Part shown: positions 1 to 64,000 of the stretch, piece after piece
Layout of the letters: every line of letters starts with the position of its first letter
Position numbering within the stretch: the first letter of the stretch is position 1
Source of the DNA: Leucoraja ocellata
Lineage: Eukaryota
Length of the DNA stretch: 64,000 bases
Reading direction: 5' to 3'
Assembly (NCBI GenBank): GCA_036785375.1
Contig: JAWMAR010000165.1
Location: 4,588,001-4,652,000 of the forward strand
The notes under the pieces: generated by a model
What the model was told of the DNA's origin: nothing
What the model saw: the letters and a program-made list of their open reading frames with translations, nothing else
The model's database searches: none
Program-made: the position numbers and the translations under genes

Positions 1-178
1 TCTATGAAGAATCTGGATAGGTGAAATTTTGAGTCAAGACCCTTCTTCAGTTGCACTGAAGAGCCCTGACCTGAAATATCACCTAACCATGTTCTCTTGA
101 GATGCTACCTGACTCGTTGAGTTACTCCAGCTCTTTGTGTGTTTTGTGAACCAGCATCTGCAGTTCCTTGTTTTTACA
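1..178. repeat. Penelope-derived pseudo-LTR fragments in inverted (head-to-head) arrangement
   Basis: acccttcttcag at ~39-50 is followed by ctgaagag...gaaatatcacc and the gatgct..cctgac..gagttactccag..ccagcatctgcagttcc module; the same module lies 3' of the GIY-YIG ORF at 46916-47010. Confidence 0.65.
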
Positions 179-199
179 TTTCTTTCTGGACACTGTTGG

Positions 200-2512
200 G
201 GGGGGATGACTGGCCAGGGGAGAGCAATAACAGCGGTCAGGTGTGTGGCACCAGGTCTGGCTCTGAGACACAGAGAAGTCTGCAGTCAGCCAGAGCCATT
301 GTGAAAGATTCAATAGTTAGGGGGACAGGCAGGAAATTCTGAGGCAGCAAGTAAGTCGCCCGGATGGTGTGTTGACTCCCTGGTGCCAGGGTCCAGGATG
401 TCTCTGAACATTCTCAAAGAGGAGGGTGAGCAGTCAGGTCATTGTGCACATTGGCACAAATTCCATCTGTAGGGAAAGGGATGAGGTCCTGCAGAGTAAA
501 TGTAGGGAGTTAGACAGAAGGTTAAAAAAGAAGGACCTCCAGGGTAGTAATCTCTGGATTACTCCCAGTGCCACATGCTAGTGAGGGTAGGAGCAGCTAA
601 ATACGTGGCTGAGGAGTTGGTGCAGGGGGCAGGGATTTGGCTTTTTGGACTATAGGGATCTCTTGGGACCATTGGGAGTTAGATGTGGCCCTTGTGGCTA
701 ATGGGATCAGGGGGTATGGAGAGAAGACAGGTACAGGATACTGAGTTGGATGATCAGCCATGATCATATTGAATGGCGGTGCAGGCTCGAAGGGCTGAAT
801 GGCCTATTCCTGCGCCTATTTTCTATGTTTCTTTGTTTCTGCAGCAAAGGTGACCTGTAAGGGAGGGGTGGTTGCATCTGAACTGGAGTGAGACCAGTAT
901 CCTGCAGGGAGGTTCGGTAGATCTTCTTAGGAGGGTGTAAACTAGAGTGGCAGAGCGGGTGGTAACAAGAGTACTAGGTCAGTGATTGGAAGGTAGAGGC
1001 CAGGGCCAGTTGTTTCAAAGGAAGGACAGGCAGGTAGAAGTGAAGGAATATGGTGACACTGATGGACTGAAGTGTGTTTATTTCAGTGCAAGGAGTATTG
1101 TGGGGAAAGCAGATGAACTGTGAGCCTGGATTGATGCTTGGGACTGTGATGATGTGGCCATTGTAGAAACATGGTTGTGGGAGGTATGCGAATGGCAGCT
1201 GAATGTTACAGTGTTTCAAGGTTGTGATCGAGTGGGAGGCAAAAGATGTGGAGGCGTTGCGCTGCTGATTAGGGAGACTGTCACGGTGGCACTCATGGAG
1301 GACATACTGGAGTGTTAGTCAGTTTAGGTGATATGGGAATAGCTTAAAAATAAGAAAAGTGCATGAACTCATGGGACTGTACTGTAGACCCCCAATAGGC
1401 AGCGGGAGATAGAGGTACAGATATGTGGACAAAATATGGACAAGGGTTGATTTAGTGGGTGACTTTAACTTCCTTAGTATTGACTGAGACTCGCACAGTG
1501 CCAAAGACTTCGATGGGGCATAATTTGTTTGGCGGATCCAAGAATGTTTCCTGAAACATTATGTGGATAGTTGAAACCGAGAAGGGGACATACTGGACCT
1601 TGTATTGGGCGATGAGCCTGGCCAGGTGACTGGTGTTCCAGTGAAAAGTATTTTAGGGGTGGTGAACAAACTCTATACTTTTTAACAGTTATGAATAAGA
1701 ATGTTTGGACCTTGGGAAAAGCAATAAATTGGGGAAGGTCAGTTACAGCATTATTAGGCTGGAGCTCGGGAGAGTAAATTGGGAGCAGTTGTTATTGGGT
1801 AAATCCATGTCTGACATGTTGGAGTTGTTTTAAGGCCAGTTGATCAATGTTTAGGCTTGTTCTAGTGAGGAGGAGGGATAAGGATGACTAACGAGGTCGT
1901 AAATTTGGTCTTAAAGGAAAAGGAAGCATGTGTAAAGTTTGGAAAGATGGAAATTGGACAGGAAATTAGACATTGAGGAAAGCGAGCAAGAAAGAACTCA
2001 GGCGGGCAATTAGAAGGGCCAATAGGGGCCATGAAATGTCATTAGTAAATTGTACTGAAATAAATCCCAAGGCTTTTTATATCCACATTAAAATCAAAAG
2101 GGTAACGAGGGAGAAGGTGGGACTGTGTAAAGATAAAGCACTAAATTTGTGCTTGGAGCCAGAGGATATAGATGAGATTCTAAATGATTACTTAGAATCT
2201 GTTTTCACCAAGGAGCAGGACACTGAGGATAGTGAGATCAATGTGGAAAACACTAATATGCAAGGGCAGTTTGAGATTAAGGAGATGTTGGGGCTCTTGA
2301 ACAGCATTAAGGTGGATAAACCTCCAGGAACTGATGGGATGACAGTTTTTGAAAGAAGAGATTGCAGGGGACTTGACAAGGATATTTGTTTCTTCTCTAG
2401 TCTCAGGCAAGATCCCAGAGGAATGGAGAGGAGCTAATGTAGTGATTTTGTTTAAAATGGGAAATGGAGATAATCCAGGGGATTATAGGCTGATGTGTCT
2501 CACATCAGTGGG
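200..2512 (+). mobile_element. Degenerate CR1-clade (HER1-like) LINE, 5' portion: ORF1 esterase, ORF2 AP endonuclease and start of RT
   Basis: IVKDSIVRGT...LPGARVQDVSE (SGNH-type ORF1) at ~295-600; LKCVYFSARSIVGKADEL...VAIVETWL (APE) at ~1065-1180; ORFs 1973-2437 and 2349-2534 (NPKAFYIHIK, ESVFTKE, IPEEWRGANVVILFK..NPGDYR); many stops and frameshifts. Confidence 0.85.
672..840 (+). mobile_element. CR1 3'-end fragment nested in the older CR1
   Basis: gggagttagatgtggccc...gctcgaagggctgaatggcct..tttctatgtttc; near-identical to 51072-51243. Confidence 0.8.
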
Positions 2513-5099
2513 AGGGAGCTTCCCGCAGGTTTGAGGATGCAAACGCATACACCAGAGGGCACTAAACTGGATAAATCTTTAAACCAGTCATGGGTAACTC
2601 CTTTGCTGGAGAATAAAATATTAGGAATGGGGGCAGCTTGCATAGCACTAGTTTACAACTTGTTCTTTCAAACCTGTTAAATAAACAGCATCACAGAAAT
2701 GTTCTGTTTATAAGTACGATTGGCTTCAGTTTGTTGCCTGGTATCCCTAGTTCATCCAAAACAGATGGCTTGTGAAGCGTGAATTCTTTCCACTTGGCTA
2801 AATGTTTCTTATATGCAAGACTGCTGGAAGTAAGCTTGGCAGCTCCCAATATTCCTCCCAGTCTGAGCTAAACCCTAATCTGCAAACAGTTCAATATGTT
2901 TTATTTCTCTCTATACACACATAAGCAGCTTTGTAGGGGAGCTTATGTATGTTCGTGAGGATTGATAACTGTTAATTATTGTTGAAAGTGCAGCGTGTAG
3001 TTGTGCAGACCATGAAGTGAAGAGGAATGGATGAGACTGGCAGGCGGGTCAGACTCATCCTGAATAGAGATTCCCCAATCCAGTCACTCAGTAGCTATTC
3101 ACATAGCTTTACCAACAGACCCACAGTCTCTGTCACTTTGCTGAGTTCCAAGCCAAGCTTTTAACCTCAGGTGCATGTGTAGTTGTGACTGCCAATCATT
3201 TAGAGCCATAAACATTATATTAACAGCTAATTGACAAACCAAGGGAAGCAGGTGCTTGGGGATGAAGGCAGAAATCCCAGCCGCTAGCCCGGGCTAGCAA
3301 TGGGGGTAGAGAGTGCATCCACAACACAGCTGGGTACATCACATGCATTGTGCTTCAGAGATAATATTTTATGAAATATAATAATTCTAAATATGTTGAT
3401 GATAATTGATAAAGCAATAAAATAGCATCTTGGGAGAAATGTATTGAACAAGATATCTCCTGCATACAAATACTTACCACAGCCACTAGTTCTGCAGAGA
3501 ATGGATCCAGCCTTGCACGTCACTCACCGAGTCAGGAAGCAAATTGGAAATTCTCAGCCACACATCCTGATGGAGATGAAATAATGATACGGCTGGCCAA
3601 ATGCGACAGATTACAGCGGCAATTCACTCACACCCGCAATTTTAGGCTGCACTGAGCAATAATTAGTACACTTGCACATATCAGCTTTGTGGATGTGACA
3701 TTACTTAGTATTAATAAACATTTCTGCTTCTTCAATCTGCACTTCATTCTCCAGTGTGAATTGTGGGCTGCAATATACAGTAATTGAGGTTTTCCAGAGG
3801 CTGTATGTGAAATGACTGACATGCTGCGGTGGTTTTCAAACAGAACACTAATGAAGGTTTATACAATGATCATGAATATCTAGGTGCATTTAAAAGCTGG
3901 ACTTTAATTGAAGAGTTTGGCTTCATTATATTGCATTAAAGATCTCACAAATCATTTGTGAGAATCGGCAACAAGTTATATAGACTTTCCTAATGAGGTA
4001 TAGCAGAGTGACCTATTAGCACCAGGACATGATAATGTGGGTGGCATCACTGATATGGCTTCCCACTGCCTACAATGCCTTTAGTCAGTTCAGGGAGAGT
4101 GCTTGCTGATCAAGAACCCCGACCTGGCAAGAAGTTAAAAATCTACAAGGCCACAATGTGCTTTTGTAAGCTTCAGTCGTCTTTTGCCCAGGTTGGAAAT
4201 GTCAGAGACTAGAGGGCAGAGCTTTAACATGAGAGGACGAGCTTTGCAGGAGTTGTTTCGGGGCAATTTTATTTTTTATGCAGAAGGTGGTGGGTGCCTG
4301 GAACCCGCTGCTTGGGGTGGTAGTGGAGACATGTGCAATAGCAGCGTTTACGAACCACAATAAGAAATTTTCCTTCGCCAGCCTGCCGTTCTTTATCAGG
4401 TGACCCCACAAGGAGTTAAATATCTCCACGCAGAATTCCTACCTCTTCTACTGCAGAATTTATGGGATCAAAAGTGGAGCTATTTATTTAAAAAAAGGGA
4501 TATTTTTAGGGCAATGTAATATTTAAAACCAAGAGAATATGGTCACAGAATAACAGAGCATCAATATTTAAGCATATTTTTAGCATGTCATGCTCAGTGA
4601 GTTGATAATGGATTTGGAGGGCAGCTGGCATACCAAGGCATCTGAAATTCAAATGAGGAAAAGTAAGGGGCCATGGTAGAGATAGGCTCATTATTCTCTG
4701 AACAGGAAATTATATCATCAAATGGCTTAAAAACGAGTTAGTTTTTTCCTCAGAAGGGGATCGTTAAATGTAATGGAATAAATTGCTGTTTTTAATCCAT
4801 TAATCTACTGCGATGCGACTATTAAAATGAAATGTGTGTTTGGCGCTCTCCTATCAACGTTCATTAGATGCTGCCTGTGAAAATGATAACTCACTGTTAA
4901 TTTTCCTGCTGAATTCAGTATTGTCTCTGTCCATTTTTAAACTCGTGTCAATTCTTTTTTCTGATTCATGCAAACATTCAGTCAGGTATCGAGTCTGATG
5001 TCCAATGCAGAAACGATATTTTCTCCTTTGAATCTGCATTTCAATTATTGAAGGTTTAACCATTTTCATCTGCAGCAAAGAAACCCGTGAGTGAGTGTG

Positions 5100-5226
5100 T
5101 CAGACGGAACTGCAGATGCTGGTTTAAACCGAAGATAGACACGAAAAGCTGGAGTAATTCAGCGGGACAGGCAACATCCCTGGAGAGAAGGAATGGGTGA
5201 CGTTTTGGGTTGAGACCCTTCTTCAA
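5100..5226 (-). repeat. Penelope-derived pseudo-LTR fragment with hammerhead-like core
   Basis: Reverse strand reads tgaagaagggtctcaacccaaaacgtcacc..gatgttgcctgtcccgctg..ccagcatctgcagttcc. Confidence 0.7.
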
Positions 5227-7009
5227 ACCTGTGAATGACCTCTGAACCTGTGCCCTTCTGAGCCCTGGTGAGACCTAGAATAATCTGGGAACGTGCTGCG
5301 GGAAGGATGGTTGAAGGATATTCAGCACTGAGAGGTTGCAGGATCTGTACATCTACACGGCATGAAGTGTGGTCCCTGTGCTGCACAACATTCTCTCTGA
5401 CTCACCTTAACCCCAGCTGTTGACAAGACCAGTTCAGCATAAGTGGTGAGTTACTATTTTCACAGGCTGAGCCAATAAACAAGTGGAGCTGATCCCTTCT
5501 ACATCCTCGACACGGGACGGCCGAAGGAGAGGTCGTTGGTGTGTGCTCGCCCCCCACCCCTCTTAGCTCTTGGCTGTGGGTATGTTTGTGGTCTCTGCTC
5601 TGTAAATTCACCCCGTGAGACCTCAGCACGGAGTGGGCATCTTGCCGTTTTCCAAAGCACGGCTGCCGTCGAGGATAATATTGGTCTCTCGAATAAAATC
5701 ACAGACCGGGAGCATATATTTCGAAATCTGGGGTCTGATGCTGAAATAAAGTTAATTATCTGAAAACAGATTGTTATATCCAAATCCAAGCTGTAGAGAA
5801 TGTAATTCCTCTCCCCAGACAGGCCAATTCGAGGCATGCAGTCAGAGACACACGGATAGTCCCAGACAACAGTGACAGGCAGATAATCCTAGACTACAGA
5901 CAGTCCGAAACACACAGACAGTCACACATATAGACATTCGCAGACAGAAAGAAAGACAGCGGGAATGGAGTCCGACAGGATACTGATACAGGATACTGAG
6001 TTGGATGATCAGCCAGATCATATCGAATGGCGGTGCAGGCTCGAAGGGCTGAATGGCCTACTCCTGCACCCATTTTCTATGTTTCTAGACAGTCCCAGGC
6101 AGGCAGTCACACACAGTTCAAGATGGGCAGACAGCTCCAAACATATAGATAGTCCCTGGCAGACGGACATCTTGTTGAAATGGTCTGACACATGCTGGTA
6201 GTGAACTCACTTGTGCTGCTACTGACATTTTCTCCCCTGCGCCTCCCTTACCCCCACCGCTTCCATATCAAGACCGGGGGATCGGTAACCTTGTTCACTC
6301 ACCACCTTGTGTCAGTGCCAGGCAGCAGCGACTGGTTCACTGCCCTCCCCTAGGGCCCACACACACCCTGAGCACACTGTCTGGAACAACATTCTGTTGC
6401 TCAGTCGAGGGTTTTTTTCGGCAATGCAGGGACTGCGAGAGCTGTCGGGTCAACGTGACAGTGGACAGTGGACTGGAGATTTGTGGATGGAGGGGTGATG
6501 AGGACTAGGGAGTAGGATTGGGAGTGAGTGTCGGGAGCAGGTATCCCGGTGTATTGTGCAAGTAGACCCACAGGCGCCAGGACAGAGTGGCCGCGCTCCA
6601 CGACAGCTGAGATGGGAGCTGTGAGAATGGACAACAACGAATGTGGTGCTGAGGGAATCCCGAACATAGAACTCTGGTCTCCAGAGGACCTGGGAGTGAC
6701 GAGAAACTCAATTTACCATCATGCCGACACAACTGGCCCACATTGTGTGATGGGATGTCACTCGACAGGCTGCATCCCTGAATATGGGCCCTGATGTGAC
6801 CCAGCACCACATTTAATCAGAAACAGGGGCTCCTGTGAACTTTGTAAACCTGGAACTGTGAACAGTGAGATCCCTGGAGAGAGAAGGGGAGGGTATGCTT
6901 CAGATGGACGGCCTTCATCAGAGGGGAGTCAAGAACACTCAATTATCACATGCATCAGATTGGAATGAATTTTGTATTCATTAATTTATGCATTCATTAA
7001 TGCAACAAC

Positions 7010-7530
7010 ACTTAGAACATAGATAGAACAGCACAGGAACAGTCCCTTCAGGCCATGTCGGTGGTAATCAAAATGCCAAGATAAATGACTGTTCTCTGCC
7101 TACACGTGATTCATATCTCTCCATTCCTCCATCCGTGCCTCTTAAAACCTCTTAAATACCTACACCTATGTTCTCTTCCTCCACTGCCAACCCTGGCAGC
7201 ACATTCCAGGGTCCCACAGCCCTGTGTAAAAAACTTGCCCCACACATCTCTTTTAAATTTTGCCTCTCTCACCTTAAAGCTATGCCTTTAGTCTCTGACA
7301 GTTTTACCTGCCACCTTATAATTTTATACACTTCAATCATCTCTCCCTTCAATGCTCCAGAGAAAACAATCCAACTTTGTCCAACCTCTTCCTTATCGCT
7401 AATACCCTCTAAACCAGGCAGCATTGTGATATAAATCTCTTCTACACCTTCTCCAAAGCCTCTGCCACTCATAATTTCATAAACCGATCAGGTTTCCCCT
7501 CAGCTTCACACTCCAGAGAAAACAATCCTA
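7010..7530 (-). mobile_element. CR1 3' fragment
   Basis: ORF 7269-7472 (MLPGLEGISDKEE..GEMIEVYKII) plus a typical CR1 3' UTR. Confidence 0.75.
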
Positions 7531-7571
7531 TTTTACCCTCTGAACATCAAATATTAATTTAAGAACCAGTC

Positions 7572-7697
7572 ACAGAAGGGTTTCGGCCCGAAACGTTGCC
7601 TATTTCCTTCGCTCCATAGATGCTGCCTCACCCATTGAGTTTCCCCAGCATTTTTGTCTCCCTTCGATTTTCCAGCATCTGCAGTCCCTTCTTAAAC
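7572..7697 (+). repeat. Penelope-derived pseudo-LTR fragment
   Basis: agaagggtttcggcccgaaacgttgcctatttccttcgctccatagatgctgcc; matches the reverse complement of 62340-62431. Confidence 0.75.
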
Positions 7698-7859
7698 AAA
7701 AAATACAAGATTTACTTCTGTTTACATGCAGGGTGCAATGCCACCATAAAAGAGGGCACCACACCCATGATTTTTCCAGCATTTTAAATAAATGATAGGC
7801 AGCAGTATCAGATGAGCATGGACTGATTCTGGGACATGTGGACTGCACGATGCTGGGGG

Positions 7860-8155
7860 TCATAGAGTCATTGATTTATACAGTGTGGAAATAGGCTCTT
7901 TGACCCAACGCCCATACTGACCAGCATGTCCCATCTACACAAGTTCCACCTCCCTCTGTTTGGTCCATATCACTCTAAACCTATCCTATCTATGTACCCG
8001 TCTAAATGTTTTTTAAATGTTGCGATAGTACCTGCTTTAACTACATTCTTCAGCAGCATGTTCCACCCACCCACCACCCTTTATGTAAAAAAGCTACCCC
8101 TCGGATTCCTATTAAATCTTTCCCTCCTCACCTTAAACCTATGTCCTCTGGTTCT
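7860..8155 (-). mobile_element. CR1 3' fragment
   Basis: Similar to the reverse complement of 20270-20560. Confidence 0.75.
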
Positions 8156-8838
8156 CAGTAACTGTGCCTTTCACCAGCTGTACTATGGTTGAGAAGGAGG
8201 TCACGGTGAGACTGTGTATTCCAGCATTACTCAGTGGGAGGGAAACGACCCTTTTCTCAGGAAGCACGAACAGTCGGTTGTGGACTGTCAGACCGTCTCC
8301 AACAGGTGAAATTGTCCTATTGTGCAGAACATCTGAAGGCACCTTGTGGAGATCTGTGATGTGTTTGGAAAGATTATGCACGGAGTGAAGCTCGAAGGTT
8401 AATTAGATGGTGTCTATGCATTCATTATGAGAGGTGCTATGTTAGGAGATAGGGATAATTACAAGACCCTGGGAATTAATAATTGTGCAGTTCAGTTCTT
8501 TTCTCTCATTTTTTTACTGATCCATCTGGGGAAACATGAAACCAAGGCACCAAAAATACATTCACAGATGTTAAAGATCTGGCACAGTGTGATGAAGTAT
8601 AAGGCAGCCTTTCTCCACTAGTTAAGCACCTGATCTCCACACAAAGGAAATAGAGCAATTGAACGTGGCAACAGGCCCTGTGGCCCATGATGTCTGAACC
8701 AATTAATCTAATCCATTCTGTCTGCATATGATCCATATCCTTCTACTCTCTACATATCCATGTGTCTATCTGAATGCCTCTTAAATGCCACTATCGTACC
8801 TGCTTCCACCGCCACCCCGGCGGCATGTTCCAGGGACC

Positions 8839-9607
8839 TCAAGCCAAGTCAAGTTTTATTCATCACTTGCACATAAAGTGCAGTGAAATGAATTTGCCAG
8901 CAGCAGTACAATAAAAAAAGAACACACAATACACAAAAAAAATTGAACACAAACATCCACCACAGCATTCATCACTGTGGTGGAAAGCACAAAGTTTGGT
9001 CAGTCCTCCTCCATTTTCCCCTGTGGTCGGAACCACAACCCTCCGTAGTCGGCGCTGCGGGCGTCCAAATGTTCAGACAAGGTAAGTCCAGGTAAGTCCT
9101 GAATCGATGGACCCCGCTCTGGATGGTAAGTCCCCGCCACGCCTACGGTAGAAGTAGGCGGCGGGATGGTGGTCGAAGCTCTTCTCCTCCCGGGTCCCCA
9201 ATGATAGATCCCAGGCTCCGGACGCAGCACCAGCTGGAGCTCTGCAGACCGCGGCCTCAGGCTGCCGCGGGCCAGCGAACGGAGCTCTCCTCTCCAGCGA
9301 CCCCCAGCGAGGGCCCGCCCGCTCCACGACGAAAGAGTCCTCGCTACGCCCGCAGCTGTAGCCCCGGGCGCATCTCTGGGAAAGGCCGCACCGATCCTCG
9401 GTTAGGCCACGAGGGAGTCGATATGGAAAAATTTGCCTCTCCATGGAGCAGGCGACCGAAGCGGTTTCCCCCTTAACCCCCCACATCACCCCCCACGCAA
9501 GACACACAGAGAAACATTAAAAACATACATTAAGACACACTAAAAAAACCAAAAAAATAGAAAAAACTAACATGCTGCAGGCAGGGCGGCTGGCTGGCAG
9601 TGCCCCC
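8839..9607 (-). mobile_element. Non-autonomous GC-rich retroposon with Rex1-like 3' tail (copy 1)
   Basis: Minus-strand 3' end aataaaacttgacttggcttg; homologous to 12237-12905 (acatcca(c/t)cacag..cactgtg(g/a)tggaa, cagtc..cctccatttt, gatcccaggctc, ggaaaggc(c/t)gcacc, gttaggcc); interrupts a CR1. Confidence 0.6.
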
Positions 9608-9874
9608 AATGACACCCTCTGTGTGAAAAAACCTGTCCCACACAGCTCCTTTAAACTTTGCCCCTCTCACCTTAAAGCTATGCCCTCCTTTCATTAACAT
9701 TTCCACCATGGAAAAGGGGTTCTGACAGTCTACCCTATCTATGCCTCTCATAATTTTATATATTTCACCGGGTCTCCTCTCATCTCCGATGCTCTGGAGA
9801 AAGCAATCCAAGTGTGTCCCATCTCACCTTATAGCTTCTAAACCTGACAGTGTTCTGGTATAAACCTCCTCTGC

Positions 9875-9942
9875 GAGGCTCATGTTGTCGACCTCCCCGT
9901 GGTGAGCCCTGTCAACTGACTTCAGTCAGGCAAACGACCACA
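9875..9942 (+). ncRNA. HDV-like self-cleaving ribozyme (family 1, with extended P4)
   Basis: P1 GAGGCUC/GAGCCCU (G1.U wobble, one A.C mismatch); P2 UGUUGUCG/CGACCACA (one mismatch); P3 ACC/GGU; L3 UCCCCGU; P4 CUGAC-UUCA-GUCAG; J4/2 G-CAAA with putative catalytic C9931. Confidence 0.8.
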
Positions 9943-10077
9943 AAAAGAGACAGCAGCAGCACTGCAGCTTGGCGCCAACTCAGAGCATTCACCCTTTTTA
10001 TGGCAGGTACCTATGGATGTCGAACCGGATGGCATCACCCTGCTGCAGACCTCTGCTACCTCAAACGCAAGAAGAAG
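9875..10077 (+). mobile_element. ~200-bp short retroposon headed by an HDV-like ribozyme, (AAG)n tail
   Basis: TSD AACCTCCTCTGC(G) at 9863-9875 and 10078-10090; tail acgcaagaagaag; the 5' end folds as a double pseudoknot. Confidence 0.85.
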
Positions 10078-11449
10078 AACCTCCTCTGCGCCCTCTCCAA
10101 AACCTCCCCACCTTCCTGCATTGGGGCATCCGCAACTGCACACAATACTGCAAATGTGGCCTAACCAAAGTTTTATAAAGCCATTACGTGTGTACATACA
10201 TCCCCTTATCTTAGACTTTGTTGGACTTTGGATAAACCAAGCATTGAACACGAGCCTCTTGGGCATGTGCTACATAAGTAAAAGTCTGTTGTTTCCTTTC
10301 TTGAACTTGCGACCTTTGGCACGTTTTGATCTGTCACCCATGTCGCGTGGATCAGTGTCAGGAGAAGCAGGGTCCTATGCTCACTGAATGCAGATGCGAC
10401 TGAAACATGTGAATATGTTGTTTCATTCCCTCCAAGACTTGAACGAAAGAATACCACAGAAGCAGGTCATGTTCTGCAGACTGACACAGTGAAATATGAA
10501 TGAGCCTCCTTGCTAGTTGCCACTATCAATCCCTGGTCTACCTGCACATTTACTGGAAGTCCAATGTAAATTGCATTAAGCCATGACTTCAATTAGAGTG
10601 TATTTATTAGGTCTTGACTGATTGAGGACTTTACTACATGTGAACCCCTTCCAAATATCAGGGACCAAAGTTCCTCCTCCCAACTAACAGGGCAATAAAT
10701 CGAGTCTCTGGCAGGAGGATAATTGGATATAGCATATTACCAGACGCACCAATCTGTGCATAGAACAGCTTGCAGTAAATGGAGGCCTGGAGTACTCCAG
10801 GATAACTTTATATTTAACAATGGAAAATCGATCCATCAAAATCTTGGCGACAATTTCTTTCATGCTTTAGCAATGGTGAATGTGCTAACCATTAATGACC
10901 AACTTAATGCTTTTTCAGAAAGCTACGAAAATCATTAGATTCATCAATGCCAGTTCCAAAAGCCCCTCCTCAGTCACAGCTGAGTGTTTTAGGCATGGGG
11001 ACCGTATTTTCCAGTCTTTCCATGGTATGTATCGTTTATATCCTAACCTAGTTCGACTTCCCAAAATACATCAACTTGCACTTAGATGGATTAAATTAAT
11101 CTGCCATTGCTTTACCTGATTTACCAGCTGATCAATATAATTCTGTGTCCTAAGATTTCACTTACTAATCATTCTTACGACATTCTCATTATGTCAGTGA
11201 TCTACGTCAGAAATAGTGGCATTCCCAGAATTGAACCAATGGTGCACGACTGGTTATAGGCCGGGAGTCACAAAAAAGCCTTCCGTCATCACCTTCTTCC
11301 TCCCATTGCCAAGCCAATTATGGGTCCAATTTGCCTTCTGGACCAGCATTTGAATGTTGTATCATGCATGAGGCCTGATTGATGTTTGTGTAGATTACCT
11401 CAACAACATGTACTGAATTGTATTTATATTGCTATTGGTTTATTATTGT

Positions 11450-11990
11450 CATATTTACTGAGATTTAATGAAAGATTTTGTTCTGCATGCTATCCATAGA
11501 GTGCAATCATAGCATTCATGAGTATGACCGATTGCAAAAGAGATAGGAAACAAAGTGCAGAATATAATGTTACAGATACAGAGAAAGTGCAGGTAAAAAA
11601 ATGTAAGGGCTACAGTGAGGTAGATTGGGAGATCAGGCATTTAAGCTTAGTACATGAGAGGTCTGTTTGAGAGCAGGAGGGAAGAAGCTGTACCTGAATC
11701 TGGTGGTACATGCTTTCAAGCATTTGAAAGCATGTACTCTATTGGGAGAGGGGAGAAAGGGAAATGACTGGTTCGCAATTATGGTGCCTGAGGCAGAGTG
11801 AAGTGAATGGTGGGAAGTCTAGTCGATGTGATGGACTGAACTATCTACAACTCTGCTACTTCTGACAATCTTGGGCATTCTCAAACCAGTTGTGCTGCTA
11901 CCCAATCGTATGCTTGCCATGGTACTTCTATGAATATGAGTAAGTATCAGTTTAGACATTGAATTTCCTTCTTAAATGTCTCTGAATGTC
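11450..11990 (-). mobile_element. Degenerate Rex1-like LINE 3' fragment
   Basis: ttattgtcatatttactgag..gaagaagctgt.cctgaatctggtggtac..; similar to 53765-54250 and to the reverse complement of the 3' part of 42985-44545. Confidence 0.55.
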
Positions 11991-12100
11991 AATTGCACTT
12001 AAACACAACTCAGCTCCATGAGAACTATGACAGTACAAAGCTCAGCACAGCTCTGCCTCCACTGTGCACCTGCACAGGGCAGCTGAGATGGAGGTCCATC

Positions 12101-12210
12101 CTAACCACAGCCCACTGGATGAGATGGGTATATCACCATTCTAACCACAACCCACTGGAGGAGATGGGTATATCACCATCCTGACCACAGCCCTCCTTGG
12201 GGAAATGGAG
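12101..12210. repeat. 40-bp tandem repeat, about 2.7 copies
   Basis: ctaaccaca(g/a)cccactgga(t/g)gagatgggtatatcaccat repeated. Confidence 0.85.
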
Positions 12211-12236
12211 GGACATTACTCTCCTGTCCACATCCC

Positions 12237-12905
12237 TCAAGTTCAAGTTCAAGTTCACATTTATTGTCACATGCACCAATTAAGGTACAGTGATATTTGA
12301 GTTACCATACAGCCATAGGAGTAAAAATAACACAATGCACGATAGAGTGTGACATAAACATCCATCACAGTGGAATCAACATTCCTCACTGTGATGGAAG
12401 GCGATAAATTTCAGTCAGTCTTCCTCCATTTTTTTCACACATGGTCAGGGCCTTGAACTCTCTGCAGTCGCCACTACGGACAGCCCGATGTACAAGCCCT
12501 CTCATCGGGATGATCAAAACTCCAACATCGGGATGGATCAGAACACGCTCCGCGGCTTGGAGTTCCCCAATCGGCTGCTTCTTACCGGAGACCGTGGCTT
12601 CACGATTTTAAGGACAGCGGTCGGAGCACTTCTTCTGGCGATCCCCGGCAAGGGATCCCAGGCTCCGTGATGGCAAGCCCGCGTCGTGCCCGTGGCTAGA
12701 AGCTCCAAAGACCGCTGCAGTCAGCAGGCCCCCGCGGTCGGAGCTCCAACACTGGCGACCCTCGGTAAAGGATCCCAGGCTCAGTGATGGTAAGTTCGCG
12801 CCGCGCCTGCCGCTGAAGCTCTGGGCCGGTCTCTGGTCTGGAAAGGCTGCACCAAACCAGCTGTTAGGCCGCAAGGGGGGATATGGGACAGGGAGAAAAG
12901 TTGCA
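12237..12905 (-). mobile_element. Non-autonomous GC-rich retroposon with (AACTTG)n tail (copy 2)
   Basis: caagttcaagttcaagttcacatttattg (minus-strand AATAAA plus hexamer tail); homologous to 8839-9607. Confidence 0.6.
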
Positions 12906-12985
12906 TTTCCAAAGGTTACTACATGGCAAGCATCGATTTAAAAGATGTTTACTATACAATACCCATAAGAGGTGACCACAGATGT

Positions 12986-13988
12986 TGTAAGTTATTAGGG
13001 CAAATCCTCCAAAATTATGGAAGAACTCGGATAAGGACATGGATATTTAAAAAGGACAGATTTGCTGGCTGCAACGGAAAAACCCCCAATCCACAGAAAG
13101 AAGCAGTTTCAAGTTTCAAACCTGTCTGGCCTGTGGACTTGGGCATCACACCCCTAAGCGAATGGTATGGACAGGAAAGGCTGAGACGGAAATAACGAGA
13201 TTATCTTGGATACACAAAGGAAGTAACCAAGCCTCAGCAGACGGTGGTAAACAGGTCAGCACAAGCACAATCCCCATCTTGGATGACCCATCCATTGAGA
13301 CAATAGGAGCCCATCCAGGCGATGGGATAACGATCAGGCTGAGGGATCATGACATCAGCAAACCCCTTATCATCGGAAGCCTAGTGTTCATGCCAGATCG
13401 AAACTGGGAATCATCAAAAGAACCCTTTTATCCAGAGGACCACCTGGGGGTTTCAAAGGAAGCTCAAGTATAAAAACAGGAGTCAAAACAGAACTCTTTC
13501 TCTTTCTGCTCTGCTGGACAGCTCGTGGGCCTGTATCGACCTAGCTGTGAGTATCCCGGTGACCTGGTGAAATTCCCGAAATAGGATAGAGGTTGAGAAG
13601 ATAAAGGGGAAAGGGGGGTAAAATTGCTTTACGACGTGCCCGATAGTTTTCTGTCCATAGTCTTAGTTTAAAGCATAAGTTTAGCCATGTATTATGTAGT
13701 GTTGGTGAGATTCGATTTCTCATTGTTTAATAAAGCCTGTAAATTTTAGACTTGCTTTGAGTCCATCTTGGTTTCTGTTTTCTCTCATCGGCACACTCTG
13801 GTCAATTCAAACTTTTTATCATATCCCACCATAATTCCGAGGTCTAGAACCTAAGGGAATCCCATTTTGTATTCTCTCTCTTGGAACCGCTCGAGTGGAG
13901 TGGTGGCCGTTTGACCCTCCGACAAGGGAGAGAATAATTCGGGTGGTTGGGCCCGAAGTGGAGTAAAGGGAACCGCAAAACCCCTACA
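12986..13988 (+). mobile_element. Solo LTR (1003 bp) of an LTR retrotransposon or ERV
   Basis: Termini TGTA...TACA; 4-bp TSD ATGT at 12982-12985 and 13989-13992; TATAAAA at ~13469 and AATAAA at 13729-13734; the DIRS RT reads through once it is removed. Confidence 0.85.
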
Positions 13989-14732
13989 ATGTTATTTAAC
14001 ACAATGGATTATCTGGGGTTCATCATTAACTCAGTTCACATGTCAGTGACATTGCCGAAAGAAAAGGTTACAGCCTTAATAGAGGCTTGCAGCAAAATCA
14101 TTGACATCACTAAACCATCCATCAAACTGGTAGCAAGAATAATTGGCAAAATAGTGGCTGCGTTTCCAGTTCGGACCTTTACATTATCGAAATTTACAGA
14201 GGGTTAAAATACGAGCACTCAAACATTTATGGTGGTCATTTTGACAATGAAGCTACCAACAGAGGCCATAATGGAACTAAAATGGTGGAAAGATAACATT
14301 AGGCATTGTTCCAATCCAATCATTGTCAGCAACCCATCTATGGTACTACAAACTGATGCCAGTGCACTTGGTTGGGGTGCTACCAATTCCATCTCCAGCT
14401 GTGGGGGAGATGGAATGCACAGGAGGCACCATTATTACAAACACTGTGCATAAACTACCAGGGAATGTTAAGTGCATTCCATGGCCTTAAGTCATATTGT
14501 TCTGGGTTATATCGCCAGCATGTTAGATTACAAATTGACAACACCACCATGGTAGCATATATCAACCATATGGGTGGAAACAAATCGACATCATGTGACA
14601 ACCTGGCCAACACAATTTGGCAATAGTGTACCCAGAGAGATATTTGGATATCAGCTACCTACTTACCAGGTAAACTAAATTTAGTGGCAGACAGTTTAGT
14701 GGTCATGCAAATTCAATGAAAACACTGAATGG

Positions 14733-15140
14733 ATGTTGGATAAAAATGTATTTGCTGAAATTACAGCACGGTATGGAACACGAGATATCGACCTATTCGC
14801 ATGCAGGCTCAATCACCAGCTATCGAATTATGTTTTATGGGAACCAGACCCTGGGGCAGCGGCGACAGATGCATTTTTGCTGCATTGGGGGAAATTGTTT
14901 ATTTATGCATTCCCTCCTTTCTGCCTCATCAGTCGGGTATTAAATAAAATACAGCAAGACTCTGCGTCTGGTATTTTGATAGTACACGATTGGCCTACTC
15001 AACCATGGTTCCCGGTGATACTCGACATGGTATTAGAACCATGCATCACCATCCATCATAGACCTAATTTACTGGTTCATCCCGCAACAAGGGAAAGTTA
15101 CCCATGTCATAATTATATAAACCTATTAACTTATAGAGTT
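14733..15140 (+). pseudogene. DIRS Dam-like adenine methyltransferase (MT) domain at the end of the RT-RH frame
   Basis: DIDLFACRLNHQL...DAFLLHW...YAFPPFCLISRVLNKI...WPTQPWFP, open across the domain. Confidence 0.85.
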
Positions 15141-16050
15141 GAAAGCACCTCTACTATACCTGGGACTGACGGACCGAACAGTGGAGATTATTTCAGTGGC
15201 CCACAGGCAGTTCACCAAAAAACAGTACTTGGTGTACATCAAGAAATGGGAAATGTACTGTCACGACAATAACATCACCCACAGATCTATGAACACCCCG
15301 TCTGTTCTGGAATTCCTGGCAAGCCTCCATTACGACGAGGGGCTCAGTGCCATCAACGGCGCCAGAAGCGCTCTGTCAACATACCTGTGGCAAGGAACAG
15401 AGCGGCATTCTGTTGGGACACACCCCCTGGTAACCAAACTCATGAGGGGCATTTTTAATGTTAATCCGCCAAGAACCACGTACTCCCAAATATGGGATGT
15501 GAGCATTGTACTGATGATGTGTGTAAGAATCTGGTCTCCAGCTACAGCTCTGTCCCTACAGAAACTGACTATGAAAAGAGTCATGCTGATGGGCTTGGTC
15601 ACGGCACAAAGGGTCCAGTCGCTACAGAAACTAAGGCTGGACAACATGACTATTTCATCTGGAAATGCAACTTTTCACATCACTGAATTAGTCAAACAGA
15701 ACAGAACGACAGCAGGCCTAAAAACAGAATTCAGGGCCTACCCGACAGATCATCGTCTCTGTATTGTAACACACTTACTATTATAAATGGAGTATACCAA
15801 GATCACCAGAGGCAAAGAAATGTCACTTTAATCAGTTACAAACAGCCACTCAAAACAGTGACAGTCCAGACCATCTCTAGATGGCTAATACAGGTCCTAA
15901 TAAAGGCTGGAGTAGACACTAGCATTTTTAAATCTCACACCACCAGGGCTGCAGCTACATCGGCAGCTATGAAGTGGGACGTTCCTATGGACCAAATCCT
16001 CAAAACAGCAGGATGGTCAACGGAGGAAACTTTCCAATGACTTTATAACA
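15139..16050 (+). pseudogene. DIRS tyrosine recombinase (disrupted)
   Basis: ORFs 15139-15786 and 15858-16040: SAM-like N-terminus (LSAINGARSALS), catalytic-type R (TAQRV), HxxR (SHTTRAA), AGWS; internal stops. Confidence 0.88.
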
Positions 16051-16677
16051 ATCCAGTCATTGAACCTGGAACATTTGCAGAAACAAATTTAAGTTCTATA
16101 ATATAATTTCCCCCATAAATAGGGGCAATAATTGGTGTTAATATTTTACCGTTGGGTTTCAATATTGTATTGATGTCTAATGATGCTAACTCTATTCTCC
16201 CCAAAATAAAGGCAGATGTGATGCATGGACTCGTTCCACGGCATGAAATCACAGAGCTTTAAAATCTTCACGTAGTCACTCACGTGACTCCGAAGTAAAA
16301 TAGTAAGATTAAACGAGAACTTACCAGTTTGAAGTTTGATCGTTATTTTATGAGGAGTAACGTTAAGGGAATAAGTGCCCTCCGCTCCCACCCTTGATCA
16401 TATACTCAACTGGTATCTCTTCTCTAATCTTACTATGTTTAGTCATTACAGTTATCTGTGATTTCACACCGCTGCTTTGAAGAATGACACGCATGCGTCC
16501 TGGTGGGGTTCTTCACGCATTCCCTTAACGTTACCTCTCATAAAATAACGATCAAACTTCAAACTGGTAAGTTCTTGTTTAATCTTACTATTTATCTGCC
16601 TAGTTCTGTAGCTAATCTATATCCCCTGTATACTTTTACAGCATTTCTCACAATCTACAACTCCACCAATTTTTGTG

Positions 16678-17325
16678 TAAGACGCAATCATATTCTACTT
16701 GGGTAGCTTACAACCCAATGGTATGAATATTGAATTTTCCCATTGAATTATAGTAATATTCCCATACCCTGCCTCTCTATCCTCTGCCAACACCCACCCA
16801 TTGTGCATATATTTCTCCCACCATCTCCTACCCTCCCAGTCATTTGCTCCTTTCCCTTCCTCCATATGGTCATCTCCCCCACTTCCCATCTCAGAGACCC
16901 AATTTCCCCTTCTTCCCCCTCTCCTTCCACATATATCCTTCCCTCCAGCTTTACATTTCACTTCTGATTTTCTCTCCTTATCTAACATCCTTTTGTCCCC
17001 TTTTCACCTCTTGCCTTTGTCACTTACTCCACCCATCTGCTGATCAAATCCCCACACCTGTATTCACCTATCACTTGCCAGGCAGGCTGTGTCCTGCCCG
17101 CACCTTTCTTTCCCAGCTTTCTCTCCCACACTCTATCAGTGTGAAGAAGGGACTAAGTGTAAACACCACTTGTCCATTCTCTCTACATATGCTGCCTAAC
17201 CCTCTGAGATTCGCCAGCATGTTGGAAAATCACTTGTCCATTCTCTCTACATATGCTGCCTAACCCTCTGAGATTCGCCAGCATGTTGTGTTTTGCTTCA
17301 GATACCAGCATCTGTTCTTCCTTTA
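16678..17325 (+). mobile_element. Penelope-like element 3' fragment
   Basis: IFYLGSLQPNGMNIEFS (C-terminus of the GIY-YIG ORF), pyrimidine-rich UTR and degenerate pseudo-LTR; ~55-bp direct duplication at ~17168-17224 and ~17231-17287. Confidence 0.75.
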
Positions 17326-18254
17326 CGGTCTTCACCTGACAATAAATCTGACTTTATTTTGCTGTCATTTTTCCCATTTCTGGTGAAGGTTCAATCGAAA
17401 CATTCTGACTTTCTTCCTGCACCAAGCCTACCCAACGTCCTGGTTATATACCGCACTTTCTGCTCACTTTTGTGTATTTCTGCTTTGAGCTCTCCCTTGG
17501 TCTTTTGATGCTGAGTCCCAGATTGGTTGTAAACAGATTCATTCTCTCTGCAGCGCCACTGCCAACAGTCATTTGGGGCTGCCGGTTATGGTGATATAAT
17601 TACAAGACTGAACAAGTGTTTTGGTTTGGTCTGTCTAATGACCTCATTAAGATTCCATTTCAAGATCCTTTTATGCTGATGACTGTGGAAACAGATATCA
17701 ATTTCCAGATGCTAATGAGGTAAATGCAATTTATTCCCAAATATCAAAGTTAAATTCCTTTGCCATTTAAACAAAATAAGTTGTTTCAAGCCGCGAACAA
17801 ACAGGAAACAGCGTAGATGCAGGATAGGAGAATTTAATATTCATGCTGTTGAGTTTTGAGCTACCCAAGCAGAATATGATTGCAATGAACACCAGAATTG
17901 CTAGGGTTGTGGACAGTGAGGAAGGCTGTCAAAGTATACAGTGGGATGTATATCAGCTACAGAAATGGGTTGAGAAATTGCAGATGGCGTTTAAACCGAG
18001 CAAATGTGAGATGTTGCACTTTGGGAGGTTGAAAGGGGAAAACATACAAGGTACAATTAGTTCCTACTGGCAAAATCAATGTAACAAAATTCTCTGCACA
18101 GCTGATGGATGTCAAACTGCATCCATACTCTCTATAACAGAAGCATTGTGGGGAGCTCTTTAAAGTAACCCCTTGGCTTCACACGACTGAGTCACGGCTT
18201 TGACCCATTATCCCCCAAAGCTCTACTAAACCACCATTCTTCTATGTACCCCAG

Positions 18255-19105
18255 ATAGGAAAAAAATAGTTAAGACAAATATGGGTCCCTTGAAGACAGA
18301 AACAGGTGAATTTATTATGGGGAACAAGGAAATGGCAGACGAGTTGAATAGGTACAGTACTTTGGTTCTGTCTTCACAAAGGAATACACAACAATCTCCC
18401 AGATGTATTAAAGGACAGATGACCTAGGATGATGGAGGAACTGAAGGAAATTCACATTAGTCAGGATCAGTCCTCGTCAGCATAGATTTACAAAGGAGAA
18501 ATCATGCTTAAGAAATCTTCTGGAATTTTCTGGGTGTCCTTGTACATCAGTCACTGAAAGTAAGCATGCAGATACAGCAGGCAGTGAAGAAAGCTAATGG
18601 CATGTTAGTCTTCATAACGAGATGAATTGAGTATAGGAGCAAGGAGGTCCTTCTGCAGTTGTACAGGGCCCTGTTGAGACCACACCTGGATTATTGTGTG
18701 AAATTTTGGTCTCCTAATTTAAGGAAGGACACTCTTGCTATTGAGGGAGTGCAGCATAGGTTCACAAGGTTAATTCCCAGGGATGGCGGGACTGTCATAT
18801 GATGAAAGAATGGAGCAACTGGGCTTGTTTTCACTGGATTTCACTAGAAGGATGAGAAGGGATCGTATAGAAACATATAAAATTATTAAGGGATTGGACA
18901 TGCTAGATGCAGGAAACATGTTCCCGATGTTGGGGGAGTTTATAACCAGGGGCCACAGTTTAAGAATAAGGGGTGGGTCATTTAGAACTGAGATCAGGAA
19001 ACACTTTTTCACACAGAGAGTTGTGAATTTGTGGAATTCTCTGTCTCAGGCAGTGGAGGCCGATTCACTGGATGCATTCAAAAGAGAGTTACATAGAGCT
19101 CTTAA
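18255..19105 (+). mobile_element. CR1 LINE ORF2 fragments (internally deleted)
   Basis: ORF 18783-19301 N-part (GLSYDERMEQLGLFSL..IETYKIIKGLD..TRGHSLRIRG..FFTQRVVNLWNSL). Confidence 0.85.
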
Positions 19106-19705
19106 GGGGCTGTCCCACTGCTGCAACCTAATCCGCGTGTTCAGAAGAGTGTCTTCGACATACAAGCTTGAGGGCATTCGCCTGAAAAACCACGAGCTGG
19201 ATCGACCATCAGCGATGAAACTGCAAGCTGGATCGACCGACCGCTCACACAAACACATTGCAAAGGCGGGGGCCAGGAAAAGTGGGGGCAGCGCTGTCTG
19301 AAATTCACACCCGCGATGAAAAGGGAGGTAAAAGACGGCTGCAACAGTTTACGGTAAGTCCTTTAGAGAGCACGGAGGGGGTGGAAGGAGAGAAGGGGAG
19401 AGAGGGGGAAATAAGGAGAGAGAAGGGGAGAGAAGGAGAGGAGGCACTTTTAAGAAGCCAGCCAACTTATAATAAAGATTAGTGGGCATTTAACCAACCG
19501 GTTGGTTTTCCTTGGTCCTGAAAACTCCAATGAGCCAATTAAAATGCCCGGTCAGCGAAGGAGATTGCCTACGGCTGCCCTCGACTGCCTGTAACTACAT
19601 AGCAACCCCTCTCCACTGCACTACGAGTTCAAAAGAACCATGCCGACCAATTATTACTAGCGGAACATTTTTCAACATGCTGAAAATGTTTCCGCAACCT
19701 AGCTG
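19104..19705. mobile_element. PIF/Harbinger-like MITE, one end visible
   Basis: Starts taa-gggg-ctgtcccact; internal palindrome atttttcaacatgctgaaaat shared with 37289-37578; superfamily assignment is inferred. Confidence 0.5.
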
Positions 19706-19897
19706 AGGAAAGACACAAAGTGCTGGAATAACTCAGCAGGTCAGGCAGCATTCCTGGAGAATATGGATAAGTGATGTTTTGGATCTGGAGCCTTCTTCAG
19801 ACCTGTTCTCCAGAGATGCTGCCTGACCTGCTATGTTACTGCAGTACATTGTGTCATTTTTTTGTAAATCAGCATCTGCAGTTTCTTGTTTCTACAT
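19706..19897. repeat. Palindromic Penelope pseudo-LTR derivative
   Basis: gacacaaagtgctgg.ataactcagcaggtcaggcagcat is the inverted copy of atgctgcctgacctgct..gttactgcagtacattgtgtc. Confidence 0.7.
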
Positions 19898-19944
19898 TCT
19901 CAAGATTCAAAGCACAGTCTCACCAAGGTTCTATACTGCAGCAT

Positions 19945-20785
19945 GACACGTCTGAGTTGGCAGGTTATGTTGCAGATGTATAAGGCATTAGTGAGACCTT
20001 ATTTATTGTATTGTGTTCAGTTCTGGGCATCATGTTATAAGAAAGATGTTTTCAAGCTGGAATGGGTTCAGAGAAGATTCATGAGGATGTTGCCAGGACT
20101 AGATTCATGAGGATGTTGCCAGGACTAGGGGGTCTGAGCTATAGGGTTGGGTAGGCTGGGACCCAGAAGGATGAGGAGTGATCTTATGGAAGTGTATAAA
20201 ATCATGAGAGGAATAGATCAGGTAGATGCACAAAGCCTCTTGCTCAGAGTAGGGGAATCAATGACGAGAAGGATATAGGTTTAAGGTGAAGGGGAAAAAA
20301 TTTAATTGGAATCTGAGGGGTAACTTTTTCACACAAAGGGTGGTGGTTGTATGGAATAAGCTGCCAGAGGAGATAGTTGAGGCTGTGACTATCCCAACGG
20401 TTAAGAAATAGTTAGACAGGTACATGGATAGGACAGGTTTGAGGGGGATATGGACCAAACGCAGGCAGGTGGAACTGGTGTAGCTGGGACATGTTGGCCG
20501 GTGTGGGCAAGAAGGGCAGAAGGGCCTGTTTCCACGCTATATCACTCAATGAATCTATGACCTCTCATACCACACACTGAGTAATGGATGTCTGGAACAT
20601 GCTGTCAGGAAAGGTGGTGGAAGCATATATGGTAGCAGTATTTAAGGGTGATTTAGACAAAGACATGAACAGACAGGGTGAAGAACGATACAGGCAATGT
20701 GCATTTTAAATTGACAACATGGTTAGCACAGACATAATGGGCCAAAGGGCCTGGTCCTGTGCTGTACTGATTTATTTTCTATGTT
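19945..20785 (+). mobile_element. Two CR1 3' fragments; 26-bp tandem duplication at ~20077-20128
   Basis: QMYKALVRPYLLYCVQFW..KLEWVQRRFMRMLPGL and a CR1 3' UTR. Confidence 0.8.
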
Positions 20786-21585
20786 TTGTTAAACATAATA
20801 GGAACCTTCAAGAATGGTAATACAATGTTTGTGGGTGACTTTAATCTTTACACAGATAGGATAATATGTTGTGAAGCAATGAGAGAAATGGTTATTTTAG
20901 ATCTCATTATGTGTAATGAAACAGGATTAACAAATGAACACATCATCAAGGATCCTCTGGGGAGGCGTGATAATAACATGATAGAATTTAATATTTGGTT
21001 TCAGCATGAAAAACCTCGGCCTAAAACTGGAGCCTGTAAATTAAATGAAGGCAATTGCAGAAATACGGTGGCAGAATGTACAAAGAGGGCGGGAAACAGC
21101 TTAGCAGGGGAGATAGTAATGGAAATGCAAAGAAATATTTCACAGTGCTCATGACGTACAAAATGTATTGTAATGAGAAATAAAGATTATTTGAAAAGGA
21201 CAATGCATTTTGTGATTAACTGAGTAACCTACGAAAGCGATCAAATTGAAAGAAAAACTGTATCTCTCTACGACTCTGTAAATAATCCAATGTTCATGAA
21301 GTTAGTCTCAGGCCAGAAGTTTGGGAAAATCTAAGAAAGCAGCAAAGAATTATTAAATAGTGAAAAGAAAGTGAAGATTATTAGAGTAAGCTATCAGGAC
21401 AATTAAAACAGAAATTCAACCTGTGTATAGGAAGTGGAACTGAGGAAAGTGACCCACAGATGAAGCAGCCGAAGCATTAATAATGGAATTTAAGGAAGGG
21501 GCAGAAATTTGAACAAAGATTTTGTATCTGTCCTCCTGATAGGATACTAATAATAGAAAACATGTGGACAAAATAGATAGATTAT

Positions 21586-22037
21586 TGAGGTTCCTCCCCT
21601 TATTTACTGCCTGAGGAAGAAAGGAAGGAAGGAGGGGAGGAAGGGAGGAACGTGGAGATGGAGCGAGGAAAAAGAGAGGAAGGGGATGCTTCACTATTGG
21701 CTTTGTACCCCGTTTACAGGTCAGGATGAAAACTGAACCAGCCAGCAGTGGACAAGCCTGAGATCATTAGCATCCCCTCACCTGCCAGAGACAATGAGGG
21801 ACTTTGCCCTCACATGGAGATCAACGCCCTACACAGCCAGCACTTCCCTTGAGATCAAGGCTGAGCTGCCGGTGCAAGCCTGACACCGCTAGAGTCTCCT
21901 CATAGACGATGAAGGAATGCACCCCCACGCAAACCCAGACCTAACCGTCCGTCACTATAAATAAATCTTTTCACGTGAGTTCACCCTATTATTAGTATGT
22001 CAGTGCTGTCATTGTTAACCCAGTGTCATCCCTGACA
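21586..22037 (+). mobile_element. Possible degenerate solo LTR
   Basis: Ends aataaa...ccctgaca; possible start tgagg with imperfect TSD TTAT/TCAT; the left terminus is poorly defined. Confidence 0.3.
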
Positions 22038-22409
22038 TCATAAGGGATATGGATCACATGCAGACAGAGAGGATTCTTTCAAATTGGCATCATGTTCTAC
22101 ACCGACATTGTGGGCCGAAAGGCCTGTTCCTGAGCTGCACTGCTCTATGTTCTATAATGTAAATTAGAGAATGGCAGACATAGAGGACAGTAGTATCAGG
22201 GCTTGGGATCAGTGCTGTTTGAAAGTTACAGAGTCACATTCACACAGCATGGAAACAGGACATTCAGCCCACCAAGTCCATGCTGACCAGTGGGCACCCA
22301 TTTCATTAATCCCATCTTCCAGCACTTGGTCCACAGTGATGGGGTGCCCATCAGGTCATTGTGGGCCAAAGGGCTTGTTCCTGTGCTGTACTGCTGTATG
22401 TTCTAAGTA

Positions 22410-22810
22410 CAATAAACCCTCGCAAGAACGGACCTTTATATAGCGGACTTTGGTTTAAGTGGACCGAGGCTCCCATTGCAATCCCCTCCCATTTCTGCCA
22501 GTAACCCACCAAGTTGGCTATACATGGCAGGATCTTCCAGTTGTGGGAGCGGAGAGAGTGAGCAACATGTAGGCAGTGTGTGAACCGGACCTGTCCCTGG
22601 CGCACCACTTGTGCGGATGGGAGCTCTACTGCACCCCGGCCTGTTAATTCCCCCTGATCTAATCCTCAACACATCCGCCCCTCCAACGCTACATTTCTTC
22701 ACTCCTGGACTTGAATTAAACGTTACTCCTTCACTCGGTTATAGCGGACAATCAGCAATAGCGAACAGTATCCCCCAACCCCTGTGGTCTGTTGTTGCAA
22801 GGGTTTATTT
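22410..22810. mobile_element. Tc1/mariner (pogo/Tigger-like) MITE
   Basis: TIRs caataaaccctcgcaagaacggacc / ggtctgttgttgcaagggtttattt, with TA on both sides. Confidence 0.75.
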
Positions 22811-22875
22811 TACCAGTGGAGTAGAGGGGGCAGACAGTCCTTGTCTGAGTTGACTAACCAGGTTGTGGGGATGAG

Positions 22876-23181
22876 TTAGACTTTACTTCAAATTTTCAAC
22901 TTTAGAGATGCAGCACAGAAATAGGCCATTCGGACCACCGAGTCCGTGCCAACCATCGATCAACCCATACACTATCTTACACACTTCGGACAATTTACCG
23001 AAGCCAATTAAACTACAAACCTATACGTTTTTGGAGTGTGGGGGGGAAAGTGGAACACACGGAACAAAACATACGCTGTCACGGGGAGAATGTACAAACT
23101 CCGAACAAACAGCGCCCATAGTCAGGATCAATCCCGTGTCTCGGTTGCTGTAAGGCAGCAACTCTACCACTGTGCCGCACC
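22876..23181 (-). mobile_element. tRNA-derived SINE (HE1/V-SINE-like)
   Basis: Minus strand ggtgcggcacagtggtagagttgctgcctta..gggattgatcctg (A/B boxes), central domain and CR1-like tail ggtccgaatggcctatttc. Confidence 0.8.
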
Positions 23182-26049
23182 AGTTATTTTTCCCTTTACT
23201 CTTCAATAGGAATGGGATGTGGAGGATTCCTGGCAACAATCTCGTGTAATTTGTCTTCATCATCAGAAGGAGCTGATAGTTTGGGGTCCAAGAGAGATGC
23301 GTGATTGAGGCTGCAAGTGAACTCTGAACCTGACATCCTCAGACTGCAGCACCGTGCATGTTACAGACAGCTCCCAGCGCTCCTCCAACAACTGGTGAGA
23401 TAATCTCCCACAAACCTGCCCTGTCTTACACTCGGATCGCACTTGATAAATTAGTCCACATTTTTCAGGTTTTAAAGTTAAAAGATACTGCGGGGAGTTT
23501 AATGCGAATCAAAATTAGCTGAGCTAACGGCCATTGAATTAAGTATTATTTCGGGACCGTTTAGTCACATTTAAACATTTGAAAAGTAATTTACTGTGAT
23601 TAACATGGCAATGAAATGTGACGTTTGGGTAATTTCTAACAGCTGGTGGAACATGACTGCTCTTTCCCTTCAGGATCTCTTTGTTCCTTCGATTAGTTGT
23701 GATTCTTCTAAAACGGTGATAATACTTGCAGCCCCACACATCCATTTTGCTCAAGACTCCATCCAACACGGGATTCCAAGGATTCAGAGCTTGACTGCAG
23801 AGCCGAGGGCAGGATCTCTCGGAGAGATCTGTACAAAGGCAGGAGTTTAAGCGTGTGGAGGGTTGATAACGGCTGATTCATTTGTAGAGATACAGACGCT
23901 GCAGGCAAAAGCAAGAGAAAATGAAAAGACTATGCGCAGGACAGGCCATCGGCGTGAATTGCAATTAACTCCCATCACCTCAGAATCTGCATTGAAGAAC
24001 ATTCAGTGTGCAATGTAATATTTTTGTTCTCTACCATTTATCCAAACTGATTGGGTCCCAGTGTCAGGAATGACAGGAGAGGGGAGCTGTGAGGCGGGGA
24101 CTGGAGGGCGATAGGTGGGATGAAGTGAGGAATGGAGTTGGTGGACAGCTAACCTAGTATCTAATATGTGACAAAGCATAATGGTCATGGGCCCCACATA
24201 GATGAGATAAGAATGGTCAGTACTACTCCCACAATTGAAAATATCATGCGATAAGACATCGGAGCAGAATTAAGGCATTCGGCCCATCAAGTCTGCCTGC
24301 TATTCAATCATGGCTGATCTATTTTTCTCTCTTAACCACATTCTCCCTGTAACCTTTGACTCCCTTACTAATCTATTTTACTTCTGAGTCACGTGAGTGA
24401 CTACATGAAGATCCCGCCAGCATGCATGCGTGACATATCGTCTACGCGCATTGCACCAGCGACAGGCGAGGGAAGAGCGCTCCCACGGCAAAATTGAGAA
24501 ACGGACCTAGAAGGTAAGAAAATTTATGCTAAGGTCGTAATTCTTCCCCCTGCTGTGCTTTGTGTTGCAGCACTTTGGACAAGGGGAAGAAAACCGTTCG
24601 CGTTTCAATGGCTGCGGGGAACTGTGAAAGTTCCGACAGCCCGACAGCCCGACAGCCGGGGGCGACCAGTGGCACCTGGACCGCAGGCTGCAGTCCACAG
24701 TCACGTAAACTCAGCACAGCTGAGCCCTGCGCCGTGAGCTGTACACCCGGAAACAGCGCAGCGGGCTGGAGGCAAGCACAGCAAGAGTCGGTCCGGCCGA
24801 TAGACTCGGGGGAGTTCGGCCAAGAGGAAGCGCTGCCCAAGGGCATGGAAGTGACCGTCTGGAGCGGTTGTTGAGGTCCAATTCCCGACTTTAACTCTAC
24901 TAAGCCGAGTCCAGCACCGTGAGCTGTACAGCTCGAATCAGCACAGCGGGCTGGAGGCAAAGCCCAGCAGGAGTCGGCCCGGCCGATCATACTCATCTGA
25001 GTCTGGTCGGGAGGACGCGCTGCCCGAGTGCAGCAGAGGTGCCGCCTCTCCCGCGTCAGCGGTTGATGGAGCAAATGCTCCAACGTGACTTGCTCCGGGA
25101 GATGGAGCAAGCTCACTATGGGAGTCTTCGCACTCCCATAACAGCACCTTATCGAGGACTGTCAAACAATGCATCTCCTTCGACAGAGGGGAGAATTACG
25201 GGCCAGGACTGGGCTGGTCCTGAATAAGGGGACGTGGCTGAAGAAAACGGCAGTGTGCTGGGGGTGCAGGATCCTAAGGAACTACTGGGAGTGGTCACCA
25301 AATTTGCGGATCACCGGAATCAGGAGTACCATTGCAGACCAAGCTGGCGGCCAGCATCGACTACCTGTACTTCCATCCTCTGCAGCAACAGGTGGTTAAC
25401 GAAACTACGGAGAAGTATATGCCTCCTGTGAATTTTACTTCGTTAAAAGTGCCTGCAGTAAACAATGTGAACTGGGGATACAGTGGGACTGGCATAAGAA
25501 TCCAGGAGGTCAAACTACAGAAGATTCTAAAACTTCTGACAGCGGACATATCATTGGTTGCTCGTTCAGTCAATGGTACAGAGATGACGGACACTCAGCA
25601 GGACACTGGCATTGCTGTGCAATACCCAATATGAAATCAGTGGCTTGCGAGAGCCAGCACTGAACCCCAAATTTGCAAGGTTGTGCGAAACAGCTGCAAC
25701 ACAACCGCAGATACTGCTGTTTGGAGAGGAAACTTGTCTAAACAAGTAACAGAGCTCTACGAAGAGTTTAAAGCCATCAGGCTCATGAGGGTGTCATTAG
25801 CAACGGGCAGACCACACACCTCAGACGGCAGCACCCCAAGCATCCACCAGCAGGCATCAACACCAGTATGTTGGTGAAAGCATGAGGGTCGCGCAGAAGC
25901 TGAAGAAGGAGACGTACCACCGGCAACCAGGGAGGTAGGTGGATCTGGTTCCTTCCAGAACACAAAAGGTGTAGGACCTGTACTAACAGGGGGAACGTTA
26001 CATTTGTTTTGTGAGGCATGGTGGTTTATTACCACTGTGGAAACATTGT

Positions 26050-26518
26050 TACTGCCAAACAATTAGTTTCAGAGGGATACTTCATGGCATGCATTGATCT
26101 AAAAGATGCATACTATTCAGTACGCATACATAGGGATCATTGTCGATACCTAAAATTTAACTGGATGGGGCAACTATGGCAGTATATAGCGTTGCCTAAT
26201 GCGTTAAACTTCAGCCCCAAACCTGTTCATCAAGATATTAAAACTGGCCTTGGCAATACTTAGGAAACAAAACATATTGTCATGGCATATCTTGATGATA
26301 TATCAATTGTGGGGAAAACCCTGGAACTAGCTAAATCAGCAGTTTTAGCTACCAAACATTGGTTTGAAACTCTGGGGTCCATCATCCATTCAGATAAATC
26401 TAAGCTTACGCCATCCACAACTATGGACTTTCGGGGATTCACAATTAACATTATCCACATGTCTGTAACATTGCCAAAGAGTAAAGCAGCAGACTAGGTG
26501 GAAGCCTGCAACAAAATT
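26050..26518 (+). pseudogene. DIRS reverse transcriptase core (frameshifted)
   Basis: YFMACIDLKDAYYSV...QYIALP; MAYLDDISIVG...KSKLTPSTTMDF.GF. Confidence 0.88.
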
Positions 26519-29043
26519 AATAGTAAGATTAAACGAGAACTTACCAGTTTGAAGTTTGATCGTTATTTTATGATGAGTAACGTTGAGGGATTATGTGAAG
26601 CACCCTGCCAGGAAGCATGCGTGTCATTCTTCAAAGCAGCGGTGTGAAATCACAGATAACTGTAATGACTAAACATAGTAAGATTAGAGAAGAGATACCA
26701 GTTGAGTATAGTATATGATCAAAGGTGGGAGCGGAGGGCACGTAATCCCTCAACGTTACTCCTCATAAAATATCGATCAAACTTCAAATTGGTAAGTTCT
26801 CGTTTCATCTTACTATTTTACTTCGGAGTCACGTGATGACTACGTGAAGATTTTAAAGCTCTGTGATTTCATGCCGTGGAAACGAGTCCATGCATCACAT
26901 CTGCCTTGATGACTGTAGGAGGAATTGTGTCAACATAATTTAGACATGAATCCGACATTGAAATCCATGAATTGATTAACACGAATTATAGCCCCTATTT
27001 ATGGGGTAATTAAATTACAGAACTTAAATTGTTTCTGCAAATGTTCCAGCTTTAATGACTGGTTTATGATAAAATAGTTGGAGTGTTTTTTCCCCTGACC
27101 ATCCTGCTGCCTTGAGGATTCTGCATTGGTACATCCAACTGCATTGCTGCCGATGTAGCTGCAGCCCTGGTGGAATGAGATTTAAAATATTATTATCCAC
27201 CCTAGCCTGTGTTAGAACCTGTTTCAGCCATCTTGAGATGGTCTGGACCGACATTTTTTTGTGTGGTTGCTTAAGGGTGACTAAAAGTGCCTTCTCATTG
27301 CCTCTGATGATTTTCGTTTTCTCCATATATAACGACAAATGTTTTACTATACAGAGATGATCATCTGTTAGGTAAGACCTAAATTTGATATTGAGGCCCG
27401 CTGATCCCTGTCTGTTCTGTTTCACTAATTCATAAATATGAAACGTAATGTTTTCAGATGAAGAAGCCATGTTGTCCAGTCTTAATTTATGTAATGACTG
27501 TACCCTTTGTGCCGTGACCAATGCCATTAGCATGACTGTTTTTAATGTCAGTCTTTGTAGGGACAGAGCTGTTGCTGGAGACCAATTCCTGAGCATCTTC
27601 AGGACAATACTCACATCCCATATTTGGGAGTACCTGGTTCTTGGGGGATTGGTATTAAAATTCCCCTCATAAGTTTTGTTACCAGTGGGTGAGTTCCAAC
27701 AGAGTGACGCTTGCCATAGATAAGCCGATAAGGCACTTCAGGCGCAGTTGATGGCACTATAACTGTGGCCCTCATCATAATGGAGGCCTGCCAGGTATTC
27801 CAGAACAGACGGGATGTTCATATCTCTGTAGGTGATGCTGTTTTTGTGACAATACATCTCCCACTTCCTGATATTGACCAGATACTGTTTTTTTGGTGGA
27901 CTGTCTTTGGGCCGCCGAAATCATATTCAATGTTCGGTCCGTCAGTCCCTGCTGTAGTAGAGGTATTTTTAGACTCTACGAATTAATAAATTCAAATAGT
28001 TATGACATGGGTGGCTATCCCTTGTTACGGGATCAACCAACAAGTCTGGTCTATTCGGGATGGTGATGCATGGTTCTAATACCATGTTCATTATCACTGG
28101 GAACCATGGTTGAGTAGGTCAATCGGGTACTACCAAAATACCAGACGCAGAGTCCTGCTGTATTTTCCTTAATACCCGACTGATGAGGCAGAAAGCACTG
28201 TGCAGCCCTACAAGATGTGCTGCTGTGGGTTTTATATAGAGCCCACAGTGACTCGACTCCATCTCCCGGAGCCTGTCACGTTGGAGCAAATGCTCCACAC
28301 ACAGCTCCATCCGGCTCCAGCGCTCACAGTCGCTGGCCGCCCGCGGCTGCTCAAAGTCGGACTCCTCTGAGTCCATGACTTTGATAGTTTTTTGTCTTGC
28401 CTTCCTGCCCGGCCGCGTAGTGGATCTGGCCGGTGCGGAGGCGACATCGGACACAGCTGATCCCATTATAGGTGATTCAAGTGCCGCTGGCTGCTGTTAG
28501 CCCACCAGCTTTGTCGCAGCCTGTTGGTTTCTGCACCTGTAATCAGCATGGGAAAACACAAAAAGATCGCAGCTCTTACCTGCAGGTCTTGGTTTAAATT
28601 GTCGTTACGGGGGAACGTCGTTCCACCCCGCCTCCTGCCGTTTTCGACTTGTCAAAAGTTGGCGGCCCCATCTGAATAGTCTCCCGCCCGGCCATGGTGT
28701 TCTGGCCAGCGCGGGACCAAAAGTCGGCACAGCTGATCCCACTTACGGGGCTTGTGCCTTCAGCTGCTGCTGGCTCCCGCAACTTCGCGGTCCTCCCCAG
28801 CCAGCTTCACTCGCAGCACTTGTGGACACTATTTTGTCCAGCTTCCCCCCCTGTGTAAAAAACAGTGCGGGGACAAAAACTACCGCAAAGTAAATCACTT
28901 ACCTGCAGGTCGCGGTTTCAAACTTACCGCTGCGGGGGAACGCTCCACCCCGCCTGTCATTTCGCAAGCGTGAAAGCGATATGACACGCATGCATCCTGG
29001 TGGGGTTCTTCATGTAGTCACTCACGTGACTCCGAAGTAAAAT
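26519..29043 (-). mobile_element. DIRS1-type copy C, 2.5-kb internal-deletion derivative with both termini, nested antisense in the RT of copy B
   Basis: Left terminus at 29043-28980, ICR 26739-26850, right terminus 26519-26630; YR ORF 27024-27614; gag-MT junction at ~28197. Confidence 0.93.
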
Positions 29044-30554
29044 TGTTACAAAATAAACCATCTATTCGACAGGTGGCAAGAGTAATTGGGAAACTAGTAG
29101 CAGCATTTCCAGCTACTCAGTTTGGACCTTGCATTATTAAAGCTCAAAAAGGGCAAAAATGCAAGCGCTAAAACACCTTGCAGGTCATTTTGATCGACCT
29201 ATGCAGTTACCAGCCAAAGCAATTTCGGAGTTACAATGGTGGAAGTGAAATATTTGGCATAGTTCCAGCCCCATCATTATTAGTAACCATCATTCACATT
29301 ACAATCGGAGGTCAGCGCTCATGGCTGGGGAGCTACTAACACTATATCCAGAACTGGTGGTAGATTGAACATTAGGACTCATCATTACTAAAAACACTGG
29401 GTATAAATTATTTAGAGATGTTGGGTGCGTTTCATGGGCTAAAAGCCTACTGTTCACAATGCACCCTCTGCATGTCCGCCTCCAAATTGATAATACCACA
29501 ATGGTGGCATATATTAATCATATGGGTGGAATAAAATCGATATCATGTGTCAATCTGGCCAATACAATCTGGAAATGGTGTGTTAACATACACATTTGGC
29601 TATCAGCAACTTACCTACCAGGTAAGCTCCATACAGTGGCAGACACCAGGTCATGAAAATTTAATGACAGCACCGAATGGCTGTTGGACCACAAAAATAT
29701 TTGCTGATATTACTATATGATATGGACACCAGATATCAATCTATTTGCATCTAGACTCAATCACCAGTTACCAACATATGTCGCTTGGGAACCAGACCTG
29801 GGGTAGCAGCAATGGACGTTTCTCGCTGAATTGGGGAAAATTGTTTACTATGCTTTTTCCCCCTCCTGCCTCATCAGTCGGGTCCTATGTAAAATACATA
29901 TGGTCTCAGCATCAGGTGTCTTGGAAGTACCTGATTGGCCTACACAGCCATAGGTCCCTGTGGTCCTTGACATAGTCTCTGAACCATAAGTCCATCATGC
30001 TAGATCTGGGCTGATGGACAGGACCATGAACATGATCACGGCGGCCTATCAAGATTAGCAGTACCTCTCCAGCACAGGAATATGGGAGTCGTATTGCTCA
30101 AGGACTGGGGTAGTGTATAATACAGCTACAATCACCAACGTCATGGAAATTCCTGTCCAGCCTACATATAGATGAAGGACTGAGCTGCAGCACTATAATT
30201 GCGTTAGGAGTGCCCTGTCAGCTTACTGGTGGCAGGCACCACGACAACTCTCCATGGGATCTCACCCTCTAGTTGCCAAACTTATGAGGGTTATTTACAA
30301 CACTAACCCTCCTAGAGCAAGGTACTCTCAGATCTGGGACGTCAGTGTTGTACTAACATTGCTAAGGGGTTGGTCACCAGCAATGTCCCTGTCCCTTGAA
30401 AAGCTCACATTAAAAACAGTATGTTGATGGCACTGGTCTCAGCTCAAAGGGTCCAGTCTCTACATAAACTGAGACTGGACAATATGATGGTATCTCCAGA
30501 AAAGATAACTTTCGCATCTTGGAACTGGTTAAACAAGATAGACCAGGAACCTCG

Positions 30555-30712
30555 GTGACTGCCAATCACCACCCCCCCTCCCCGGACACTTATTATTATT
30601 TATTCAAATCGTTTGCTATGTCGCTCTTCAAGGGAGATGCTAAATGCATTTCGTTGTCTCTGTAAAGTACACTGACAATGACAATTAAAATTGAATCTGA
30701 ATCTGAACATCT
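30555..30712 (+). mobile_element. Short Rex1-like LINE/SINE 3' tail inserted in the YR of DIRS copy B
   Basis: tttcgttgtctctgt..acactgacaatgacaattaaaattgaatctgaatctgaa interrupts the YR between KQDRPGT and NLEFQAYP. Confidence 0.7.
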
Positions 30713-33700
30713 GAATGAATTTGGAATTCCAGGCATACCCATCTGACACCCGACTGTGTGTAATGACACACCTTCTACTATACCTTAAGACTACTAAAAC
30801 TTTAAGAGGGAGTAAATTGGCACTATGGGTCAGCTATAAACAGCCTAATGGCCGGGTATCAGCACAGACCATCTCTAGATGGCTCAGACAGGTTTTGGGA
30901 GCTGCTGGGGTGGATACTGACATTTTAAATCTCATTCCACAACGGCAGCAGCAACATCGGCAGCTAGAGACATGGAAGTGCCTATGGACCATATCCTGGC
31001 AACAACAGGATGGTCTAGAGAGAAGACCTTCCAATTATTTTATAATAAGCCAATAACCAAACCTGCGGTGTTGCAGAATCTAGTTTGAATACTGTAGTAT
31101 AATTAGCCCAAGGGAGCATTATTTTGTTAAAATAAATAGTTATTGTTTGAATTTGATTAATGTCTGAATACGATAACATACTTCCTCCCTTGGATGACTT
31201 CGGCAGTGAGTGAAGCATGGATTTGTTCCACGGCATGAAATCACAGATCTTTAAAATCTTCACGTAGTCACTCACGTGACTTCGAAGTAAAATAAACGAG
31301 AACTTACCAGTTTGAAGTTTGATCTTTATTTTATGAGGAGTTACGTCGAGGGATTACATGCCCTCCACAGCCACCCTCTTATAAAGGTCAACTGGTATCC
31401 TAGTTCTTCTTATCTTACTATGTTTATTTCAACTACTATTACAGTGATTCCACACCGCTGCTTTGAAGAATGTCGCGCATGAGTGCTGGCGGGGTCTTCA
31501 CGTAATCCCTCGACGTAACTCCTCATAAAATAAAGATCAAACTTCAAACTGGTAAGTTCTCGTTTAATCTTACTATTAATCTTCATAGTATAAAATTACC
31601 CAATGACTTGGCCTCCACAGTCATCTGTGACAATGAATTCCACAGATTCACCACCCTCTGGCAAAGGAAATTCCTCCTTATCTCCATTCTAAAGGTACGT
31701 CATTTTATGCTGAGGCTGTTCCCTCTGGTCCAAGACTCTCCCACTCCTAGAAACATCCACTCTATCCAGGCCAATTAAGTGACTGCCTGTGTATGCAGCA
31801 AATTTACATCCAGTAATATTTGAGGCGATTACTGCTTTCATGGACAGGTCCTTGATGGTCACAGGCAACATGGGAGAGAAAGAGGAGGAAAATGTCAATG
31901 TTTTTCAGACACTGTGCTGGAGGTTCTGGTAGGAGAATTGAGAAATGATCCAACAAGCTGTGGACACAGCAGATCCTGCCCATCTGTGTACAGAACTCTA
32001 ATGCAATGCAGGGATTTGTTAACTGGCCAGGTTTGCTGTGGTCAATCTGCTGATGTACTGTAGATCACTGTTGCACTGATGGATGACTGAGATCATGGCC
32101 TTGAACTCTTCTTGGCCTGGATTTAGTTTAGAGATACCATGTGGAAACAGGCCCTTTAGCCCACCAAGTACCCGCCAACCAGCGATCCCTTTACACTAAC
32201 ACTAGGGACAAATATCAACTTCCAAGATTTCTTGCCGGGTGGAAAATATACGTCCCAGTTTGAGGCAAGAGAGAGAAAATGGGAAATGTGGATTAGTTAG
32301 AGGGACATCTGTCACTGGGAAATGTTAGCACCCATTACAATGAATGTGGTAACAAGGCATTAGGAAGATTGCTGGTGGACTGGGTAAGTCAACAGCGATT
32401 CAAGAGTCAAGGGTGTTTAATTGTTACATGCACCTGGAACAGAACTACAAAACCTATGTACCACAGTTTTACAGGCACATTTGTAAAGGAAAGTCTTGTT
32501 CAACATTGATGTTTTTTGAGGGTGTGACAAGCAGGATAGGTAGCATGAACCAGATGATGTGGCATACTTTGACTTTTGGAAGGATCTTTGATAAGGTGCC
32601 ACACAAGAGATAATTAGACAAACTAGAGGTATCATCTACAGTTTGGGAGCAGGGAGCAGTGCAGGGACACCATTTATTCCTGATCTTGATCAGGGATTGG
32701 GATGATGGGTCAAGTGTGATATATCCAACTTTGCCGATAATATTAAGCTGGGTGCTAGGAAATTACGGAGAGTCTATAGAATGGAGTGAGATATGGATAG
32801 ACTGAGGGAATGGGTAAGGACATGTCCAAAGGAATGTATCGTGGAACAATCTGTGGTCGTCTACTTTAGTAGAAGTAAATAACGTGAGTATTATTGACCA
32901 ATGAGGCTGAAATGCTGCCGGTGTTCTCAGGGACTCAACAATTATAGTGCATGTTCAGCAAGGAACTGGAGAGGTGAGAAGAATCGAATATAAAAGTATC
33001 CAGCTATGTGGAGATGCGTTAGTTAGCACTCCGGGGAAATGTTTAGCTGTAAATGGAGCAGGAAATGTGGGCGAATTGTTATAGAGCTGGACTAAGAGGC
33101 ATGCTGTGAGCTTTGGTACTTGGTAATTTTGTCATTCTTGCTCTAAAGTGAAACGACAGGTGATAAAGTACTTCAGGGAGGCAGTTTGAGAAACGGCGCT
33201 TAACTTTGGAATGAAGTATGCAATACAACTTTAATGGCAAAACAACCAAATGGTATGCCCCGGAGGTGTGCCCGAGAGAACGCGTGGTTCTGACCTCATT
33301 CTACACCAGGGGCTGATGCTGGATCATGTGTTGTCGTGCTCATTAAAATGTTTCACCTTCCCAATTCTCTGGCCTGTCAGTATCAACACAATTATGCCCA
33401 AAGTGATTAATGTGCGTTTCATTGAGCCCATTACATCACCATGAATCAAAAGGTTCTGCCTCATTTGGTGCCGCCTTGCTTATCGATGGACAGGAACATG
33501 CGTTGTTCAGTTGTCTTCTGCACAGCTGTGCCTTAATGTACCACATGTATCATTAGAGAGCAAGGGAGAGAGTGAATGCTAAATAGGTCAGGGTGATTGC
33601 TTCCACTACAGAAAACAGATTGTGCATTTGTGTAGCAACAAGTCAATGTGTGCATTTTAAGACATTGTGAATGAATCTGGTCACGTAACATGTTTCAGTT

Positions 33701-33814
33701 CAGTGCCGTGTGATTGAACCTGCACCGTTCCTACAGTGAAAGCAAATAACCATCTTCTCCACACCAATTTGGCTCACTCTGGAAACTTCACCAGACTTTC
33801 TCACTGCGGGTGAT

Positions 33815-34145
33815 GTCATAAGACATAGGAGCAGAATTAGTCCATTCAGCCCATCAAGTCTGCTCCACCATTCGATCATAGCCGATCTATTTTTCCCTCT
33901 CAACCCCATTCTTCTCCTTCTCCCCATAACCTTTAACACCCTTACTAATGAAGGAGTTACCAATCTCTGCTTTAAAAATACCCAAAGTCGGTTTCCACAG
34001 CCATCTGTGGCAATGAATTTCACAGATTCATTGACTCGTCATTCTAAAGGTACTTCCTTTTATACTGAGGCTGTGCCCACTTGACCTAGACTCTCCCACC
34101 AGTGAAAACATCCACTCCAACAAGGGTTTTCATTATTCAGTAGGT
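33815..34145 (-). mobile_element. CR1 3' fragment
   Basis: cataagacataggagcagaattag.ccattcagccc.. CR1 3' UTR. Confidence 0.8.
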
Positions 34146-34851
34146 TAGACTATTGGAGGGGACTTCAACCGCAGGTTACTGCAACTTGCATCTTGTCTGC
34201 GTTTCTCGATATTTTACGATGTTTCTGATGCGATACAGAGGTGTAACAGAGAGAGAGAGTTGCGGTACTGGCATGTCCCAGTGAGGAAGATAAACAAGGA
34301 TATACCGAGTTTCAAGAACTATGGATGACGAGAGATGTTGTAAATTTAGTCCAAAAGGAAAAGGACTTATATGTAAGTTGTCGGAAGTTGAAATCAGACG
34401 GGGTTCTTTCACAATATAAAAGCAGGAGTGAAAATAAACTGAATCAGGAGGGATGTTTTTGGTGAGCTGAATGAAAGAGATGTTCATAAATACATTAACA
34501 ACAGTAGAGTCGCTCAGGAGAGGGTAAACCACTGCAGGCTGGAAGAGGGAATGTATATCCTGAACCAGAGGTACGTTGCAAGGGGACATGGAGTATAATG
34601 AGATCAGGAAGCGGTATGTTGATATTCTGGGGCATGTTGGGTTCAAGAAGGAGGACGTGTTAAGTTTCTTGAAAAAAGTTAAGGAGTATAAACCCACCAG
34701 GGCTGTATTGGATCGGTCTTTAAATAATCTAGAGGATATTGCTGGGGACTTGACAGAGATCTTTGACTTGAAGGCGAGGTCCATAGCTGGTGTTGTTCCT
34801 CTGTTTAAGAAGGGTAATGGCAACAACCAGGATATTATAGGCTGGGGAGCA

Positions 34852-35180
34852 TTACAATGGCGCACAGTAGGGCAGCTGGTAGAGCCGCTGCCAAACTGCA
34901 CCAGAGACTCTGGTTCAATCGGGTGCCCTCTGTGTGGAGTTTGCATGTTCTTCCTGTGACTTTGTGAGTGACCTCTGTGTGCTCCAATTTGTTTTCCCAC
35001 ATCCCCAAGACTTACGAGTTTGTAGGTTAATTGGCCGCTGTAAAATTCTCTGCGTGTGTATGGAATGCATGAGAATGTGGGATAACATAAAACACGTGTG
35101 AACAGTTGATCGATGATCGGCGTGGACATGGTGGACTGCAAGGCCTGCTTCCGTGCTGCATCTCTAAAACCAAATTAAAA
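34852..35180 (+). mobile_element. tRNA-derived SINE (HE1/V-SINE-like) within degenerate CR1 ORF2 (~34300-35360)
   Basis: ggcgcacag..ggtagagccgctgcc..ggttcaatc..gtgtggagtttgcatgttct..ggcctgcttccgtgctgcatctctaaa. Confidence 0.8.
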
Positions 35181-35999
35181 GTGTAAATTATGGGTGAAGT
35201 TCATTCTGTATAGGATTTAATCATATATGGAACAATGTGGACATTTTTTATCGGGGATAGTCAGCATGGCTTTGTGCACGACAGGTTATGTTGTTACAAA
35301 CTGATTGAGTCTTTTGAGGATGTCATGAAGATAATTGATGAGGGTGGGGAGGTTGATGTAGTGTCTCCTGCAAACTTACCAACCAACACACCTACCCCTT
35401 GTAATAGACATTACACAATAGACAATAGGTGCAGGAGTAGGCCATTTGGCCCTCCGTGCAAGGACCACCATTCAATGTGATCATGGCTGATCATCCCCAA
35501 TCAGTGCCCCGTTCCTGCCTTTTCCCCATATCCCCTGACTCCGCTATCTTTAATAGCCCTATCCAGCTCTCTCTTGAAAGCATCCAGAGAACCTGCCTCC
35601 ACCGCTCTCTGAGGCAGAGAATGAAACTGCCTTCTATTCAAGACTCCTCAACCAAGTGAATAACCCTCACTGCCACCAGCTTGCTGTGTTTTGTAAGTTT
35701 GGTTTTAATGAAACCTCGTATTCTTTTAAACTCTGGAAAATGTAATCTTCCTGTACAGTAAATTCACCAGCCCTCAGAACGGCCCAGTTAATATTCACTG
35801 CACTCCCTCGACAACAAGAATATCCTTTCTTGTGTAGAGAGACTAAAACCTGACACAATAGTTCAAGGTGTGCTCTCACCAAGGTCTCATAAACTCAGCA
35901 CAAATATTCCTGGCTTCAAATGTCTTTGCAATAAAGACTCAAACTTGTCAAGAGAATCCGATGAAATAGGGTTCTCACCCATCCAGTTGGCACAACGGA

Positions 36000-36500
36000 G
36001 TTAAAAAACAACTGCAGAATCTGGAAATCAGAAATAAAACTGGAGAAGAAAGAGTGCTAGAGCGACTGAGCAGGTCAGACAGAACATGAAGTGTGTTGGA
36101 AAGAACTGCAGGTGCTGGTTTAGATCGAAGGTAGACACAAAATGCTGGAGTAACTCAGCGGGGCCGGCAGCATCACTGAAGTGAAGGAATGGGTGACGTT
36201 TCACGTCGGGACCCTTCTTCAGTCTGAAGAAGTCTGATGCTGCCTGACCTGCTGAGTTACTCCAGTGTTTTGTGTCGAGGCAGAACATGAACATGGATCC
36301 ATGTTCTCCTGGGAAATGGACACTGGCAATCCTGGCCATGGAACCATGTTCTCCAGAGATGTACCTGACCTGTTACTCCAAAACTTTGTGTCTTTTTTGT
36401 AAAGCAGCATTTGAAGTTCCTTGTTTCGACAAGAATAGAGAATTCTGGTGAGCAGATCAAGCAGCAACTATGGAGAGAGGAACAGTTACTGTCACAGGAC
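36000..36500. repeat. Cluster of inverted Penelope pseudo-LTR fragments
   Basis: acccttcttcag-t-ctgaagaag palindrome at ~36211-36232 flanked by inverted gacacaaaatgctggagtaactcagc / gctgagttactccagtgttttgtgtc. Confidence 0.7.
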
Positions 36501-37288
36501 AGCCATCACCCTGTAGCAGAATCGGGATTATTGAAGACTGGATCTCCTTCAACAGCATAGATAGTGGTTCTCTGAACATGTCTCTGTTGCTCTTCTAAAG
36601 ACAGAGTGAAGCCGTTGAAGTTCCAGACCTGATTCCGATCAATGGTTTCTTTTGAAACAAGGTTCTGTTTGTACAGGGAAGCTGTGAATGCATTGCCCTT
36701 GCTCATGACTTCTCTGCTGTCAAACCACGCATCACATCTCCACAAATAGCATGTGCAGCAAGAGTCCTTTGTCCCTGGTTCAGTACACTAGCAGGAAGTC
36801 ACTTCTCTCCTAGACAGTGTTTACAAGAACAAGGAGGCTCTGCGGGTGGTGTAGCTGAAGTAATAATAGGTTTTAAAAATACCCTATACTCTAGAGAGCA
36901 CAAATTTATAGTCTCTGACAAAAGCAAAAACATTAATTATCCAGTAAAGTTTGTAAAGCCATTCAGCCACTTTGTTCCAGATTTATGAACAGAGTTGGAT
37001 TTTAACTCAGGTGATGGGCTGTGAACTCACAGTAGAATTAATACTGTAAGTCTCTAGATTATTAATTCAGAAGTGGAAACACAAGCCACCTTACCCTGCT
37101 GTGGGATGGGCTTGGAGAATGCACGTTCTAATCTTCCGATCCTATTGCACTGGTGATGGATTCAGCAGTAATTCACGATGGTGCTCTTAGTGTTTAAACT
37201 ATCCTCCTGAAAATGGTGTCATGGTTCGATGGAGGGGGGTGATGGAGGCATGTGATCCCTCTGTCGGACAGGCCATTGAAACAAGAGT

Positions 37289-37578
37289 TAAGGGTAATTC
37301 AAGATTTCTCCCAAGTTTCCCCTGATTCGAACTCGGAGAATTACGGTAATAGCCGCTCGTAGGTACTCGGGGCTCTCGTGGCCATTTTTCAACATGTTGA
37401 AATAACTTCACGAGCTTACCGTGTTTTCCGTGTACCTGCCGTTAGATTTATGAGCCGCTAAGAGATGTCCCGAGCTCCGACGTACCCGCTACGTACATTC
37501 TACATACTTACCACAAGTTTGATTTTTTTTTTTAACTCAGGAGAGCTCTTGGGTAAACTCGTAAACACAGGCCCTTTA
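37289..37578. mobile_element. PIF/Harbinger-like MITE
   Basis: Starts taaggg and ends acaggcccttta; central palindrome atttttcaacatgttgaaat shared with 19104-19705. Confidence 0.5.
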
Positions 37579-38739
37579 GGAATGTCATGTTACATTTGTA
37601 CAAGACACCGGTGAGACTGCACCTGGAGTACTGTGTGCAGTTTTAGTTGAGAAGGTTGTTGTGATTAAGCAAGGGAGGGTGCAGAGAAGATTCATAAGGA
37701 TGTTGCTGGGACTCAGTGCAGGGGATATAAGGGGCAACTTTTCAACACAGGGTGGTGGGTATATGGAATAAGGTGCCCGTGGAAGTGGTAGTGGTGGGTA
37801 CAATTTCAAAGTTTAAAACACATTTGGACGGGTTCGTGGATAGGAAAGGTTTGGACATGCAGGCTATTGAAACTGGTTTAGGACAGCAGCTTGGTTGGAA
37901 CAGAGTATGGGGCAAAGGGCCTGTTGCTGTGTTGTTCTTTAAGTTATGTTCCATGATCTGTCTGTGCCCCAGATCGGGCTACACCTTGAGTGAGCTGTCT
38001 CACTGCAAGTCTAACATGGTCTATTCTCAATCACCAGCAAAACCATGGGAGCTGTCTTCCGCAATGTCATCCAGTGGCACAGTTCACTAAAGATTCCTCA
38101 CCCATGCCCAGCTTGAGTTTGGCCAGAATTACTTAGCTCACGACCTTGCTCAAATGTGGACCAAAGGTAATGGTTAATCAACTGTGATAATATGAAACCA
38201 TTGTAAAACCGAAACCAGTTGGCATAAATGAGAAGAGCCAGTGATTGCCAGTCACACCTCACACACAGGGAAATGGTTGTAGTTATTGGAGGCCAATTAT
38301 GCCAGGCCCAGAACATCACCCCAGGCGTTCCTCACTATAGTGTCCTAGACCCAGTCATACTTAGCTCCTCATCAACAACCTTCCTCATGATAAGATCAGA
38401 GCTGGGGTGTTAGCTGAAGATTGCGCAATGATCCATTCCACTTTCACATCAACAGACAAAGCCGTGCATGTCGGCATGCAGCTGGGCCTGGGCAGTGGTC
38501 AGGCATTCACTGATATGTGGCAGTGATCGCTTCAGCAACAGTCAAATCTCCAACCCTAAACGTTCAACAACATTGCTACAACTGAGTCCCCAGGATGTCA
38601 CCATTGAACAGAAACCCAGTTGGATATCCTGCAGTCAATGACTCACCTGATATTCCAAACCCATTGCACCAGCCCAATAAGCGACCAACCACCACCCTTT
38701 CTATCATTAAGTCAATTGGATCAAGTTAGCCATCTGAGT

Positions 38740-39540
38740 ATGCAATCTAACCTTCCATGTGGAACTTTATTATAGGCGTTGCTGGTTCATATAGACACCG
38801 TATATGACCCTGAAAAAAGACAAATTGTTGGAGTAACTCAGTGGGTCAGGGAGCAGCTCCAGAGATCATGCATAAGTGATATTTTGGCTGGGGATCAAAA
38901 GTCACATATCCATGTTTGCCCGATCTGCTGAGTTACTCCAGCATTTAGTGTATTGTTTTATAAACCAGCATCTGCAGTTACTTGTGTCTATGACCCTGAC
39001 CTCATCAGTAGGTGAGTAACCTTCTTGGTTCTTCAATATACTCAATCAAATTTATGAGACATGTTCTCCCACAAATGAAACCATGCCGACTATTGCTAGT
39101 CCCTAATCTAATCCAAATCCACATATATCTTATCCCTCAGAATACTCTCTGGTAACTTGCGTACCACAGATGTCAGGCTCACTGGTATGTTCTTAGGCTT
39201 CTCTTTGCAGCCCATCTTAAATAGAGGCATGACATTCCCCAAACTCCACTCTTCCGGCACATCACCTATGTCAAATGATGATTCATATCTCTCTGCCAGA
39301 ATGCCTGCAATTTCCTCTCTAGCTTCCCACACTTGGACATATTGATCAGGCCCAGGAGATTTATCTAACTTTATAGGCGCGTTATCTACTTCTGTACTAT
39401 AATGCAGACTGCCCTCAAGATATTACCATTAACATTTCCAGCCTTCATGTTTTTCTCCATGATAAAAACAGAGGAGAAAAAACTTATTTAGGGCCTTGCC
39501 CATCCCCTGCGGCTTCACACAGAGATGATCGCTTTGGTAG
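38740..39540 (-). mobile_element. CR1 ORF2 RT fragment with nested Penelope palindrome (~38812-38990)
   Basis: ORF 39108-39332 (WEAREEIAG..GDVPEEW..NVMPLFK..PVSLTSVVRKL). Confidence 0.8.
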
Positions 39541-40351
39541 CAGACGACTTTTTGACCAACCTGGATTTTTGTAGATGATTTCATTGGCTATTAATGCTAC
39601 ATATTTAGCAAATTGTGAATTTCAATTTCTGAGCTTGACTCATGTTAATTTACAATGCCGACTATACTGATTCTTGTTACAAATCTTACTATTTGCGTGC
39701 AATCCATGTGCCATAAAAGGTTCATGTAAAATTCATATAATACAAAGAATTTGTGAATCACTGCATAATATTGAGTGTCCTTAATCTGTTTACGGTACCT
39801 GTTGCATCTGTTTATATTCCTAAAGCCAAGGGCTGTTTTGCCAGATCAGTAGATTATATCATCATTGACTTATTCCACTCTGTGGTCACTTCTATTGGTT
39901 TCACTTCAAAATTCATCACCTGCTGTATAGAGCACATTCCAATGGTTCAATGGTTATTATTGTCACCCGTGCAGAGATACAGAGAAATGCTTGTTCTTCA
40001 TGCTATCCAGTCAAAACATACTGTATATGAGTATAATAGATCCTCTTCCGGAGCCCCAGCAGAGAATTGCCAGATTCTGGCACAATTTTTAAACATCAAT
40101 AAGAGGATGTAAAAAGCTATACAATCACTAGTACAATTTAGACTACAATCACTTCTTTGTTTCAGTAGGTGGTGCCTCCCCACTCACTGTAGGATTAGCT
40201 GTTTCGGATCTGGAGTCACCGGGAGGCCAGGCCATGAATAGGGAATCCAGCTGGGCTTTCTGACAAAACCCATTCGATGGACCAGATTGCACCGGTGGAA
40301 GGAAATGGGCAGTTGATATTTTGGGTTGAGTTTCTGTCTGGGTAGAAGTCA

Positions 40352-40645
40352 AGAGCGGCGCAAATACCTAGAGTTGTTACCTTACTGCACCAAAGACTCG
40401 GGTTCGATCCCAACTACAGCTATTGTCTGCACGGAGTTTGCAGGTTTTTCCTGAGACCGCCAGGGTTTTCTCAGGGTGCTCAGGTTTCCTACCACATTCC
40501 AAAGATGTAGAGATATGTAGCTTAGGTAATTGGCTTAGGTAAAATTGTCCCTAGGATGTAGGATAGTGTTAATGTATGGGTGAATGCTGGACAACAAGGA
40601 CAATGAGGGCTGGCCTGTTTCCATGTTGTATCTCTAAAGTCTAAA
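40352..40645 (+). mobile_element. tRNA-derived SINE (HE1/V-SINE-like)
   Basis: gggttcgatccc B box, central domain, tail ggcctgtttccatgttgtatctctaaagtctaaa. Confidence 0.75.
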
Positions 40646-42057
40646 ATCTTGCATAGATGCTGCTTGGCCTACTGAGTGATTAGATTGCTAGAGAAACTCA
40701 ACAGGTCAGGAACATCTGTAGGCGACTTCCATCCAGGTATTTCCTATAAAGAGATGAAAGGGGAGTGGTGGGATAAGAGCTGGCATGTGGCAGGTGGATC
40801 CTGGTGAGGAAGTGCTAATTGGCGGATTGTCCATTGGGTGAGCGGGGGATGGGGCGAACCCATCGACTGCACACCGTACACTAAATCCCTCCCCCCCCTC
40901 CCCCCTCGTTGCTCACCAATCCCCTCTCTCCGTTGGTCCTTCTATCACAGTCCCTCCTCACTCAGTGCCACTCCTCACTTTCCTTTCCCACCTGATTCCA
41001 GAATTTGCAGCCTTTATCTCACATACATCTCCCAGCTGCCACCACCACCACCTCCCTCCAGCTCTCTCCCCTCTCGTCCATCCAGTTAGATGAAGGGTCT
41101 CAGCCACAAATGTCGACTCTCCATTTCCCTGCACGGATGCTGCCTGATCCGATGAGTTCCTCCAACAGCAATCCTTTATTTTGCCACAGATTCCAACATC
41201 TGTAGTCTTTTGTGCCTCAACGACAGATGCAAATCAGGAATGATTGAAAAATATCATGAAGCTCGAAAAGTTGCCAATTATTGTGTGTAAAACCGTGCCT
41301 TATCCTTGAAAGGTTCCGCCTACTCTCTGTAGCAGTGGGTATAGTGAAAGAGCTGCAGGAAAGGATGACACATAATGAAAAGGGCTGATTAATAAGCACC
41401 TGCATACTGTAGTTTATTTAACAGTGCTTTCTTTGTTAAAATGCTTATGTGAGTTTTCCTTTAGTTAAAGAAGATCTTTACACCGGGATCACTGAGAAGC
41501 CTGCAGCAGGTCTGCTTTCTATGACAGCTTGAACCAGCTCCAAAGAAGTGATTTGTTTAACGTTGCAATTTCTGCTTTTCCAGCTGCAGTTCCAATTCCT
41601 TTGCTCCTTCAAGCAGACGGGGCCTTGTCTATCAATGGGCTCAGATCCTGGCAATACCAATTGTTTGCCTACCGTTGTAAACTGGGACACATTCCAGCCC
41701 TTGTATCAAGGACTTCACATTTTTTAAAGTAATGCTGACAGGGTTCAGCTCTGGAATAAAGTTCACATAATGAGATGGATTTTCTGTTCCCACGGTAGCA
41801 CGCTTTAAACTCAATGCATCACACAAACAATATCAGCTTATTGTCGGCATTGATCAGGCGTGCCCCAGTGATGGAGCTGACGGTAACAGGTATCAAGGCA
41901 CCAGGAGCAACAAGTTGACTCAGACCCAGACCTCTGTTGGCAAAACTCATTGAGAGAGTTCAACATCTGAACGTTATCCTCAGGAGAATGAGCAGCCTGA
42001 TGGTTAACTGACGGGACCAGGATGTCTGTAACTTGCCTTTCACCTACTTGAGGTGCA

Positions 42058-42153
42058 TCTGAAGAAGGGAACCCAACCCAAAGCGTCACCTATCCATGTT
42101 CTCCAGAGATGCTGTCTGACCTGCTGAGTTACTCCAGCACTTTGTGTCCTTTT
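42058..42153 (+). repeat. Penelope pseudo-LTR fragment
   Basis: ctgaagaaggg..cccaaagcgtcacctatccatgttctccagagatgctg. Confidence 0.7.
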
Positions 42154-43076
42154 CTCAGGTGTGTTGACCCCTGGCACAGGGTGTTGCCTGGGGTTAAACA
42201 GAGATCGACTCTTTGTTAAATCTATTTCCAGGGCACAAACATATTGCACTTTGACCAGGATTGCTTTACCCAACAAAGTCAGGGTCATGATCACTCAGCT
42301 TCTTGGTCTCTAGACCATTTCTGGCTGCTGCCTGGAGTGTAACAGGATGCCCTAGGGTAGAGCAGCAGAATCTTCCCTGTACCACAGCCCTAAACCATGG
42401 CCATCAACCAGCCCCTGTGAATACCATTCTCACACCAACCTTGTTCTCCTCTCCCCACACTCCCATCAACTAAACGCCCCACAGATTTTACACCTCACCT
42501 CCACACTGAGGGATTCCCATAATAGCCAATTAACCCACCAACATGCATGTCTTTCAGATATGGAACAAATTGGAGCAGCTGAGAAAACGCCACAGGGTCA
42601 CAGAGAGACCATGCAAACTCCACACAGGCAGCATTTAACCTGAAATTTCAATTTAATGCAGGAGGCAAACCAACATGAATAAGGATTGAACGTAGAATGA
42701 CTCAGGTTTAATTCTGATGCTGTACTATGGGTTGAAATATCGACCACTCCTCCCAGGGGCTGCTCAATCCATTGAGTTCTTACATCAGTGGGTTTGAATC
42801 TCCTATTAGTTCTGTATTATGTGTGTGGATCAGGCAGTGAGCTTTTGTGTACACTGTGATAGGGACAAATGGCTGTGGTTTAGGATAGTTTGGGTAATGT
42901 GTAGGTTGCCGTTAGCATCAGTCATGCACACTGCAACACGTCCTAGATTATGCACTGTCTAGTAAATTTATAGATACAGCATGGGCATCAATTATACCGG
43001 TGGCCAAGAAGAGCAAGGTGACGTGCCTCAACTATCGACCAGTGGCACTAACGTCGGTGGTGATGAAGTGCTTTGA

Positions 43077-43130
43077 GTGGTGGAAGATTGCAACCTTCAC
43101 GTGGTCCGCCCTGTTTCGACTAATGCAAAC
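43077..43130 (+). ncRNA. Minimal (54-nt) HDV/CPEB3-like ribozyme
   Basis: P1 GUGGUGG/CCGCCCU; P2 GAUUGCA/UGCAAAC; P3 ACC/GGU; L3 UUCACGU; G; P4 U-UUCG-A; J4/2 CUAA with putative catalytic C43120. Confidence 0.8.
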
Positions 43131-43211
43131 AACTCGACGTGTACAAATGGAAGATCAAATAGAATAAGTTGTCCAACAACCTTAGGATGTGCACGCCACA
43201 CGAAAGAAGAA
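43077..43211 (+). mobile_element. ~135-bp short retroposon headed by a minimal HDV-like ribozyme (family 2, copy 1)
   Basis: TSD GAAGTGCTTT at 43065-43074 and 43212-43221; tail acgaaagaagaa; homologous over its full length to 45612-45749. Confidence 0.85.
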
Positions 43212-43226
43212 GAAGTGCTTTAGAGG

Positions 43227-44075
43227 TTGATCATGGCGCAAATCAACTCCTACCTCGACAAAAACCTGGGCCCACTGCAGTTCGCTTACCGCCACTACAG
43301 ATCAATGGTGGATGCGATATCTATGGCTCTCCACTCTGCTCTGGACCACTTGGACAACAAAAACTCATATGTCAGGCTGTTAGTCATTGATTACAGCTCA
43401 GCATTTAATACAATCATCCCCTTCAAGCTGGTTACCAAGATCACAGATCTAGGTCTCTGCGCATCCCTCTGCAATTGGATCCTCGACCGCCTCATTCACA
43501 GACCACGGACTGTTCGTATTGGTGGAAATGTGTCAGCCTCAATAAGAATCGGCACGGGAGCACCTCAAGGTTGCGTGCTCAGCCTCCTGCTGTACTCACT
43601 CTATACTCATGACTGCGTAGCCAGTCATAGTGCGAACTGCATCATCAAGTTTGCTGACAACACCACTGTTGTGGGACGTATCACTGATGGGGACGAGTCA
43701 GAGTATAGAAGAGAGATGGACAGATTGACCATATGGTGCCAGTACAATAACCTGGCCCTCAACACCAGCAAAACCAAGGAACTGATTGTGGACTTTGGAA
43801 GGGGTAGGATGGGGACCCACAGTCCCGTTTATATCAATGGGTCGATGCTAGAGAGGTTCAAGAGCTTCAAATTCCGGGGCGTGCATATTTCTGAAGATCT
43901 CTCCTGGTCCGAGAACACTGATGCAATTATAAAGAAAGCACATCAGCTCCTCTACTTCCTGAGAAGATTCGGTATGAGAGTCGGTATGTCAAGGAGGAGT
44001 CTCTCTAACTTCTACAGGTGCACAGTAGAAAGCATGCTGACTTTGGTTGCATCGTGGCTTGGTTCGGCAACTTGA
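43227..44075 (+). pseudogene. Rex1-type reverse transcriptase fragment (catalytic FADD reads FADN)
   Basis: LQFAYR, IDYSSAFNTI, GAPQGCVLS.LLYSLYTHDC, KFADNTT, LNTSKTKELIVDF. Confidence 0.88.
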
Positions 44076-44541
44076 GCGCCCAGGAGCAGAAAAGACTACA
44101 AGAAGCAATAAACACTGCCCAGTCCATCATCAGCTCTGACCTCCCTACCATCGAGGAGATCAATTGCAGTCGCTGCCTCAAAAAGGCTGGCAGCACCATC
44201 AAGGACCCACACCATCCTGGCTACACACTCATCTCCCCGCTTCTTCAGGTAGAAGGTACAGGAGCCTGAAGACTGCAACAACCAGGTTCAGGAATAGCTA
44301 CTACCCCACAGCCTTTAAGCTATTAAACTCAAATGAAATAAAACTCTGAACATTAATAGACCATTATCTGTTTATTTGTACCTTATCTGTTTATTTATTC
44401 ATGTGTGTACATATTTATATAATGGTATATGGACACACTGATCTGTTCTGTATTCATGCCTACTATATTCTTTTGTGCTGAAGCAAAGTAAGAATTTCAT
44501 TGTCCTATCTGGGACACATGACAATAAACTCTCTTGAATCT

Positions 44542-45352
44542 TGAAACAAGCCCTTTGGGCCTCCAAGTCCATGCCGAGCATAGATCACCCGTTCACATTA
44601 GTTCTATGTTATCCCACTTTTCCACTCCCTACACACTTGGGGTAACATACAGAGGCCAATTAACCAACAAACCAATGTGAACAATTTTGGGCACCATATC
44701 TGAGGAAGGATGTACTGGCTCTGGAGAAGGTCCAGAGGACGTTTACAAGAAGAATCCCAGGAATGAGTGGGTAACATATGATGAGCATTTGACGGCACTG
44801 TGCCTGTACTCACTGGAGTTTAGAAGAATGAGGGGGACCTCATTGAAACATACCGTATAGTGAAAGGCTTGGATAGGGTGGAGGATGAGGGTCTGGGACC
44901 AGAGGTCATAGCCTCAAAATTAAATGATGTTCCTTTAGGAAGTAGATGGGGAAGAATTTCTTTAGTTAGAGGGTGGTGAATCTGGTGAATTATTTGCCAC
45001 AGATGGCTGTAGAGGCAAAATCAATGGATATTTTTAAGGCAGATTCTTGATTAGTACGGGTGTCAGGGGTTATGGGGAGAAGGCAGGAGCATGGAGTTAG
45101 GAGGGAGAGATAGATCAGCCAAGATTGAATGGCGGAGTAGACTTGATGGGCTGAATGGTCAAATTAGGCTCCTATCACTTATGACCTTATGAAACCCACA
45201 CATTTGGGATATGAGAGAAAACCGAGCACCCCGAGGAAACCCATGTGGTCACAGGGAGAATGTGCAAACTCCACCCAGACAGCACCTGAGGTCAGGATCG
45301 AACCTGGGTCGCTGGCGCAGTGAGGCAATTGTACTACCAGCTGCACCACTGT
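44542..45352 (-). mobile_element. HE1/V-SINE-like SINE split by a plus-strand CR1 3' fragment (~44678-45192)
   Basis: SINE tail at 44542-44672 and tRNA head at 45193-45352 (gggttcgatcc on the minus strand), with CR1 between them. Confidence 0.75.
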
Positions 45353-45611
45353 AATGATATTGACTAGAACCTTTCTGGGGTCCTCAACTTGTCAAATGTT
45401 AAGACCTTTCTGTTATAATATCTACCACCATCCCTTTAGAGAGATTATACTGTATCAATCTATAGTTCAAAGACAAATTTACTTACTACCTGAGTGAGTT
45501 TAGGTGTGAATAATCACTGTCTTGAGCGGCGGGTCCTCATTCCCAACCAAGGAGGAAATACTTCCAGATAACAAAGCAAGTTTAATTCTGAAGAGTAATT
45601 TCTGATGGGAT

Positions 45612-45749
45612 CTTCTTCTTGCGTCTGGCGTACACAGCTTAAAGTTGTAGGACAACTTGTTCCATCTGATCTTATCTGATTGTGCATGCCAGATTGATTG
45701 CATTTGTCGAAACAGGGCAGACCACGTGAAGCTTGCAATCTTCCACCCC
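45612..45749 (-). mobile_element. ~138-bp short retroposon headed by a minimal HDV-like ribozyme (family 2, copy 2)
   Basis: TSD T(C/T)TGATGGGAT at 45601-45611 and 45750-45760; minus-strand tail acgcaagaagaag. Confidence 0.85.
45696..45749 (-). ncRNA. Minimal (54-nt) HDV/CPEB3-like ribozyme
   Basis: Minus strand GGGGUGG AA GAUUGCA AGC UUCACGU GGU CUGCCCU G UUUCGA CAAA UGCAAUC; perfect P2, fully paired P1 with G1.U, one G.G mismatch in P3; putative catalytic C at 45706. Confidence 0.8.
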
Positions 45750-45849
45750 TTTGATGGGATTATAGTTTACAAAAGATCTCCAAATCACAGTACAATTCAT
45801 ATACTAGAAAAACATCCCAATGAGTTGCATACAAACAAATTGTTGGCTT

Positions 45850-46290
45850 GACTTGGAGTTTAGAAGGATGAGAGGGTATCTCGTTGAAACATATAAGATT
45901 GTTAAGGGTTTGGACACGCTAGAGGCAGGAAACATTTTCCCGATGTTGGGGGAGTCCAGAACCAGGGGCCACAGTTTAAGAATAAGGAGTAAGCCATATA
46001 GAATGGAAACGAGGAAACACTTTTTCTCACAGAGAGTGGCAAGTCAGTGGAATTCTCTGCCTCAGAGGGCAGTGGAGGCGGGTTCTCTGGATGCTTTCAA
46101 GAGAGAGCTAGATAAGGCTCTTAAAAATTGTGGAGTCAGGAGATATGGGGAGAAGGCAGGAACGGGGATGATTGGGGATGATCAGCCATGATCACATTGA
46201 ATGGCGGTGCTGGCTCGAAGGGCTGAATGACCTACTCCTGCACCTATTGTCTATTGTCTATTGACTATTGACTATTGTCTATTGACTATG
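45850..46290 (+). mobile_element. CR1 3' fragment with (CTATTGT/A)n tail
   Basis: ORF 45820-46191 (LEFRRMRG.LVETYKIVKGLD..TRGHSLRIR) and a heptamer tail. Confidence 0.85.
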
Positions 46291-46915
46291 TTATTGGACT
46301 TTTTATCTCTAAGCTACAAACAGAGCAGATGTACCTTCTGACAACAATATAATCTATGGCCCATCAGCCAGAGAAAGAAAGCCTTGTGATTACGTAGCTC
46401 TTTTCTCAGCTTCAGTATTCTGGGCAATGCTGTGCAACTCTAATGAGGTATGTATGAATCGTCTTCTTCAACAATCCTTGGGGCCAAAAATAACCAGTTT
46501 CCACTCTGGTTGCATGGCTCTTGAGGTGATTGATAAGCCTGACGTTTAAGAAGGAACCGATGTGTGACCCCTAGACGGAACAGGCGATTTCTGCAGGAGG
46601 GCGGGTGGAGGGGGGGGGGTACCTGCTGCAGCTGAGAGAATAAGAGAAGATCTTGGTACATGCCACTGCTACTGGGAAGTCAGCAATGCGGCAGATCGCA
46701 TTGACGGGCCATCGCCTGGTCCTCTGAAGCCTTGTTCCATGAAAGAATTTCTTTATAAATCTGGTGACAAGTAGCATGATGGTGACCCAGCAACAACTTG
46801 GCGAGGTTCGGAGGTGAGAATGGGCCCCCAGAGTGAGGTCAGCAGAAGGTCGTCCCTCAGAACTTCGAGCTTTACAACGATGACAGCTGAGGACAACCGA
46901 GCTTGTGAAGACTTT

Positions 46916-47466
46916 AAAGGTAGACAAACATGCTGGAGAAACTTAGCAGGTGAGGCAGCATCTATGGAGCGAAGGAATAGGTGATGTTTCGGGTTGAGAC
47001 CCTTCTTCAGCCTGATGTCGTTGGGGGGGGGGGGGGGGGGGTGGGGTGGATGGGGGGGGGGGGGAGGAAGAAAGGAAGAGGCGGAGGCAGTGGGCTTTGG
47101 GAGAGCTGGGAAGACGAGGGGAAAGAGGAAGAATGCAAAGACCACCTGGAATTGGAGAAGTCTATGTTCATACCGCTGGGGTGTAGACTACCCAAGCGAA
47201 ATATGAGGTGCTGCTCCTGCAAATTACGGTGCAACTCACTCTGGCCAACAAGGCCCAGGACAGAAAGGTTGGATTCGGAATGGGAGGGGGAGTTGAAGTG
47301 CTGAGCCACCGGGAGTTCGGGTTGGTTATTGCGAACTGAGCAGAGGTTTTGGGCGAAGCGATCACCAAGCCTACGCTTGGTCTTATCGATGTAGAGCAGC
47401 TGACACCTAGAGCAGCGGATGCAATAGATGAGGTTGGAGGAGGTGCAGGTGAACCTCTGCCGCACC
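46916..47466 (-). mobile_element. Penelope-like element 3' fragment with GIY-YIG endonuclease
   Basis: ORF 47007-47465 FTCTSSNLIYCIRCSRCQLLYIDKTKRRLGDRF..PVAQHFN..EQHLIFRLGSLHPSGMN; flanked by the 10-bp direct repeat TGAAGACTTT (46906-46915, 47467-47476). Confidence 0.9.
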
Positions 47467-48709
47467 TGAAGACTTTGTTCGTTTGAGAGAGCCAGGCAGG
47501 AATCTCTGGAGACTCTCTGGGTCTGAACTTTTCAAGGACGAGCCCATTTCTTGCCGTGTCGCTCCTAATCCTCGCCCCTTTCATGGTCATAGTGATGTCT
47601 CCAGGACAGGAGGGAGGCCAGCAGTGTCGCACGGAGAGAGCATCTCAGCTGGAGGAACGCTTCTACATTGGACGTTGGAGTTTGAGCGGCCAGTCATGGG
47701 TTCTGAAGGTGCTTGGTCCCATAAATGGCAAAAAAACGTACTTATTAACGTGCTGCTCCTGATTCCACCAAATCTCCTCCGTCTATCGTACCGTGGAGCT
47801 TCTAGTATTAGCAGAAGCGGATATCACATGAACGAAAGTGTGGTCTGGTGTGTTCATGACACTGCGAATACATCAGCTCCACTCATCTAATGAACTGATC
47901 TAATTCTGGTTCATACTTCATCTTGGTTAGCATGGATGTGTTGGGCCGAAGGGGCTGTTTCCGTGCTGTATGCCATATGGAAATGATTTCCAATGTAATC
48001 TACTCCAGGATAAATCAACACAAGACCGTGTGGTGCCCTGCAACCGTGTGTGTGTGACCCAAATTATACGGTGAGATGCAACCTCGCAGTTCTTGAAGAT
48101 TCATAAATCTCACTGCTGCCAGCTTTCACTGAGGCTCTTTGAACTCAGTGGTTGTGGTTGCCTCTCCAGGGACAGCATATACACTGTTGGGTCCGGAAAC
48201 CAGAAATACCGTCAGGGCAGATATAATAATAAAAAATCAAAAGCTCGCTCATGCTGGCAATCTGAAACATCATAGCCGCCATGCTGAGAGCTTCTTAACT
48301 CGGCTTGGGGATGCATTTTTATTTTGGGAGGTGAAATCAGACTTGGCAAGAGTAAATTTGTTAAATACCTTACTCAGCTTCCTCATTTTCTTTCTCATTT
48401 GTGTCCAAGCATGTGGTAATGAAAAGCAACAGATGGGACTCCAGGGACTGCACTTTGCCGGAAGCCTACAACAAATAAAAAATGGGAATAATGCTGGAAG
48501 GGTGAAAAAGAATGGTTGATGGTTGGCACAGAGTCTTCGGGCTGAAAGGTCTGTTTTCATGCTAGGTCTCTCTAAGCTTCTATCACTCGGTAAATCTTCT
48601 CCCTGCCTTAAAGGGGGAATAAGGATGGCTTGTTAAAATTTGGAGGTGTCCTTGATAGAGTTGGTTACATTAAAGAGGTCAGCATCTTTACCAAAACTGG
48701 AACAATGTC

Positions 48710-49245
48710 AGCAATTTTGGGCTCCATATCTGAGGAAGGAAGTGCTGGCTTTGGAAAGGAGGTTTACAAGAATGATCCTGGGAAGATTGGGTTAATGTTG
48801 AGGAGCGTTTTGATGGCTCTGGGCCAGTATTTGCTGAAGTTTAGAAGGATGAGGGTGGATCTCACCTACCTAAACCTACCAAATAATAGATGGCCTAGAT
48901 AGAGTGGATGTGCAGAGGATGTTTTCAATAATGGGTTCTTCTAGAACCCGAGGGCACAGCCTTAGAATAAAAGGACGTAGCTTTGGAATGGAGATGAGGA
49001 GGTATTTCTTTAACTAGAGGGTGGTGAATCTGTTAAAGTCATTGCCACAGACAGCTGTGGAGGCCAAGTCATTGGGTATTTTTAAAGCAGAGGTTAATAG
49101 GTTCTTGATTAGGATGTTAAAGGGGTGAAAAGGCAGGAGAGTGACGTTGAGAGGAAATATAGATTAGCCATGATCAAATGGTGGTGTTGACTCAATGGAC
49201 TGAATAGCCTACTTCTACTCCTATGGCCTATGATCTTATGGTCTT
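48710..49245 (+). mobile_element. CR1 3' fragment
   Basis: Similar to 44678-45192. Confidence 0.8.
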
Positions 49246-50242
49246 TATGCTGTAAACAACACATGGAGTGGCTGGTTTAAGAGGCTTAACTGGGCACAGC
49301 AGAGGAGACACTCACCACAGTTTTACTGATTCAGACCCGCACATTCTTTGTAAAATTATTTACATTGGATGAGTGCAGTATCTAGAATATCAGCTGAATT
49401 GGGAAACTGTGAAGAGTATGTACAGCCATAAAGTGGGCACAAGATCTGTAATATCTCCTACACTGAGCTTGTTATTTCATTCCCTCACACTACAACAGAT
49501 ATTGAAAGCGAAGCAAACTTTTCACAAAATGCATTTTGCTTTTGAAGATAATTATGCCACAATACAAATACAGCCTTTTACACCACAACCTCTCCACGAT
49601 GTTTATTTGTCTTTTCCTTTCTTCAACTGAAGATTTATTACCCTGGTTTAATGTGTGCACAGCTACGATCATTCACTTTGGATGTCGCCTCACTGGATTG
49701 CAGCAAGTATTTACACGGTTATTGCTACACGCCTGAGCTGTTGCTCATGTCAGGTGGTTTGCACCAAGACATCACTCAACTCTACCTGCTCCTGATTGTC
49801 ACACTGCTCTCCCCTCTGTCTGTGAATTGTCCTGTGGCTACAGGATTTCTGTTTCTTTGACCACCGGTGGAAGGTTTCTTGAAGAGCACCCACCAGTGCA
49901 CGAAAGGCTGTGTACTCAGGAAACATGAAGACTTGCAAAATTCCCTTTGCTCCTGAACTCTGGTCCCAATTATTCTGCTCGTCTGCATATTAACCACTTT
50001 GTTGGGCGATAGTTTCTGATTCCCAGGTATCTATGACACAGGCATACATACACCTTACTCCACGCTTCTCTAAAGATGTTGAACGTGTCATCCAAATGCT
50101 ATTTGCATAGGCTGTAAGTAGAGCTAATTGTTTTATTGTAAGTGTCATGGACGAGAATTGATGGGTTTTCCCAGGACCGAGTGCATCATTATCTACTGAA
50201 GTCTAGCACGTTTAGGTTTATTGTTGTCACATGTACCGAAGT

Positions 50243-53200
50243 ACGTGAGTGACTACATGAAGAACCCCGCCAGAACGCATGCGTGCCATATCGCTACACG
50301 CATTGCAACGAGTCACAGCAGGGGGAACGACGTTCCCTTAGCGGCAAAATTTGAAAGCCGGGAACAGCAGGTAAGGAGGACCTTGACATAGAGGGAAACC
50401 CTGGGGCTCATTAAAGCAACGTCTAAAAACTACTTCCTGGGGAATGCACTAACCCTCAACACAGACCCAACTACAGATCCAGACACCGGCACCTCAACGT
50501 CCACAGAGGATGCCGAAAAAGTAACAAATCTACTAATAGTAACCATGGAGGAAGAAGTATAGGGTTATACCATAGAATTTTTCAAAACATAATCCTCCAG
50601 TTCAGCATGTACCGAACTGAATGTTCATGCTTACAGGTAAAGAAATAATCAAAAGCGCATACTGAACTACAGTGCCCAAATAAAAAAAAAGGGTAATGGA
50701 GGACATCCAACATGAATCACAGGAATTCGTGTCCAAAAATCTTTATCATAAAATAGATGGTGGTTGCCACGTCATCATAGATTTGACTAATTTGAATACT
50801 TTCGTACTTTATATTAATTACTAGATGGGAACCTTTGTTACTGCAAAGGTATTGATCCTAGGTTACTACATGGCAAGCATCGTATTTAAAAAAAAAATGC
50901 TTACTATACAGTACCCATTAGAGGTGACCACAGATGTATTTAACACAATGGATAAGGGGGAAATCCTTTAAAACCGAGATGAGGAGAACTTTTTTCACAC
51001 AGAGAGTGGTGAATCTCTGGAACTCTCTGCCACAGAGGGTAGTTGAGGCCAGTTCATTGGCTATATTTAAGAGGGAGTTAGATGTGGCCCTTGTGGCCAA
51101 GGGGATCAGAGGGTATGGAGAGAAGGCAGGTACGGGATACTGAGTTGGATGATCAGCCATGATCATATTGAATGACGGTGCAGGCTCGAAGGGCCGAATG
51201 GCCTACTCCTGCACATAATTTCTATGTTTCTATGTTTCTATGTAATGGATCATCTGCGGTTTCACTCTTAACTCAGCTCACATGTCAGTGACTTTATCGT
51301 AAGAAAAGGTTACAGCCTAATGGAGGCTTGGAGTAAACTAAACCATCTAAACTAAATTGTGTTCCAGCCACATAAATCGGACCTTTACATTATCAAATTA
51401 CTGAGCGCAAACATGCGAGCACTCAAAAATTATGAGGGTCATTCTGACAGACCAAAGAAGCTACCAACAGAGGCCACAATGGTATAAAAATGGTGGAAAC
51501 ATAACATTAGGCATTGTTCCAATCCAAACATTAACAGCTACCCGTCTATGGAACTACATACTGATGGGCACTTGGATGGGATGCTACCAATTCCATCTCC
51601 AGCTGTGGAGGAGATGGAATGCACAGGAGGCATCATTACATATGCTGGGCATAAATACCTGGGAAAGTTGAGTGCATTCCATGGCTTTAAGTCATATTGT
51701 TCTGGGTTATATCACCAGTATGTTAGACTACTAATTGACTACACCACCGTGGTAGCCTATGTCAACCATATGGGTGGAAACATATCGACATCATGTGACT
51801 ATCTGGCCAACACAATTTGGCAATAGTGTATCCAGAAAGATATTAGGATATCAGCTACCAACTTACTAGGTAAACTGAATTTAGTGGCAGACAACACGTC
51901 ACGCTAAGTCTATGAAAACACTGTATGGATGTTGGATAAAAAAATGTATTGCTGGAAATACAGCACGGTATGGAACACCAGATAACGACATATTCACATC
52001 CATGCTCTCACCAGTTATCGAATTAGGTTCTTGGGAACCAGAACCTGGGGCAGTGGTTACAGATGCATTTTCGCTGCATTGGGGATTATTTATGCATTCC
52101 CTCCTTCTGCCTCATCAGTCGGGTATTTAGGAATAAACAGTAGACTCCGCGTCTGGTATTTTCATAGTACCCGATTGGCCTACTCAACCATCGGTGATAT
52201 CGACATGGTTTTAGAACCATGCATCACCATCCATCATAAACCTAATTTACTGGTTCTTCCCGCAACAAGGGGAGTTACCCATGTCATAATTATATAAACC
52301 TATTATCTTATAGAGTTGAAAGCATCTCTACTACACCTGGGACTGACGGACCAAACAGTGGAATTATTTCAGCGGGCCACAGACAGTCCACCAAAAAATC
52401 AGTACTTGGTGTCATCAAGAAATGAGAAGTACTGTCACAACAATAAACATCACCCACAGATCTATGAACATCCCGTCTGTTCTGGAATTCCTGGCAAGCC
52501 TCTATTACGATGAGGGGCTCAGTTATACTGCCATTAACTGCGCCAGAAGTGCTCTGTCAACATACCTGGCGCAAGGAACAGAGCAGCATTCTGTTGGGAC
52601 ACACACCCTGGTAACCAAACTCATGAGGGGCATTTTAATATTAATTCCCCAAGAACCAGGTACTCCCAAATATGGGATGTGAGTATTGAACTGACCATGT
52701 TAAGAATCTGGTCTCCATCTACAGCTCTGTCCCTACAGAAACTGACTATGAAAACAGTCATGCTGATGGCCTTGGTTACGGCACTAAGGGTCCAGTCATT
52801 ACAGAAACAAAGGTTGGACAACATGATTATTTCATCTGGAAATTTAACGTTTCACATCAATGAAATAGTCAAACAGAACAGACAGGGGTCAGCAGGCCTA
52901 AAAACAGAATTTAGGGCCTACCCGACAGATGGTCGTCTCTGTATTGTAACACACTTACTATTATATATGGAGTATACTAAGATCATCAGAGGGAAAGAAA
53001 TGTCACTTTAATCAGTTACAAACAGCCACTCAAAACAGTGACAGTCCAGACCATCTCTAGATGGCTAAAACAGGTCCTAATAAAGGCTGGAGTAGACACT
53101 AGCATTTTTAAATCTCACGCCACCAGGGCTGCATGCAGCTACATCGGCAGCTATGAAGTTGGACGTTCCTATGGACCAAATCCTCAAAACAGCAGGATGG

Positions 53201-53764
53201 TCAACGGAGGAAACTTCCCAACGACTTTATAACAATCCAGTCATTGAACCTGGAACATTTTCAGAAACAATTTAAGTTCTGTAATATAATTTCCCCCATA
53301 AATAGGGGCAATAATTGGTGTTAATATTTTACCGTTGAGTTTCAATATCGTATTGATGTCTAATGATGTTAACTCTATTCTCCCCAAAATCAAGGCAGAT
53401 GAGATGCATGGACTCGTTCCACGGCATGAAATCACAGAGCTTTAAAATCTTCACGTAGTCACTCAAGTGACTCCGAAGTAAAATAGTAAGATTAAATGAG
53501 AACTTAACAGTTTGAAGTTTGATCTTTATTTTATGAGGAGTAACGTTGAGGGAATACGTGCCCCCTTGATCATATCCTGAACTGGTACCTCTTCTCTAAT
53601 CTTACTATGTTTAGTCATTACAGTTATCTGTGATTTCACACCGCTGCTTTGAAGAATGACACGCATGCGTCCTGGTGGGGTTCTTCACGTATTCCCTCAA
53701 CGTTACTCCTCATAAAATAAAGATCAAACTTCAAATTGGTAAGTTCTCGTTTAATCTTACTATT
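50243..53764 (+). mobile_element. DIRS1-type retrotransposon copy D (gag and RT core deleted, CR1 inserted)
   Basis: Left ITR acgtgagtgactacatgaagaaccccgccag; RT, RH, MT and YR remnants highly similar to copy A; ICR 53448-53560 pairs with the right end 53686-53764. Confidence 0.93.
50954..51243 (+). mobile_element. CR1 3' fragment with (TTTCTATG)n tail inserted in DIRS copy D
   Basis: 7-bp TSD AATGGAT at 50947-50953 and 51244-51250. Confidence 0.9.
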
Positions 53765-54725
53765 TTATATGCTATCCAAACAGATCAGATGTACTATAGA
53801 TACAATCAATTCAGACTCAAGTACAATAGATAGAGCAAATGGGAAGACGGGGCACAGAATATAGTTCTTAGCATTGTAGTGCATCAGTTCCTCAGTCCAA
53901 TGTCCTCAGCGAGGTAGACAACACACAAGCTTGTGGAAGGACCATGCAGAAACCTGATAATGGAGGAGAAGAAGCTGCTCCTGTCAGGTGGTGCACGCTT
54001 TCAATCCTGTATCTTCTGCCATATGGGAGTGGGGAGAAGAAGGAATTACCAGAGCGGGATGTCTTTGATTAGGTTGGCTGCTTTTCCAATGCAATATGAA
54101 GTATAGATGGAGTCAATGGTGGGGAGCCCGTTGTTTGTGATGAAAGAGCTATATCTACAACATTGCATATTAACCACTTTGTTGGGAGATAATTTCTGAT
54201 TCTGGTCCTGGGCAGAGCTGTTTCCTAACCAACCTATGATGCAAGTTCCTGCAGCTATCCCTCTAAAGTTGTGGTCACTGCAGCGAAGCAATGTTCTGTG
54301 TGCTGCTGCTGCTGCTATATTGGGAATGATAGAGAAGCAGAATGTCTCCAGACCGATCTAAACAGCATCTGTGGGTGACATGTTCTGCAGTGTAGGGTTG
54401 TTATGAGTGCACTGGTTAAATGCCTGCGCACCTGGGCACCCTGCAAGGTGGGCCGATGTCCAGCCCACCTCGAACTGGGGATAGTTGGATGGAGGGGGGG
54501 GGGGGGGGGGGGGGCAATGGGTGACCTCTTACCTCAGCAGCGAGCAACCTCTCTGAGGCAAAGAATGCAGTCTGAAAAAGTATTCCGACCCAAAACATCA
54601 CAAATCCATATTCTCCAGACCTGCCTGGCCTGCTGAGTTACTGCAGCACTTTATGTCCTTATTTGTAAACCAGCATCTGTATTCCCTTGTTTTTATTCTT
54701 CTTATGCATTTTGTATTAATGCATT

Positions 54726-55035
54726 GGGGCACCAGAGTGGTGCAGTGGTAGAGTTGCTTCCTCACATCACCAGAGACCCGAGTTTGAACCTGATTACGGG
54801 TGCTGTCTGTATGGAATTTGTACATTCTCCCCCTGACCTGTATGGGTTTTCTCTGGGTGCTCTGGTTTCCTCCTACACTCCAAAGATGTGCAGGTTTGTA
54901 GGTTAATTAGCTGCAATTAAAATTGTAAATTGTCCCTAGTGTGCAGGATCATGTTAGCATGCAGGCTGATCGTTGGTTGGTATGGACATGGTGGGCCAAA
55001 GGACCTGTTTCCGCACGGTATCTCTGAAGTCTAAA
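54726..55035 (+). mobile_element. tRNA-derived SINE (HE1/V-SINE-like)
   Basis: tggtgcagtggtagagttgct..gagtttgaacc, central domain, CR1-like tail. Confidence 0.8.
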
Positions 55036-55160
55036 AGTGTAAAAGACCAATGTTTGCAGGGAAACTGAGTAAGTGAAGGTTGGCTGCCTCCTGAGTTACC
55101 AAAGCCCATGGTTTTCAGATGAGATTGAAAATCCAGTCGGGATAAATTAGGCATGTTGTA

Positions 55161-56218
55161 CGGTGCACAACCTTTTATCCGAAAGCCTTGGGACCAGACA
55201 CTTTTCGTAATTCGGAATTTTTCGGCTTTCCGATTTTAACGGCTGGCTCAGTGGTAGAGTGCTCGGCTCATATCCGCAAGGTCGCGAGTTTGCGCCTCGA
55301 TCCCGGCAGTTACTCGATCGCGAGTTTGAGTCTTCAATGTAGTTTTTTCTTGCAGAATAGGAGAGAATAGGGAGGGTTAGGCTGGATCATTCTCTGCGAG
55401 ATGATCTTAGTGCGGGAGACAAGTGTAGGAGAGGTGTACTGACTGTGTGGGCAGAACTTTGGAAGTGATTGCCCACCATTCTCAAAAGCCGCTGTCTCCC
55501 TGTCCCTCCAACTCCAGAGGAATCCGCTCCCCGATGGGCCGCAATGGCGACAAGTGGCAGTTCGCCCACAGCCCGAGCTGCGCCACCCCAAGAACAAGAC
55601 GTACCTTGCACACCATCAGCTTCTGCCCCTATGGGGAGCGTGTTCCTCTGGAGTTGGAGCGGGGCTGGGCTGGAGTTGCTGATCTGAGATCTCCGTGTTT
55701 GCAGTGGGCCTGGGGGTCGGTGTACCGATGAGGGGGCGCAGCTCGGGCTGTGGGCAAACTGCCACTTGTGGCCATAGCGGCCCATCGGGGAGCGGCTTCT
55801 GGTGGTCCTGACGTCTCTCAGCTCCTATCCAGGGGGGTGGCCGGAAACGTCAGGACCAACAGGAACCCGCTCCCCGATGGGCCGCTACAGCGACAAGTGG
55901 CAGTTCGCCCACAGCCCGAGCTGCGCCCCCTCATCCACAACCCGGGTTCCTCTGGAGTTGGAACGGGGCTGGGCTAGAGTTGCTGCTGGCTGTGAGTCTC
56001 TGGGATCTTCGTGCTTGCAGTCGGTGTCCCGTTGGTCCTGACGTCTCCGGCCACCCCCCTGGACAGGAGCTGACAGGACGTCTCCGGTCACCCCCCTGGA
56101 CAGGACGTCTCAGCTCCTGTACAAGGGGGTGGCCGGAGACATCACAGCCTGAGCTGCGCCCCCTCATCCGCAACCCCAAGAACAAGACGTACCTTGCACA
56201 CCATCAGCTTATGTCCCT
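55161..56218. mobile_element. Composite pogo/Tigger-like non-autonomous element (one TIR seen) with a tRNA-like segment and GC-rich internal repeats
   Basis: TA followed by cggtgcacaaccttttatccg..ttcggaatttttcgg; ~60-bp unit ccgctccccgatgggccgc..aagtggcagttcgcccacagcccgagctgcgcc at ~55524 (+), ~55735 (-) and ~55867 (+). Confidence 0.55.
55241..55300 (+). pseudogene. tRNA-like (CAT anticodon) remnant
   Basis: D arm GCTC-AGTGGTA-GAGT, anticodon arm CGG-CTCATAT-CCG, T arm CGAG-TTTGCGC-CTCG; no acceptor stem. Confidence 0.55.
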
Positions 56219-59206
56219 GGTCAGGTGAAGGAAAGAAGGGGACTTGGTGGAAAGCAAGCCTCAAGAATCGGATATAGGATGGCAGGATCACGTCAGATGG
56301 AAGAGAGGAGAGGGATCTGGGATGTACTGCCTGAGTTTGTGTTGGAGGCTGGCATTCTTACGACATTGAAGAAGTACCAAATCAGCACTTGAATTGCCCG
56401 TGCATAGGATTAATATAGATAATGGCCCCGCATGCATGCTAAGGGCCAAAGGGCTGGTTTCCATGCTGCATGCCTTTATGACTCCACAACACTGGTGTCG
56501 GCGTCTGCTGCATTGTCTTTAACTTTGGAAGGGCTCTCCCTTAAGATGTTCTGATATCTGAAAGTAGAGGAATGAACAGCTCTTCTTGTAACCTTGAAGC
56601 TCCAGCAACCACAGAGTTGACAAGTTTGTCATTAATGGATACAGGTATTTGTCAGTTTGATAAATTTCTGTCAGTGTGAGTTGGCTGATTTAAATTCCAA
56701 GAGTCATATAAAGGCTGTATTGGGCATTTAGGTCCAATATTGCAACATTGCTGACATTGGTGCATTGTCCTCTGAACACCAGCCCGCATTACTTGAGCAG
56801 ATATATCAGGTCAGCTGTCAAATGCAGGGGAATGATGGCACCAGCATGCCTGCACTTCTGAAGGCAATGTTTGATTAACTGACAGGATGACGGCTCTGAG
56901 TGTGAATCCATCAAAAAGTCTCAGTTCTTTGTCTTTGGAACAGATTGTTTATAATAGTTACACTTCAGAAAACAACAGTTTGATAAAGTACCTGGATAAC
57001 ACTATCCGCATTCATCACAAGAAGTAGCCTTTAATACAATTCAGCGTCAGGCCACTCCCCTGATCTGGCAATGAATCAGGTAATTGTAACACAGGTGCTG
57101 ACTGCATGATGGGAAATACCTCAGTCAGTTCACAGTGCATATGCTCCCTGGTGAAATGATGAAACATATTTCTTGTGGGTCTTTGTTAACATACTTGGGT
57201 GAATGTAACTCCTAGGTTTTTCTGGGAATATAAAGGGCATGTGTTCAAACCCATGCAACATAATACACGTCATGAAATATGTGCAGATCTTGTCTTTGAT
57301 TGCACGTGTTCTCTAACGTTACACGACAACAGCATTCCAATACGGGCTGCATCACAATATTTCTCAATGCACAGCTGCACCTATTGAAAAAAATAATTTT
57401 GTGTTGATTTGTTTGGACATTTTCTGTTGTCTCCCCTGTCTCCCCTCCCCCCCCCCCCCCCCCCCCCCCCCCCATGTGATAAACAGGTCCGGGAGATTTG
57501 ATCGTAAGGGATCCAGGGTGAGCCGAGCATGGAATACTGTGGTAGAGGGAATCAGAGGGTGGTGATGGAATGTTGTTATTCAGATTGGAGGCCTGTGACC
57601 AGTGGTGTGTTACAGGTTACAGTGCTGGGTGTACTGCTGTCTGTCATCCATATTAACTATATCAATGACAGTGTAGTTGGCATGATTAGGAAGTTTCTGA
57701 TTTATACCAAATCAATGGTGCAGTGGAGAGTGAAGAAAGTTGTGTAAGATTACAACGGATCAACTGACGGATGGACTTTTAAATCAGAGAAATGCCAAGT
57801 GATGCGTTTTGGAAATTAAACCAGGCCTGAACTCACACGGTAAGTGACAGGACCTTGGAAAATGTTGTAGAACAGAGTAACTGAGAGGTTCTCTGAGAAT
57901 GGCGACATACGTAGGCAGGGTAGTGAAAATCGTGAATGGTACACACAGCCCTCCGCCACCACCCTCTAACTCATACCACCACGCCAAGCTTGCATTCGGC
58001 TGGCTAGCTCACTTTGGTTTAAAGCAGGGCTATCAAACTACCAGCACCAACCCCCCTCCCCCTTCCTCCCCGAGGCACGGCACACACCCTCCCACCCTCA
58101 CCTCCGGTGGCTCTATGTCCGTCGACCGCTCTGTTCACCACACCCCATGGAGTTTTAACCCCAGCCCGGAGCTAGGAGCGGACCTGGTGAGTGGGGGCGT
58201 TGGTGCCGCCTCCGGAGTCTACTATGGGAGGGGGAACACCCCCTCCCACACCCTCCCCCCCCCCTCGGTCGGTACGCTCCCTCGCGATTTCTCACTCTCA
58301 ACTCTCACCCAGTGTTGGCAGCCCTAGTGAGACTCAATTCTCCATGTTCTTAATCAGTCCTTGCCTTTCCAAATGTTGGTAGATCCTGTTCCTCAGAATG
58401 CCCTCCAGGAAATATTGTTAAATTCATACATTTAAACAGTCACAGAATTATACAGGACAGAAACAGGCCCTTTGGCCCACCGCGCCTATGCTGACATATT
58501 TTTTCCTAATCCCACTTGCCTGCATTAATTCCATATTCCTCCCTGTCCTGCACATTCAAGGACCTGTCCAGGTGCCTCTTAAATATTATTACTATACCCA
58601 CCTTCACCACTTCACCCCAAGTACCAACTATTCTTTGTGTGAAAACGCTGCCCCTCAGATCTCCATTGAACCTCCTCCCTTTCATCTTAAACCTGTGCTC
58701 AAGTTTTAGATATCCATGCCATGCAAAACAGGCACCAGGTAACCTAGCTACGTTTTACTTTATATACCTCTATCATGTCACCTCTCGGACTCCTTTGCTC
58801 CAGAGTCAGTCTATACAATCTCTCCTGATAACTCAAGTCCTTCTGGTCCAGGCATTGTCCTTGTGAATCTTTTCTGTGCCCTCTCTAGTTTAATCACATA
58901 CTTTCTATAGAAGCACAAGGAACTGCAGATGGTGGTTTACAAAAAAAAAAATTGGTATCATCCACCACCCTACCCATGTCAATCCTCCTTGCTGGAGTAA
59001 CTCAGCAGGTTAGGCAGCATCTTTGGAAAACAGTTAGTGATATTTCAGTACAGGACCCTTCTTCAGGTATTCTCTACAGTTGTGCTGGCCAGAACTGCAC
59101 ACAATAATCCAAGTGCAGACTATCCAACGTTTTGTATGACTGTAATATGACATCTGAACTCCTATACTCAATGCCTTGGATGAAGTCAAGCATACCATAC
59201 ATCTTT

Positions 59207-60241
59207 TAGCAATGTTACAAAATTTTGAGATTTAAAAAATCAAGTCTGCAATTTATCCCATCAGATAAAGCATAACAATAAGTTTAATTTGACACCTAAT
59301 TCACTTTCATATCTCAAGTAATAAAAAAGTTATGGCCATTTTCATACTCGGAAATTAGCATCTTGTTCCCTAATGATTTTCTATGGACATAACAAAAAAG
59401 CTGTGATCGTGGACAGTCAAAAGCCCATAACCTTCTTAAAAATTAAGAGAACTGAATGAAATTTTCAGTTATCATAGATTGAAGCATTTTGAAACAAATA
59501 TAAAATAATCTTACTTGGATGACCTGAAATTAAAGCATATAATTAGTTAGTTACCCAATTGTAGCTAATTTCAAACTTCAATCACTAGATCTAAACATCT
59601 ATGCATTTCTTAATAAATGATTAACATTTTTAAATAGCCCAAGTGTCCAAATAACATTCACAAATAATTCACAATAAAACATGATTTTTAAATCTCATTT
59701 ACATCAATTTATAGGCCAAATGGAAGGAATTTAGTGTTCATTTGCTGTAAATTAAAGTCAATTTAAATCGGATTTCTAGTGGGTTCCTGTGAATGCGCTG
59801 GTTTAGAACGTTCACATTGCGCTGGATTTGTGCCCTCAAATGCCCAGAAAAATACTGCGGGATATAAAGAGCCCAAAATGAACTACTCGCTATAGAAAAC
59901 TTTATATACAGGGTTAATTACAAGCCCCATTTAATGTAAAAATAAGGTACATACCTTTAATTGTTTGCTTTATAAAACCCTGGGGCTGCGAGAGGTTGCG
60001 GAGTGAGAGAGTAATTTTTAAACTACTATAAATATTATACAAGGCCATAAAAACTAATAATACCTTTTGCGACGGGGTCTTTCAGCGATTTTCCGTTAAT
60101 GATTTACTAGGCTGAACATTTTCGATGCAGCCTAGTAAAAATCGCGTTTTAAACCCGCCCCCTCTAAACAGCGCCAAAATCACACACACGGGGTAGGGCA
60201 GATGCTCAGCCACGATTCAGGTAGGTTTTGTAACATACGTA
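59207..60241. mobile_element. ~1-kb AT-rich non-autonomous DNA transposon
   Basis: TIRs TAGCAATGTTACAAAA / TTTTGTAACATACGTA; flanking duplication (A)CATCTTT; no ORF. Confidence 0.75.
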
Positions 60242-61309
60242 CATCTTTCTATTTATATTTTAGATTGGTCATATTGGAAGAAAATGAATGCTTCAGGAGA
60301 ATATAACATTAACTATTTCAAAATATCTTTTCACGATGACAGTAAAAATAGGGAACCCACAAAATGCAATCCGGTGATCAAAACAGATGACACTAACTGC
60401 TAATGTTGTCTGTCTGTCCACAGGACCCAGCTTTGACAATGGAGAACTGCTAAAGGCACCAGGAGGTGGCTACAGCAATGGTGGAGAACGGAGAGTGAGT
60501 GTAACACTGCGACATCCACACCAGAGGGAGTGGGTACCATTGGCCGTATCAACCCTCTCAGATGCTCCATGGCAGGCAGAGGGTCAGGTATGTTGTACTC
60601 ATGTACGGTAAGATCTACCTGCATAAGCAAGCAAAACAAAGCTTCTAACTGTGTCTCGGTACATGTACAATAATAAATCAACATCAATACTGTGTGAGGA
60701 CTTGCTTCACTGCAGGACATTTGTGCCACTTTGCCCAAGAGCCACAGAGAGAGGCAAAGTGCAGTCAGTAATTCGAGAGGTTGAACTTGAATCCTTTTTT
60801 AATTCTGCGCCCAAGGAAAGGGTATATTGTACCTTCGCACTTCTCCCAGAAATATTCCCCGGATCTGGCTCTGATACCAGGCAAAGTTCCCTCTGCACAT
60901 TTGACATCATACATTCAGAGGGCAAGTGTGAAGAGATCAGACGCTTCAAGGTAAAAATATTATGTGCAGACTAACAGTCGCAGACTTGCTGCTGGTCTCG
61001 GCAAACCTCTAGAGCAGAGACTGGAAAGAGACAGAAGGAAAAGAAAAGATAATATTTACTGCCACTTTCAACAGATGCTGTGGTTTAGTGGGCTAACCGT
61101 CTGCTCAGATTGCACAGTGGTGGAGTCCCTGAATCACAATCCCATTCCCAGATACCCAATACTCACCAGGGGGCTGGCTGTGTGGAGTATGCACACTCTC
61201 CTTCTGACCACATGTGTCTCTCTCAGGACCAATAGACGACAAGGTACGGCATGCTGGCTATGGGCAATGTTTGAAGAGTGCGCAGCCTGACTGTGCAGCC
61301 TGCCTCTCT

Positions 61310-61690
61310 GTGTGACCAATGCATGGTACAGCATGGCAGCCGATTCCCTGATGGTCAATGTTTGGGGAATGTGCAGTCGAGCACTGGTGCATGTCTCTCT
61401 GTGTGAACAATGCCTGGCACACCACAGAAAGGCATGGCACACTATAGCACTGCAAACGATGGCACTGTACACCACGGCACTGCACACCATGGCACTGTGT
61501 AGGCACTGCACACCATGGCACACTATGGCACTGCATACATGGTACTCACTGCGCATCATGGCACACCATGGCTCACCATGGTATTGCATGGCATCGCACA
61601 GCATTGAGGACACGGCCCAGCACACTGCATCATTGCTTGGCACAGCATGGCACACATGGCATGGTACAGCACGGTACAGCACAGCTCATG
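61310..61690. repeat. Degenerate minisatellite built from 5/10/20-bp units (catggcac, actgcacac)
   Basis: accatggcactgcac-like units repeated; these explain the low-complexity ORFs on both strands. Confidence 0.8.
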
Positions 61691-62279
61691 AGTTGACTCA
61701 TAGAAGGTGCAAGTCACACGGAGATTTGGCGTGCGATTCTCAGTAAACCGCGCGCCGCATAAACCGTACATTTCACCACTGTTTTCCCCCCAGTTATGCT
61801 TCTGATTGGCAGCTTGGTTTTATTGAACTGATAATTATTTAAGTTCAGCAATGCCTCAGTAACCTTTATTGCCAGGATATATTTTAAATTAATGATTCGT
61901 CTTAAACCTTTGATGATTAATGTTACTAACGATAAAATGTAAAATAATCGCTTTGTAAGGAAAATTATTACAAGTAATTCAGCCAACTTTAAAACCGTAG
62001 TAATTGTAATAACCACAATAACACAATTTAATAGCTCCATGAGAATACGTTGATCATTATTTTCTGGTTTTATTTACTTTTATAGGCGTTTATTTTAATA
62101 CCTACTAAAGGCTGAGCAAACCCCTATGAAGTGTCGCTGTGTATCTCTTTAATAAAAGAATGGATCGTGTGGGATCTTAAGGCAAGAGAATTATAAAATA
62201 TTGCTTTTGGCAGTGCTGGTGTCAATGTGACTACACAGTTTTTGAGGGAAGGGCTGCTGCGGACTTGGTTACACACACT

Positions 62280-62750
62280 AAAGATAGGCACAAAGTCAGG
62301 CGGTTTCTATGGAGAAAAAGGACGTGTGGCGTTTCGTAGGTAGACAAAAATGCTGGAGAAACTCAGCGGGTGAGGCAGCATCTATGGAGCGAAGGAAATA
62401 GGCAACGTTTCGGGTCGAAACCCTTCTTCAGACCTTTGACGTTTCTGTTGGGACCCTTCTTCAGACCCAACCCGAGATGTCACTCATCCTTTGTCTCCAG
62501 ACATGCTTCCCGATCCACAAAGTTACTCCAGCACTTTGTGCCTATCATTGATAAACCAGCATCTGAGGTCCTTTGTTTCCACATTTAGATTACACACACT
62601 GTCTGATATGCACCATCATTCACTCTGCCTGTTGCCACTGAGGACCAGAATAAGGAGTCTTAAGAAGGGTCCCGACACAAAACATCTCTGGAGATGCTGT
62701 GAGTTACGCCAGAACTTTGTGTCCTGTGTAAACTAGCATCTGCACTTCCT
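62280..62750. repeat. Cluster of Penelope pseudo-LTR fragments in both orientations
   Basis: Minus-strand CTGAAGAAGGGTTTCGACCCGAAACGTT at 62404-62431, plus inverted partial copies. Confidence 0.75.
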
Positions 62751-63647
62751 TTTTTTTTATATACATAAAGCTTTGCCCCCCACCCCTCCTCCCAGCCCAA
62801 ATTCCTGGGTTCAAATCAGCCTGAACAAATAACATGAACGTCCCTCTCTGTGCCTTTAATAGGACGTGTGTGGAGAGGGTGCCTCCCTTCCCATTACTGG
62901 GAGGGCCGAGCTCACCTCCCCACATCATCGGTAACAATCAAATATCATCCTCGGTCATGAGGAGCGCCAAACCTCAGAGCAAATTATTATTTTAAAGAGT
63001 CAATCCCATGAATTTGCCACCGATATCTACTCTACATGCTGATGTTGGATGACGTTTCGGATTGAGACCCTTCAGACTGAGGTCTCCACCCAAAATGTCA
63101 CCCATTCTTTCTCTCCAGAGATGCTGCCTGTCCCGCTGAGTTACACCGGCATTTTGCGTCGACCTTCGATTTAAACCAGCATTTGCAGGTCTTTCCTACA
63201 CATGCTGATATTGGACATGATGTAGTCCGGTCATTGGGACAGAGACTGCCTACTTGGATTCGCAACTCATGCACACTCTGGAAGCTGCTCCGTGGCTTCA
63301 ATCTGACAGCTTGTCTTGGAAGCTCCAATCACTTTTACTCTTGCCTGCACCAGATAGGAACGCCCAGCGGTACTTACCATTGACGGTTATTACAGATTAA
63401 AGCATCCCGTGCGTATTTATAACTGGCACTTATTCTCAATATAAAATACCGCAAGTAAAATTCATAGATAAATGCTGCATAATGTTCTTATTAAAGATGA
63501 TCCCTAATGGTATATAAACCAGTTAACGTCAATAAAAGCTTCCTGAGGTATTTATAATCACTGATTATTAAGGGTAGATAGCACCTAATGGTATTCATAA
63601 TCAGTGGTGGTTAAAGATAGGGGTGCCTGATGATTATAGCTCCAAAA

Positions 63648-63950
63648 CAGGCCTTCAGCCCAACTAGTCCGTGCTGGCCACCAATCACCCATTTACACTA
63701 ACCTTACAATGATCCCATTATATTCACCCCACATTCTCACCAACAAACCCTTTCCCCACAGATACAGACACAAACTCAACTACACAGTAGATCAAGAGTC
63801 CTACCTACATTCATGTCTCTGGGTTATGGAAGGAACCGGAAACCCAGAGAAAACCTAAGCGGTCACAAAGAGAACCCGCAAACTCCACACTGACAGCACC
63901 CATGCCATGATTGCTGCTGGAGCTACGATGCAGTTTCTGCACAACTGTAC
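63648..63950 (-). mobile_element. Degenerate HE1/V-SINE-like SINE
   Basis: gcaaactccacactgacagcacc and aaacaggccttcagccc match the other copies. Confidence 0.65.
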
Positions 63951-64000
63951 CATCTTGTTAATTGTGGTGACCAAAGTTAACAGGTGATATTGTTAAACCA

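Follow-up and report, generated by a model that had tools for sequence, protein, structure and literature searches.

A short skate retroposon with a predicted HDV-like ribozyme head: probable origin from an Ingi/Vingi-type LINE and a possible relation to the CPEB3 ribozyme

Introduction

A short insert in the genome of the skate Leucoraja ocellata begins at the first nucleotide of a predicted HDV-like ribozyme and ends in an (AAG)n tail, which raises the question of where such an element comes from and how it spreads. HDV-like heads have been described before on short non-autonomous elements, namely NARTc, the SIDERs and the R2 SIDEs (PMC4035085, PMC3383444). NARTc is 263 nt long and has its first 77 and last 30 nt in common with the LINE L1Tc, and its ribozyme cuts just before position +1 (PMC3383444, PMC4035085). 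The equivalent heads of L1Tc, NARTc and SIDERs are active in vitro (PMC4035085, PMC3383444), the R2 SIDEs have kept an HDV-like head (PMC4035085, PMC3414825), and a review states that some non-autonomous SINEs in diverse metazoans use HDV-like ribozymes (PMC6765202). No Vingi-type ribozyme-headed element in a comparable genome was found in the searchable literature, and the supplements of earlier primary papers may list such elements. The initial annotation of the skate insert proposed a promoter-independent SINE-like element that its own ribozyme cuts out of read-through transcripts. Our analysis leads to a different parentage, and to a family of LINE heads that resemble the mammalian CPEB3 ribozyme.

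Anatomy of the element and its predicted ribozyme

The insert consists of 203 bases on the plus strand (positions 9875-10077) of the window, by which we mean the whole 64-kb stretch of DNA that was analysed (Table 1). The initial annotation had reported a flanking TSD and a terminal (AAG)n tail in a host CR1. The TSD is an exact 12-bp repeat and the tail runs to 10077. On the minus strand, the flanks encode CR1-like sequence, presumably the C-terminus of CR1 ORF2. No empty insertion site was present among the loci examined.

All HDV elements that had been listed for the insert were located in the sequence in the correct order: a 7-bp P1 with a paired purine at +1, P2, a 3-bp P3, a 7-nt L3, the G of P1.1 and P4, with C9931 present as the catalytic C of J4/2. 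The two mismatches noted before are real, one in P1 (position 2) and one in P2' (position 65), and the window copy also carries an A instead of a G after the catalytic C. A strict HDV descriptor, as suggested in the initial annotation, gave two sites when both strands of the 64 kb were scanned, at 9875 and 43077, both of them heads of repeat families; the match goes beyond chance. The Rfam model RF02682 matched exactly at 9875-9941 with 30.0 bits, and the scores of this type of head (30.0-32.8 bits) lie under the cut-off of 44; no Rfam match of gathering level was obtained in the 64-kb window. Minimum free energy folding did not recover the pseudoknot (z -0.99), as is expected of a program that handles no pseudoknots.

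Table 1. Coordinates of the element, its predicted ribozyme, its surroundings and related loci
Feature	Position	Strand	Basis
5' TSD, 12 bp	9863-9874	+	exact repeat of 10078-10089
3' TSD	10078-10089	+	exact repeat of 9863-9874
Predicted HDV-like ribozyme, single-P1.1-pair type	9875-9942	+	layout, weak Rfam match, descriptor, family consensus
Predicted cut site, 5' of G9875	9875	+	ribozyme layout
Predicted catalytic C9931	9931	+	ribozyme layout
P1	9875-9881	+	stem layout
J1/2 (A9882)	9882	+	layout
P2	9883-9890	+	stem layout
P3	9891-9893	+	stem layout
L3	9894-9900	+	loop layout
P3'	9901-9903	+	stem layout
P1'	9904-9910	+	stem layout
G9911 (P1.1)	9911	+	layout
P4	9916-9929	+	hairpin layout
P2'	9935-9942	+	stem layout
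Remaining 5' UTR of the parent LINE	9943-9958	+	comparison with parent LINE
Point of the 44-48-nt deletion, in-frame LINE start codon lost	just after 9958	+	comparison with parent LINE
First codons of the parent-LINE ORF, ending where the endonuclease domain begins	9959-10048	+	comparison with parent LINE
Final 29 nt of the parent LINE, beginning just past the stop codon, including the (AAG)n tail	10049-10077	+	comparison with parent LINE
Host repeat broken by the insert, CR1-like	9600-9862, resuming 10090-10190	-	minus-strand translation
Family 2, ~140-bp element with minimal, nearly P4-less HDV-like head, (AAG)n tail and TSDs	43077-43215	+	descriptor and copy search
Family 2, second copy	about 45612-45749	-	descriptor and copy search
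ORF fragments, DIRS-type-like	14700-15786	+	sequence likeness
ORF fragments, DIRS-type-like	27024-27737	-	sequence likeness
CPEB3-like loci, several families	L382-L445 (e.g. L441:4500-4574; L439:4001-4071)	- (both examples)	RF00622

Copies, consensus and decay of family 1

The element belongs to a dispersed family (family 1), whose copies show TSDs and a simple-repeat tail, the hallmarks of retroposition. The genome contains 722 exact matches to a 16-mer of the tail (reversed control 0) and 603 to a 16-mer of the head (control 1), copies of the parent LINE included in both counts. Of 1667 first-look candidates 40 were scored, and these are 89-91% identical, with two exceptions, the window copy itself and a 99% duplicate of its locus. 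This twin (L002, G000:C165:4388324-4388526) has the same flanks and lies ~210 kb away; a family-2 copy is likewise twinned ~210 kb off (L104), and the twins represent either a segmental duplication or an uncollapsed haplotype.

The initial annotation had asked whether 5' ends pile up at G1, and this is the case: when copies were retrieved with a query from the 3' part of the element, 25 of 30 started within 2 nt of G1. A tail sample ordered by position gave a start within 3 nt of G1 in 17 of 24 non-LINE copies, some of them duplicates of one insertion. About 22 of 30 copies are flanked by a direct repeat of at least 9 nt, and the upstream flanks of the insertions are unrelated to one another.

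A consensus was built from 76 copies with distinct flanks. Nothing upstream of G1 is conserved, and all 18 positions of P1, P2 and P3 are paired; a consensus that extended upstream, or that lost this pairing, would have spoken against the ribozyme reading. The window copy diverges by 8.4% from the consensus (family mean 4.9%), so that its two mismatches and its A-for-G change are explained as decay of this particular copy. Decay is widespread, since all pairs and core bases are intact in just 20 of 66 copies with a full head, the catalytic C is kept in 51 of these 66, and ribozyme and body mutate at about equal rate. With so few intact heads, and heads that decay as fast as bodies, the majority of copies have probably lost activity. 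In a single raw polyA RNA run (X24), of which about 6% was read, 39 reads matched a near-consensus copy, from both strands. Ten of these cross G1 upstream into varied flanks, which means that uncut read-through RNA exists; no pile-up of read starts at G1 is listed for the part of the run that was read, and another alignment of RNA reads gave a similar picture.

The parent LINE

The origin of the element became apparent from its tail. Six of 30 loci in a tail-anchored sample have just the last ~29 nt in common with family 1; upstream of this stretch they continue as an RT ORF with a terminal Cys/His motif. When 20 such LINE loci were extended, 16 proved to carry the family-1 head, starting at position 1-2, and two more matched from position 91; many of the 20 represent one amplified insertion, and the independent heads are those of L202, L205 and L301. 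Head, tail and TSD are all present in L205, and the LINE is 3.02-3.06 kb long from head to tail where this was measured (~3.1 kb). The three independent heads and the amplified insertion begin with an A instead of a G; the initial A of L205 may belong to the TSD. All copies of the parent LINE that were examined are broken. The loci L195-L201, L203, L206-L210, L212 and L293-L321 (except L301) all hold this single insertion, which has been copied many times along with its flanking DNA, mostly on short contigs, a pattern that points to a large repeat of tandem or segmental type.

Compared with this LINE, the element consists of LINE positions 1-84, a gap of 44-48 nt with which the in-frame ATG was lost, ORF codons up to element position 174, and the last 29 nt of the LINE. 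Two deletions separate the element from the LINE, one of the piece with the start codon and one of ~2.8 kb of the ORF. It is thus built entirely from the two ends of a single autonomous LINE and has no ORF, which is the make-up of a bipartite non-autonomous LINE. A second, independent short derivative (L328) has the same head and keeps the piece that is deleted in family 1.

The parent LINE encodes APE and RT. Its APE codons begin ~220 nt from G1, which leaves no room for an ORF1. No RNase H was found in the parent's own C-terminal 228 aa (L173), nor in any of 24 relatives of about 970-1050 aa with the domain order APE-RT. Vingi elements are described as the sister group of Ingi with a single ORF and without RNase H, and Ingi elements as having RNase H (PMC13708176). 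A single ORF without RNase H matches the Vingi description, and on its domain content we refer to the parent as an Ingi/Vingi-type LINE. An RT tree, which holds no named Vingi or Ingi, separates the parent-type LINEs from other LINEs of this genome that we take to be Nimb-like and Rex1-like.

Ribozyme heads on related LINEs

A scan of metagenome records retrieved 79 loci of related LINEs. With a relaxed descriptor, a head was detected upstream of the ORF start in 10 of 28 related LINEs, three of which (L250, L252 and L253) are one insertion, and seven of the 10 were at the score cut-off; among the controls, none of the 28 reverse strands and none of 140 shuffles gave a head. The other 18 loci had no descriptor match. 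A covariance model applied to eight of these 18 recovered heads at four (L238, L261, L266 and L271) and found none at L214, L223, L229 and L233.

The initial annotation had called for a check of covariation in P1 and P2. Nine heads from about five lineages were aligned without a structural model; these rows are few and related, and that of L230 is misaligned in P1. Across them, 93.7% of cells are paired, and both sides change at 13 of 18 pairs, with compensatory changes in P1, P2 and P3. The covariation score was 0.748, compared with 0.233 for shuffled alignments (0/500) and at most 0.156 for slid controls. G37, C57 (the catalytic C of J4/2) and A60 (the A that follows it) are invariant in all nine heads. 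The fold thus covaries across related LINE heads.

The type of head tracks the RT tree, as L280, with a head like that of family 1, groups with the parent LINE (support 100/99). This sister position to the parent-LINE group may reflect slow evolution of the head or horizontal transfer. Heads with the P1 of family 1 occur on related LINEs in metagenome records at L274:2879-2951 and L280:2888-2960.

Mode of propagation

We consider it highly probable that a ~3.1-kb Ingi/Vingi-type LINE of the same genome gave rise to the element as a bipartite non-autonomous derivative, with a predicted HDV-like head that likely cuts its RNA free from longer transcripts at G1. The head and tail shared with the LINE, together with both deletions, identify it as a bipartite non-autonomous LINE like NARTc and not as a SINE; the SINE-like element that had first been proposed is therefore replaced by an internal-deletion derivative, and not a SINE with an origin of its own.

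By analogy with the work on L1Tc, NARTc and SIDERs, from which we infer both cleavage 5' of +1 and mobilisation in trans via the common tail, propagation may proceed as follows. A copy would be transcribed within a host or neighbouring transcript, and its head would fold co-transcriptionally and, as predicted, cleave 5' of G1. The LINE protein would then bind in trans to the 29-nt tail, the putative recognition site for the LINE reverse transcriptase, nick DNA by means of its endonuclease and reverse-transcribe the RNA at the nick, which would yield TSDs of ~10-12 bp and the (AAG)n tail. Inserted copies would afterwards decay neutrally.

A possible but less probable alternative is that the head doubles as an internal Pol II promoter and that cleavage does no more than trim or refine the 5' end. 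In L1Tc and NARTc the first 77 nt do perform both jobs, as ribozyme and as the internal promoter Pr77 (PMC3383444), and the unrelated flanks of the insertions suit an element that carries its own promoter. The related heads, however, vary widely in sequence and keep their pairing, which fits selection for the folded RNA better than for a motif in the DNA, and a promoter function would supplement cleavage at G1 without displacing it. We consider it improbable that the fold is a catalytically dead relic, or a 5' structure for protein binding or protection, with transcription start at G1 setting the 5' ends. The score of the head under the Rfam cut-off and the RNA reads that pass G1 uncut would agree with such a relic, but the consensus is free of defects, and the catalytic C and the A of J4/2, the bases of L3 and the G1-U pair have been kept over LINE lineages whose RT is ~43-70% identical to the query. 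It is scarcely credible that the element is a true SINE that arose independently, or derives from an RTE, and has borrowed a LINE tail: an RTE family of this genome also ends in (AAG)n and RTEs are the usual source of bipartite elements (PMC5786205), but 12 RTE loci show no similarity beyond chance 11-16-mers, the element holds no tRNA (ARAGORN 0), no exact A or B box (just A/B-like words with two mismatches, in line with the initial annotation) and no Rfam match of the Pol III SINE-head type (tRNA, 7SL, 5S), and its head, which is the 5' end of the parent LINE, and its tail both match one APE-RT LINE.

Bipartite elements of this kind have several known counterparts. NARTc, RIME and the SIDERs, of the L1Tc-ingi clade in trypanosomatids, likewise combine a LINE 5' end with an HDV-like head and the last ~30 nt of the LINE. 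Unlike these, the skate element resides in a 3.44-Gb animal genome, has a parent without RNase H and an (AAG)n instead of a poly(A) tail, and its activity is predicted only. Vingi LINEs, as characterised in PMC5786205 and PMC13708176, are similar to the parent as compact single-ORF APE-RT elements without RNase H that yield bipartite non-autonomous copies. R2 SIDEs and the RTE-derived bipartite elements (Bov-A, RTE-N) also arose through internal deletions that keep the 5' and 3' ends of a LINE; they belong to other LINE clades, and the skate element, in contrast, is not site-specific for rDNA and is dissimilar to the RTE loci of its genome. The element is thus a known, NARTc-like design in a new host, by which the Vingi-type clade joins the ribozyme-headed LINEs. 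A ribozyme head in this clade bears on how the 5' end of a LINE is set, and on gene-writing platforms built from Vingi elements in which the native 5' UTR is retained (PMC13708176).

Relation to the CPEB3 ribozyme

The head of family 1 resembles the CPEB3 ribozyme (RF00622) in its 7-bp P1 with G1-U, 1-nt J1/2, 8-bp P2, 3-bp P3, 7-nt L3 and GUCA-type J1/4. The CPEB3 ribozyme differs in being a single, conserved, intronic element of its host, whereas the LINE heads are mobile and present in many copies. A closer resemblance was encountered in the metagenome records. L252, a full-length related LINE with a TSD, has a head (2778-2851) that scores 55.6 bits on RF00622 (cut-off 35) and matches 35 of the first 37 core positions of this model by manual count. 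L250 and L253 are the same insertion, also with 55.6 bits, and L276 is a truncated copy.

Searched with RF00622, the skate genome yielded 59 scored loci, of which 56 exceed the gathering cut-off (35 bits) and the best reaches 64.7 bits; none of 14 prokaryotic genomes had a hit over the cut-off. Instead of occupying the mammalian location in intron 2 of CPEB3, these loci head dispersed repeats whose upstream flanks are unrelated, and in many of them a LINE ORF comes next. Many are the heads of full-length LINEs that belong to one sister subclade. The largest family heads full-length LINEs of 3.13 kb with TSDs (L441, L443), whose RT groups with L252 and L276 (support 99/98). The head of L419 is followed by the start of an APE, and that of L427 by similar LINE-like sequence. 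An old family of 11 loci, or about eight insertions (including L439, L440, L412, L420, L424 and L432), matches the Rfam consensus, including P4, at ~59 of 64 positions when the L4 loop is set aside (manual count), with one compensatory change in P2. Five of the 11 loci (L420, L424, L429, L432 and L435; three insertions) adjoin inverted ORF fragments that are most like the L441/L252 group, which would be the pattern of 5'-inverted insertions.

From these sequence matches, the CPEB3 ribozyme is likely an exapted LINE 5' end. Convergence is unlikely, since stems vary freely among the other heads and RF00622 does not report the heads of family 1, family 2 or L230. The CPEB3 ribozyme is reported from mammals only (PMC8233481), and the human genome holds an ancient Vingi trace, X12_LINE (PMC5753468). 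Together with the LINE context over several diverged lineages, this makes the direction from LINE to intron the likely one. In general terms, an earlier suggestion is that intronic HDV ribozymes were co-opted from mobile elements (PMC7761336); a specific link between LINEs and CPEB3 was not found in the searchable literature, and supplements of the primary papers or Rfam hit lists may already hold matches. The broader proposition, which we favour on balance, is that animal Vingi-type LINEs and the miniature elements derived from them generally carry HDV-like ribozyme heads, and that the CPEB3 ribozyme arose by exaptation of the 5' end of one of these LINEs. If it is true, the relatives in this genome, that is, the full-length LINE heads and the old family near the CPEB3 consensus, represent the origin and the missing outgroups of the CPEB3 ribozyme. 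Near-identical mobile LINE heads would supply such outgroups for reconstruction as well as natural variants of the ribozyme. The near-copies of the CPEB3 ribozyme on these sister LINEs likely show the source of this memory-linked RNA.

A further short family of ~170-190 bp (L430 and L434, heads at ~312) ends in an AAG repeat and has CPEB3-like P1, P3 and L3.

Other elements in the window and its genome

The second descriptor site in the window heads a separate, shorter family (family 2), of which the genome holds 1139 exact matches to a 17-mer of the tail. In all 30 tail-anchored copies the 5' end falls within 5 nt of G1, and no parent LINE for this family was present among these 30 loci.

A search with PF14529 retrieved a two-ORF LINE as a candidate parent of family 1, and it proved not to be the parent. 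This young LINE (loci L073-L102), with open frames of up to 1268 aa, is one that we take to be Nimb-like. The ORF fragments at both DIRS-type-like positions in the window (Table 1) are presumably pieces of a DIRS-type RNase H and tyrosine recombinase.
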